Below are positions 1-64,000 of a stretch of 64,000 nt of DNA, piece after piece. This DNA is from Thalia democratica (Eukaryota), in NCBI GenBank assembly GCA_965202585.1, contig OZ241831.1, positions 14,694,001-14,758,000 of the forward strand, read 5' to 3'. A model generated the notes under the pieces. That model saw only the letters and a program-made list of their open reading frames with translations. It ran no database searches and was not told where the DNA came from. The translations under genes were made by a program, and so were the position numbers. The first letter of the stretch is position 1. Every line of letters starts with the position of its first letter.

Positions 1-623
1 AAAACATCATTAAATGTTCAAAGCAACAAAATTACAGTTCAAAAATGACTGCATAAAAATTGAAGTGTTTATGTTTACTAAGTGAAGATTTGTTTAAATA
101 AACTTTAATTGATTTACTGCTTAAAGTAGTTTCTAAGTGTAATAAAAACTAGATTCATTACAATGTTCTGCACAATTTAGACAGTTGACTAAATGTTTTG
201 CTGTGGTATATTTTAAAAAAGGTTGTTAAATCAACTCTAACTTGATATAAATGTAATTTCAAAATGTATTCTTTATTCTCAGGTGTTTTGAGCACTTCTG
301 TTGTAACAACAGCATTTAAATTTCTAACATGTTAACAATTAGCTAATGTGTTTGTTTGATTTTTGTGTCTTTTCCTTTTAAAACAGGGTATTTACTTATT
401 TGAAAACTGTACATTGCTTAAGCACTCGTACTATCATAGCTGAACAGTTTTACGAAGCTTACGTTGAAGCAAATAAAAAAAAAGAATAGGTAAAGGCAAG
501 AAAAACTTAAATTATTTGTTAGTTAGAACAAAGTGAGCTCTAAACATAAGAAACACTTAAGCAAATAAGCTACAAGTTTCAGACAGCTCATTGGTTTATA
601 ACAACTTTTTATCGTTTTCGAAC

Positions 624-747
624 GCCTACGACCATACCACACTGAACACACCCCATCTCGTCCGATCTGGGAAGTTAAAAAAGTGTCGGGCTTAAAGGTT
701 AGTACTTAGATGGGTGACCGCTTGGGAATACCGCGTGCCGTAGGCTT
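624..747 (+). rRNA. 5S: 5S rRNA-derived gene, variant (possible pseudogene), copy 1
   Basis: GCCTACGACCATACCAC...GTTAGTACTTAGATGGGTGACCGCTTGGGAATAC...GTAGGC followed by TTTT; 124 nt, about 4 nt longer than canonical. Confidence 0.88.
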
Positions 748-754
748 TTATTTT
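746..754 (+). terminator. Pol III oligo-T terminator of the 5S (same after every copy)
   Basis: TTTTATTTT directly after GTAGGC. Confidence 0.75.
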
Positions 755-939
755 CAAGCTCTTGTTTGTTGGATTAATTCTTCATACTTATTATGAAAGT
801 TTCTAGTTTATCTTAAACATTTTTCAATAATAAATGACACACTAACTATACTGTCATTTAGTTGTAGACTTATTTTGTCTGTTGCTTTCATTTTGCTATT
901 TATATAAAAGCCATAACTTTATTTTTTATAAGCGTTTCG

Positions 940-3900
940 TTCTGCTCTAGACTTTTAACAAATATAACTTGAAATAAACAGTTGCAGTAGTTTTTAGTTA
1001 TCAAGTTGTCTCATACACAGTCTTCAATAAAGTTACAAAGCTGTTTACTTCTTTTCCTTTGCATAATGTTTCAGCTATTGGTTTTTTTACGCGTTGATGT
1101 TTTATGTTAAAAATCCATAAGCAACTAAGTTTAATAAAACAAGTCTAAGATTTGTAAAAAAAAAATTCAACTTTGCTATTCATGACAGTTGTACTGAAAT
1201 TGAATATTTTTTGGTCGTTTTTTTTCTTTAGAACAATCACTGTTGTTTACATTTATTTATTTTTGAAAATACATTTTGATAAGCATGATCAGTATAATTT
1301 TCATGAATAAACCTCTACTGTTCAAGTATTTTTAAAAATAATACGAAATTTATTAAAACTAACTGTTTTATTTTCATTCCATAATGAAATTACTTTTTAT
1401 AGTGACGTAGAACAAGTTTTAAAAATTAAGTTTAGTATTTACTAAATTAAAAAAAAAGTCTACGAAGTAAGCATAATTGAGAATTTTTTTTTGTCTAAAT
1501 AAAGAAGTTAACAAGAAAAAGCCTTTGGACAACACGTTTAAGTTAGTTGAAGCTTTTTATGAAACATCAAATTACAACTAGTTAACAAAACTTATTCCAC
1601 GATTTAGGCAATACTTTCAAAACATAACTAGCTCTCTTATTAAAAGTTGCTTAGAATGTCCAGTAAAAGTACAAAGGCAATAGTAAGTATGCATAACTAG
1701 GTGACAAAAGAAAAGACAGAAAAAATATTATTTAGAAGTAAAATGGGTCATTCAACTAGCTCTAACTCTTACTTTTGATCTTTACCACCACAAAGTTGGT
1801 TGAGTTGCACATTTTTGTTGTTTAGTTAAAGCTTGTTTAACACTGCTTAGTAGACTTTAAAGCTGGTTAAATAAACTGGTTGTCCTGATTACATTAGATT
1901 AACTTGATAAAGCTATAAGCAATGCTAGATCAACTAAAAGATGTAAGCTTTTTAAAGTTATAGATTCGAAATGTTCTGTTTCGTTCATGTTGTGATGCAT
2001 ATATGTTGTTTTTTGTTTATGTATTTATGAGTTGTAATGCATGTTTTAAATGTGTTTTAGTTAAAGTTATTTTCTGAAACGATACAACATAAATTAGACC
2101 CAAAGCTAAACTAGTTTTCAACTTGATAAATCTGTGAACAATTTGAGTTCAATAAAAAGCTTTGTAAAAAGAATTCGGTTGTAATACATGATGGTTGTTG
2201 TACTGAAATTGCAGTTTTGTTGATTTTTTTATTTTGGTTTGAACAGCTTCTGTTGATTTAAACTGTTTTATTTAGTTTGAGTTGCATTGTAATAAAAAGA
2301 AATAATAAATTTTAGAAACTACTGGTTTATTAGATTGTAATTGTTAATATCCAAAGTTAAGTTTGTTTTATTATAATTTAATGTATTATTTTCATTTAAA
2401 ATCTAATAATTTTTACAGTGACGTAGAACAGCATTTTTTAAATAAACTAAATACTTTTTCAATTTTACAAAAAGAAGTATACAAAATAAGCATAACGGGA
2501 ATAAGTTTTGTTTAAAGAAAGAAGTTTACAAGAAAATCTTATGGACACAAAAATCAAGTTAGTTGAAGCTTTCTGCGAAACGTTTATTTATTTGTAATGT
2601 AACAGACTTAAGCAATGGTTTTTAAATGCAACTAGCTCCCTCCTCAAAAGTAGTTTAAAATGTCATGTAAGAGAACAAAAACAATTGTAAATTCAAGTAT
2701 GTGACAAAAAGTTAAAACACAAAAGTATAAGTTAGAAGTAAACTGTTTTATACAAACATTCTAACTCACCTTTTACCAGCACAAAAAACATTAAGTTTGG
2801 TTCGTTTTTGTCGTCTAGTTAGAGCTTGTTTAATGCTGCTTAGTGGACATTGATATCTGGCTGAATCAGTTGGTGGTCCTTATCACTTTAGACTTATAAC
2901 AGAAATGACTATAGACTGTAAAAGTCGTTTTAAGTCATCAAGTTGTCTCACATATAGTTGTAACAAGTAATACAAATGAGTGGTGACAAGCTGTTACTTC
3001 TTTTCCTTTCAGCTTAAAAATTGAGTTCTTTCATGTATTCGACTAGTTAAGCAATCAAAAACAAACTAAATAGATGTCAGCTTTGTAAAATAAAAGTTTT
3101 AATGATAAGCTTTCATCAACTATTTCAGCTATTTTTGTTTTGGTAAATCGCGTACTTGTTTATAGTGTTGTTTTTCTTTGAACAATCGATGTTGTTTACA
3201 TTTATGTATTTTAATGTATGATTTTTAAATTACTATGCATGTTTTTAATCGTGTTTTAGTTGTAATTAAACTATATTTTTTGTGAAACAAATATTGTTTG
3301 TTGTTAACAATTGAAAACATACTTTGTTGATAAACCAAAGTAAGTTTTATTCTTATTACTATTTAAGTGTACTATTTTCATTGAAAAATATAAATAGTTT
3401 TTAAAGTGACGTAGCGTAACTTTTTTTAATAAGTTAAAAAACAAATAATTATTGAATGTTTAAGAAAAGTGCACAAAGTAAGAACGAATAAGATAGAGTT
3501 CTTAGAAAAAAAAGATATCAAGAAGAAAAAGACATCCAAGTTAGTTAATTATGTTAAGCATTCAATTACAGTAGTTGTTACATCAAGTTGTCTAACACCT
3601 AGTCTAAACAAGTAACTTTACCATGAAAATAATAAAACAAGCATTTTTTAACCGTGTTTAAGCTAATGAGTTGGTTTGTATCATAGGGTGATGTTTTGGC
3701 TTGAAATGATATCTTAAATAAGCTAAATAGATGTCAGCCTTGTAGGTGGGAATACTTAAATGTGTTTGAAATTCACATTTGTTATCTTTTGTTCTGAACT
3801 TTTATTTCTATTTATATACTTATAACTTTTTAAAGCATTTTACATGGTTTTAACTGCATTTAAGTTGATAAAAAGAAGACGTTTAAAAGTTAAACCTTTG

Positions 3901-4312
3901 TTGTGTTGCTGATAATCAACAACAACAACTTAAAAATGTAACAAAAACTAAGGTTTTTTTTGTTATAAGTTAAGTATACGTTACTGTATTATTTTTTTTA
4001 AACACTTATTTACTGAATGTTTTAACAGAAATTCAACAAATGAACAAGAAGTTGTATAGAAAAAAAAAGTTCACGGACAACGTATTGAAGTTAGTTAAAT
4101 CCTTTTTTACATATACTACTGTTTTTTCAAATTAGACTTGAGCAATGGTAACCATAAGATTAAAACTTGAAAGCACGACAAATTTTAAATCAAACAACTA
4201 AGGTGTTTGATCTTTTAATTCTTATAACAACCAGTTTGTTTGTACAATTATCAATTTGTGGCTTGTACTTGAAGTAGATATCAATAGCCGGTTTTGTTCA
4301 AATGGTGGTCCT
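940..4312. repeat. Degenerate ~1-kb tandem modules in spacer 1 (4 modules, third truncated)
   Basis: Recurring AGTGACGTAG (1401, 2417, 3405), AAGTTAGTT (~1540, ~2557, ~3538, ~4088), TGGT(G/T)GTCCT (1877, 2871, 4303); left boundary approximate. Confidence 0.8.
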
Positions 4313-4322
4313 AAAAAGGACC
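4307..4322 (-). terminator. Histone 3' stem-loop of H2B (present in all sets)
   Basis: Minus strand GGTCCT-TTTT-AGGACC followed by ACCA. Confidence 0.95.
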
Positions 4323-4335
4323 GGTTGTTGAGCAT

Positions 4336-4695
4336 TTATTTTGAGCTGGTGTACTTGGTAACAGCTTTAGTTCCCTCTGAAACTGCGTGCTTTGACAACT
4401 CGCCGGGGAGCAAGAGCCTGACAGCAGTTTGAATTTCGCGGCTGCTCACAGTTGACCTCTTGTTGTAATGAGCCAAACGTGAAGCCTCTGCTGCAATGCG
4501 CTCGAAGATGTCGTTGACAAATGAGTTCATGATTCCCATCGCCTTGCTGGAAATTCCGGTGTCGGGGTGCACTTGCTTCAAAACTTTGTACACGTAGATG
4601 CCAAAGCTTTCTTTGTGCCTCCTCCTTCGCTTCTTCTTGCCGTCGACCGGGGTGGTCTTGGCTACTGACTTCTTCGCGCCTTTGGTTGCGGTCAT
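4336..4695 (-). CDS. H2B: Histone H2B, set 1
   Basis: [19 protein letters not shown]...[16 protein letters not shown]; stem-loop downstream. Confidence 0.99.
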
Positions 4696-4727
4696 GACGA
4701 TGTGTGAACTTCAGTCTCGGCGCCAGC

Positions 4728-4755
4728 TTATATACTGAAAGTTTATGCAAATTAG
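4728..4755 (-). promoter_or_regulatory. H2B promoter: TATA (TATATAA) and octamer CTAATTTGCATA
   Basis: + strand TTATATA 4728-4734 and TATGCAAATTAG 4744-4755; ATTTGCAT on coding strand as in vertebrate and sea urchin H2B promoters. Confidence 0.8.
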
Positions 4756-4824
4756 CATTTCCGTACGCGAACGACAGCCTCTCTCATTTTATGATTCTCT
4801 CGTTTGTCGTAAATATTTTTAGGT

Positions 4825-4840
4825 GGTCCTGAAAAGGACC
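4825..4840 (-). terminator. Histone 3' stem-loop of H2A (all sets)
   Basis: Minus strand GGTCCT-TTTC-AGGACC-ACC. Confidence 0.95.
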
Positions 4841-4854
4841 TGGTTTGTTTTAAC

Positions 4855-5235
4855 TTAGGCTAATTTTTTTGAAGCGGTCTTCTTGGGCAATAATACTGCC
4901 TGGATGTTTGGAAGAACACCTCCTTGAGCAATAGTGACGCCGCCGAGAAGTTTGTTCAACTCTTCGTCGTTGCGGATAGCTAGTTGCAAATGGCGGGGAA
5001 TGATCCTGCTTTTCTTGTTGTCACGAGCAGCGTTACCGGCAAGCTCGAGCACTTCTGCGCTCAAATACTCGAGAACGGCAGCCAGATAAACTGGAGCACC
5101 AGCTCCGACTCTTTGGCTGTAGTTGCCAGTGCGCAACAGGCGGTGCACGCGACCGACTGGAAACTGCAGTCCTGCACGAGAAGACCTGCTCTTCGGCTTA
5201 GATTTGAGTTTTGATCCTTTACCACGTCCCGACAT
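4855..5235 (-). CDS. H2A: Histone H2A, set 1 (C-terminus KKLA; KKSA in other sets)
   Basis: MSGRGK...[12 protein letters not shown]...VLLPKK; ATG at 5235, the longer ORF in the track starts at a GTG. Confidence 0.99.
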
Positions 5236-5313
5236 CTTGTTGTTCGAATGATTGTGCCAAGATGCTCGCACAGCTCTGTATAAAACTCAAACCTAACCGC
5301 GTCGAACGAACAA

Positions 5314-5325
5314 CTAATTTGCATA
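5314..5325. promoter_or_regulatory. Octamer 12-mer upstream of H2A
   Basis: CTAATTTGCATA on + strand. Confidence 0.7.
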
Positions 5326-5398
5326 TGTCGTAGCTGCTCTTTAATCTTGTCAAAATGTTTGTTCATCAGTGTTGAAGAAATTTGATTTTGAAATGGGT

Positions 5399-5414
5399 GG
5401 TCCTAAAAAGGACC
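5399..5414 (-). terminator. Histone 3' stem-loop of H4 (all sets)
   Basis: Minus strand GGTCCT-TTTT-AGGACC-ACCC. Confidence 0.95.
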
Positions 5415-5429
5415 GAGTTTGCTAGATGT

Positions 5430-5774
<345 letters not shown>

Positions 5775-5827
5775 TTATTTATAAGCTGTTACGGACGCGT
5801 ACGGTTACTACTAAACTAATTTGCATA
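5775..5827 (-). promoter_or_regulatory. H4 promoter: TATAAAT box and octamer 12-mer
   Basis: Minus strand TATAAATAAA near 5775-5783; + strand CTAATTTGCATA 5816-5827. Confidence 0.7.
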
Positions 5828-5899
5828 CTCAGAAAAGTCTCTAACTTACATTCTTTCGTTTGGTTTATTTTTTCTCACTATCAAACAAAGTTTAAAAGT

Positions 5900-5915
5900 G
5901 GCCCTGAAAAGGACC
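5900..5915 (-). terminator. Histone 3' stem-loop of H3 (all sets)
   Basis: Minus strand GGTCCT-TTTC-AGGGCC-AC (one G:U pair). Confidence 0.93.
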
Positions 5916-5930
5916 GGTTTTAGCTAATGC

Positions 5931-6598
<668 letters not shown>

Positions 6599-6626
6599 TC
6601 ATGTTTTGTTAATATTTTGATTGAGT

Positions 6627-6642
6627 GGTCCTGAAAAGGACC
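6627..6642 (-). terminator. Histone 3' stem-loop of H1 (all sets)
   Basis: Minus strand GGTCCT-TTTC-AGGACC-AC. Confidence 0.93.
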
Positions 6643-6659
6643 TTGGGTAAAAGAACAAC

Positions 6660-7244
6660 TTATTTTTTACAGCTCTTCTTGGTACTTGCCTTCTTAGATG
6701 CTTTTTTGGCTACCGGCTTCTTCTTGGTTACTTTCTTCTTCTTGCTTGCAGCTTTTTTAGATGCTGCTTTCTTAGGAGCACACTTTTTAGCAGGTCGCTT
6801 TTTGGCTGCTGGTTTTTTCGCTGCCTTCTTGGGAGCACACTTCTTTACTCGTTTCTTTGCTGCGGCCTTCTTTACTGCTGGCTTTTTAGCTACTTTTTTT
6901 GTCCTCTTCTTGGGACCAGCAGCTGGCATTGGAGCAAGCTTGAACGAGCCGGAAGCGCCTTTTCCAGTAGTCTGGAGAAAAGAACCTTTGGCCACGCCGC
7001 TGGTAAGTGCTCTCTTCAAGTGAGAATTAGAAGCTGAGAGGTCAAGCTTGTAGGTGTCCGTGATATATTTTTGTATCTTCTGGCGGGATGTACCTTTTCG
7101 TTCCTTCATTGCTCCCAGGGCAGAGCTAATCATCTCCTTGTAAGTCGGGTGTTCTGCCTTCTTGGCGCTTGGTCTCTTGGAAGACCTGGCCTTGGCTGCG
7201 GCCGCCGCTGCTACTGCTGGTGCTGCTACTGCTGTGGTAGACAT
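6660..7244 (-). CDS. H1: Linker histone H1, set 1 (194 aa)
   Basis: Winged-helix globular domain HPTYKEMI...G.S...I.KYI...GKGASGSFKL; Lys/Ala-rich tail; stem-loop. Confidence 0.97.
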   Translation of the reverse strand: MSTTAVAAPAVAAAAAAKARSSKRPSAKKAEHPTYKEMISSALGAMKERKGTSRQKIQKYITDTYKLDLSASNSHLKRALTSGVAKGSFLQTTGKGASGSFKLAPMPAAGPKKRTKKVAKKPAVKKAAAKKRVKKCAPKKAAKKPAAKKRPAKKCAPKKAASKKAASKKKKVTKKKPVAKKASKKASTKKSCKK

Positions 7245-8944
7245 TTTGTATGTATTTTAAAGCAACCGAAACAATACTTTCAGTAGTTACTGACTGTGAC
7301 GAATTGACTGTTGAGCAGTTTTACTTTGTGAAGTACCTTTTACTGATTAATACGAGCATTAGGATGTGAGTTTAAAGCGCATATGCTCATAAAAGCATAG
7401 TTATTTTTTTACGAACGTCAAAAACATTCCAGTGACAAAGAAACCAGACTTAGCCTGGTCGGAAACAGAGTTTTTTTTAAAGCTTAGCTTTAAAGGTCCA
7501 GAAAAACAGTCTAAAAGTTACAGCACACCTCTGCATTTAATGATATAAACCTCAAATGAAACAAAATATATTACTACACATCCGGTTTAGTTTTCTTCAG
7601 CTGCAAACTTAAAACTGTAAGATTTTAGACAAGCACAAGTATTTTTTTCCACTTCAAGCTTAAGTTAAGTTTTATTATTTTAATTTCATTCGGTTTTGTC
7701 AATTGTAAAACCCATGAAGTATGTTTAACTTGATTACAACTTTAACTGTGCTGGTTAGTAAAAAGTAATTCATAAACAAACACAAATATTTAATTTATGA
7801 TACTTTACAAGTTATCATTACTTTAAGTATACTTATATTCAAAATGGCAGTACTAAACCACATAAAAAAACTTAAGTAGATAAGTTTTGAATTTGTTCTT
7901 CCACATACTAGTAACTTACCTTTTCAAAAATGTTCTGAACAGTAGCCATACAAAACTTGTTAAAAAGCTAGAAACTAATGTTTAACAAAGTTTGTTATAT
8001 AAAACAGTCCCAACTAGTTACTAGTATTTCACAGTTAGAAAAATTTGAAACAACTTTTTAAAACTATTACACAGTTGTTTTGATTTTTTAACAACGTTTT
8101 ATTTGTTATACTCGAAGCTGAACTAAGAACTTTTTCTTTGTAGAATTCATGAAAAGAAAGCGAAAAAATGGATTTGATCGTAACTTTCCAAAACAAGACA
8201 AAATAACTTACACTTAAATGAATATCAGTACTGTTCACTTATGTTCAAAGAAAAGGACCGAAATTTCAATATGAAGTTTAAAAGAGTTGCTTATTTTGAG
8301 ACGAAAACTTTACTTAAAAAAAGAGGTTAGGCTAATTTTAAAAGTAACAAAAGTACAGTTCAAAAATGACTGCATAATGATAGAAGTGTTTATGTTTACT
8401 AAGTGAAGATTTGTTTAAATAAACTTTAATTGATTTACTGCTTAAAGAAGTTTCTAAGTGTAATAAAAACTAGATTCATTACAATGTTCTGCACAATTTA
8501 GACAGTTGACTAAATGTTTTGCTGTGGTATATTTCAAAAAAGGTTGTTAAATCAACTCTAACTTGATATAAATGTAAATTCAAAATGTATTCTTTATTCT
8601 CAGGTGTTTTGAGCACTTCTGTTGTAACAACAGCTTTTAAATTTCTAACATGTTAACAATTAGCTAATGTGTTTGTTTGATTTTTGTGTCTTTTCCTTTT
8701 AAAACAGGGTATTTACTTATTTGAAAACTGTACGTTGCTTTTGCACTCGTACTATCATAGCTGAACAGTTTTACGAAGCTTACTTTGAAGCAAAAAAAAA
8801 AAAAGAATAAGTAAAGGCAAGAAAAACTTAAATTATTTGTTAGTTAGAACAAAGTGAGCTCTAAACATAAGAAACACTTAAGCAAATAAGCTACAAGTTT
8901 CAGACAGTTCATTGGTTTATAACAACTTTTTATCGTTTTCGAAC

Positions 8945-9068
8945 GCCTACGACCATACCACACTGAACACACCCCATCTCGTCCGATCTGGGAAGTTAAA
9001 AAAGTGTCGGGCTTAAAGGTTAGTACTTAGATGGGTGACCGCTTGGGAATACCGCGTGCCGTAGGCTT
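8945..9068 (+). rRNA. 5S: 5S rRNA variant, copy 2
   Basis: Same sequence as 624-747 by eye. Confidence 0.88.
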
Positions 9069-9260
9069 TTATTTTCAAGCACTTATTTGTTGGATTTATT
9101 CTTCATACTTATTATGAAAGTTTCTAGTTTATCTTAAACATTTTTCAACAATAAATGACACACTAACTAGACTGTCATTTAGTTGTAGACTTATTTTGTC
9201 TGTTGCTTTCATTTTGCTATTTATATAAAAGCCATAACTATATTTTTTATAAGCGTTTCG

Positions 9261-12200
9261 TTCTGCTCTAAACTTTTAACAAATATAACTTGAAATAAAC
9301 AGTTGCAGTAGTTTTTAGTTATCAAGTTGTCTCATACACAGTCTTCAATAAAGTTACAAAGCTGTTTACTTCTTTTCCTTTGCATAATGTTTCAGCTATT
9401 GGTTTTTTTACGCGTTGATGTTTTATGTTAAAAATCCATAAGCAACTAAGTTTAATAAAACAAGTCTAAGATTTGTAAAAAAAAATTCAACTTTGCTATT
9501 CATGACAGTTGTACTGAAATTGAATGCTTTTTGGTCGTTTTTTTTCTTTAGAACAATCACTGTTGTTTACATTTATTTATTTTTGAAAATACATTTTGAT
9601 AAGCATGATCAGTATAATTTTCATGAATAAACCTCTACTGTTCAAGTATTTTTTAAAATAATACGAAATTTATTAAAACTAACTGTTTTATTTTCATTCC
9701 ATAATGAAATTACTTTTTATAGTGACGTAGAACAAGTTTTAAAAATAAAGTTTAGTATTTATTAAATTAAAAAAAAAGTCTACGAAGTAAGCATAATTGA
9801 GAATTTTTTTTTGTCTAAATAAAGAAGTTAACAAGAAAAAGCCTTTGGACAACACGTTGAAGTTAGTTGAAGCTTTTTATGAAACATCAAATTACAACTA
9901 GTTAACAAAACTTATTCCACGATTTAGGCAATACTTTCAAAACATAACTAGCTCTCTTATTAAAAGTTGCTTAGAATATCCAGTAAAAGTACAAAGGCAA
10001 TAGTAAGTATGCATAACTAGGTGACAAAAGAAAAGACAGAAAAAATATTATTTAGAAGTAAAATGTGTCATTCAACTAGCTCTAACTCTTACTTTTGATC
10101 TTTTACCACCACAAAGTTGGTTGAGTTGCACATTTTTGTTGTTTAGTTAAAGCTTGTTTAACACTGCTTAGTAGACTTTAAAGCTGGTTAAATAAGCTGG
10201 TTGTCCTGATTACATTAGATTAACTTGATAAAGCTATAAGCAATGCTAGATCAACTAAAAGATGTAAGCTTTTTAAAGTTATAGATTCGAAATGTTCTTT
10301 TTCGTTCATGTTGTGATGCATATATGTTGTTTTTTGTTTATGTATTTATGAGTTGTAATGCATGTTTTAAATGTGTTTTAGTTAAAGTTATTTTCTGAAA
10401 CGATACAACATAAATTAGACCCAAAGCTAAACTAATTTTCAACTTGATAAATCTGTGAACAATTTGAGTTCAAAAAAAAGCTTTGTAAAAAGAATTCGGT
10501 TGTAATACATGATGGTTGTTGTACTGAAATTGCAGTTTTGTTGATTTTTTTATTTTGGTTTGAACAGCTTCTGTTGTTAATTGTATTTTAAACTGTTTTA
10601 CTTAGTTTGAGTTGCATTGTAATAAAAAGAAATAATAAATTTTAGAAACTACTGGTTTATTAGATTGTAATTGTTAATATCCAAAGTTAAGTTTGTTTTA
10701 TTATAATTTAATGTATTATTTTCATTTAAAATCTAATACTTTTTACAGTGACGTAGAACAGTATTTTTTAAATAAACTAAATACTTTTTCAATTTTACAA
10801 AAAGAAGTATACAAAATAAGTATAACGGGAATAAGTTTTGTTTAAAGAAAGAAGTTTACAAGAAAATCTTATGGACACAAAAATCAAGTTAGTTGAAGCT
10901 TTCTGCGAAACGTATATTTATTTGTAATGTAACAGACTTAAGCAATGGTTTTTAAATACAACTAGCTCCCTCCTCAAAAGTAGTTTAAAATGTCATGTAA
11001 GAGAACAAAAAGAATTGTAAATACAAGTATGTGACAAAAAGTTAAAACACAAAAGTATAAGTTAGAAGTAAACTGTTTTATACAAACATTCTAACTCACC
11101 TTTTACCAGCACAAAAAACATTAAGTTTGGTTCGTTTTTGTCGTCTAGTTAGAGCTTGTTTAATGCTGCTTAGTGGACATTGATATCTGGTTGAATCAGT
11201 TGGTGGTCCTTATCACTTTAGACTTATAACAGAAATGACTATAGACTGTAAAAGTCGTTTTAAGTCATCAAGTTGTCTCACATATAGTTGTAACAAGTAA
11301 TACAAATGAGTGGTGACAAGCTGTTACTTCTTTTCCTTTCAGCTTAAAAATTGAGTTCTTTCATGTATTCGACTAGTTAAGCAATCAAAAACAAACTAAA
11401 TAGATGTCAGCTTTGTAAAATAAAAGTTTTAATGATAAGCTTTCATCAACTATTTCAGCTATTTTTGTTTTGGTAAATCGCGTACTTGTTTATAGTGTTG
11501 TTTTTCTTTGAACAATCGATGTTGTTTACATTTATGTATTTTAATGTATGATTTTTAAATTACTATGCATGTTTTTAATCGTGTTTTAGTTGTAATTAAA
11601 CTATATTTTTTGTGAAACAAATATTGTTTGTTGTTAACAATTGAAAACATACTTTGTTGATAAACCAAAGTAAGTTTTATTCTTATTACTATTTAAGTGT
11701 ACTATTTTCATTGAAAAATATAAATAGTTTTTAAAGTGACGTAGCGTAACTTTTTTTAATAAGTTAAAAAACAAATAATTATTGAATGTTTAAGAAAAGT
11801 GCACAAAGTAAGAACGAATAAGATAGAGTTCTTAGAAAAAAAAGATATCAAGAAGAAAAAGACATCCAAGTTAGTTAATTATGTTAAGCATTCAATTACA
11901 GTAGTTGTTACATCAAGTTGTCTAACACCTAGTCTAAACAAGTAACTTTACCATGAAAATAATAAAACAAGCATTTTTTAACCGTGTTTAAGCTAATGAG
12001 TTGGTTTGTATCATAGGGTGATGTTTTGGCTTGAAATGATATCTTAAATAAGCTAAATAGATGTCAGCCTTGTAGGTGGGAATACTTAAATGTGTTTGAA
12101 ATTCACATTTGTTATCTTTTGTTCTGAACTTTTATTTCTATTTATATACTTATAACTTTTTAAAGCATTTTACATGGTTTTAACTGCATTTAAGTTGATA

Positions 12201-12642
12201 AAAAGAAGACGTTTAAAAGTTAAACCTTTGTTGTGTTGCTGATAATCAACAACAACAACTTAAAAATGTAACAAAAACTAAGGTTTTTTTTGTTATAAGT
12301 TAAGTATACGTTACTGTATTATTTTTTTTAAACACTTATTTACTGAATGTTTTAACAGAAATTCAACAAATGAACAAGAAGTTGTATAGAAAAAAAAAGT
12401 TCACGGACAACGTATTGAAGTTAGTTAAATCCTTTTTTACATATACTACTGTTTTTTCAAATTAGACTTGAGCAATGGTAACCATAAGATTAAAACTTGA
12501 AAGTACGACAAATTTTAAATCAAACAACTAAAGTGTTTGATCTTTTAATTCTTATAACAACCAGTTTGTTTGTACAATTATCAATTTGTGGCTTGTACTT
12601 TAAGTAGATATCAATAGCCGGTTTTGTTCAAATGGTGGTCCT
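9261..12642. repeat. Degenerate ~1-kb module array, spacer 2
   Basis: Same markers as 940-4312; left boundary approximate. Confidence 0.78.
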
Positions 12643-12665
12643 AAAAAGGACCGGTTGTTGAGCAT

Positions 12666-13025
12666 TTATTTTGAGCTGGTGTACTTGGTAACAGCTTTAG
12701 TTCCCTCTGAAACTGCGTGCTTTGACAACTCGCCGGGGAGCAAGAGCCTGACAGCAGTTTGAATTTCGCGGCTGCTCACAGTTGACCTCTTGTTGTAATG
12801 AGCCAAACGTGAAGCCTCTGCTGCAATGCGCTCGAAGATGTCGTTGACAAATGAGTTCATGATTCCCATCGCCTTGCTGGAAATTCCGGTGTCGGGGTGC
12901 ACTTGCTTCAAAACTTTGTACACGTAGATGCCAAAGCTTTCTTTGTGCCTCCTCCTTCGCTTCTTCTTGCCGTCGACCGGGGTGGTCTTGGCTACTGACT
13001 TCTTCGCGCCTTTGGTTGCGGTCAT
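12666..13025 (-). CDS. H2B: Histone H2B, set 2
   Basis: Same protein as set 1. Confidence 0.99.
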
Positions 13026-13184
13026 GACGATGTGTGAACTTCAGTCTCGGCGCCAGCTTATATACTGAAAGTTTATGCAAATTAGCATTTCCGTACGCGA
13101 ACGACAGCCTCTCTCATTTTATGATTCTCTCGTTTGTCGTAAATATTTTTAGGTGGTCCTGAAAAGGACCTGGTTTGTTTTAAC

Positions 13185-13565
13185 TTAGGCTGATTTTTTT
13201 GAAGCGGTCTTCTTGGGCAATAATACTGCCTGGATGTTTGGAAGAACACCTCCTTGAGCAATAGTGACGCCGCCGAGAAGTTTGTTCAACTCTTCGTCGT
13301 TGCGGATAGCTAGTTGCAAATGGCGGGGAATGATCCTGCTTTTCTTGTTGTCACGAGCAGCGTTACCGGCAAGCTCGAGCACTTCTGCGCTCAAATACTC
13401 GAGAACGGCAGCCAGATAAACTGGAGCACCAGCTCCGACTCTTTGGCTGTAGTTGCCAGTGCGCAACAGGCGGTGCACGCGACCGACTGGAAACTGCAGT
13501 CCTGCACGAGAAGACCTGCTCTTCGGCTTAGATTTGAGTTTTGATCCTTTACCACGTCCCGACAT
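13185..13565 (-). CDS. H2A: Histone H2A, set 2
   Basis: MSGRGK...KKSA, 126 aa. Confidence 0.99.
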
Positions 13566-13759
13566 CTTGTTGTTCGAATGATTGTGCCAAGATGCTCGCA
13601 CAGCTCTGTATAAAACTCAAACCTAACCGCGTCGAACGAACAACTAATTTGCATATGTCGTAGCTGCTCTTTAATCTTGTCAAAATGTTTGTTCATCAGT
13701 GTTGAAGAAATTTGATTTTGAAATGGGTGGTCCTAAAAAGGACCGAGTTTGCTAAATGT

Positions 13760-14104
<345 letters not shown>

Positions 14105-14260
14105 TTATTTATAAGCTGTTACGGACGCGTACGGTTACTACTAAACTAATTTGCATACTCAGAAAAGTCTCTAACTTACATTCTTTCGTTTGGTTTATTT
14201 TTTCTCACTATCAAACAAAGTTTAAAAGTGGCCCTGAAAAGGACCGGTTTTAGCTAATGC

Positions 14261-14797
<537 letters not shown>

Positions 14798-14858
14798 TCA
14801 TTTTTTGTTAATATTTTGATTGAGTGGTCCTGAAAAGGACCTTGGGTAAAAGAACAAC

Positions 14859-15443
14859 TTATTTTTTACAGCTCTTCTTGGTACTTGCCTTCTTAGATGC
14901 TTTTTTGGCTACCGGCTTCTTCTTGGTTACTTTCTTCTTCTTGCTTGCAGCTTTTTTAGATGCTGCTTTCTTAGGAGCACACTTTTTAGCAGGTCGCTTT
15001 TTGGCTGCTGGTTTTTTCGCTGCCTTCTTGGGAGCACACTTCTTTACTCGTTTCTTTGCTGCGGCCTTCTTTACTGCTGGCTTTTTAGCTACTTTTTTTG
15101 TCCTCTTCTTGGGACCAGCAGCTGGCATTGGAGCAAGCTTGAACGAGCCGGAAGCGCCTTTTCCAGTAGTCTGGAGAAAAGAACCTTTGGCCACGCCGCT
15201 GGTAAGTGCTCTCTTCAAGTGAGAATTAGAAGCTGAGAGGTCAAGCTTGTAGGTGTCCGTGATATATTTTTGTATCTTCTGGCGGGATGTACCTTTTCGT
15301 TCCTTCATTGCTCCCAGGGCAGAGCTAATCATCTCCTTGTAAGTCGGGTGTTCTGCCTTCTTGGCGCTTGGTCTCTTGGAAGACCTGGCCTTGGCTGCGG
15401 CCGCCGCTGCTACTGCTGGTGCTGCTACTGCTGTGGTAGACAT
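14859..15443 (-). CDS. H1: Histone H1, set 2
   Basis: 194 aa, same protein as set 1. Confidence 0.97.
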   Translation of the reverse strand: MSTTAVAAPAVAAAAAAKARSSKRPSAKKAEHPTYKEMISSALGAMKERKGTSRQKIQKYITDTYKLDLSASNSHLKRALTSGVAKGSFLQTTGKGASGSFKLAPMPAAGPKKRTKKVAKKPAVKKAAAKKRVKKCAPKKAAKKPAAKKRPAKKCAPKKAASKKAASKKKKVTKKKPVAKKASKKASTKKSCKK

Positions 15444-17144
15444 TTTGTATGTATTTTAAAGCAACCGAAACAATACTTTCAGTAGTTACTGACTGTGACG
15501 AATTGACTGTTGAGCAGTTTTACTTTGTGAAGTACCTTTTACTGATTAATACGAGCATTAGCATGTGAGTTTAAAGCGCATATGCTCATAAAAGCATAGT
15601 TATTTTTTTACGAACGTCAAAAACATTCCAGTGACAAAGAAACCAGACTTAGCCTGGTCGGAAACAGAGTTTTTTTTAAAGCTTAGCTTTAAAGGTCCAG
15701 AAAAACAGTCTAAAAGTTACAGCACACCTCTGCATTTAATGATATAAACCTCAAATGAAACAAAATATATTACTACACATCCGGTTTAGTTTTCTTCAGC
15801 TGCAAACTTAAAACTGTAAGATTTTAGACAAGCACAAGTATTTTTTTCCACTTCAAGCTTAAGTTAAGTTTTATTATTTTAATTTCATTCGGTTTTGTCA
15901 GTTGTAAAACCCATGAAGTATGTTTAACTTGATTACAACTTTAACTGTGCTGGTTAGTAAAAAGTAATTCATAAACAAACACAAATATTTAATTTATGAT
16001 ACTTTACAAGTTATCATTACTTTAAGTATACTTATATTCAAAATGGCAGTACTAAACCACATAAAAAAACTTAAGTAGATAAGTTTTGAATTTGTTCTTC
16101 CACATACTAGTAACTTACCTTTTCAAAAATGTTCTGAACAGTAGCCATACAAAACTTGTTAAAAAGCTAGAAACTAATGTTTAACAAAGTTTGTTATATA
16201 AAACAGTCCCAACTAGTTACTAGTATTTCACAGTTAGAAAAATTTGAAACAACTTTTTAAAACTATTACACAGTTGTTTTGATTTTTTAACAACGTTTTA
16301 TTTGTTATACTCGAAGCTGAACTAAGAACTTTTTCTTTGTAGAATTCATGAAAAGAAAGCGAAAAAATGGATTTGATCGTAACTTTCCAAAACAAGACAA
16401 AATAACTTACACTTAAATGAATATCAGTACTGTTCACTTATGTTCAAAGAAAAGGACCGAAATTTCAATATGAAGTTTAAAAGAGTTGCTTATTTTGAGA
16501 CGAAAACTTTACTTAAAAAAAGAGGTTAGGCTAATTTTAAAAGTAACAAAAGTACAGTTCAAAAATGACTGCATAATGATAGAAGTGTTTATGTTTACTA
16601 AGTGAAGATTTGTTTAAATAAACTTTAATTGATTTACTGCTTAAAGAAGTTTCTAAGTGTAATAAAAACTAGATTCATTACAATGTTCTGCACAATTTAG
16701 ACAGTTGACTAAATGTTTTGCTGTGGTATATTTCAAAAAAGGTTGTTAAATCAACTCTAACTTGATATAAATGTAAATTCAAAATGTATTCTTTATTCTC
16801 AGGTGTTTTGAGCACTTCTGTTGTAACAACAGCATTTAAATTTCTAACATGTTAACAATTAGCTAATGTGTTTGTTTGATTTTTGTGTCTTTTCCTTTTA
16901 AAACAGGGTATTTACTTATTTGAAAACTGTACGTTGCTTTTGCACTCGTACTATCATAGCTGAACAGTTTTACGAAGCTTACTTTGAAGCAAAAAAAAAA
17001 AAAAGAATAAGTAAAGGCAAGAAAAACTTAAATTGTTTGTTAGTTAGAACAAAGTGAGCTCTAAACATAAGAAACACTTAAGCAAATAAGCTACAAGTTT
17101 CAGACAGTTCATTGGTTTATAACAACTTTTTATCGTTTTCGAAC

Positions 17145-17268
17145 GCCTACGACCATACCACACTGAACACACCCCATCTCGTCCGATCTGGGAAGTTAAA
17201 AAAGTGTCGGGCTTAAAGGTTAGTACTTAGATGGGTGACCGCTTGGGAATACCGCGTGCCGTAGGCTT
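17145..17268 (+). rRNA. 5S: 5S rRNA variant, copy 3
   Basis: Same sequence as copy 1. Confidence 0.88.
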
Positions 17269-17460
17269 TTATTTTCAAGCACTTATTTGTTGGATTTATT
17301 CTTCATACTTATTATGAAAGTTTCTAGTTTATCTTAAACATTTTTCAACAATAAATGACACACTAACTAGACTGTCATTTAGTTGTAGACTTATTTTGTC
17401 TGTTGCTTTCATTTTGCTATTTATATAAAAGCCATAACTATATTTTTTATAAGCGTTTCG

Positions 17461-20400
17461 TTCTGCTCTAAACTTTTAACAAATATAACTTGAAATAAAC
17501 AGTTGCAGTAGTTTTTAGTTATCAAGTTGTCTCATACACAGTCTTCAATAAAGTTACAAAGCTGTTTACTTCTTTTCCTTTGCATAATGTTTCAGCTATT
17601 GGTTTTTTTACGCGTTGATGTTTTATGTTAAAAATCCATAAGCAACTAAGTTTAATAAAACAAGTCTAAGATTTGTAAAAAAAAATTCAACTTTGCTATT
17701 CATGACAGTTGTACTGAAATTGAATGCTTTTTGGTCGTTTTTTTTCTTTAGAACAATCACTGTTGTTTACATTTATTTATTTTTGAAAATACATTTTGAT
17801 AAGCATGATCAGTATAATTTTCATGAATAAACCTCTACTGTTCAAGTATTTTTTAAAATAATACGAAATTTATTAAAACTAACTGTTTTATTTTCATTCC
17901 ATAATGAAATTACTTTTTATAGTGACGTAGAACAAGTTTTAAAAATAAAGTTTAGTATTTATTAAATTAAAAAAAAAGTCTACGAAGTAAGCATAATTGA
18001 GAATTTTTTTTTGTCTAAATAAAGAAGTTAACAAGAAAAAGCCTTTGGACAACACGTTTAAGTTAGTTGAAGCTTTTTATGAAACATCAAATTACAACTA
18101 GTTAACAAAACTTATTCCACGATTTAGGCAATACTTTCAAAACATAACTAGCTCTCTTATTAAAAGTTGCTTAGAATGTCCAGTAAAAGTACAAAGGCAA
18201 TAGTAAGTATGCATAACTAGGTGACAAAAGAAAAGACAGAAAAAATATTATTTAGAAGTAAAATGTGTCATTCAACTAGCTCTAACTCTTACTTTTGATC
18301 TTTTACCACCACAAAGTTGGTTGAGTTGCACATTTTTGTTGTTTAGTTAAAGCTTGTTTAACACTGCTTAGTAGACTTTAAAGCTGGTTAAATAAACTGG
18401 TTGTCCTGATTACATTAGATTAACTTGATAAAGCTATAAGCAATGCTAGATCAACTAAAAGATGTAAGCTTTTTAAAGTTATAGATTCGAAATGTTCTTT
18501 TTCGTTCATGTTGTGATGCATATATGTTGTTTTTTGTTTATGTATTTATGAGTTGTAATGCATGTTTTAAATGTGTTTTAGTTAAAGTTATTTTCTGAAA
18601 CGATACAACATAAATTAGACCCAAAGCTAAACTAATTTTCAACTTGATAAATCTGTGAACAATTTGAGTTCAATAAAAAGCTTTGTAAAAAGAATTCGGT
18701 TGTAATACATGATGGTTGTTGTACTGAAATTGCAGTTTTGTTGATTTTTTTATTTTGGTTTGAACAGCTTCTGTTGTTAATTGTATTTTAAACTGTTTTA
18801 CTTAGTTTGAGTTGCATTGTAATAAAAAGAAATAATAAATTTTAGAAACTACTGGTTTATTAGATTGTAATTGTTAATATCCAAAGTTAAGTTTGTTTTA
18901 TTATAATTTAATGTATTATTTTCATTTAAAATCTAATAATTTTTACAGTGACGTAGAACAGCATTTTTTAAATAAACTAAATACTTTTTCAATTTTACAA
19001 AAAGAAGTATACAAAATAAGCATAACGGGAATAAGTTTTGTTTAAAGAAAGAAGTTTACAAGAAAATCTTATGGACACAAAAATCAAGTTAGTTGAAGCT
19101 TTCTGCGAAACGTTTATTTATTTGTAATGTAACAGACTTAAGCAATGGTTTTTAAATGCAACTAGCTCCCTCCTCAAAAGTAGTTTAAAATGTCATGTAA
19201 GAGAACAAAAACAATTGTAAATTCAAGTATGTGACAAAAAGTTAAAACACAAAAGTATAAGTTAGAAGTAAACTGTTTTATACAAACATTCTAACTCACC
19301 TTTTACCAGCACAAAAAACATTAAGTTTGGTTCGTTTTTGTCGTCTAGTTAGAGCTTGTTTAATGCTGCTTAGTGGACATTGATATCTGGCTGAATCAGT
19401 TGGTGGTCCTTATCACTTTAGACTTATAACAGAAATGACTATAGACTGTAAAAGTCGTTTTAAGTCATCAAGTTGTCTCACATATAGTTGTAACAAGTAA
19501 TACAAATGAGTGGTGACAAGCTGTTACTTCTTTTCCTTTCAGCTTAAAAATTGAGTTCTTTCATGTATTCGACTAGTTAAGCAATCAAAAACAAACTAAA
19601 TAGATGTCAGCTTTGTAAAATAAAAGTTTTAATGATAAGCTTTCATCAACTATTTCAGCTATTTTTGTTTTGGTAAATCGCGTACTTGTTTATAGTGTTG
19701 TTTTTCTTTGAACAATCGATGTTGTTTACATTTATGTATTTTAATGTATGATTTTTAAATTACTATGCATGTTTTTAATCGTGTTTTAGTTGTAATTAAA
19801 CTATATTTTTTGTGAAACAAATATTGTTTGTTGTTAACAATTGAAAACATACTTTGTTGATAAACCAAAGTAAGTTTTATTCTTATTACTATTTAAGTGT
19901 ACTATTTTCATTGAAAAATATAAATAGTTTTTAAAGTGACGTAGCGTAACTTTTTTTAATAAGTTAAAAAACAAATAATTATTGAATGTTTAAGAAAAGT
20001 GCACAAAGTAAGAACGAATAAGATAGAGTTCTTAGAAAAAAAAGATATCAAGAAGAAAAAGACATCCAAGTTAGTTAATTATGTTAAGCATTCAATTACA
20101 GTAGTTGTTACATCAAGTTGTCTAACACCTAGTCTAAACAAGTAACTTTACCATGAAAATAATAAAACAAGCATTTTTTAACCGTGTTTAAGCTAATGAG
20201 TTGGTTTGTATCATAGGGTGATGTTTTGGCTTGAAATGATATCTTAAATAAGCTAAATAGATGTCAGCCTTGTAGGTGGGAATACTTAAATGTGTTTGAA
20301 ATTCACATTTGTTATCTTTTGTTCTGAACTTTTATTTCTATTTATATACTTATAACTTTTTAAAGCATTTTACATGGTTTTAACTGCATTTAAGTTGATA

Positions 20401-20842
20401 AAAAGAAGACGTTTAAAAGTTAAACCTTTGTTGTGTTGCTGATAATCAACAACAACAACTTAAAAATGTAACAAAAACTAAGGTTTTTTTTGTTATAAGT
20501 TAAGTATACGTTACTGTATTATTTTTTTTAAACACTTATTTACTGAATGTTTTAACAGAAATTCAACAAATGAACAAGAAGTTGTATAGAAAAAAAAAGT
20601 TCACGGACAACGTATTGAAGTTAGTTAAATCCTTTTTTACATATACTACTGTTTTTTCAAATTAGACTTGAGCAATGGTAACCATAAGATTAAAACTTGA
20701 AAGCACGACAAATTTTAAATCAAACAACTAAGGTGTTTGATCTTTTAATTCTTATAACAACCAGTTTGTTTGTACAATTATCAATTTGTGGCTTGTACTT
20801 GAAGTAGATATCAATAGCCGGTTTTGTTCAAATGGTGGTCCT
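17461..20842. repeat. Degenerate ~1-kb module array, spacer 3
   Basis: Same markers as spacer 1; left boundary approximate. Confidence 0.78.
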
Positions 20843-20865
20843 AAAAAGGACCGGTTGTTGAGCAT

Positions 20866-21225
20866 TTATTTTGAGCTGGTGTACTTGGTAACAGCTTTAG
20901 TTCCCTCTGAAACTGCGTGCTTTGACAACTCGCCGGGGAGCAAGAGCCTGACAGCAGTTTGAATTTCTCGGCTGCTCACAGTTGACCTCTTGTTGTAATG
21001 AGCCAAACGTGAAGCCTCTGCTGCAATGCGCTCGAAGATGTCGTTGACAAATGAGTTCATGATTCCCATCGCCTTGCTGGAAATTCCGGTGTCGGGGTGC
21101 ACTTGCTTCAAAACTTTGTACACGTAGATGCCAAAGCTTTCTTTGTGCCTCCTCCTTCGCTTCTTCTTGCCGTCGACCGGGGTGGTCTTGGCTACTGACT
21201 TCTTCGCGCCTTTGGTTGCGGTCAT
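20866..21225 (-). CDS. H2B: Histone H2B, set 3
   Basis: 119 aa, intact. Confidence 0.99.
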
Positions 21226-21384
21226 GACGATGTGTGAACTTCAGTCTCGGCGCCAGCTTATATACTGAAAGTTTATGCAAATTAGCATTTCCGTACGCGA
21301 ACGACAGCCTCTCTCATTTTATGATTCTCTCGTTTGTCGTAAATATTTTTAGGTGGTCCTGAAAAGGACCTGGTTTGTTTTAAC

Positions 21385-21765
21385 TTAGGCTGATTTTTTT
21401 GAAGCGGTCTTCTTGGGCAATAATACTGCCTGGATGTTTGGAAGAACACCTCCTTGAGCAATAGTGACGCCGCCGAGAAGTTTGTTCAACTCTTCGTCGT
21501 TGCGGATAGCTAGTTGCAAATGGCGGGGAATGATCCTGCTTTTCTTGTTGTCACGAGCAGCGTTACCGGCAAGCTCGAGCACTTCTGCGCTCAAATACTC
21601 GAGAACGGCAGCCAGATAAACTGGAGCACCAGCTCCGACTCTTTGGCTGTAGTTGCCAGTGCGCAACAGGCGGTGCACGCGACCGACTGGAAACTGCAGT
21701 CCTGCACGAGAAGACCTGCTCTTCGGCTTAGATTTGAGTTTTGATCCTTTACCACGTCCCGACAT
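21385..21765 (-). CDS. H2A: Histone H2A, set 3
   Basis: 126 aa, intact. Confidence 0.99.
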
Positions 21766-21959
21766 CTTGTTGTTCGAATGATTGTGCCAAGATGCTCGCA
21801 CAGCTCTGTATAAAACTCAAACCTAACCGCGTCGAACGAACAACTAATTTGCATATGTCGTAGCTGCTCTTTAATCTTGTCAAAATGTTTGTTCATCAGT
21901 GTTGAAGAAATTTGATTTTGAAATGGGTGGTCCTAAAAAGGACCGAGTTTGCTAAATGT

Positions 21960-22304
<345 letters not shown>

Positions 22305-22460
22305 TTATTTATAAGCTGTTACGGACGCGTACGGTTACTACTAAACTAATTTGCATACTCAGAAAAGTCTCTAACTTACATTCTTTCGTTTGGTTTATTT
22401 TTTCTCACTATCAAACAAAGTTTAAAAGTGGCCCTGAAAAGGACCGGTTTTAGCTAATGC

Positions 22461-22997
<537 letters not shown>

Positions 22998-23058
22998 TCA
23001 TGTTTTGTTAATATTTTGATTGAGTGGTCCTGAAAAGGACCTTGGGTAAAAGAACAAC

Positions 23059-23643
23059 TTATTTTTTACAGCTCTTCTTGGTACTTGCCTTCTTAGATGC
23101 TTTTTTGGCTACCGGCTTCTTCTTGGTTACTTTCTTCTTCTTGCTTGCAGCTTTTTTAGATGCTGCTTTCTTAGGAGCACACTTTTTAGCAGGTCGCTTT
23201 TTGGCTGCTGGTTTTTTCGCTGCCTTCTTGGGAGCACACTTCTTTACTCGTTTCTTTGCTGCGGCCTTCTTTACTGCTGGCTTTTTAGCTACTTTTTTTG
23301 TCCTCTTCTTGGGACCAGCAGCTGGCATTGGAGCAAGCTTGAACGAGCCGGAAGCGCCTTTTCCAGTAGTCTGGAGAAAAGAACCTTTGGCCACGCCGCT
23401 GGTAAGTGCTCTCTTCAAGTGAGAATTAGAAGCTGAGAGGTCAAGCTTGTAGGTGTCCGTGATATATTTTTGTATCTTCTGGCGGGATGTACCTTTTCGT
23501 TCCTTCATTGCTCCCAGGGCAGAGCTAATCATCTCCTTGTAAGTCGGGTGTTCTGCCTTCTTGGCGCTTGGTCTCTTGGAAGACCTGGCCTTGGCTGCGG
23601 CCGCCGCTGCTAATGCTGGTGCTGCTACTGCTGTGGTAGACAT
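23059..23643 (-). CDS. H1: Histone H1, set 3 (private V11L)
   Basis: 194 aa, APALAAA instead of APAVAAA. Confidence 0.97.
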   Translation of the reverse strand: MSTTAVAAPALAAAAAAKARSSKRPSAKKAEHPTYKEMISSALGAMKERKGTSRQKIQKYITDTYKLDLSASNSHLKRALTSGVAKGSFLQTTGKGASGSFKLAPMPAAGPKKRTKKVAKKPAVKKAAAKKRVKKCAPKKAAKKPAAKKRPAKKCAPKKAASKKAASKKKKVTKKKPVAKKASKKASTKKSCKK

Positions 23644-25344
23644 TTTGTATGTATTTTAAAGCAACCGAAACAATACTTTCAGTAGTTACTGACTGTGACG
23701 AATTGACTGTTGAGCAGTTTTACTTTGTGAAGTACCTTTTACTGATTAATACGAGCATTAGCATGTGAGTTTAAAGCGCATATGCTCATAAAAGCATAGT
23801 TATTTTTTTACGAACGTCAAAAACATTCCAGTGACAAAGAAACCAGACTTAGCCTGGTCGGAAACAGAGTTTTTTTTAAAGCTTAGCTTTAAAGGTCCAG
23901 AAAAACAGTCTAAAAGTTACAGCACACCTCTGCATTTAATGATATAAACCTCAAATGAAACAAAATATATTACTACACATCCGGTTTAGTTTTCTTCAGC
24001 TGCAAACTTAAAACTGTAAGATTTTAGACAAGCACAAGTATTTTTTTCCACTTCAAGCTTAAGTTAAGTTTTATTATTTTAATTTCATTCGGTTTTGTCA
24101 ATTGTAAAACCCATGAAGTATGTTTAACTTGATTACAACTTTAACTGTGCTGGTTAGTAAAAAGTAATTCATAAACAAACACAAATATTTAATTTATGAT
24201 ACTTTACAAGTTATCATTACTTTAAGTATACTTATATTCAAAATGGCAGTACTAAACCACATAAAAAAACTTAAGTAGATAAGTTTTGAATTTGTTCTTC
24301 CACATACTAGTAACTTACCTTTTCAAAAATGTTCTGAACAGTAGCCATACAAAACTTGTTAAAAAGCTAGAAACTAATGTTTAACAAAGTTTGTTATATA
24401 AAACAGTCCCAACTAGTTACTAGTATTTCACAGTTAGAAAAATTTGAAACAACTTTTTAAAACTATTACACAGTTGTTTTGATTTTTTAACAACGTTTTA
24501 TTTGTTATACTCGAAGCTGAACTAAGAACTTTTTCTTTGTAGAATTCATGAAAAGAAAGCGAAAAAATGGATTTGATCGTAACTTTCCAAAACAAGACAA
24601 AATAACTTACACTTAAATGAATATCAGTACTGTTCACTTATGTTCAAAGAAAAGGACCGAAATTTCAATATGAAGTTTAAAAGAGTTGCTTATTTTGAGA
24701 CGAAAACTTTACTTAAAAAAAGAGGTTAGGCTAATTTTAAAAGTAACAAAAGTACAGTTCAAAAATGACTGCATAATGATAGAAGTGTTTATGTTTACTA
24801 AGTGAAGATTTGTTTAAATAAACTTTAATTGATTTACTGCTTAAAGAAGTTTCTAAGTGTAATAAAAACTAGATTCATTACAATGTTCTGCACAATTTAG
24901 ACAGTTGACTAAATGTTTTGCTGTGGTATATTTCAAAAAAGGTTGTTAAATCAACTCTAACTTGATATAAATGTAAATTCAAAATGTATTCTTTATTCTC
25001 AGGTGTTTTGAGCACTTCTGTTGTAACAACAGCATTTAAATTTCTAACATGTTAACAATTAGCTAATGTGTTTGTTTGATTTTTGTGTCTTTTCCTTTTA
25101 AAACAGGGTATTTACTTATTTGAAAACTGTACGTTGCTTTTGCACTCGTACTATCATAGCTGAACAGTTTTACGAAGCTTACTTTGAAGCAAAAAAAAAA
25201 AAAAGAATAAGTAAAGGCAAGAAAAACTTAAATTGTTTGTTAGTTAGAACAAAGTGAGCTCTAAACATAAGAAACACTTAAGCAAATAAGCTACAAGTTT
25301 CAGACAGTTCATTGGTTTATAACAACTTTTTATCGTTTTCGAAC

Positions 25345-25468
25345 GCCTACGACCATACCACACTGAACACACCCCATCTCGTCCGATCTGGGAAGTTAAA
25401 AAAGTGTCGGGCTTAAAGGTTAGTACTTAGATGGGTGACCGCTTGGGAATACCGCGTGCCGTAGGCTT
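25345..25468 (+). rRNA. 5S: 5S rRNA variant, copy 4
   Basis: Same sequence as copy 1. Confidence 0.88.
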
Positions 25469-25660
25469 TTATTTTCAAGCACTTATTTGTTGGATTTATT
25501 CTTCATACTTATTATGAAAGTTTCTAGTTTATCTTAAACATTTTTCAACAATAAATGACACACTAACTAGACTGTCATTTAGTTGTAGACTTATTTTGTC
25601 TGTTGCTTTCATTTTGCTATTTATATAAAAGCCATAACTATATTTTTTATAAGCGTTTCG

Positions 25661-28600
25661 TTCTGCTCTAAACTTTTAACAAATATAACTTGAAATAAAC
25701 AGTTGCAGTAGTTTTTAGTTATCAAGTTGTCTCATACACAGTCTTCAATAAAGTTACAAAGCTGTTTACTTCTTTTCCTTTGCATAATGTTTCAGCTATT
25801 GGTTTTTTTACGCGTTGATGTTTTATGTTAAAAATCCATAAGCAACTAAGTTTAATAAAACAAGTCTAAGATTTGTAAAAAAAAATTCAACTTTGCTATT
25901 CATGACAGTTGTACTGAAATTGAATGCTTTTTGGTCGTTTTTTTTCTTTAGAACAATCACTGTTGTTTACATTTATTTATTTTTGAAAATACATTTTGAT
26001 AAGCATGATCAGTATAATTTTCATGAATAAACCTCTACTGTTCAAGTATTTTTTAAAATAATACGAAATTTATTAAAACTAACTGTTTTATTTTCATTCC
26101 ATAATGAAATTACTTTTTATAGTGACGTAGAACAAGTTTTAAAAATAAAGTTTAGTATTTATTAAATTAAAAAAAAAGTCTACGAAGTAAGCATAATTGA
26201 GAATTTTTTTTTGTCTAAATAAAGAAGTTAACAAGAAAAAGCCTTTGGACAACACGTTTAAGTTAGTTGAAGCTTTTTATGAAACATCAAATTACAACTA
26301 GTTAACAAAACTTATTCCACGATTTAGGCAATACTTTCAAAACATAACTAGCTCTCTTATTAAAAGTTGCTTAGAATGTCCAGTAAAAGTACAAAGGCAA
26401 TAGTAAGTATGCATAACTAGGTGACAAAAGAAAAGACAGAAAAAATATTATTTAGAAGTAAAATGTGTCATTCAACTAGCTCTAACTCTTACTTTTGATC
26501 TTTTACCACCACAAAGTTGGTTGAGTTGCACATTTTTGTTGTTTAGTTAAAGCTTGTTTAACACTGCTTAGTAGACTTTAAAGCTGGTTAAATAAACTGG
26601 TTGTCCTGATTACATTAGATTAACTTGATAAAGCTATAAGCAATGCTAGATCAACTAAAAGATGTAAGCTTTTTAAAGTTATAGATTCGAAATGTTCTTT
26701 TTCGTTCATGTTGTGATGCATATATGTTGTTTTTTGTTTATGTATTTATGAGTTGTAATGCATGTTTTAAATGTGTTTTAGTTAAAGTTATTTTCTGAAA
26801 CGATACAACATAAATTAGACCCAAAGCTAAACTAATTTTCAACTTGATAAATCTGTGAACAATTTGAGTTCAATAAAAAGCTTTGTAAAAAGAATTCGGT
26901 TGTAATACATGATGGTTGTTGTACTGAAATTGCAGTTTTGTTGATTTTTTTATTTTGGTTTGAACAGCTTCTGTTGTTAATTGTATTTTAAACTGTTTTA
27001 CTTAGTTTGAGTTGCATTGTAATAAAAAGAAATAATAAATTTTAGAAACTACTGGTTTATTAGATTGTAATTGTTAATATCCAAAGTTAAGTTTGTTTTA
27101 TTATAATTTAATGTATTATTTTCATTTAAAATCTAATAATTTTTACAGTGACGTAGAACAGCATTTTTTAAATAAACTAAATACTTTTTCAATTTTACAA
27201 AAAGAAGTATACAAAATAAGCATAACGGGAATAAGTTTTGTTTAAAGAAAGAAGTTTACAAGAAAATCTTATGGACACAAAAATCAAGTTAGTTGAAGCT
27301 TTCTGCGAAACGTTTATTTATTTGTAATGTAACAGACTTAAGCAATGGTTTTTAAATGCAACTAGCTCCCTCCTCAAAAGTAGTTTAAAATGTCATGTAA
27401 GAGAACAAAAACAATTGTAAATTCAAGTATGTGACAAAAAGTTAAAACACAAAAGTATAAGTTAGAAGTAAACTGTTTTATACAAACATTCTAACTCACC
27501 TTTTACCAGCACAAAAAACATTAAGTTTGGTTCGTTTTTGTCGTCTAGTTAGAGCTTGTTTAATGCTGCTTAGTGGACATTGATATCTGGCTGAATCAGT
27601 TGGTGGTCCTTATCACTTTAGACTTATAACAGAAATGACTATAGACTGTAAAAGTCGTTTTAAGTCATCAAGTTGTCTCACATATAGTTGTAACAAGTAA
27701 TACAAATGAGTGGTGACAAGCTGTTACTTCTTTTCCTTTCAGCTTAAAAATTGAGTTCTTTCATGTATTCGACTAGTTAAGCAATCAAAAACAAACTAAA
27801 TAGATGTCAGCTTTGTAAAATAAAAGTTTTAATGATAAGCTTTCATCAACTATTTCAGCTATTTTTGTTTTGGTAAATCGCGTACTTGTTTATAGTGTTG
27901 TTTTTCTTTGAACAATCGATGTTGTTTACATTTATGTATTTTAATGTATGATTTTTAAATTACTATGCATGTTTTTAATCGTGTTTTAGTTGTAATTAAA
28001 CTATATTTTTTGTGAAACAAATATTGTTTGTTGTTAACAATTGAAAACATACTTTGTTGATAAACCAAAGTAAGTTTTATTCTTATTACTATTTAAGTGT
28101 ACTATTTTCATTGAAAAATATAAATAGTTTTTAAAGTGACGTAGCGTAACTTTTTTTAATAAGTTAAAAAACAAATAATTATTGAATGTTTAAGAAAAGT
28201 GCACAAAGTAAGAACGAATAAGATAGAGTTCTTAGAAAAAAAAGATATCAAGAAGAAAAAGACATCCAAGTTAGTTAATTATGTTAAGCATTCAATTACA
28301 GTAGTTGTTACATCAAGTTGTCTAACACCTAGTCTAAACAAGTAACTTTACCATGAAAATAATAAAACAAGCATTTTTTAACCGTGTTTAAGCTAATGAG
28401 TTGGTTTGTATCATAGGGTGATGTTTTGGCTTGAAATGATATCTTAAATAAGCTAAATAGATGTCAGCCTTGTAGGTGGGAATACTTAAATGTGTTTGAA
28501 ATTCACATTTGTTATCTTTTGTTCTGAACTTTTATTTCTATTTATATACTTATAACTTTTTAAAGCATTTTACATGGTTTTAACTGCATTTAAGTTGATA

Positions 28601-29042
28601 AAAAGAAGACGTTTAAAAGTTAAACCTTTGTTGTGTTGCTGATAATCAACAACAACAACTTAAAAATGTAACAAAAACTAAGGTTTTTTTTGTTATAAGT
28701 TAAGTATACGTTACTGTATTATTTTTTTTAAACACTTATTTACTGAATGTTTTAACAGAAATTCAACAAATGAACAAGAAGTTGTATAGAAAAAAAAAGT
28801 TCACGGACAACGTATTGAAGTTAGTTAAATCCTTTTTTACATATACTACTGTTTTTTCAAATTAGACTTGAGCAATGGTAACCATAAGATTAAAACTTGA
28901 AAGCACGACAAATTTTAAATCAAACAACTAAGGTGTTTGATCTTTTAATTCTTATAACAACCAGTTTGTTTGTACAATTATCAATTTGTGGCTTGTACTT
29001 GAAGTAGATATCATTAGCCGGTTTTGTTCAAATGGTGGTCCT
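25661..29042. repeat. Degenerate ~1-kb module array, spacer 4
   Basis: Same markers as spacer 1; left boundary approximate. Confidence 0.78.
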
Positions 29043-29065
29043 AAAAAGGACCGGTTGTTGAGCAT

Positions 29066-29404
29066 TTATTTTGAGCTGGTGTACTTGGTAACAGCTTTAG
29101 TTCCCTCTGAAACTGCGTGCTTTGACAACTCGCCGGGGAGCAAGAGCCTGACAGCAGTTTGAATTTCGCGGCTGCTCACAGTTGACCTCTTGTTGTAATG
29201 AGCCAAACGTGAAGCCTCTGCTGCAATGCGCTCGAAGATGTCGTTGACAAATGAGTTCATGATTCCCATCGCCTTGCTGGAAATTCCGGTGTCGGGGTGC
29301 ACTTGCTTCAAAACTTTGTACACGTAGATGCTCCTTCGCTTCTTCTTGCCGTCGACCGGGGTGGTCTTGGCTACTGACTTCTTCGCGCCTTTGGTTGCGG
29401 TCAT
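29066..29404 (-). CDS. H2B: Histone H2B, set 4, with 21-bp in-frame deletion (RRHKESFG replaced by S)
   Basis: 112 aa; junction at 29330/29331 (CACGTAGATG|CTCCTTCGC). Confidence 0.93.
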
Positions 29405-29563
29405 GACGATGTGTGAACTTCAGTCTCGGCGCCAGCTTATATACTGAAAGTTTATGCAAATTTGCATTTCCGTACGCGAACGACAGCCTCTCTCATTTTA
29501 TGATTCTCTCGTTTGTCGTAAATATTTTTAGGTGGTCCTGAAAAGGACCTGGTTTGTTTTAAC

Positions 29564-29944
29564 TTAGGCTGATTTTTTTGAAGCGGTCTTCTTGGGCAAT
29601 AATACTGCCTGGATGTTTGGAAGAACACCTCCTTGAGCAATAGTGACGCCGCCGAGAAGTTTGTTCAACTCTTCGTCGTTGCGGATAGCTAGTTGCAAAT
29701 GGCGGGGAATGATCCTACTTTTCTTGTTGTCACGAGCAGCGTTACCGGCAAGCTCGAGCACTTCTGCGCTCAAATACTCGAGAACGGCAGCCAGATAAAC
29801 TGGAGCACCAGCTCCGACTCTTTGGCTGTAGTTGCCAGTGCGCAACAGGCGGTGCACGCGACCGACTGGAAACTGCAGTCCTGCACGAGAAGACCTGCTC
29901 TTCGGCTTAGATTTGAGTTTTGATCCTTTACCACGTCCCGACAT
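29564..29944 (-). CDS. H2A: Histone H2A, set 4
   Basis: 126 aa, intact. Confidence 0.99.
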
Positions 29945-30138
29945 CTTGTTGTTCGAATGATTGTGCCAAGATGCTCGCACAGCTCTGTATAAAACTCAAA
30001 CCTAACCGCGTCGAACGAACAACTAATTTGCATATGTCGTAGCTGCTCTTTAATCTTGTCAAAATGTTTGTTTAGCAGTGTTGAAGAAATTTGATTTTGA
30101 AATGGGTGGTCCTAAAAAGGACCGAGTTTGCTAAATGT

Positions 30139-30483
<345 letters not shown>

Positions 30484-30639
30484 TTATTTATAAGCTGTTA
30501 CGGACGCGTACGGTTACTACTAAACTAATTTGCATACTCAGAAAAACCTCTAACTTACATTCTTTCGTTTGGTTTATTTTTTCTCACTATCAAACAAAGT
30601 TTAAAAGTGGCCCTGAAAAGGACCGGTTTTAGCTAATGC

Positions 30640-31080
<441 letters not shown>

Positions 31081-31237
31081 CTATATATACTGTTTACGGA
31101 GACACGGACGCAAGCGATTCCGCTGTATCTCATTGACTAATTTGCATACTTTCAATTTACTGTTGTTATTAGCATTTCATGTTTTGTTAATATTTTGATT
31201 GAGTGGTCCTGAAAAGGACCTTGGGTAAAAGAACAAC

Positions 31238-31822
31238 TTATTTTTTACAGCTCTTCTTGGTACTTGCCTTCTTAGATGCTTTTTTGGCTACCGGCTTCTT
31301 CTTGGTTACTTTCTTCTTCTTGCTTGCAGCTTTTTTAGATGCTGCTTTCTTAGGAGCACACTTTTTAGCAGGTCGCTTTTTGGCTGCTGGTTTTTTCGCT
31401 GCCTTCTTGGGAGCACACTTCTTTACTCGTTTCTTTGCTGCGGCCTTCTTTACTGCTGGCTTTTTAGCTACTTTTTTTGTCCTCTTCTTGGGACCAGCAG
31501 CTGGCATTGGAGCAAGCTTGAACGAGCCGGAAGCGCCTTTTCCAGTAGTCTGGAGAAAAGAACCTTTGGCCACGCCGCTGGTAAGTGCTCTCTTCAAGTG
31601 AGAATTAGAAGCTGAGAGGTCAAGCTTGTAGGTGTCCGCGATATATTTTTGTATCTTCTGGCGGGATGTACCTTTTCGTTCCTTCATTGCTCCCAGGGCA
31701 GAGCTAATCATCTCCTTGTAAGTCGGGTGTTCTGCCTTCTTGGCGCTTGGTCTCTTGGAAGACCTGGCCTTGGCTGCGGCCGCCGCTGCTACTGCTGGTG
31801 CTGCTACTGCTGTGGTAGACAT
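31238..31822 (-). CDS. H1: Histone H1, set 4 (mosaic allele)
   Basis: 194 aa with YKEM and GVAKG as in sets 1-3, but YIAD as in sets 5-7. Confidence 0.97.
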   Translation of the reverse strand: MSTTAVAAPAVAAAAAAKARSSKRPSAKKAEHPTYKEMISSALGAMKERKGTSRQKIQKYIADTYKLDLSASNSHLKRALTSGVAKGSFLQTTGKGASGSFKLAPMPAAGPKKRTKKVAKKPAVKKAAAKKRVKKCAPKKAAKKPAAKKRPAKKCAPKKAASKKAASKKKKVTKKKPVAKKASKKASTKKSCKK

Positions 31823-33616
31823 TTTGTATGTATTTTAAAGCAACCGAAACAATACTTTCAGTAGTTACTGACTGTGACGAATTGACTGTTGAGCAGTTTT
31901 ACTTTGTGAAGTACCTTTTACTGATTAATACGAGCATCAGCATGTGAGTTTAAAGCGCATATGCTCATAAAAGCATAGTTATTTTTTTACGAACGTCAAA
32001 AACATTCCAGTGACAAAGAAACCAGACTTAGCCTGGTCGGAAACAGAGTTTTTTTTAAAGCTTAGCTTTAAAAGTCCAGAAAAACAGTCTAAAAGTTACA
32101 GCACACCTCTGCATTTAATGATATAAACCTCAAATGAAACAAAATATATTACTACACATCCGGTTTAGTTTTCTTCAGCTGCAAACTTAAAACTGTAAGA
32201 TTTTAGACAAGCACAAGTATTTTTTTCCACTTCAAGCTTAAGTTAAGTTTTATTATTTTAATTTCATTCGGTTTTGTCAATTGTAAAACCCATGAAGTAT
32301 GTTTAACTTGATTACAACTTTAACTGTGCTGGTTAGTAAAAAGTAATTCATAAACAAACACAAGTATTTAATTTATGATACTTTACAAGTTATCATTACT
32401 TTAAGTATACTTATATTCAAAATGGCAGTACTAAACCACATAAAAAAACTTAAGTAGATAAGTTTTGAATTTGTTCTTCCACATACTAGTAACTTACCTT
32501 TTCAAAAATGTTCTGAACAGTAGCCATACAAAACTTGTTAAAAAGCTAGAAACTAATGTTTAACAAAGTTTGTTATATAAAACAGTCCCAACTAGTTACT
32601 AGTATTTCACAGTTAGAAAAATTTGAAACAACTTTTTAAAACTATTACACAGTTGTTTTGATTTTTTAACAACGTTTTATTTGTTATACTCGAAGCTGAA
32701 CTAAGAACTTTTTCTTTGTAGATTTCATGAAAAGAAAGCGAACAAATGGATTTGATCGTAACTTTCCAAAACAAGACAAAATAACTTACACTTAAATGAA
32801 TATCAGTACTGTTCACTTATGTTCAAAGAAAAGGACCGAAATTTCAATATGAAGTTTAAAAGAGTTGCTTATTTTGAGACGAAAACTTTACTTAAAAAAA
32901 GAGGTTAGGCTAATTTTAAAAGTAACAAAAGTACAGTTCAAAAATGACTGCATAATGATAGAAGTGTTTATGTTTACTAAGTGAAGATTTGTTTAAATAA
33001 ACTTTAATTGATTTACTGCTTAAAGTAGTTTCTAAGTGTAATAAAAACTAGATTCATTACAATGTTCTGCACAATTTAGACAGTTGACTAAATGTTTTGC
33101 TGTGGTATATTTCAAAAAAGGTTGTTAAATCAACTCTAACTTGATATAAATGTAATTTCAAAATGTATTCTTTATTCTCAGGTGTTTTGAGCACTTCTGT
33201 TGTAACAACAGCATTTAAATTTCTAACATGTTAACAATTAGCTAATGTGTTTGTTTGATTTTTGTGTCTTTTCCTTTTAAAACAGGGTATTTACTTATTT
33301 GAAAACTGTACGTTGCTTTTGCACTCGTACTATCATAGCTGAACAGTTTTACGAAGCTTACTTTGAAGCAAATAAAAAAAAAGAATAAGTAAAGGCAAGA
33401 CAAACTTAAATTATTTGTTAGTTAGAACAAAGTGAGCTCTAAACATAAGAAACACTTAAGCAAATAAGCTACAAGTTTTTAAAAACATTTTTAAATTTTT
33501 CAATAATAAATGACACACTAACTAGACTGTCATTTAGTTGTAGACTTATTTTGTCTGTTGCTTTCATTTTGCTATTTACATAAAAGCCATAACTTTATTT
33601 TTTATAAGCGTTTCGT

Positions 33617-36600
33617 TCTGCTCTAGACTTTTAACAAATATAACTTGAAATAAACAGTTGCAGTAGTTTTTAGTTATCAAGTTGTCTCATACACAGTCTT
33701 CAATAAAGTTACTAAGCTGTTTACTTCTTTTCCTTTGCATAATGTTTCAGCTATTGGTTTTTTTACGCGTTGATGTTTTATGTTAAAAATCCATAAGCAA
33801 CTAAGTTTAATAAAACAAGTCTAAGATTTGTAAAAAAAAAACAGTTGTACTGAAATTGAATGCTTTTTGGTCGTTTTTTTTCTTTAGAACAATCACTGTT
33901 GTTTACATTTATTTATTTTTAAAAATACATTTTGATAAGCATGATCAGTATAATTTTCATGAATAAACCTCTACTGTTCAAGTATTTTAAAAAATAATAC
34001 GAAATTTATTAAAACTAACTGTTTTATTTTCATTCCATAATGAAATTGCTTTTTATAGTGACGTAGAACAAGTTTTAAAAACTAAGTTTAGTATTTATTA
34101 AATTAAAAAAAAAGTCTACGAAGTAAGCACAATTGAGAATTTTTTTGTCTAAATAAAGAAGTTAACAAGAAAAAGCCTTTGGACAACACGTTGAAGTTAG
34201 TTGAAGCTTTTTATGAAACATCAAATTACAACTAGTTAACAAAACTTATTCCACGATTTAGGCAATACTTTCAAAACATAACTAGCTCTCTTATTAAAAG
34301 TTGCTTAGAATGTCCAGTAAAAGTACAAAGGCAATAGTAAGTATGCATAACTAGGTGACAAAAGAAAAGACAGAAAAAATATTAATTAGAAGTAAAATGT
34401 GTCATTCAACTAGCTCTAACTCTTACTTTTGATCTTTTACCACCACAAAGTTGGTTGAGTTGCACATTTTTGTTGTTTAGTTAAAGCTTGTTTAACACTG
34501 CTTAGTAGACTTTAAAGCTGGTTAAATAAACTGGTTGTCCTGATTACATTAGATTAACTTGATAAAGCTATAAGCAATGCTAGATCAACTAAAAGCTTTT
34601 TAAAGTTGTAGATTCGAAATGTTCTTTTTTGTTCATGTTGTAATGCATATATGTTGTTTTTTGTTTATGTATTTATGAGTTGTAATGCATGTTTTTTAGT
34701 TAAAGTTTTTTTCTGAAACGATACAACATAAATTAGACCCAAAGCTAAACTAATTTTCAACTTGATAAATCTGTGAACAATTTGAGTTCAATAAAAAGCT
34801 TTGTAAAAATAATTCGGTTGTAATACATGATGGTTGTTGTACTGAAATTGCAGTTTTGTTGATTTTTTTATTTTGGTTTGAACAGCTTCTGTTGTTAACT
34901 GTATTTTAAACTGTTTTATTTAGTTTGAGTTGCATTGTAATAAAAAAAAATAATACATTTTAGAAACTACTGGTTTATTAGATTGTAATTGTTAATATCC
35001 AAAGTTAATTTTGTTTTATTATAATTTAATGTATTATTTTCATTTAAAATCTAATACTTTTTACAGTGACGTAGAACAGTATTTTTTAAATAAACTAAAT
35101 ACTTTTTCAATTTTACAAAAAGAAGTATACAAAATAAGCATAACGGGAATAAGTTTTGTTTAAAGAAAGAAGTTTACAAGAAAATCTTATGGACACAAAA
35201 ATCAAGTTAGTTGAAGCTTTCTGCGAAACGTATATTTATTTGTAATGTAACAGACTTAAGCAATGGTTTTTAAATGCAACTAGCTCCCTCCTCAAAAGTA
35301 GTTTAAAATGTCATGTAAGAGCAATTGTAAATACAAGTATGTGACAAAAAGTTAAAACACAAAAGTATAAGCTAGAAGTAAACTGTTTTATACAAACGTT
35401 CTAACTCACCTTTTACCAGCACAAAAAACATTAAGTTTGGTTCGTTTTTGTCGTCTAGTTAGAGCTTGTTTATTGCTGCTTAGTGGACATTGATATCTGG
35501 TTGAATCAGTTGGTGGTCCTTATCACTTTAGACTTATAACAGAAATAACTATAGACTGTAAAAGTCGTTTTAAGTCATCAAGTTGTCTCACATATAGTTG
35601 TAACAAGTAATACAAATGAGTGGTGACAAGCTGTTACTTCTTTTCCTTTCAGCTTATAAATTGAGTTCTTTCATGTATTCGACTAGTTAAGCAACCAAAA
35701 ACAAACTAAATAGATGTCAGCTTTGTAAAATAAAAGTTTTAATGATAAGCTTTCATGAATTATTTCAGCTATTTTTGTTTTGGTAAATCGCGTACTTGTT
35801 TATAGTGTTGTTTTTCTTTGAACAATCGATGTTGTTTACATTTATGTATTTTAATGTATGATTTTTAAGTTACTATGCATGTTTTTAATCGTGTTTTAGT
35901 TGTAATTAAACTATATTTTTTGTGAAACAAATATTGTTTGTTGTTAACAATTGAAAACATACTTTGTTGATAAACCAAAGCAAGTTTTATTCTTATTACT
36001 ATTTAAGTGTACTATTTTCATTGAAAAATATAACTAGTTTTTAAAGTGACGTAGCGTAACTTTTTTTAATAAGTTAAAAAACAAATAATTAATGAATGTT
36101 TAAGAAAAGTCCACAAAGTAAGAACGAATAAGATAGAAAAAAAAGATATCAAGAAGAAAAAGACATCCAAGTTAGTTAATTATGTTAAGCATTCAATTAC
36201 AGTAGGCAATAAATTAAGGATTATAGCAGTGATCACACTAGTTTACATCGCAAAAGTTAGATCAAAAATAAAGTAAAAGTAGAGAAATCACAGCAAGCTT
36301 AACTGTTCAATTAATAATGGAAAGCGATAAAATATAGTTTGGAAGTAAACAGTGTTATTCAGAGTTCTTTGATCCTTTATCATCACAAAGTAGATTTAGT
36401 ATGTAAATTTGTGTCATTGAGTTTAGTACACATTAGAAGCTTGCATCAATGACTGGTGATCCACGTAAGCTTTAGACTCATGGAAAATACAAAAAAAAAA
36501 CAAATGATTTTTGGATTTGTCTCATATACAGTATAAAAAAGAGATCAAGTTGTTCATTTTTTCTTTTGTATCATGTTTTTATGTGTCGACGTTTTTGTTT

Positions 36601-37966
36601 GATAGAGCCACAAACAATTTGAGTTCAACGAAACAAGTTTAAATATTTGTAAATATTTCAACTGTACTCTTAAACTATTGTTGTACTGAAACTGTATGTT
36701 TGTTTTGAACAGTCGCTGTTGTATACATTAATGCATTGTACAACTTTCAATCTGCTTTTTATGGTTTCAGTTGCATTCTAACTAACAAGACTAGTATACT
36801 TTAAAAAATTAAACCTCAGTTTAATTGTAATCTTTGACTAAGTGTTTTTGATATCAATACAAATTCAAGTTTTCTTCTCATTATAATCAACTGAAATTTG
36901 AATTTGAAAATTTAACTAATTTTTTCAGTGACATGGTATTATTTTAGATTTTTCATAAATAAAACTTATTTTGATATTAAAAATAACATTGACTGTTTGA
37001 AAAACTTGTCCACAAAGTAAGCATGAACAAGAATAAATTTTGTTTAATATACCTATTGTAAAACATTTTTACCTAACATTCAAATACTAGTAAGAAAGGA
37101 AAACAGATAAATATTATCATTTAGAAGTAAAATGTTTAGATACATTAGTAACTGGTTAAATCAGTTGGTGGTCCTGATTATTTTAGATTTATAACAAACA
37201 TAACTTAGAACAAACAATTAGAGTTACTTTAGGTCATCAAGTTGTCTAACACCTAGTCTAAACAAGTAACTTTACCATGAAAATAATAAAACTAGCATTT
37301 TTTAACCGTGTTTAAGCTAATGAATTGGTTTGTATCATAGGGTGATGTTTTGGCTTGAAATGATATCTTAAATAAGCTAAATAGATGTCAGCCTTGTAGG
37401 TGGGAATACTTAAATGTGTTTGAAATTGACATTTGTTATCTTTTGTTCTGAACTTTTATTTCTATTTATATACTTATAACTTTTTAAAACATTTTACATG
37501 GTTTTAACTGCATTTAAGTTGATAAAAAGAAGACGTTTAAAAGTTAAACCTTTGTTGTGTTGCTGATAATCAACAACAACAACTTAAAAATGTAACAAAA
37601 ACTAAGGTTTTTTTTGTTATAAGTTGAGTATACGTTACTGTATTATCTTTTTTTAAACACTTATTTACTGAATGTTTTAACAGAAATTCAACAAATGAAC
37701 AAGAAGTTGTATAGAAAAAAAAGTTCACGGACAACGTATTGAAGTTAGTTAAATCCTTTTTTACAGATACTACTGTTTTTTCAAATTAGACTTATGCAAT
37801 GGTAACCATAAGATTAAAACTTAAAAGTACGACAAATTTTAAATCAAACAACTAAAGTGTTTGATCTTTTAATTCTTATAACAACCAGTTTGTTTGTACA
37901 ATTATCAATTTGTGGCTTGTACTTTAAGTAGATATCAATAGCCGGTTTGGTTCAAATGGTGGTCCT
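33617..37966. repeat. Extended module array (5 modules) in the 5S-less spacer
   Basis: Standard modules plus extra segment 36206-37234 that carries module markers. Confidence 0.78.
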
Positions 37967-37989
37967 AAAAAGGACCGGTTGTTGAGCAT

Positions 37990-38349
37990 TTATTTTGAGC
38001 TGGTGTACTTGGTGACAGCTTTAGTTCCCTCTGAAACTGCGTGCTTTGACAACTCGCCGGGGAGCAAGAGCCTGACAGCAGTTTGAATTTCGCGGCTGCT
38101 CACAGTTGACCTCTTGTTGTAATGAGCCAAACGTGAAGCCTCTGCTGCAATGCGCTCGAAGATGTCGTTGACAAATGAGTTCATGATTCCCATCGCCTTG
38201 CTGGAAATTCCGGTGTCGGGGTGCACTTGCTTCAAAACTTTGTACACGTAGATGCCAAAGCTTTCTTTGTGCCTCCTCCTTCGCTTCTTCTTGCCGTCGA
38301 CCGGGGTGGTCTTGGCTACTGACTTCTTCGCGCCTTTGGTTGCGGTCAT
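37990..38349 (-). CDS. H2B: Histone H2B, set 5
   Basis: 119 aa, intact. Confidence 0.99.
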
Positions 38350-38508
38350 GATGATGTGTGAACTTCAGTCTCGGCGCCAGCTTATATACTGAAAGTTTAT
38401 GCAAATTAGCATTTCCGTACGCGAACGACAGCCTCTCTCATTTTATGATTCTCTCGTTTGTCGTAAATATTTTTAGGTGGTCCTGAAAAGGACCTGGTTT
38501 GTTTTAAC

Positions 38509-38889
38509 TTAGGCTGATTTTTTTGAAGCGGTCTTCTTGGGCAATAATACTGCCTGGATGTTTGGAAGAACACCTCCTTGAGCAATAGTGACGCCGCCGA
38601 GAAGTTTGTTCAACTCTTCGTCGTTGCGGATAGCTAGTTGCAAATGGCGGGGAATGATCCTGCTTTTCTTGTTGTCACGAGCAGCGTTACCGGCAAGCTC
38701 GAGCACTTCTGCGCTCAAATACTCGAGAACGGCAGCCAGATAAACTGGAGCACCAGCTCCGACTCTTTGGCTGTAGTTGCCAGTGCGCAACAGGCGGTGC
38801 ACGCGACCGACTGGAAACTGCAGTCCTGCACGAGAAGACCTGCTCTTCGGCTTAGATTTGAGTTTTGATCCTTTACCACGTCCCGACAT
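38509..38889 (-). CDS. H2A: Histone H2A, set 5
   Basis: 126 aa, intact. Confidence 0.99.
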
Positions 38890-39083
38890 CTTGTTGTTCG
38901 AATGATTGTGCCAAGATGCTCGCACAGCTCTGTATAAAACTCAAACCTAACCGCGTCGAACGAACAACTAATTTGCATATGTCGTAGCTGCTCTTTAATC
39001 TTGTCAAAATGTTTGTTCAGCAGTGTTGAAGAAATTTGATTTTGAAATGGGTGGTCCTAAAAAGGACCGAGTTTGCTAAATGT

Positions 39084-39428
<345 letters not shown>

Positions 39429-39584
39429 TTATTTATAAGCTGTTACGGACGCGTACGGTTACTACTAAACTAATTTGCATACTCAGAAAAGTCTCTAACT
39501 TACATTCTTTCGTTTGGTTTATTTTTTCTCACTATCAAACAAAGTTTAAAAGTGGCCCTGAAAAGGACCGGTTTTAGCTAATGC

Positions 39585-40121
<537 letters not shown>

Positions 40122-40182
40122 TCATGTTTTGTTAATATTTTGATTGAGTGGTCCTGAAAAGGACCTTGGGTAAAAGAACAAC

Positions 40183-40770
40183 TTATTTTTTACAGCTCTT
40201 CTTGGTACTTGCCTTCTTAGATGCTTTTTTGGCTACCGGCTTCTTCTTGGTTACTTTCTTCTTCTTGCTTGCAGCTTTTTTAGATGCTGCTTTCTTAGGA
40301 GCACACTTTTTAGCAGGTCGCTTTTTGGCTGCTGGTTTTTTCGCTGCCTTCTTGGGAGCACACTTCTTTACTCGTTTCTTTGCTGCGGCCTTCTTTACTG
40401 CTGGCTTTTTAGCTACTTTTTTTGTCCTCTTCTTGGGACCAGCAGCTGGCATTGGAGCAAGCTTGAACGAGCCGGAAGCGCCTTTTCCAGTAGTCTGGAG
40501 AAAAGAACCTTTGGTCACGCCGCTGGTAAGTGCTCTCTTCAAGTGAGAATTAGAAGCTGAGAGGTCAAGCTTGTAGGTGTCCGCGATATATTTTTGTATC
40601 TTCTGGCGGGATGTACCTTTTCGTTCCTTCATTGCTCCCAGGGCAGAGCTAATCATCTCCCTGTAAGTCGGGTGTTCTGCCTTCTTGGCGCTTGGTCTCT
40701 TGGAAGACCTGGCCTTGGCTGCGGCCGCCGCCGCTGCTACTGCTGGTGCTGCTACTGCTGTGGTAGACAT
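40183..40770 (-). CDS. H1: Histone H1, set 5 (195-aa allele)
   Basis: Extra Ala in N-terminal Ala tract; YREM, YIAD, GVTKG. Confidence 0.97.
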   Translation of the reverse strand: MSTTAVAAPAVAAAAAAAKARSSKRPSAKKAEHPTYREMISSALGAMKERKGTSRQKIQKYIADTYKLDLSASNSHLKRALTSGVTKGSFLQTTGKGASGSFKLAPMPAAGPKKRTKKVAKKPAVKKAAAKKRVKKCAPKKAAKKPAAKKRPAKKCAPKKAASKKAASKKKKVTKKKPVAKKASKKASTKKSCKK

Positions 40771-42456
40771 TTTGTATGTATTTTAAAGCAACCGAAACAA
40801 TACTTTTAGTAGTTACTGACTGTGACGAATTGACTGTTGAGCAGTTTTACTTTGTGAAGTACCTTTTACTGATTAATACGAGCATTATCATGTGAGTTTA
40901 AAGCGCATATGCTCATAAAAGCATAGTTATTTTTTTACGAACGTCAAAAACATTCCAGTGACAAAGAAACCAGACTTAGCCTGGTCGGAAACAGAGTTTT
41001 TTTTAAAGCTTAGCTTTAAAGGTCCAGAAAAACAGTCTAAAAGTTACAGCACACCTCTGCATTTAATAATATAAACCTCAAATGAAACAAAATACATTAC
41101 TACACATCCGGTTTAGTTTTCTTCAGCTGCAAACTTAAAACTGTAAGATTTTAGACAAGCACAAGTATTTTTTCCACTTCAAGCTTAAGTTAAGTTTTAT
41201 TATTTTAATTTCATTCGGTTTTGTCAATTGTAAAACCCATTAAGTATGTTTAACTTGATTACAACTTTAACTGTGCTGGTTAGTAAAAAGTAATTCATAA
41301 ACAAACACAAGTATTTAATTTATGATACTTTACAAGTTATCATTACTTTAAGTATACTTATATTCAAAATGGCAGTACTAAACCACATAAAAAAACTTAA
41401 GTTCATAAGTTTTGAATTTGTTCTTCCACATACTAGTAACTTCAAAAATGTTCTGAACAGTAGCCATACAAAACTTGTTAAAAAGCTAGAAACTAATGTT
41501 TAACTTGTTATATAAAACAGTCCCAACTAGTTACTAGTATTTCACAGTTAGAAAAATTTGAAACAACTTTTTAAAACTATTACACAGTTGTTTTGATTTT
41601 TTAACAACGTTTTATTTGTTATACTCGAAGCTGAACTAAGAACTTTTTCTTTGTAGATTTCATGAAAAGAAAGCGAACAAATGGATTTGATCGTAACTTT
41701 CCAAAACAAGACGAAATAACTTGCACTTAAATGAATATCAGTACTGTTCACTTATGTTCAAAGAAAAGGACCGAAATTTCAATATGAAGTTTAAAAGAGT
41801 TGCTTATTTTGAGACGAAGAACTTTACTTAAAAAAAGAGGTTAGGCTAATTTTAAAAGTAACAAAAGTACAGTTCAAAAATGACTGCATAATGATAGAAG
41901 TGTTTATGTTTACTAAGTGAAGATTTGTTTAAATAAACTTTAATTGATTTACTGCTTAAAGTAGTTTCTAAGTGTAATAAAAACTAGATTCATTACAATG
42001 TTCTGCACAATTTAGACAGTTGACTAAATGTTTTGCTGTGGTATATTTTAAAAAAGGTTGTTAAATCAACTCTAACTTGATATAAATGTAATTTCAAAAT
42101 GTATTCTTTATTCTCAGGTGTTTTGAGCACTTCTGTTGTAACAACAGCATTTAAATTTCTAACATGTTAACAATTAGCTAATGTGTTTGTTTGATTTTTG
42201 TGTCTTTTCCTTTTAAAACAGGGTATTTACTTATTTGAAAACTGTACGTTGCTTTTGCACTCGTACTATCATAGCTGAACAGTTTTACGAAGCTTACTTT
42301 GAAGCAAATAAAAAAAAAATAAGTAAAGGCAAGAAAAACTTAAATTATTTGTTAGTTAGAACAAAGTTAGCTCTAAACATAAGAAACACTTAAGCAAATA
42401 AGCTACAAGTTTCAGACAGTTCATTGGTTTATAACAACTTTTTATCGTTTTCGAAC

Positions 42457-42580
42457 GCCTACGACCATACCACACTGAACACACCCCATCTCGTCCGATC
42501 TGGGAAGTTAAAAAAGTGTCGGGCTTAAAGGTTAGTACTTAGATGGGTGACCGCTTGGGAATACCGCGTGCCGTAGGCTT
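42457..42580 (+). rRNA. 5S: 5S rRNA variant, copy 5
   Basis: Same sequence as copy 1. Confidence 0.88.
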
Positions 42581-42772
42581 TTATTTTCAAGCACTTATTT
42601 GTTGGATTTATTCTTCATACTTATTATGAAAGTTTCTAGTTTATCTTAAACATTTTTCAATAATAAATGACACACTAACTAGACTGTCATTTAGTTGTAG
42701 ACTTATTTTGTCTGTTGCTTTCATTTTGCTATTTATATAAAAGCCATAACTTTATTTCTTAAAAGCGTTTCG

Positions 42773-45700
42773 TTCTGCTCTAGACTTTTAACAAATATAA
42801 CTTGAAATAAACAGTTGCAGTAGTTTTTAGTTATCAAGTTGTCTCATACACAGTCTTCAATAAAGTTACAAAGCTGTTTACTTCTTTTCCTTTGCATAAT
42901 GTTTCAGCTATTGGTTTTTTTACGCGTTGATGTTTTATGTTAAAAATCCATAAGCAACTAAGTTTAATAAAACAAGTCTAAGATTTGTAAAAAAAAAATT
43001 CAACTTTGCTATTCATGACAGTTGTACTGAAATTGAATGCTTTTTGGTCGTTTTTTTTCTTTAGAACAATCACTGTTGTTTACATTTATTTATTTTTGAA
43101 AATACATTTTGATAAGCATGATCAGTATAATTTTCATGAATAAACCTCTACTGTTCAAGTATTTTTTAAAATAATACGAAATTTATTAAAACTAACTGTT
43201 TTATTTTCATTCCATAATGAAATTACTTTTTATAGTGACGTAGAACAAGTTTTAAAAATAAAGTTTAGTATTTATTAAATTAAAAAAAAAGTCTACGAAG
43301 TAAGCATAATTGAGAATTTTTTTTTTGTCTAAATAAAGAAGTTAACAAGAAAAAGCCTTTGGACAACACGTTTAAGTTAGTTGAAGCTTTTTATGAAACA
43401 TCAAATTACAACTAGTTAACAAAACTTATTCCACGATTTAGGCAATACTTTCAAAACATAACTAGCTCTCTTATTAAAAGTTGCTTAGAATGTCCAGTAA
43501 AAGTACAAAGGCAATAGTAAGTATGCATATCTAGGTGACAAAAGAAAAGACAGAAAAAATATTATTTAGAAGTAAAATGTGTCATTCAACTAGCTCTAAC
43601 TCTTACTTTTGATCTTTTACCACCACAAAGTTGGTTGAGTTGCACATTTTTGTTGTTTAGTTAAAGCTTGTTTAACACTGCTTAGTAGACTTTAAAGCTG
43701 GTTAAATAAGCTGGTTGTCCTGATTACATTAGATTAACTTGATAAAGCTATAAGCAATGCTAGATCAACTAAAAGATGTAAGCTTTTTAAAGTTATAGAT
43801 TCGAAATGTTCTTTTTCGTTCATGTTGTGATGCATATATGTTGTTTTTTGTTTATGTATTTATGAGTTGTAATGCATGTTTTAAATGTGTTTTAGTTAAA
43901 GTTATTTTCTGAAACGATACAACATAAATTAGACCCAAAGCTAAACTAATTTTCAACTTGATAAATCTGTGAACAATTTGAGTTCAATAAAAAGCTTTGT
44001 AAAAAGAATTCGGTTGTAATACATGATGGTTGTTGTACTGAAATTGCAGTTTTGTTGATTTTTTTATTTTGGTTTGAACAGCTTCTGTTGTTAATTGTAT
44101 TTTAAACTGTTTTACTTAGTTTGAGTTGCATTGTAATAAAAAGAAATAATAAATTTTAGAAACTACTGGTTTATTAGATTGTAATTGTTAATATCCAAAG
44201 TTAAGTTTGTTTTATTATAATTTAATGTATTATTTTCATTTAAAATCTAATACTTTTTACAGTGACGTAGAACAGTATTTTTTAAATAAACTAAATACTT
44301 TTTCAATTTTACAAAAAGAAGTATACAAAATAAGCATAACGGGAATAAGTTTTGTTTAAAGAAAGAAGTTTACAAGAAAATCTTATGGACACAAAAATCA
44401 AGTTAGTTGAAGCTTTCTGCGAAACGTATATTTATTTGTAATGTAACAGACTTAAGCAATGGTTTTTAAATACAACTAGCTCCCTCCTCAAAAGTAGTTT
44501 AAAATGTCATGTAAGAGAACAAAAACAATTGTAAATACAAGTATGTGACAAAAAGTTAAAACACAAAAGTATAAGTTAGAAGTAAACTGTTTTATACAAA
44601 CATTCTAACTCACCTTTTACCAGCACAAAAAACATTAAGTTTGGTTCGTTTTTGTCGTCTAGTTAGAGCTTGTTTAATGCTGCTTAGTGGACATTGATAT
44701 CTGGTTGAATCAGTTGGTGGTCCTTATCACTTTAGACTTATAACAGAAATGACTATAGACTGTAAAAGTCGTTTTAAGTCATCAAGTTGTCTCACATATA
44801 GTTGTAACAAGTAATACAAATGAGTGGTGACAAGCTGTTACTTCTTTTCCTTTCAGCTTAAAAATTGAGTTCTTTCATGTATTCGACTAATTAAGCAATC
44901 AAAAACAAACTAAATAGATGTCAGCTTTGTAAAATAAAAGTTTTAATGATAAGCTTTCATCAACTATTTCAGCTATTTTTGTTTTGGTAAATCGCGTACT
45001 TGTTTATAGTGTTGTTTTTCTTTGAACAATCGATGTTGTTTACATTTATGTATTTTAATGTATGATTTTTAAATTACTATGCATGTTTTTAATCGTGTTT
45101 TAGTTGTAATTAAACTATATTTTTTGTGAAACAAATATTGTTTGTTGTTAACAATTGAAAACATACTTTGTTGATAAACCAAAGTAAGTTTTATTCTTAT
45201 TACTATTTAAGTGTACTATTTTCATTGAAAAATATAAATAGTTTTTAAAGTGACGTAGCGTAACTTTTTTTAATAAGTTAAAAAACAAATAATTATTGAA
45301 TGTTTAAGAAAAGTGCACAAAGTAAGAACGAATAAGATAGAGTTCTTAGAAAAAAAAAGATATCAAGAAGAAAAAGACATCCAAGTTAGTTAATTATGTT
45401 AAGCATTCAATTACAGTAGTTGTTACATCAAGTTGTCTAACACCTAGTCTAAACAAGTAACTTTACCATGAAAATAATAAAACAAGCATTTTTTAACCGT
45501 GTTTAAGCTAATGAGTTGGTTTGTATCATAGGGTGATGTTTTGGCTTGAAATGATATCTTAAATAAGCTAAATAGATGTCAGCCTTGTAGGTGGGAATAC
45601 TTAAATGTGTTTGAAATTCACATTTGTTATCTTTTGTTCTGAACTTTTATTTCTATTTATATACTTATAACTTTTTAAAACATTTTACATGGTTTTAACT

Positions 45701-46158
45701 GCATTTAAGTTGATAAAAAGAAGACGTTTAAAAGTTAAACCTTTGTTGTGTTGCTGATAATCAACAACAACAACTTAAAAATGTAACAAAAACTAAGGTT
45801 TTTTTTGGTATAAGTTAAGTATACGTTACTGTATTATTTTTTTTAAACACTTATTTACTGAATGTTTTAACAGAAATTCAACAAATGAACAAGAAGTTGT
45901 ATAGAAAAAAAAAAGTTCACGGACAACGTATTGAAGTTAGTTAAATCCTTTTTTACATATACTACTGTTTTTTCAAATTAGACTTGAGCAATGGTAACCA
46001 TAAGATTAAAACTTGAAAGTACGACAAATTTTAAATCAAACAACTAAAGTGTTTGATCTTTTAATTCTTATAACAACCAGTTTGTTTGTACAATTATCAA
46101 TTTGTGGCTTGTACTTTAAGTAGATATCAATAGCCGGTTTTGTTCAAATGGTGGTCCT
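42773..46158. repeat. Degenerate ~1-kb module array, spacer 6
   Basis: Same markers as spacer 1; left boundary approximate. Confidence 0.78.
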
Positions 46159-46181
46159 AAAAAGGACCGGTTGTTGAGCAT

Positions 46182-46541
46182 TTATTTTGAGCTGGTGTAC
46201 TTGGTAACAGCTTTAGTTCCCTCTGAAACTGCGTGCTTTGACAACTCGCCGGGGAGCAAGAGCCTGACAGCAGTTTGAATTTCGCGGCTGCTCACAGTTG
46301 ACCTCTTGTTGTAATGAGCCAAACGTGAAGCCTCTGCTGCAATGCGCTCGAAGATGTCGTTGACAAATGAGTTCATGATTCCCATCGCCTTGCTGGAAAT
46401 TCCGGTGTCGGGGTGCACTTGCTTCAAAACTTTGTACACGTAGATGCCAAAGCTTTCTTTGTGCCTCCTCCTTCGCTTCTTCTTGCCGTCGACCGGGGTG
46501 GTCTTGGCTACTGACTTCTTCGCGCCTTTGGTTGCGGTCAT
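46182..46541 (-). CDS. H2B: Histone H2B, set 6
   Basis: 119 aa, intact. Confidence 0.99.
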
Positions 46542-46700
46542 GATGATGTGTGAACTTCAGTCTCGGCGCCAGCTTATATACTGAAAGTTTATGCAAATTA
46601 GCATTTCCGTACGCGAACGACAGCCTCTCTCATTTTATGATTCTCTCGTTTGTCGTAAATATTTTTAGGTGGTCCTGAAAAGGACCTGGTTTGTTTTAAC

Positions 46701-47081
46701 TTAGGCTGATTTTTTTGAAGCGGTCTTCTTGGGCAATAATACTGCCTGGATGTTTGGAAGAACACCTCCTTGAGCAATAGTGACGCCGCCGAGAAGTTTG
46801 TTCAACTCTTCGTCGTTGCGGATAGCTAGTTGCAAATGGCGGGGAATGATCCTGCTTTTCTTGTTGTCACGAGCAGCGTTACCGGCAAGCTCGAGCACTT
46901 CTGCGCTCAAATACTCGAGAACGGCAGCCAGATAAACTGGAGCACCAGCTCCGACTCTTTGGCTGTAGTTGCCAGTGCGCAACAGGCGGTGCACGCGACC
47001 GACTGGAAACTGCAGTCCTGCACGAGAAGACCTGCTCTTCGGCTTAGATTTGAGTTTTGATCCTTTACCACGTCCCGACAT
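46701..47081 (-). CDS. H2A: Histone H2A, set 6
   Basis: 126 aa, intact. Confidence 0.99.
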
Positions 47082-47275
47082 CTTGTTGTTCGAATGATTG
47101 TGCCAAGATGCTCGCACAGCTCTGTATAAAACTCAAACCTAACCGCGTCGAACGAACAACTAATTTGCATATGTCGTAGCTGCTCTTTAATCTTGTCAAA
47201 ATGTTTGTTCAGCAGTGTTGAAGAAATTTGATTTTGAAATGGGTGGTCCTAAAAAGGACCGAGTTTGCTAAATGT

Positions 47276-47620
<345 letters not shown>

Positions 47621-47776
47621 TCATTTATAAGCTGTTACGGACGCGTACGGTTACTACTAAACTAATTTGCATACTCAGAAAAGTCTCTAACTTACATTCT
47701 TTCGTTTGGTTTATTTTTTCTCACTATCAAACAAAGTTTAAAAGTGGCCCTGAAAAGGACCGGTTTTAGCTAATGC

Positions 47777-48313
<537 letters not shown>

Positions 48314-48374
48314 TCATGTTTTGTTAATATTTTGATTGAGTGGTCCTGAAAAGGACCTTGGGTAAAAGAACAAC

Positions 48375-48962
48375 TTATTTTTTACAGCTCTTCTTGGTAC
48401 TTGCCTTCTTAGATGCTTTTTTGGCTACCGGCTTCTTCTTGGTTACTTTCTTCTTCTTGCTTGCAGCTTTTTTAGATGCTGCTTTCTTAGGAGCACACTT
48501 TTTAGCAGGTCGCTTTTTGGCTGCTGGTTTTTTCGCTGCCTTCTTGGGAGCACACTTCTTTACTCGTTTCTTTGCTGCGGCCTTCTTTACTGCTGGCTTT
48601 TTAGCTACTTTTTTTGTCCTCTTCTTGGGACCAGCAGCTGGCATTGGAGCAAGCTTGAACGAGCCGGAAGCGCCTTTTCCAGTAGTCTGGAGAAAAGAAC
48701 CTTTGGTCACGCCGCTGGTAAGTGCTCTCTTCAAGTGAGAATTAGAAGCTGAGAGGTCAAGCTTGTAGGTGTCCGCGATATATTTTTGTATCTTCTGGCG
48801 GGATGTACCTTTTCGTTCCTTCATTGCTCCCAGGGCAGAGCTAATCATCTCCCTGTAAGTCGGGTGTTCTGCCTTCTTGGCGCTTGGTCTCTTGGAAGAC
48901 CTGGCCTTGGCTGCGGCCGCCGCCGCTGCTACTGCTGGTGCTGCTACTGCTGTGGTAGACAT
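48375..48962 (-). CDS. H1: Histone H1, set 6 (195-aa allele)
   Basis: Same protein as set 5. Confidence 0.97.
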   Translation of the reverse strand: MSTTAVAAPAVAAAAAAAKARSSKRPSAKKAEHPTYREMISSALGAMKERKGTSRQKIQKYIADTYKLDLSASNSHLKRALTSGVTKGSFLQTTGKGASGSFKLAPMPAAGPKKRTKKVAKKPAVKKAAAKKRVKKCAPKKAAKKPAAKKRPAKKCAPKKAASKKAASKKKKVTKKKPVAKKASKKASTKKSCKK

Positions 48963-50648
48963 TTTGTATGTATTTTAAAGCAACCGAAACAATACTTTTA
49001 GTAGTTACTGACTGTGACGAATTGACTGTTGAGCAGTTTTACTTTGTGAAGTACCTTTTACTGATTAATACGAGCATTATCATGTGAGTTTAAAGCGCAT
49101 ATGCTCATAAAAGCATAGTTATTTTTTTACGAACGTCAAAAACATTCCAGTGACAAAGAAACCAGACTTAGCCTGGTCGGAAACAGAGTTTTTTTTAAAG
49201 CTTAGCTTTAAAGGTCCAGAAAAACAGTCTAAAAGTTACAGCACACCTCTGCATTTAATAATATAAACCTCAAATGAAACAAAATACATTACTACACATC
49301 CGGTTTAGTTTTCTTCAGCTGCAAACTTAAAACTGTAAGATTTTAGACAAGCACAAGTATTTTTTCCACTTCAAGCTTAAGTTAAGTTTTATTATTTTAA
49401 TTTCATTCGGTTTTGTCAATTGTAAAACCCATTAAGTATGTTTAACTTGATTACAACTTTAACTGTGCTGGTTAGTAAAAAGTAATTCATAAACAAACAC
49501 AAGTATTTAATTTATGATACTTTACAAGTTATCATTACTTTAAGTATACTTATATTCAAAATGGCAGTACTAAACCACATAAAAAAACTTAAGTTCATAA
49601 GTTTTGAATTTGTTCTTCCACATACTAGTAACTTCAAAAATGTTCTGAACAGTAGCCATACAAAACTTGTTAAAAAGCTAGAAACTAATGTTTAACTTGT
49701 TATATAAAACAGTCCCAACTAGTTACTAGTATTTCACAGTTAGAAAAATTTGAAACAACTTTTTAAAACTATTACACAGTTGTTTTGATTTTTTAACAAC
49801 GTTTTATTTGTTATACTCGAAGCTGAACTAAGAACTTTTTCTTTGTAGATTTCATGAAAAGAAAGCGAACAAATGGATTTGATCGTAACTTTCCAAAACA
49901 AGACGAAATAACTTGCACTTAAATGAATATCAGTACTGTTCACTTATGTTCAAAGAAAAGGACCGAAATTTCAATATGAAGTTTAAAAGAGTTGCTTATT
50001 TTGAGACGAAGAACTTTACTTAAAAAAAGAGGTTAGGCTAATTTTAAAAGTAACAAAAGTACAGTTCAAAAATGACTGCATAATGATAGAAGTGTTTATG
50101 TTTACTAAGTGAAGATTTGTTTAAATAAACTTTAATTGATTTACTGCTTAAAGTAGTTTCTAAGTGTAATAAAAACTAGATTCATTACAATGTTCTGCAC
50201 AATTTAGACAGTTGACTAAATGTTTTGCTGTGGTATATTTTAAAAAAGGTTGTTAAATCAACTCTAACTTGATATAAATGTAATTTCAAAATGTATTCTT
50301 TATTCTCAGGTGTTTTGAGCACTTCTGTTGTAACAACAGCATTTAAATTTCTAACATGTTAACAATTAGCTAATGTGTTTGTTTGATTTTTGTGTCTTTT
50401 CCTTTTAAAACAGGGTATTTACTTATTTGAAAACTGTACGTTGCTTTTGCACTCGTACTATCATAGCTGAACAGTTTTACGAAGCTTACTTTGAAGCAAA
50501 TAAAAAAAAAATAAGTAAAGGCAAGAAAAACTTAAATTATTTGTTAGTTAGAACAAAGTTAGCTCTAAACATAAGAAACACTTAAGCAAATAAGCTACAA
50601 GTTTCAGACAGTTCATTGGTTTATAACAACTTTTTATCGTTTTCGAAC

Positions 50649-50772
50649 GCCTACGACCATACCACACTGAACACACCCCATCTCGTCCGATCTGGGAAGT
50701 TAAAAAAGTGTCGGGCTTAAAGGTTAGTACTTAGATGGGTGACCGCTTGGGAATACCGCGTGCCGTAGGCTT
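50649..50772 (+). rRNA. 5S: 5S rRNA variant, copy 6
   Basis: Same sequence as copy 1. Confidence 0.88.
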
Positions 50773-50964
50773 TTATTTTCAAGCACTTATTTGTTGGATT
50801 TATTCTTCATACTTATTATGAAAGTTTCTAGTTTATCTTAAACATTTTTCAATAATAAATGACACACTAACTAGACTGTCATTTAGTTGTAGACTTATTT
50901 TGTCTGTTGCTTTCATTTTGCTATTTATATAAAAGCCATAACTTTATTTCTTAAAAGCGTTTCG

Positions 50965-53900
50965 TTCTGCTCTAGACTTTTAACAAATATAACTTGAAAT
51001 AAACAGTTGCAGTAGTTTTTAGTTATCAAGTTGTCTCATACACAGTCTTCAATAAAGTTACAAAGCTGTTTACTTCTTTTCCTTTGCATAATGTTTCAGC
51101 TATTGGTTTTTTTACGCGTTGATGTTTTATGTTAAAAATCCATAAGCAACTAAGTTTAATAAAACAAGTCTAAGATTTGTAAAAAAAAAATTCAACTTTG
51201 CTATTCATGACAGTTGTACTGAAATTGAATGCTTTTTGGTCGTTTTTTTTCTTTAGAACAATCACTGTTGTTTACATTTATTTATTTTTGAAAATACATT
51301 TTGATAAGCATGATCAGTATAATTTTCATGAATAAACCTCTACTGTTCAAGTATTTTTTAAAATAATACGAAATTTATTAAAACTAACTGTTTTATTTTC
51401 ATTCCATAATGAAATTACTTTTTATAGTGACGTAGAACAAGTTTTAAAAATAAAGTTTAGTATTTATTAAATTAAAAAAAAAGTCTACGAAGTAAGCATA
51501 ATTGAGAATTTTTTTTTTGTCTAAATAAAGAAGTTAACAAGAAAAAGCCTTTGGACAACACGTTTAAGTTAGTTGAAGCTTTTTATGAAACATCAAATTA
51601 CAACTAGTTAACAAAACTTATTCCACGATTTAGGCAATACTTTCAAAACATAACTAGCTCTCTTATTAAAAGTTGCTTAGAATGTCCAGTAAAAGTACAA
51701 AGGCAATAGTAAGTATGCATATCTAGGTGACAAAAGAAAAGACAGAAAAAATATTATTTAGAAGTAAAATGTGTCATTCAACTAGCTCTAACTCTTACTT
51801 TTGATCTTTTACCACCACAAAGTTGGTTGAGTTGCACATTTTTGTTGTTTAGTTAAAGCTTGTTTAACACTGCTTAGTAGACTTTAAAGCTGGTTAAATA
51901 AGCTGGTTGTCCTGATTACATTAGATTAACTTGATAAAGCTATAAGCAATGCTAGATCAACTAAAAGATGTAAGCTTTTTAAAGTTATAGATTCGAAATG
52001 TTCTTTTTCGTTCATGTTGTGATGCATATATGTTGTTTTTTGTTTATGTATTTATGAGTTGTAATGCATGTTTTAAATGTGTTTTAGTTAAAGTTATTTT
52101 CTGAAACGATACAACATAAATTAGACCCAAAGCTAAACTAATTTTCAACTTGATAAATCTGTGAACAATTTGAGTTCAATAAAAAGCTTTGTAAAAAGAA
52201 TTCGGTTGTAATACATGATGGTTGTTGTACTGAAATTGCAGTTTTGTTGATTTTTTTATTTTGGTTTGAACAGCTTCTGTTGTTAATTGTATTTTAAACT
52301 GTTTTACTTAGTTTGAGTTGCATTGTAATAAAAAGAAATAATAAATTTTAGAAACTACTGGTTTATTAGATTGTAATTGTTAATATCCAAAGTTAAGTTT
52401 GTTTTATTATAATTTAATGTATTATTTTCATTTAAAATCTAATACTTTTTACAGTGACGTAGAACAGTATTTTTTAAATAAACTAAATACTTTTTCAATT
52501 TTACAAAAAGAAGTATACAAAATAAGCATAACGGGAATAAGTTTTGTTTAAAGAAAGAAGTTTACAAGAAAATCTTATGGACACAAAAATCAAGTTAGTT
52601 GAAGCTTTCTGCGAAACGTATATTTATTTGTAATGTAACAGACTTAAGCAATGGTTTTTAAATACAACTAGCTCCCTCCTCAAAAGTAGTTTAAAATGTC
52701 ATGTAAGAGAACAAAAACAATTGTAAATACAAGTATGTGACAAAAAGTTAAAACACAAAAGTATAAGTTAGAAGTAAACTGTTTTATACAAACATTCTAA
52801 CTCACCTTTTACCAGCACAAAAAACATTAAGTTTGGTTCGTTTTTGTCGTCTAGTTAGAGCTTGTTTAATGCTGCTTAGTGGACATTGATATCTGGTTGA
52901 ATCAGTTGGTGGTCCTTATCACTTTAGACTTATAACAGAAATGACTATAGACTGTAAAAGTCGTTTTAAGTCATCAAGTTGTCTCACATATAGTTGTAAC
53001 AAGTAATACAAATGAGTGGTGACAAGCTGTTACTTCTTTTCCTTTCAGCTTAAAAATTGAGTTCTTTCATGTATTCGACTAATTAAGCAATCAAAAACAA
53101 ACTAAATAGATGTCAGCTTTGTAAAATAAAAGTTTTAATGATAAGCTTTCATCAACTATTTCAGCTATTTTTGTTTTGGTAAATCGCGTACTTGTTTATA
53201 GTGTTGTTTTTCTTTGAACAATCGATGTTGTTTACATTTATGTATTTTAATGTATGATTTTTAAATTACTATGCATGTTTTTAATCGTGTCTTAGTTGTA
53301 ATTAAACTATATTTTTTGTGAAACAAATATTGTTTGTTGTTAACAATTGAAAACATACTTTGTTGATAAACCAAAGTAAGTTTTATTCTTATTACTATTT
53401 AAGTGTACTATTTTCATTGAAAAATATAAATAGTTTTTAAAGTGACGTAGCGTAACTTTTTTTAATAAGTTAAAAAACAAATAATTATTGAATGTTTAAG
53501 AAAAGTGCACAAAGTAAGAACGAATAAGATAGAGTTCTTAGAAAAAAAAAGATATCAAGAAGAAAAAGACATCCAAGTTAGTTAATTATGTTAAGCATTC
53601 AATTACAGTAGTTGTTACATCAAGTTGTCTAACACCTAGTCTAAACAAGTAACTTTACCATGAAAATAATAAAACAAGCATTTTTTAACCGTGTTTAAGC
53701 TAATGAGTTGGTTTGTATCATAGGGTGATGTTTTGGCTTGAAATGATATCTTAAATAAGCTAAATAGATGTCAGCCTTGTAGGTGGGAATACTTAAATGT
53801 GTTTGAAATTCACATTTGTTATCTTTTGTTCTGAACTTTTATTTCTATTTATATACTTATAACTTTTTAAAACATTTTACATGGTTTTAACTGCATTTAA

Positions 53901-54350
53901 GTTGATAAAAAGAAGACGTTTAAAAGTTAAACCTTTGTTGTGTTGCTGATAATCAACAACAACAACTTAAAAATGTAACAAAAACTAAGGTTTTTTTTGG
54001 TATAAGTTAAGTATACGTTACTGTATTATTTTTTTTAAACACTTATTTACTGAATGTTTTAACAGAAATTCAACAAATGAACAAGAAGTTGTATAGAAAA
54101 AAAAAAGTTCACGGACAACGTATTGAAGTTAGTTAAATCCTTTTTTACATATACTACTGTTTTTTCAAATTAGACTTGAGCAATGGTAACCATAAGATTA
54201 AAACTTGAAAGTACGACAAATTTTAAATCAAACAACTAAAGTGTTTGATCTTTTAATTCTTATAACAACCAGTTTGTTTGTACAATTATCAATTTGTGGC
54301 TTGTACTTTAAGTAGATATCAATAGCCGGTTTTGTTCAAATGGTGGTCCT
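50965..54350. repeat. Degenerate ~1-kb module array, spacer 7
   Basis: Same markers as spacer 1; left boundary approximate. Confidence 0.78.
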
Positions 54351-54373
54351 AAAAAGGACCGGTTGTTGAGCAT

Positions 54374-54733
54374 TTATTTTGAGCTGGTGTACTTGGTAAC
54401 AGCTTTAGTTCCCTCTGAAACTGCGTGCTTTGACAACTCGCCGGGGAGCAAGAGCCTGACAGCAGTTTGAATTTCGCGGCTGCTCACAGTTGACCTCTTG
54501 TTGTAATGAGCCAAACGTGAAGCCTCTGCTGCAATGCGCTCGAAGATGTCGTTGACAAATGAGTTCATGATTCCCATCGCCTTGCTGGAAATTCCGGTGT
54601 CGGGGTGCACTTGCTTCAAAACTTTGTACACGTAGATGCCAAAGCTTTCTTTGTGCCTCCTCCTTCGCTTCTTCTTGCCGTCGACCGGGGTGGTCTTGGC
54701 TACTGACTTCTTCGCGCCTTTGGTTGCGGTCAT
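54374..54733 (-). CDS. H2B: Histone H2B, set 7
   Basis: 119 aa, intact. Confidence 0.99.
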
Positions 54734-54892
54734 GATGATGTGTGAACTTCAGTCTCGGCGCCAGCTTATATACTGAAAGTTTATGCAAATTAGCATTTCC
54801 GTACGCGAACGACAGCCTCTCTCATTTTATGATTCTCTCGTTTGTCGTAAATATTTTTAGGTGGTCCTGAAAAGGACCTGGTTTGTTTTAAC

Positions 54893-55273
54893 TTAGGCTG
54901 ATTTTTTTGAAGCGGTCTTCTTGGGCAATAATACTGCCTGGATGTTTGGAAGAACACCTCCTTGAGCAATAGTGACGCCGCCGAGAAGTTTGTTCAACTC
55001 TTCGTCGTTGCGGATAGCTAGTTGCAAATGGCGGGGAATGATCCTGCTTTTCTTGTTGTCACGAGCAGCGTTACCGGCAAGCTCGAGCACTTCTGCGCTC
55101 AAATACTCGAGAACGGCAGCCAGATAAACTGGAGCACCAGCTCCGACTCTTTGGCTGTAGTTGCCAGTGCGCAACAGGCGGTGCACGCGACCGACTGGAA
55201 ACTGCAGTCCTGCACGAGAAGACCTGCTCTTCGGCTTAGATTTGAGTTTTGATCCTTTACCACGTCCCGACAT
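54893..55273 (-). CDS. H2A: Histone H2A, set 7
   Basis: 126 aa, intact. Confidence 0.99.
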
Positions 55274-55467
55274 CTTGTTGTTCGAATGATTGTGCCAAGA
55301 TGCTCGCACAGCTCTGTATAAAACTCAAACCTAACCGCGTCGAACGAACAACTAATTTGCATATGTCGTAGCTGCTCTTTAATCTTGTCAAAATGTTTGT
55401 TCAGCAGTGTTGAAGAAATTTGATTTTGAAATGGGTGGTCCTAAAAAGGACCGAGTTTGCTAAATGT

Positions 55468-55812
<345 letters not shown>

Positions 55813-55968
55813 TCATTTATAAGCTGTTACGGACGCGTACGGTTACTACTAAACTAATTTGCATACTCAGAAAAGTCTCTAACTTACATTCTTTCGTTTG
55901 GTTTATTTTTTCTCACTATCAAACAAAGTTTAAAAGTGGCCCTGAAAAGGACCGGTTTTAGCTAATGC

Positions 55969-56505
<537 letters not shown>

Positions 56506-56566
56506 TCATGTTTTGTTAATATTTTGATTGAGTGGTCCTGAAAAGGACCTTGGGTAAAAGAACAAC

Positions 56567-57154
56567 TTATTTTTTACAGCTCTTCTTGGTACTTGCCTTC
56601 TTAGATGCTTTTTTGGCTACCGGCTTCTTCTTGGTTACTTTCTTCTTCTTGCTTGCAGCTTTTTTAGATGCTGCTTTCTTAGGAGCACACTTTTTAGCAG
56701 GTCGCTTTTTGGCTGCTGGTTTTTTCGCTGCCTTCTTGGGAGCACACTTCTTTACTCGTTTCTTTGCTGCGGCCTTCTTTACTGCTGGCTTTTTAGCTAC
56801 TTTTTTTGTCCTCTTCTTGGGACCAGCAGCTGGCATTGGAGCAAGCTTGAACGAGCCGGAAGCGCCTTTTCCAGTAGTCTGGAGAAAAGAACCTTTGGTC
56901 ACGCCGCTGGTAAGTGCTCTCTTCAAGTGAGAATTAGAAGCTGAGAGGTCAAGCTTGTAGGTGTCCGCGATATATTTTTGTATCTTCTGGCGGGATGTAC
57001 CTTTTCGTTCCTTCATTGCTCCCAGGGCAGAGCTAATCATCTCCCTGTAAGTCGGGTGTTCTGCCTTCTTGGCGCTTGGTCTCTTGGAAGACCTGGCCTT
57101 GGCTGCGGCCGCCGCCGCTGCTACTGCTGGTGCTGCTACTGCTGTGGTAGACAT
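56567..57154 (-). CDS. H1: Histone H1, set 7 (195-aa allele)
   Basis: Same protein as set 5. Confidence 0.97.
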   Translation of the reverse strand: MSTTAVAAPAVAAAAAAAKARSSKRPSAKKAEHPTYREMISSALGAMKERKGTSRQKIQKYIADTYKLDLSASNSHLKRALTSGVTKGSFLQTTGKGASGSFKLAPMPAAGPKKRTKKVAKKPAVKKAAAKKRVKKCAPKKAAKKPAAKKRPAKKCAPKKAASKKAASKKKKVTKKKPVAKKASKKASTKKSCKK

Positions 57155-58840
57155 TTTGTATGTATTTTAAAGCAACCGAAACAATACTTTTAGTAGTTAC
57201 TGACTGTGACGAATTGACTGTTGAGCAGTTTTACTTTGTGAAGTACCTTTTACTGATTAATACGAGCATTATCATGTGAGTTTAAAGCGCATATGCTCAT
57301 AAAAGCATAGTTATTTTTTTACGAACGTCAAAAACATTCCAGTGACAAAGAAACCAGACTTAGCCTGGTCGGAAACAGAGTTTTTTTTAAAGCTTAGCTT
57401 TAAAGGTCCAGAAAAACAGTCTAAAAGTTACAGCACACCTCTGCATTTAATAATATAAACCTCAAATGAAACAAAATACATTACTACACATCCGGTTTAG
57501 TTTTCTTCAGCTGCAAACTTAAAACTGTAAGATTTTAGACAAGCACAAGTATTTTTTCCACTTCAAGCTTAAGTTAAGTTTTATTATTTTAATTTCATTC
57601 GGTTTTGTCAATTGTAAAACCCATTAAGTATGTTTAACTTGATTACAACTTTAACTGTGCTGGTTAGTAAAAAGTAATTCATAAACAAACACAAGTATTT
57701 AATTTATGATACTTTACAAGTTATCATTACTTTAAGTATACTTATATTCAAAATGGCAGTACTAAACCACATAAAAAAACTTAAGTTCATAAGTTTTGAA
57801 TTTGTTCTTCCACATACTAGTAACTTCAAAAATGTTCTGAACAGTAGCCATACAAAACTTGTTAAAAAGCTAGAAACTAATGTTTAACTTGTTATATAAA
57901 ACAGTCCCAACTAGTTACTAGTATTTCACAGTTAGAAAAATTTGAAACAACTTTTTAAAACTATTACACAGTTGTTTTGATTTTTTAACAACGTTTTATT
58001 TGTTATACTCGAAGCTGAACTAAGAACTTTTTCTTTGTAGATTTCATGAAAAGAAAGCGAACAAATGGATTTGATCGTAACTTTCCAAAACAAGACGAAA
58101 TAACTTGCACTTAAATGAATATCAGTACTGTTCACTTATGTTCAAAGAAAAGGACCGAAATTTCAATATGAAGTTTAAAAGAGTTGCTTATTTTGAGACG
58201 AAGAACTTTACTTAAAAAAAGAGGTTAGGCTAATTTTAAAAGTAACAAAAGTACAGTTCAAAAATGACTGCATAATGATAGAAGTGTTTATGTTTACTAA
58301 GTGAAGATTTGTTTAAATAAACTTTAATTGATTTACTGCTTAAAGTAGTTTCTAAGTGTAATAAAAACTAGATTCATTACAATGTTCTGCACAATTTAGA
58401 CAGTTGACTAAATGTTTTGCTGTGGTATATTTTAAAAAAGGTTGTTAAATCAACTCTAACTTGATATAAATGTAATTTCAAAATGTATTCTTTATTCTCA
58501 GGTGTTTTGAGCACTTCTGTTGTAACAACAGCATTTAAATTTCTAACATGTTAACAATTAGCTAATGTGTTTGTTTGATTTTTGTGTCTTTTCCTTTTAA
58601 AACAGGGTATTTACTTATTTGAAAACTGTACGTTGCTTTTGCACTCGTACTATCATAGCTGAACAGTTTTACGAAGCTTACTTTGAAGCAAATAAAAAAA
58701 AAATAAGTAAAGGCAAGAAAAACTTAAATTATTTGTTAGTTAGAACAAAGTTAGCTCTAAACATAAGAAACACTTAAGCAAATAAGCTACAAGTTTCAGA
58801 CAGTTCATTGGTTTATAACAACTTTTTATCGTTTTCGAAC

Positions 58841-58964
58841 GCCTACGACCATACCACACTGAACACACCCCATCTCGTCCGATCTGGGAAGTTAAAAAAG
58901 TGTCGGGCTTAAAGGTTAGTACTTAGATGGGTGACCGCTTGGGAATACCGCGTGCCGTAGGCTT
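58841..58964 (+). rRNA. 5S: 5S rRNA variant, copy 7
   Basis: Same sequence as copy 1. Confidence 0.88.
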
Positions 58965-59156
58965 TTATTTTCAAGCACTTATTTGTTGGATTTATTCTTC
59001 ATACTTATTATGAAAGTTTCTAGTTTATCTTAAACATTTTTCAATAATAAATGACACACTAACTAGACTGTCATTTAGTTGTAGACTTATTTTGTCTGTT
59101 GCTTTCATTTTGCTATTTATATAAAAGCCATAACTTTATTTCTTAAAAGCGTTTCG

Positions 59157-62100
59157 TTCTGCTCTAGACTTTTAACAAATATAACTTGAAATAAACAGTT
59201 GCAGTAGTTTTTAGTTATCAAGTTGTCTCATACACAGTCTTCAATAAAGTTACAAAGCTGTTTACTTCTTTTCCTTTGCATAATGTTTCAGCTATTGGTT
59301 TTTTTACGCGTTGATGTTTTATGTTAAAAATCCATAAGCAACTAAGTTTAATAAAACAAGTCTAAGATTTGTAAAAAAAAAATTCAACTTTGCTATTCAT
59401 GACAGTTGTACTGAAATTGAATGCTTTTTGGTCGTTTTTTTTCTTTAGAACAATCACTGTTGTTTACATTTATTTATTTTTGAAAATACATTTTGATAAG
59501 CATGATCAGTATAATTTTCATGAATAAACCTCTACTGTTCAAGTATTTTTTAAAATAATACGAAATTTATTAAAACTAACTGTTTTATTTTCATTCCATA
59601 ATGAAATTACTTTTTATAGTGACGTAGAACAAGTTTTAAAAATAAAGTTTAGTATTTATTAAATTAAAAAAAAAGTCTACGAAGTAAGCATAATTGAGAA
59701 TTTTTTTTTTGTCTAAATAAAGAAGTTAACAAGAAAAAGCCTTTGGACAACACGTTTAAGTTAGTTGAAGCTTTTTATGAAACATCAAATTACAACTAGT
59801 TAACAAAACTTATTCCACGATTTAGGCAATACTTTCAAAACATAACTAGCTCTCTTATTAAAAGTTGCTTAGAATGTCCAGTAAAAGTACAAAGGCAATA
59901 GTAAGTATGCATATCTAGGTGACAAAAGAAAAGACAGAAAAAATATTATTTAGAAGTAAAATGTGTCATTCAACTAGCTCTAACTCTTACTTTTGATCTT
60001 TTACCACCACAAAGTTGGTTGAGTTGCACATTTTTGTTGTTTAGTTAAAGCTTGTTTAACACTGCTTAGTAGACTTTAAAGCTGGTTAAATAAGCTGGTT
60101 GTCCTGATTACATTAGATTAACTTGATAAAGCTATAAGCAATGCTAGATCAACTAAAAGATGTAAGCTTTTTAAAGTTATAGATTCGAAATGTTCTTTTT
60201 CGTTCATGTTGTGATGCATATATGTTGTTTTTTGTTTATGTATTTATGAGTTGTAATGCATGTTTTAAATGTGTTTTAGTTAAAGTTATTTTCTGAAACG
60301 ATACAACATAAATTAGACCCAAAGCTAAACTAATTTTCAACTTGATAAATCTGTGAACAATTTGAGTTCAATAAAAAGCTTTGTAAAAAGAATTCGGTTG
60401 TAATACATGATGGTTGTTGTACTGAAATTGCAGTTTTGTTGATTTTTTTATTTTGGTTTGAACAGCTTCTGTTGTTAATTGTATTTTAAACTGTTTTACT
60501 TAGTTTGAGTTGCATTGTAATAAAAAGAAATAATAAATTTTAGAAACTACTGGTTTATTAGATTGTAATTGTTAATATCCAAAGTTAAGTTTGTTTTATT
60601 ATAATTTAATGTATTATTTTCATTTAAAATCTAATACTTTTTACAGTGACGTAGAACAGTATTTTTTAAATAAACTAAATACTTTTTCAATTTTACAAAA
60701 AGAAGTATACAAAATAAGCATAACGGGAATAAGTTTTGTTTAAAGAAAGAAGTTTACAAGAAAATCTTATGGACACAAAAATCAAGTTAGTTGAAGCTTT
60801 CTGCGAAACGTATATTTATTTGTAATGTAACAGACTTAAGCAATGGTTTTTAAATACAACTAGCTCCCTCCTCAAAAGTAGTTTAAAATGTCATGTAAGA
60901 GAACAAAAACAATTGTAAATACAAGTATGTGACAAAAAGTTAAAACACAAAAGTATAAGTTAGAAGTAAACTGTTTTATACAAACATTCTAACTCACCTT
61001 TTACCAGCACAAAAAACATTAAGTTTGGTTCGTTTTTGTCGTCTAGTTAGAGCTTGTTTAATGCTGCTTAGTGGACATTGATATCTGGTTGAATCAGTTG
61101 GTGGTCCTTATCACTTTAGACTTATAACAGAAATGACTATAGACTGTAAAAGTCGTTTTAAGTCATCAAGTTGTCTCACATATAGTTGTAACAAGTAATA
61201 CAAATGAGTGGTGACAAGCTGTTACTTCTTTTCCTTTCAGCTTAAAAATTGAGTTCTTTCATGTATTCGACTAATTAAGCAATCAAAAACAAACTAAATA
61301 GATGTCAGCTTTGTAAAATAAAAGTTTTAATGATAAGCTTTCATCAACTATTTCAGCTATTTTTGTTTTGGTAAATCGCGTACTTGTTTATAGTGTTGTT
61401 TTTCTTTGAACAATCGATGTTGTTTACATTTATGTATTTTAATGTATGATTTTTAAATTACTATGCATGTTTTTAATCGTGTTTTAGTTGTAATTAAACT
61501 ATATTTTTTGTGAAACAAATATTGTTTGTTGTTAACAATTGAAAACATACTTTGTTGATAAACCAAAGTAAGTTTTATTCTTATTACTATTTAAGTGTAC
61601 TATTTTCATTGAAAAATATAAATAGTTTTTAAAGTGACGTAGCGTAACTTTTTTTAATAAGTTAAAAAACAAATAATTATTGAATGTTTAAGAAAAGTGC
61701 ACAAAGTAAGAACGAATAAGATAGAGTTCTTAGAAAAAAAAAGATATCAAGAAGAAAAAGACATCCAAGTTAGTTAATTATGTTAAGCATTCAATTACAG
61801 TAGTTGTTACATCAAGTTGTCTAACACCTAGTCTAAACAAGTAACTTTACCATGAAAATAATAAAACAAGCATTTTTTAACCGTGTTTAAGCTAATGAGT
61901 TGGTTTGTATCATAGGGTGATGTTTTGGCTTGAAATGATATCTTAAATAAGCTAAATAGATGTCAGCCTTGTAGGTGGGAATACTTAAATGTGTTTGAAA
62001 TTCACATTTGTTATCTTTTGTTCTGAACTTTTATTTCTATTTATATACTTATAACTTTTTAAAACATTTTACATGGTTTTAACTGCATTTAAGTTGATAA

Positions 62101-62542
62101 AAAGAAGACGTTTAAAAGTTAAACCTTTGTTGTGTTGCTGATAATCAACAACAACAACTTAAAAATGTAACAAAAACTAAGGTTTTTTTTGGTATAAGTT
62201 AAGTATACGTTACTGTATTATTTTTTTTAAACACTTATTTACTGAATGTTTTAACAGAAATTCAACAAATGAACAAGAAGTTGTATAGAAAAAAAAAAGT
62301 TCACGGACAACGTATTGAAGTTAGTTAAATCCTTTTTTACATATACTACTGTTTTTTCAAATTAGACTTGAGCAATGGTAACCATAAGATTAAAACTTGA
62401 AAGTACGACAAATTTTAAATCAAACAACTAAAGTGTTTGATCTTTTAATTCTTATAACAACCAGTTTGTTTGTACAATTATCAATTTGTGGCTTGTACTT
62501 TAAGTAGATATCAATAGCCGGTTTTGTTCAAATGGTGGTCCT
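59157..62542. repeat. Degenerate ~1-kb module array, spacer 8
   Basis: Same markers as spacer 1; left boundary approximate. Confidence 0.78.
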
Positions 62543-62565
62543 AAAAAGGACCGGTTGTTGAGCAT

Positions 62566-62925
62566 TTATTTTGAGCTGGTGTACTTGGTAACAGCTTTAG
62601 TTCCCTCTGAAACTGCGTGCTTTGACAACTCGCCGGGGAGCAAGAGCCTGACAGCAGTTTGAATTTCGCGGCTGCTCACAGTTGACCTCTTGTTGTAATG
62701 AGCCAAACGTGAAGCCTCTGCTGCAATGCGCTCGAAGATGTCGTTGACAAATGAGTTCATGATTCCCATCGCCTTGCTGGAAATTCCGGTGTCGGGGTGC
62801 ACTTGCTTCAAAACTTTGTACACGTAGATGCCAAAGCTTTCTTTGTGCCTCCTCCTTCGCTTCTTCTTGCCGTCGACCGGGGTGGTCTTGGCTACTGACT
62901 TCTTCGCGCCTTTGGTTGCGGTCAT
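62566..62925 (-). CDS. H2B: Histone H2B, set 8
   Basis: 119 aa, intact. Confidence 0.99.
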
Positions 62926-63084
62926 GATGATGTGTGAACTTCAGTCTCGGCGCCAGCTTATATACTGAAAGTTTATGCAAATTAGCATTTCCGTACGCGA
63001 ACGACAGCCTCTCTCATTTTATGATTCTCTCGTTTGTCGTAAATATTTTTAGGTGGTCCTGAAAAGGACCTGGTTTGTTTTAAC

Positions 63085-63465
63085 TTAGGCTGATTTTTTT
63101 GAAGCGGTCTTCTTGGGCAATAATACTGCCTGGATGTTTGGAAGAACACCTCCTTGAGCAATAGTGACGCCGCCGAGAAGTTTGTTCAACTCTTCGTCGT
63201 TGCGGATAGCTAGTTGCAAATGGCGGGGAATGATCCTGCTTTTCTTGTTGTCACGAGCAGCGTTACCGGCAAGCTCGAGCACTTCTGCGCTCAAATACTC
63301 GAGAACGGCAGCCAGATAAACTGGAGCACCAGCTCCGACTCTTTGGCTGTAGTTGCCAGTGCGCAACAGGCGGTGCACGCGACCGACTGGAAACTGCAGT
63401 CCTGCACGAGAAGACCTGCTCTTCGGCTTAGATTTGAGTTTTGATCCTTTACCACGTCCCGACAT
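63085..63465 (-). CDS. H2A: Histone H2A, set 8
   Basis: 126 aa, intact. Confidence 0.99.
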
Positions 63466-63659
63466 CTTGTTGTTCGAATGATTGTGCCAAGATGCTCGCA
63501 CAGCTCTGTATAAAACTCAAACCTAACCGCGTCGAACGAACAACTAATTTGCATATGTCGTAGCTGCTCTTTAATCTTGTCAAAATGTTTGTTCAGCAGT
63601 GTTGAAGAAATTTGATTTTGAAATGGGTGGTCCTAAAAAGGACCGAGTTTGCTAGATGT

Positions 63660-63998
<339 letters not shown>

Positions 63999-64000
63999 TC

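Follow-up and report, generated by a model that had tools for sequence, protein, structure and literature searches.

The 5S rRNA sequence embedded in the histone gene array of Thalia democratica is probably a decaying pseudogene. We find that it is best explained as a histone-array-linked 5S paralogue that still functioned in the fairly recent past, has since begun to decay and is kept uniform by homogenisation of the array, a reading to which we give a probability of roughly 0.6. Two small insertions have hit its internal Pol III control region: one lies in box A, the other in the intermediate element, whose letters also encode the 5' strand of helix V. As first described, this 5S was either dead and spread by homogenisation or repurposed. 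The former fits most of the evidence presented below: the main 5S family lies elsewhere, a single array holds all copies of the variant, a 5S is missing from 8 of 29 units, an edge copy has decayed further, and sister arrays carry lesions of their own. The repurposed element, in contrast, gains nothing positive.

The window contains a tandem repeat in which 5S and histone genes are linked. By the window we mean the whole stretch of DNA analysed, 64,000 nucleotides of T. democratica (G000:C7:14694001-14758000; GenBank contig OZ241831.1) without any N. Its 8.2-kb unit carries H2B, H2A, H4, H3 and H1 on the minus strand and, inside the same unit as these five histone genes, a 5S sequence on the plus strand. 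Seven of the eight units in the window have the 5S. An Infernal search (cmscan) of the window returned all seven as full-length plus-strand matches to Rfam RF00001, each at 84.1 bits (E = 1.9e-16) against a gathering score of 38, with the alignment spanning the full model (1-120); the genome's own intact genes reach 112 bits. The preliminary description held that all seven copies share the same changes, and they are indeed identical at 123 of 123 nucleotides, but its element length of 124 nt has to be corrected to 123 nt (624-746). The histone genes themselves vary among units: about 122 additional bases interrupt the H3 gene of unit 1 (window 6117-6238), so that its frame ends early (…REIAQDQTC), and unit 2 has an intact H3 of 136 amino acids. 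The spacer of every unit also contains internal repeats of about 550 bp with about 70% identity (window 1349-1898 and 2367-2892).

Features of the 5S copies and their surroundings, in window positions
Feature	Position	Strand	Description
5S variant copy 1	624..746	+	123 nt; RF00001 84.1 bits; 93% identity to own intact 5S
5S variant copy 2	8945..9067	+	same letters as copy 1
5S variant copy 3	17145..17267	+	cmscan; same letters as copy 1
5S variant copy 4	25345..25467	+	cmscan; same letters as copy 1
5S variant copy 5	42457..42579	+	cmscan; same letters as copy 1
5S variant copy 6	50649..50771	+	cmscan; same letters as copy 1
5S variant copy 7	58841..58963	+	cmscan; same letters as copy 1
TATA-like box GGTTTATAA	593..601 (-31 to -23)	+	same nine letters at the same distance in the intact rDNA-linked 5S
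Box A lesion	679..681	+	AAA for GC (+1 nt); wider loop B, last helix II pair broken; 21 copies, this array only
Intermediate element / helix V 5' strand lesion	692..696	+	TTAAA for GT (+3 nt); 20 copies genome-wide, this array only
Loop E, helix IV and box C segment	697..732	+	same letters as the intact gene
T-run Pol III terminator TTTTATTTT	747..757	+	adjoins the gene; T runs occupy the same position in the intact genes
5S-loss junction, window unit 5	33479..33494	.	unit positions -44 to +195 (~240 bp) replaced by 16 nt

The variant is also present in independent sequence data. We aligned four runs, all of them as contigs, to window positions 300-1100 (801 letters). Contigs from two public DNA runs match window positions 649-726 with no differences and at the depth of the spacer (about 2500 and 1200, respectively), and in these two sets of contigs the depth of the intact 5S type exceeds that of the variant at least 10-fold. 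This indicates that both runs behave as DNA. The other two runs contain only the conserved box C part, from the 5S of other organisms. An assembly artefact behind the variant is ruled out by the contigs of both DNA runs. The organism of one of the runs (“organism B”, the same or a very close one) has an identical variant, with flanks that differ at 6 of about 680 places, all of them run-specific. With so few differences, a comparison of conservation across species is without power.

Working 5S genes are located in the rDNA. In an RF00001 search of the whole assembly, we detected intact 5S genes of 119 nt and 112 bits, arranged as two per repeat of 15.1-15.5 kb on the contigs, and on the strand, of 5.8S rRNA. 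This places them within the rDNA unit. Pattern counts across the genome give about 532 intact rDNA-linked copies, and it is from these that the cell's 5S supply comes.

The changes unique to the variant lie in its promoter elements. Taking the genome's own intact 5S (119 nt) as the reference for lesions, we find five differences that lengthen the variant by 4 nt in total (123 versus 119 nt): GT to AC in loop B, the box A and intermediate element lesions, A to G in the 3' strand of helix V, and C to T at the final base. The change in box A from GTTAA-GC-AG to GTTAA-AAA-AG, originally read against a canonical eukaryotic 5S, holds against the intact gene as well, as does the extra 4 nt between box A and box C (+1 from GC to AAA, +3 from GT to TTAAA). 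In the 5' strand of helix V the lesion itself stands, GGGC-GT-GGT having become GGGC-TTAAA-GGT, but the undamaged state had been given as CGCGGT, whereas the genome's own intact gene pairs GCGTGG with ACCACG. The ACCGCG of the variant fits the CGCGGT state found in the edge copy of the array and in one relative. An A.C mismatch in helix I had likewise been listed as damage; it also occurs in the 112-bit intact genes and in the intact 5S of the relative, and is thus a trait of the lineage. Loop B varies among intact genes too (GAGTAC, GAGCAC, GAATAC), which leaves AAA and TTAAA as the only unique differences. AAA is also present in the edge copy and is the older change of the two.

Both unique changes fall in elements that the literature places at positions 50-61 (box A) and 67-72 (intermediate element) of the gene (PMC3215682). 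Of the parts that make up a type 1 Pol III gene, the upstream TATA-like box and the T-run terminator are in place. Inside the gene, box A, the intermediate element and box C no longer stand at native spacing, and box C alone is intact. The remaining upstream flank differs between the variant and the intact rDNA-linked 5S. From the sequence, we infer that the lesions would lead to a loss of transcription.

The 5S fold is weakened in helices II and V. The variant retains helices I, III and IV together with loops C and E, and helix II lacks one pair; positions 74-109 are identical to the intact gene, so that the earlier view of helices III and IV and box C as undamaged is upheld. In helix V, TTAAA creates an internal loop of 5x2 at a distance of two pairs from the three-way junction. 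The 5S fold computed under enforced consensus pairing has -27.5 kcal/mol in the variant and -40.9 kcal/mol in the intact gene, a loss of about 13; the pairs were enforced for this comparison because the minimum-energy fold of even the intact gene is not the 5S fold.

The histone-linked 5S descends from a working gene. We show that the edge copy and the intact 5S of one relative pair GCGCGG with ACCGCG, where the genome's own rDNA genes pair GCGTGG with ACCACG. This compensated pair in helix V indicates that the histone-linked lineage was once a structurally sound paralogue, in which the G is legitimate, and the terminal T reads as a legitimate state as well. Together with the retained GGTTTATAA box and T-run terminator, the compensated pair identifies the histone-linked 5S, on the evidence of its letters, as a formerly working paralogue. 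Thus, what is expected of a pseudogene with regard to origin, namely descent from a functional gene whose working family persists elsewhere, is seen here in the compensated pair, the common promoter box and the approximately 532 intact copies. The relatives were used as outgroups only: three related metagenome contigs, found with a looser 5' pattern, all carry an intact 5S of 112-113 bits.

The variant is confined to a single array, and part of that array does without it. We read 194 kb of the C7 array and found 20 variant copies between C7:14676994 and 14843287, of which 19 agree letter for letter; the remaining copy differs by C109T at a CpG. The AAA and TTAAA letters span C7:14.669-14.843 Mb (the 20 copies and the edge copy), and a pattern search of the whole assembly found them nowhere else and thus no dispersed copies; the variant letters of box A gave no match in the metagenomes searched. 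Retroposed copies were considered and are ruled out, since none lies outside the array. The edge copy, at C7:14669461, scores 78 bits and retains GCGG; it has a change in loop E, two further substitutions and a loss of 5 nt in the TATA-like box. According to H1 matches there are 29 units up to 14.911 Mb, and eight of these have no 5S. The unit of the window that lacks it also has an extra spacer segment of about 1030 bp (window 36206-37234). On the right side of the array, seven consecutive units have no 5S pattern match, and the H1 spacing together with the absent 5S matches suggests at least seven such units in a row. In the first of the seven, 137 unrelated nucleotides stand in place of about 740 bp that contained the 5S (C7:14851751-14851889, L043), and the same junction is the end of a contig in the independent DNA run of organism B. 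That some units have no 5S indicates that the histone-linked copy is dispensable, as is expected of a pseudogene (8 of 29 units, seven of them consecutive).

Sister histone arrays carry different lesions in the same segment. By H1 matches we detected further histone arrays on C8, on C10, at C7:31 Mb and on several small contigs. The 5S of the arrays at C8:46.18-46.31 Mb, C8:46.99-47.16 Mb and C1648 is about 110-111 nt long. Its 5' part, up to GTTAA, differs from the C7 variant at one base in loop B, and its last 37 nt are the same as in the C7 variant, including the lineage-specific G. The interval from GTTAA to GATGG, taken from match coordinates, is 17-18 nt in these arrays, 26 nt in the intact gene and 30 nt in the C7 variant. 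This points to a deletion of 8-9 nt in the segment from box A to the intermediate element of the C8 and C1648 arrays, its size and place being derived from the coordinates. Neither the intact nor the variant patterns for this segment had a match in the C8 and C1648 arrays. With different changes in the same 26-nt segment, each array type appears to have fixed its own lesion. Over the outer 92 nt of the 5S, one base differs between the C7 and C8 types, and their H1 proteins are only 93% identical. Four of the five array-wide changes over three array types fall in the 26-nt segment (binomial probability about 0.01, assuming a uniform distribution). For the arrays with units of 6.6-7.3 kb (C10, C8:54 Mb and C7:31 Mb), there was no 5S pattern match among the matches listed.

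The 5S varies less than the spacer around it. Across 20 units, one of its 123 columns shows a substitution, compared with a mean of 5.1 columns in non-coding segments of 123 nt, 3.4% of which have one or none, and a mean of 2.2 substitution columns in coding segments of the same length. Within 600 nt, 62 of 1054 ungapped flank columns are variable (5.9%), which predicts 7.2 in the 5S (P = 0.005). Between the edge copy and the array 5S there are 3 substitutions and the indel lesion, where the flanks lead to an expectation of 8.4 substitutions (P = 0.03). All of these values are to be read with the caveat that the 5S was chosen for follow-up since it was apparently invariant. The weak evidence of constraint noted in the preliminary description is thus real and, with the 5S within the lowest 3.4% of segments, somewhat stronger than had been stated, but it is not decisive: among the 17 regular units, with the three most diverged left out, the mean falls to 2.9 and 27% of the segments are equally invariant. 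We consider the low variability of the 5S to be suggestive of constraint, not decisive. As a separate observation, the flanks of the 5S (window 424-623 and 747-1000) are the most variable part of the 8.2-kb unit, where 9-11 substitution columns fall within 123 nt, the mean being 3-5.

A history of late inactivation followed by homogenisation could account for these patterns. Selection would have maintained the paralogue during most of the period after the C7 and C8 arrays split, and inactivation would then have followed, recently and independently in each array. A lesion in a promoter segment would silence its copy, and no defective 5S RNA would be made, so that drift to fixation would become possible; the lesion would have spread along with the homogenisation of the array. 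Unequal crossing-over and gene conversion presumably homogenise the 8.2-kb histone unit and could thereby keep the copies uniform without selection on the 5S. Recent inactivation would explain the intact flanks, the nearly identical outer parts of the 5S in the different arrays, and much of the low variability. Two points tell against this reading. As all 20 copies carry the lesions, simple homogenisation of whole units predicts that the 5S should have diverged afterwards like spacer, and it varies less than spacer does; some of the uniformity is probably owed to short-tract conversion across the 5S or to residual constraint. In addition, the intact upstream box, box C and terminator might still permit weak transcription.

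It is possible, although unlikely, that the variant has remained a functional Pol III gene whose RNA is used, for instance as a minor or stage-specific 5S or as a non-ribosomal 5S-like RNA, and that purifying selection keeps it uniform. Its transcription would then be driven by the TATA-like box, the greater part of box A, and box C. Such a gene would agree with the intact box at -31, box C and terminator, with the preserved helices I, III and IV and loops C and E, with an RF00001 score well above the family threshold, and with variability in the lowest 3.4% of non-coding segments (P = 0.005 against the local flanks); the 5S genes of the Hydractinia histone cluster are, moreover, transcribed (PMC5011920). 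It is harder to reconcile with a 5x2 loop close to the three-way junction and a 5S fold that loses about 13 kcal/mol, with the placement of both changes in promoter elements, box A at 50-61 and the intermediate element at 67-72 according to PMC3215682, and with the 8 of 29 units that have no 5S. The sister arrays also have their deletion of 8-9 nt at the same site and cannot fold as 5S. A search of public runs found no run recorded as RNA that contains the variant words, which is a weak argument against a working gene.

We hold it to be quite improbable that the element is kept as DNA, as a putative docking site for TFIIIA at box C without productive transcription that would act as a boundary, nucleosome-positioning or nuclear-body element within the histone locus. 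Lesions between box A and the intermediate element would in this case have been favoured since they silence Pol III transcription at that place. The intact box C in every copy and in the C8 arrays, the clustering of four of the five array-wide changes in the 26-nt segment (about 0.01) and a variability below that of the spacer are all consistent with such a role. Docking needs only box C, however, and yet 55 nt at the 5' end and 37 nt at the 3' end have been kept, for which recent inactivation is the simpler explanation. Furthermore, the element is missing from 8 of 29 units, seven of which stand in a row, and the clustering in the promoter segment would follow equally if drift could fix no lesions other than silencing ones. 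That Pol III transcription in the histone arrays was selectively silenced, with the remnant retained as a putative TFIIIA-docking or chromatin element and not left to simple decay, is a doubtful proposition.

The preliminary description had also allowed for the variant being the organism's main ribosomal 5S RNA gene, an identity with a negligible probability and clearly at odds with the comparison, since the RF00001 family match and nothing further speaks for it, about 532 better-scoring intact genes stand in the rDNA, and the intact type is far deeper in the contigs of the DNA runs.

As a decaying paralogue, the histone-linked 5S would be a case of birth-and-death evolution combined with concerted evolution, in which the histone repeat is losing its 5S lineage as the rDNA now provides the 5S. 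For annotation, this means that the histone-array copies are not to be counted as working 5S genes. If confirmed, independent lesions confined to the promoter, along with low variability in the rest of the gene, would bear on how redundant Pol III genes die, with the promoter going first. Confirmation would also bear on the coexistence of Pol II histone genes and Pol III genes in one repeated locus.

Each component of this arrangement, that is, 5S in histone repeats, homogenised 5S pseudogenes and birth-and-death evolution of 5S, is already known. The oocyte 5S repeats of Xenopus laevis are known to contain a homogenised 5S pseudogene each. The array studied here is similar in that a damaged 5S copy per tandem unit is uniform by concerted evolution. 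The Xenopus pseudogene is, however, a truncated duplicate beside a working gene in a 5S array, whereas the copy described here spans the entire gene with two small insertions and belongs to a histone array. Interspersion of 5S genes with tandem histone quintets is cited for Artemia and Mytilus in PMC13525598, and the 5S genes of Hydractinia are linked to histone genes and transcribed (PMC5011920). All three resemble the present array in having one 5S per tandem unit with H1, H2A, H2B, H3 and H4. The array of T. democratica departs from these animals in that box A and the intermediate element of its linked 5S are damaged, the functional 5S genes belong to the rDNA, and one unit in four has no 5S. 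Crustaceans and molluscs show birth-and-death evolution of 5S, with pseudogenes, several types of linkage and a TATA-like box near -30 (PMC3215682). There too, a genome has several 5S lineages, some of them linked to other multigene families and some decaying. What differs from that account is that decay in T. democratica is array-specific and affects the same 26-nt control segment in each array.

The intact family has a known counterpart of its own. The presence of 5S inside the spacer of the 45S rDNA is termed the L-type arrangement (e.g. PMC8789306, PMC10138776). The intact 5S of this genome, within the rDNA unit and with two genes per unit, resembles this arrangement, and the likeness concerns the intact family only. 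The two 5S genes of the rDNA unit are about 2.95 kb apart (C26, C37, C79, C100 and others), and rDNA-linked 5S genes fall into two loop B subtypes, GAGTAC and GAGCAC. A marine metagenome contig (L056:1866-4175) carries an intact 5S of the same type along with U5 and U2 snRNA genes, all on one strand.

Follow-up and report, generated by a model that had tools for sequence, protein, structure and literature searches.

Organization of the histone locus

The window analysed here, a stretch of 64,000 nucleotides of Thalia democratica contig C7 (OZ241831.1, positions 14,694,001 to 14,758,000), contains seven and a half tandem histone repeat units. The gene order per unit is H1, H3, H4, H2A and H2B, all on the minus strand according to the list of open reading frames; a 5S rRNA gene copy, which some units and arrays lack, is encoded on the plus strand. 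The co-oriented H1-H3-H4-H2A-H2B train ends with H2B.

The H2B coding sequence (4336-4695, minus strand, from the same list) is followed by its real 3' end signal (4303-4322, minus strand), which consists of a 6-bp stem with a 4-nt loop (4307-4322) and the cleavage-site ACCA (4303-4306). This signal matches the Rfam histone stem-loop model RF00032 with 31.7 bits (E 3.5e-6) and folds. The nearest 5S rRNA gene copy (624-746, plus strand; Rfam RF00001, 84 bits) is convergent with the histone genes. The spacer studied here comprises the 3.6 kb between the H2B stem-loop and this 5S copy and has a G+C content of about 26%.

The spacer is a tandem array of diverged modules

Positions 945-4312 form a diverged head-to-tail array of modules of about 1 kb, which has the 5S copy at its left border, outside the array itself, and ends in the true H2B 3' flank. 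Shared 7-mers are in excess on the diagonals at offsets 1000 (z=13) and 1925 (z=9.7). Comparison of the spacer with itself by blastn yields significant module-to-module alignments in direct orientation, of 1111-2534 with 2128-3524 (E 6e-95) and of 945-1597 with 2886-3604 (E 5e-24); inverted self-matches were absent from the blastn comparison of the spacer, all matches lying on the same strand. The modules thus have the properties of spacer subrepeats, being arranged head to tail on one strand with colinear homology beyond chance. The initial annotation of this DNA had listed a series of ordered markers recurring at a period of about 1 kb; all of them were found at the places given, and the period itself is borne out by the diagonal excess and the self-matches.

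Of the four modules in this spacer, two are full copies and two are truncated. M1 (945-1886, plus strand), delimited by the self-matches and the module alignment, is full length at 942 bp. M2 (1887-2880, plus strand; 994 bp), also delimited by self-matches, has a deletion in its head relative to the array on contig C8. M3 (2881-3574, plus strand) is truncated after about 690 bp by a 1029-bp deletion. M4 (3575-4312, plus strand), assigned by a profile match and an anchored test of its tail, is the true H2B 3' flank and lacks its first 60 bp or so in the 8.2-kb units. An array of the ancestral type, with five modules (33600-37966, plus strand; module ends at 34541, 35520, 36462, 37175 and 37966), is kept in the single long unit of the window (29033-37956).

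TRF detected no long-period array in the spacer, since the module copies are too diverged and their period is above its limit. A possible remnant of a sixth module to the left of M1 was looked for, but the module profile found no homology in 747-960, between 5S and M1, and none in the spacer between H1 and 5S. A dispersed repeat or transposable element was rejected, as no copies beyond the host array were found among the scored matches. Among the best 40 candidates scored per search, no module copy lies outside histone arrays, all scored matches falling in the histone arrays on C7, C8, C10 and C167.

Module joints carry half of the H2B stem-loop

When one mismatch is allowed, the window contains 41 copies of the word TGGTGGTCCT, where chance predicts 1.0. 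Every copy is on the plus strand, and such matches are confined to module ends and real hairpins. Read on the histone strand, the joints carry AGGACC-ACCA, which is the complete 3' arm of the stem-loop with the cleavage-site tetranucleotide. At all joints TGGTGGTCCT is followed by a common head resembling GATTACTTTAGA. The half stem-loop at the M1/M2 joint (1877-1886, plus strand) reads TGGTTGTCCT, that is AGGACAACCA on the histone strand, with one arm base changed. That at the M2/M3 joint (2871-2880, plus strand) reads TGGTGGTCCT, with the 3' arm and ACCA intact, and is identical in the C8 array. The two half sites that had been reported from the long spacer, TGGTGATCC at 36454 and TGGTGGTCCT at 37166, are both present. 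A small AATCA/TGATT inverted repeat surrounds the half site at M3b joints only, M3b being the module between M3 and M4 in five-module units.

It had also been proposed that the last module runs directly into the real H2B hairpin, colinear with the half sites, and that the spacer was built by multiplying the region downstream of H2B. Both statements hold. From the three arrays, 10 internal modules were used to build a profile, with the half hairpin left out. It matches the M4 module of each array over 580-710 nt, starting at position 3-6, with E values of 6e-30 to 2e-46; none of the shuffled sequences reaches E 1. In an anchored global test, which compared the observed resemblance with that of random spacer 45-mers or shuffles, the 45 nt beside the real hairpin and those beside the half hairpins resemble each other, with P values of 0.004, 0.02 and <0.001 for the three arrays. 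In a MAFFT alignment of 13 modules, a shared tail, TAGTAGACATTAGTAGCTGGTT..AATCAA, leads into TGGTGGTCCT in every one of them. Past TGGTGGTCCT, M4 goes on into the loop and 5' arm of the stem-loop and the other modules into the head of the next module. The half sites are thus colinear with the H2B hairpin, and homology with the real site ends at the first loop base, which places the right-hand breakpoint where the loop meets the 3' arm.

Over its last 200 nt or so the true flank has diverged too far to be matched by a profile that is not anchored, and an unanchored local profile search with the last 70 columns did not match it. Taken by itself, the pairwise similarity between the last 120 nt of M4 and the other tails lacks significance (z 1-2). 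Local alignment in pairs of the tail of the true flank with the other tails is marginal (z 1-3.7), and an ungapped position matrix for the tail failed owing to a 1-nt indel. Because the pairwise and local profile tests are weak, homology of the tail rests on the anchored test together with colinearity.

Age and copy number of the modules

Three arrays of this one genome were compared: that of the window, that on C8, with units of 8.8-9.8 kb, and a 7.2-kb type, which occurs on C10 and C167 as well as at 31.4 Mb of C7. Units of this last type retain just M3, M3b and M4, and a search for 5S genes gave no match in its arrays. A tree of 13 modules has one clade per module position, and the arrays branch in the same (A,B),C order within each clade. 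Mean identity is 0.75 between orthologous modules, 0.62 between paralogous modules and 0.56 between M4 and the others. As the modules cluster by position and not by array, the five-module array is older than the split of the arrays. Spacer identity between arrays A and B is 74-78%, and that of the unrelated H1-5S spacer is 73%; the copies drift at the rate of the remaining spacer. M4, the copy at the gene-side edge, is the most diverged, as expected under unequal exchange.

Copy number varies, with 5, 4 or 3 modules per unit. The 1029 bp absent from the 8.2-kb units correspond to 36206-37234 (plus strand) of the long unit and comprise the rest of M3, the whole of M3b and the first 60 bp or so of M4. 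The deletion is not in register, since it joins M3, at about position 690, to M4, at about position 60, and its junction lies at a short shared word, TTACAGTAG. At least 12 five-module units and at least 17 units with the deletion are present in the C7 array. The loss in the 8.2-kb units is later than the five-module stage.

Two conserved islands in the modules

The best conserved motif of the modules is AAGTTAGTT (1540-1548, plus strand; also at 2556, 3538 and 4088). It has undergone zero parsimony steps in the 10 modules of the three arrays that carry it, against a 95th percentile of 4 for the longest run after permutation. A second island, AGTGACGTAG (1401-1410, plus strand; also at 2417 and 3405), lies about 135 nt before the first and shows 4 steps in 10 columns. 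Both islands are above the column-permutation threshold. The two occur once each per module, in fixed order, at a spacing of about 135 nt and on the plus strand only, with two exceptions: in every array, AAGTTAGTT is missing from M3b and AGTGACGTAG from M4. Genome-wide, the island pair is nearly confined to histone arrays (217 matches versus 2 for the control). Both islands are significantly constrained and are candidate protein-binding sites, protein binding being the simplest guess as to their role.

One alternative to a purely relic array is that the modules have been kept for these repeated binding sites, which might serve as enhancers, as insulators or in nucleation of the locus body, with the half hairpin incidental. 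This proposal concerns present function and is compatible with an origin by duplication. The conservation of the islands, their constant arrangement and their near restriction to histone arrays all speak for it, and so does a precedent from another histone repeat: in the sea urchin, the 3' end of the alpha-H2A gene carries the sns5 insulator (PMC2794192). The present modules resemble sns5 in that a possible functional element lies in the 3' flank of a histone gene within a tandem repeat, a likeness of position; they differ from it in that here a function would be suggested by two short conserved islands. Against the proposal stand the modules that lack one or the other island in every array, the drift of most of each module at the spacer rate, and the variation from 3 to 5 modules with no visible consequence. 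We therefore regard retention for binding sites as possible but rather doubtful.

Conservation and decay of the half stem-loops

At the internal joints of the three arrays (n=10), AGGACC and ACCA are exact in 4, carry one or two changes in 5, and have lost the arm in 1, the M1 joint of the C8 array, through a short deletion. A G-to-T change in the arm is found at 2 of the 10 joints, and three M3 joints read TGGTGATCCA or TGGTGGTGCA. The RF00032 model, run at E up to 10, matched none of the half sites; it matched only the five real hairpins, with 22-33 bits, all slightly below the gathering score of 34 bits. RNA folds of three joints were no better than those of shuffled sequences (z about 0); in the real H2B site the 6-bp stem does form. 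The half sites form no hairpin because the 5' arm and the loop are absent.

The initial annotation raised the question of whether the half-hairpin column is more conserved than its neighbours. Its conservation is above average, but not significantly so. The half-site 10-mer shows 8 parsimony steps per 10 columns compared with a mean of 15.5, a comparison to be read with the fact that the motif was noticed for being recognisable, which biases any conservation test towards it. It ranks 61-97 among 1046 windows, within the best 6-9% of 10-mers, which is below the column-permutation threshold. The 10-mer is G+C-rich, and G/C columns of the spacer change faster (1.96 versus 1.43 steps per column); compared with composition-matched columns it is better conserved (P 0.007). 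Tree-corrected windows of 30-70 nt centred on the joint change at the average rate. A measure based on the fraction of agreeing sequences had singled out a joint region of about 70 nt as the best conserved block, and this was ruled out by the tree-corrected counts, which are average there.

A box resembling AACCAGCT lies 12-20 nt downstream of ACCA in the real H2B flank and in most modules. The other four histone genes do not have this box, which is therefore not evidently a U7-binding element common to them all. A search for U7 snRNA gave no match, and the control genomes were silent too.

Half hairpins and box together might act as a fail-safe for polymerase II read-through, by processing, pausing or termination, protecting the convergent 5S gene or the next unit. 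Such a role would suit the orientation of the half sites, all of which are on the histone strand, and their placement between the end of the gene train and the convergent 5S copy. It would also suit the slower change of the 10-mer, at about half the average rate, and the presence of the box in the real H2B flank. Against it stand the lack of a stem, of any Rfam match at E 10 and of a stable fold, the change or loss of the arm in 6 of 10 sites, and a conservation that is not significant after correction for multiple windows, in a joint region that is itself average. The box is absent from the other four histone genes, and the 7.2-kb arrays retain modules though no 5S gene was found there. We consider this role very unlikely. 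The 10-mer could be under some constraint, yet the evidence from the sequence does not favour a function for the half hairpins themselves, and we read the half hairpin as a slowly decaying scar of one ancient duplication.

Origin of the spacer

The initial annotation further suggested that the hairpin or processing site may be a recombination hotspot, in which case the joints would stem from several independent breaks in the loop. The exact position of the breakpoint at the arm/loop boundary is in line with this, and short inverted repeats can stall replication. A 6-bp stem, however, is very short for breakage of the cruciform type. The joints have the same sequence on both sides, with a shared head throughout, the modules belong to one tree, arranged by position and older than the array split, and no module begins from the hairpin of another histone gene. 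Since all joints share the head, one breakpoint spread by unequal exchange suffices and a hotspot is not needed, which makes repeated breakage highly improbable. Stalling at a small inverted repeat would be consistent with a break exactly at the arm/loop boundary, as far as a single event allows such a reading.

A reading of the modules as remnants of protein-coding units, or of H2B genes, on the histone strand can be dismissed: mismatches show a slight excess of autocorrelation at lags 3, 6 and 9, but this is outweighed by stops making up 7-8% of codons in all six frames, a longest open stretch of 71 codons, multiples of three in just 15 of 87 between-array indels, and DNA similarity to the H2B gene region that is never above shuffles in a consistent position. 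A superficial likeness of the module head to the H2B stop-codon region, seen in one MAFFT alignment, was also rejected, as there is no significant similarity to the H2B gene.

We thus favour an origin in which the spacer from 5S to H2B is a relic tandem array and its half sites are scars, an explanation that, taken as a whole, we hold to be probable. The founding event would have been one old tandem duplication of about 0.9-1.0 kb directly downstream of H2B. Its gene-side breakpoint would have fallen in the H2B stem-loop, where the loop meets the 3' arm, and therefore each new joint would consist of the 3' arm and ACCA followed by the head of the next copy. From this single junction, unequal exchange would have produced five copies ahead of the separation of the histone arrays. 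Afterwards the copies drifted at the spacer rate, with continued change in copy number: the 8.2-kb units lost 1029 bp between M3 and M4 at the shared TTACAGTAG, and the 7.2-kb arrays retain only three modules. The half stem-loops would be scars and probably neutral; they are decaying and unable to form the hairpin required by the stem-loop binding protein.

Comparison with known repeats

Subrepeats of rDNA intergenic spacers duplicate signals that flank genes; examples are the spacer promoters and 60/81-bp repeats of Xenopus, the 240-bp repeats of Drosophila and the Sal-box terminator repeats of the mouse. Repeated promoters, enhancers and terminators of rDNA are known to work. Like rDNA subrepeats, the modules form a tandem array within a larger one, in the spacer of a tandemly repeated gene unit, and the array derives from gene-adjacent sequence in the same orientation; its copy number varies between units, and its edge copy is the most diverged. 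Unlike them, it is hosted by a histone array, the 3' end signal that was copied is halved and cannot fold, and the modules are about 1 kb long and old, with about 60% identity.

The 3' end signal described by RF00032 is bound by SLBP and U7 snRNP. The half sites share with it the 3' arm AGGACC and ACCA in the same orientation, and with the real H2B signal the sequence that follows, which is homologous to the real downstream flank. They differ from the signal in having neither 5' arm nor loop and no match to the model, and in that mutations have accumulated in several copies.

A 2026 review of histone gene organisation (PMC13525598) cites the 240-bp repeats of Drosophila and also describes histone repeats linked to 5S rRNA genes in Artemia and Mytilus. 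As in those two, the T. democratica locus has a five-gene histone unit, tandemly repeated, with a 5S gene in the spacer; here, by contrast, the 5S gene is outside the module array and is missing from some units and arrays. A term search of the text of that review returned no mention of spacer subrepeats, and a full-text literature search for spacer subrepeats in histone repeats retrieved nothing relevant.

Implications for histone spacers

The results show how a long, seemingly featureless histone spacer may arise, by one duplication that halved the H2B stem-loop, followed by unequal exchange. The five modules are older than the split of at least three arrays and so provide a dated internal marker by which concerted evolution, unit turnover and array dispersal can be traced in this genome. 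The half hairpin, a scar still recognisable but in decay, can be told apart from two short motifs that are truly constrained and are better experimental targets. A more active role is conceivable, in which the modules are not inert: the islands, and perhaps the remnant of arm and ACCA with its box, might serve as repeated cis elements of the histone locus, either binding factors that organise the locus body or stopping read-through polymerase after H2B, as a histone counterpart of the working rDNA repeats. We think this unlikely. Should the modules prove to influence transcription, histone arrays would have their own analogue of the spacer repeats of rDNA.

Conserved motifs in the spacer modules

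Two motifs recur within the modules, the diverged subrepeats of about 1 kb that lie in tandem in the spacer behind H2B. AAGTTAGTT is found at window positions 1540, 2556, 3538 and 4088, and AGTGACGTAG at 1401, 2417 and 3405, the spacing from AGTGACGTAG to AAGTTAGTT being approximately 135 nt. Both are unchanged, or almost so, between modules whose sequences elsewhere show about 60% identity, and this holds in three arrays (the window array on contig C7, the paralogous array on C8, and the 7.2-kb type). Genome-wide, the pair is nearly confined to histone arrays.

When window positions 33335-38000 were compared with the C8 spacer, the mismatch autocorrelation was 0.055-0.074 at lags 3, 6 and 9 and slightly lower (0.026-0.047) at lags 4, 5, 7 and 8; no further coding signal accompanied this excess.

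Histone stem-loops

The five real histone stem-loops (window 4282-4327, 4800-4845, 5375-5419, 5876-5920 and 6601-6647) all score 22-33 bits against Rfam, slightly below the gathering threshold of 34; thus, a default Rfam scan lists none of them. The H3 stem contains a G-U pair. In one unit of the C8 array (L014:5887-5906) the real H2B hairpin reads TGGTGGTGCT, which breaks a stem pair, and in one unit of L018, another stretch of the genome, the H3 hairpin loop is altered (GAATAGG).

Variation among histone units

H3 of the first unit is split by an insertion of about 122 bp (window 6117-6238) that breaks its reading frame and accounts for the unit length of 8330 bp. A 9-bp direct duplication (GTCTTGAGC) stands on both sides, and the insertion looks like that of a small mobile element. 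No 5S copy is present in the long unit, where 16 bp stand in place of 239 bp (window 33479-33494). The H2B of this unit (window 29066-29404) carries a 21-bp in-frame deletion that leaves 112 amino acids and removes part of the basic N-terminal region.

The 7.2-kb histone units contain three modules, and no 5S copy was detected in them. Large arrays of this unit type occur on three or more contigs (C7 at 31.36 Mb, locus L017; C10 at 25.74-26.06 Mb; and C167), and they are 98% alike.
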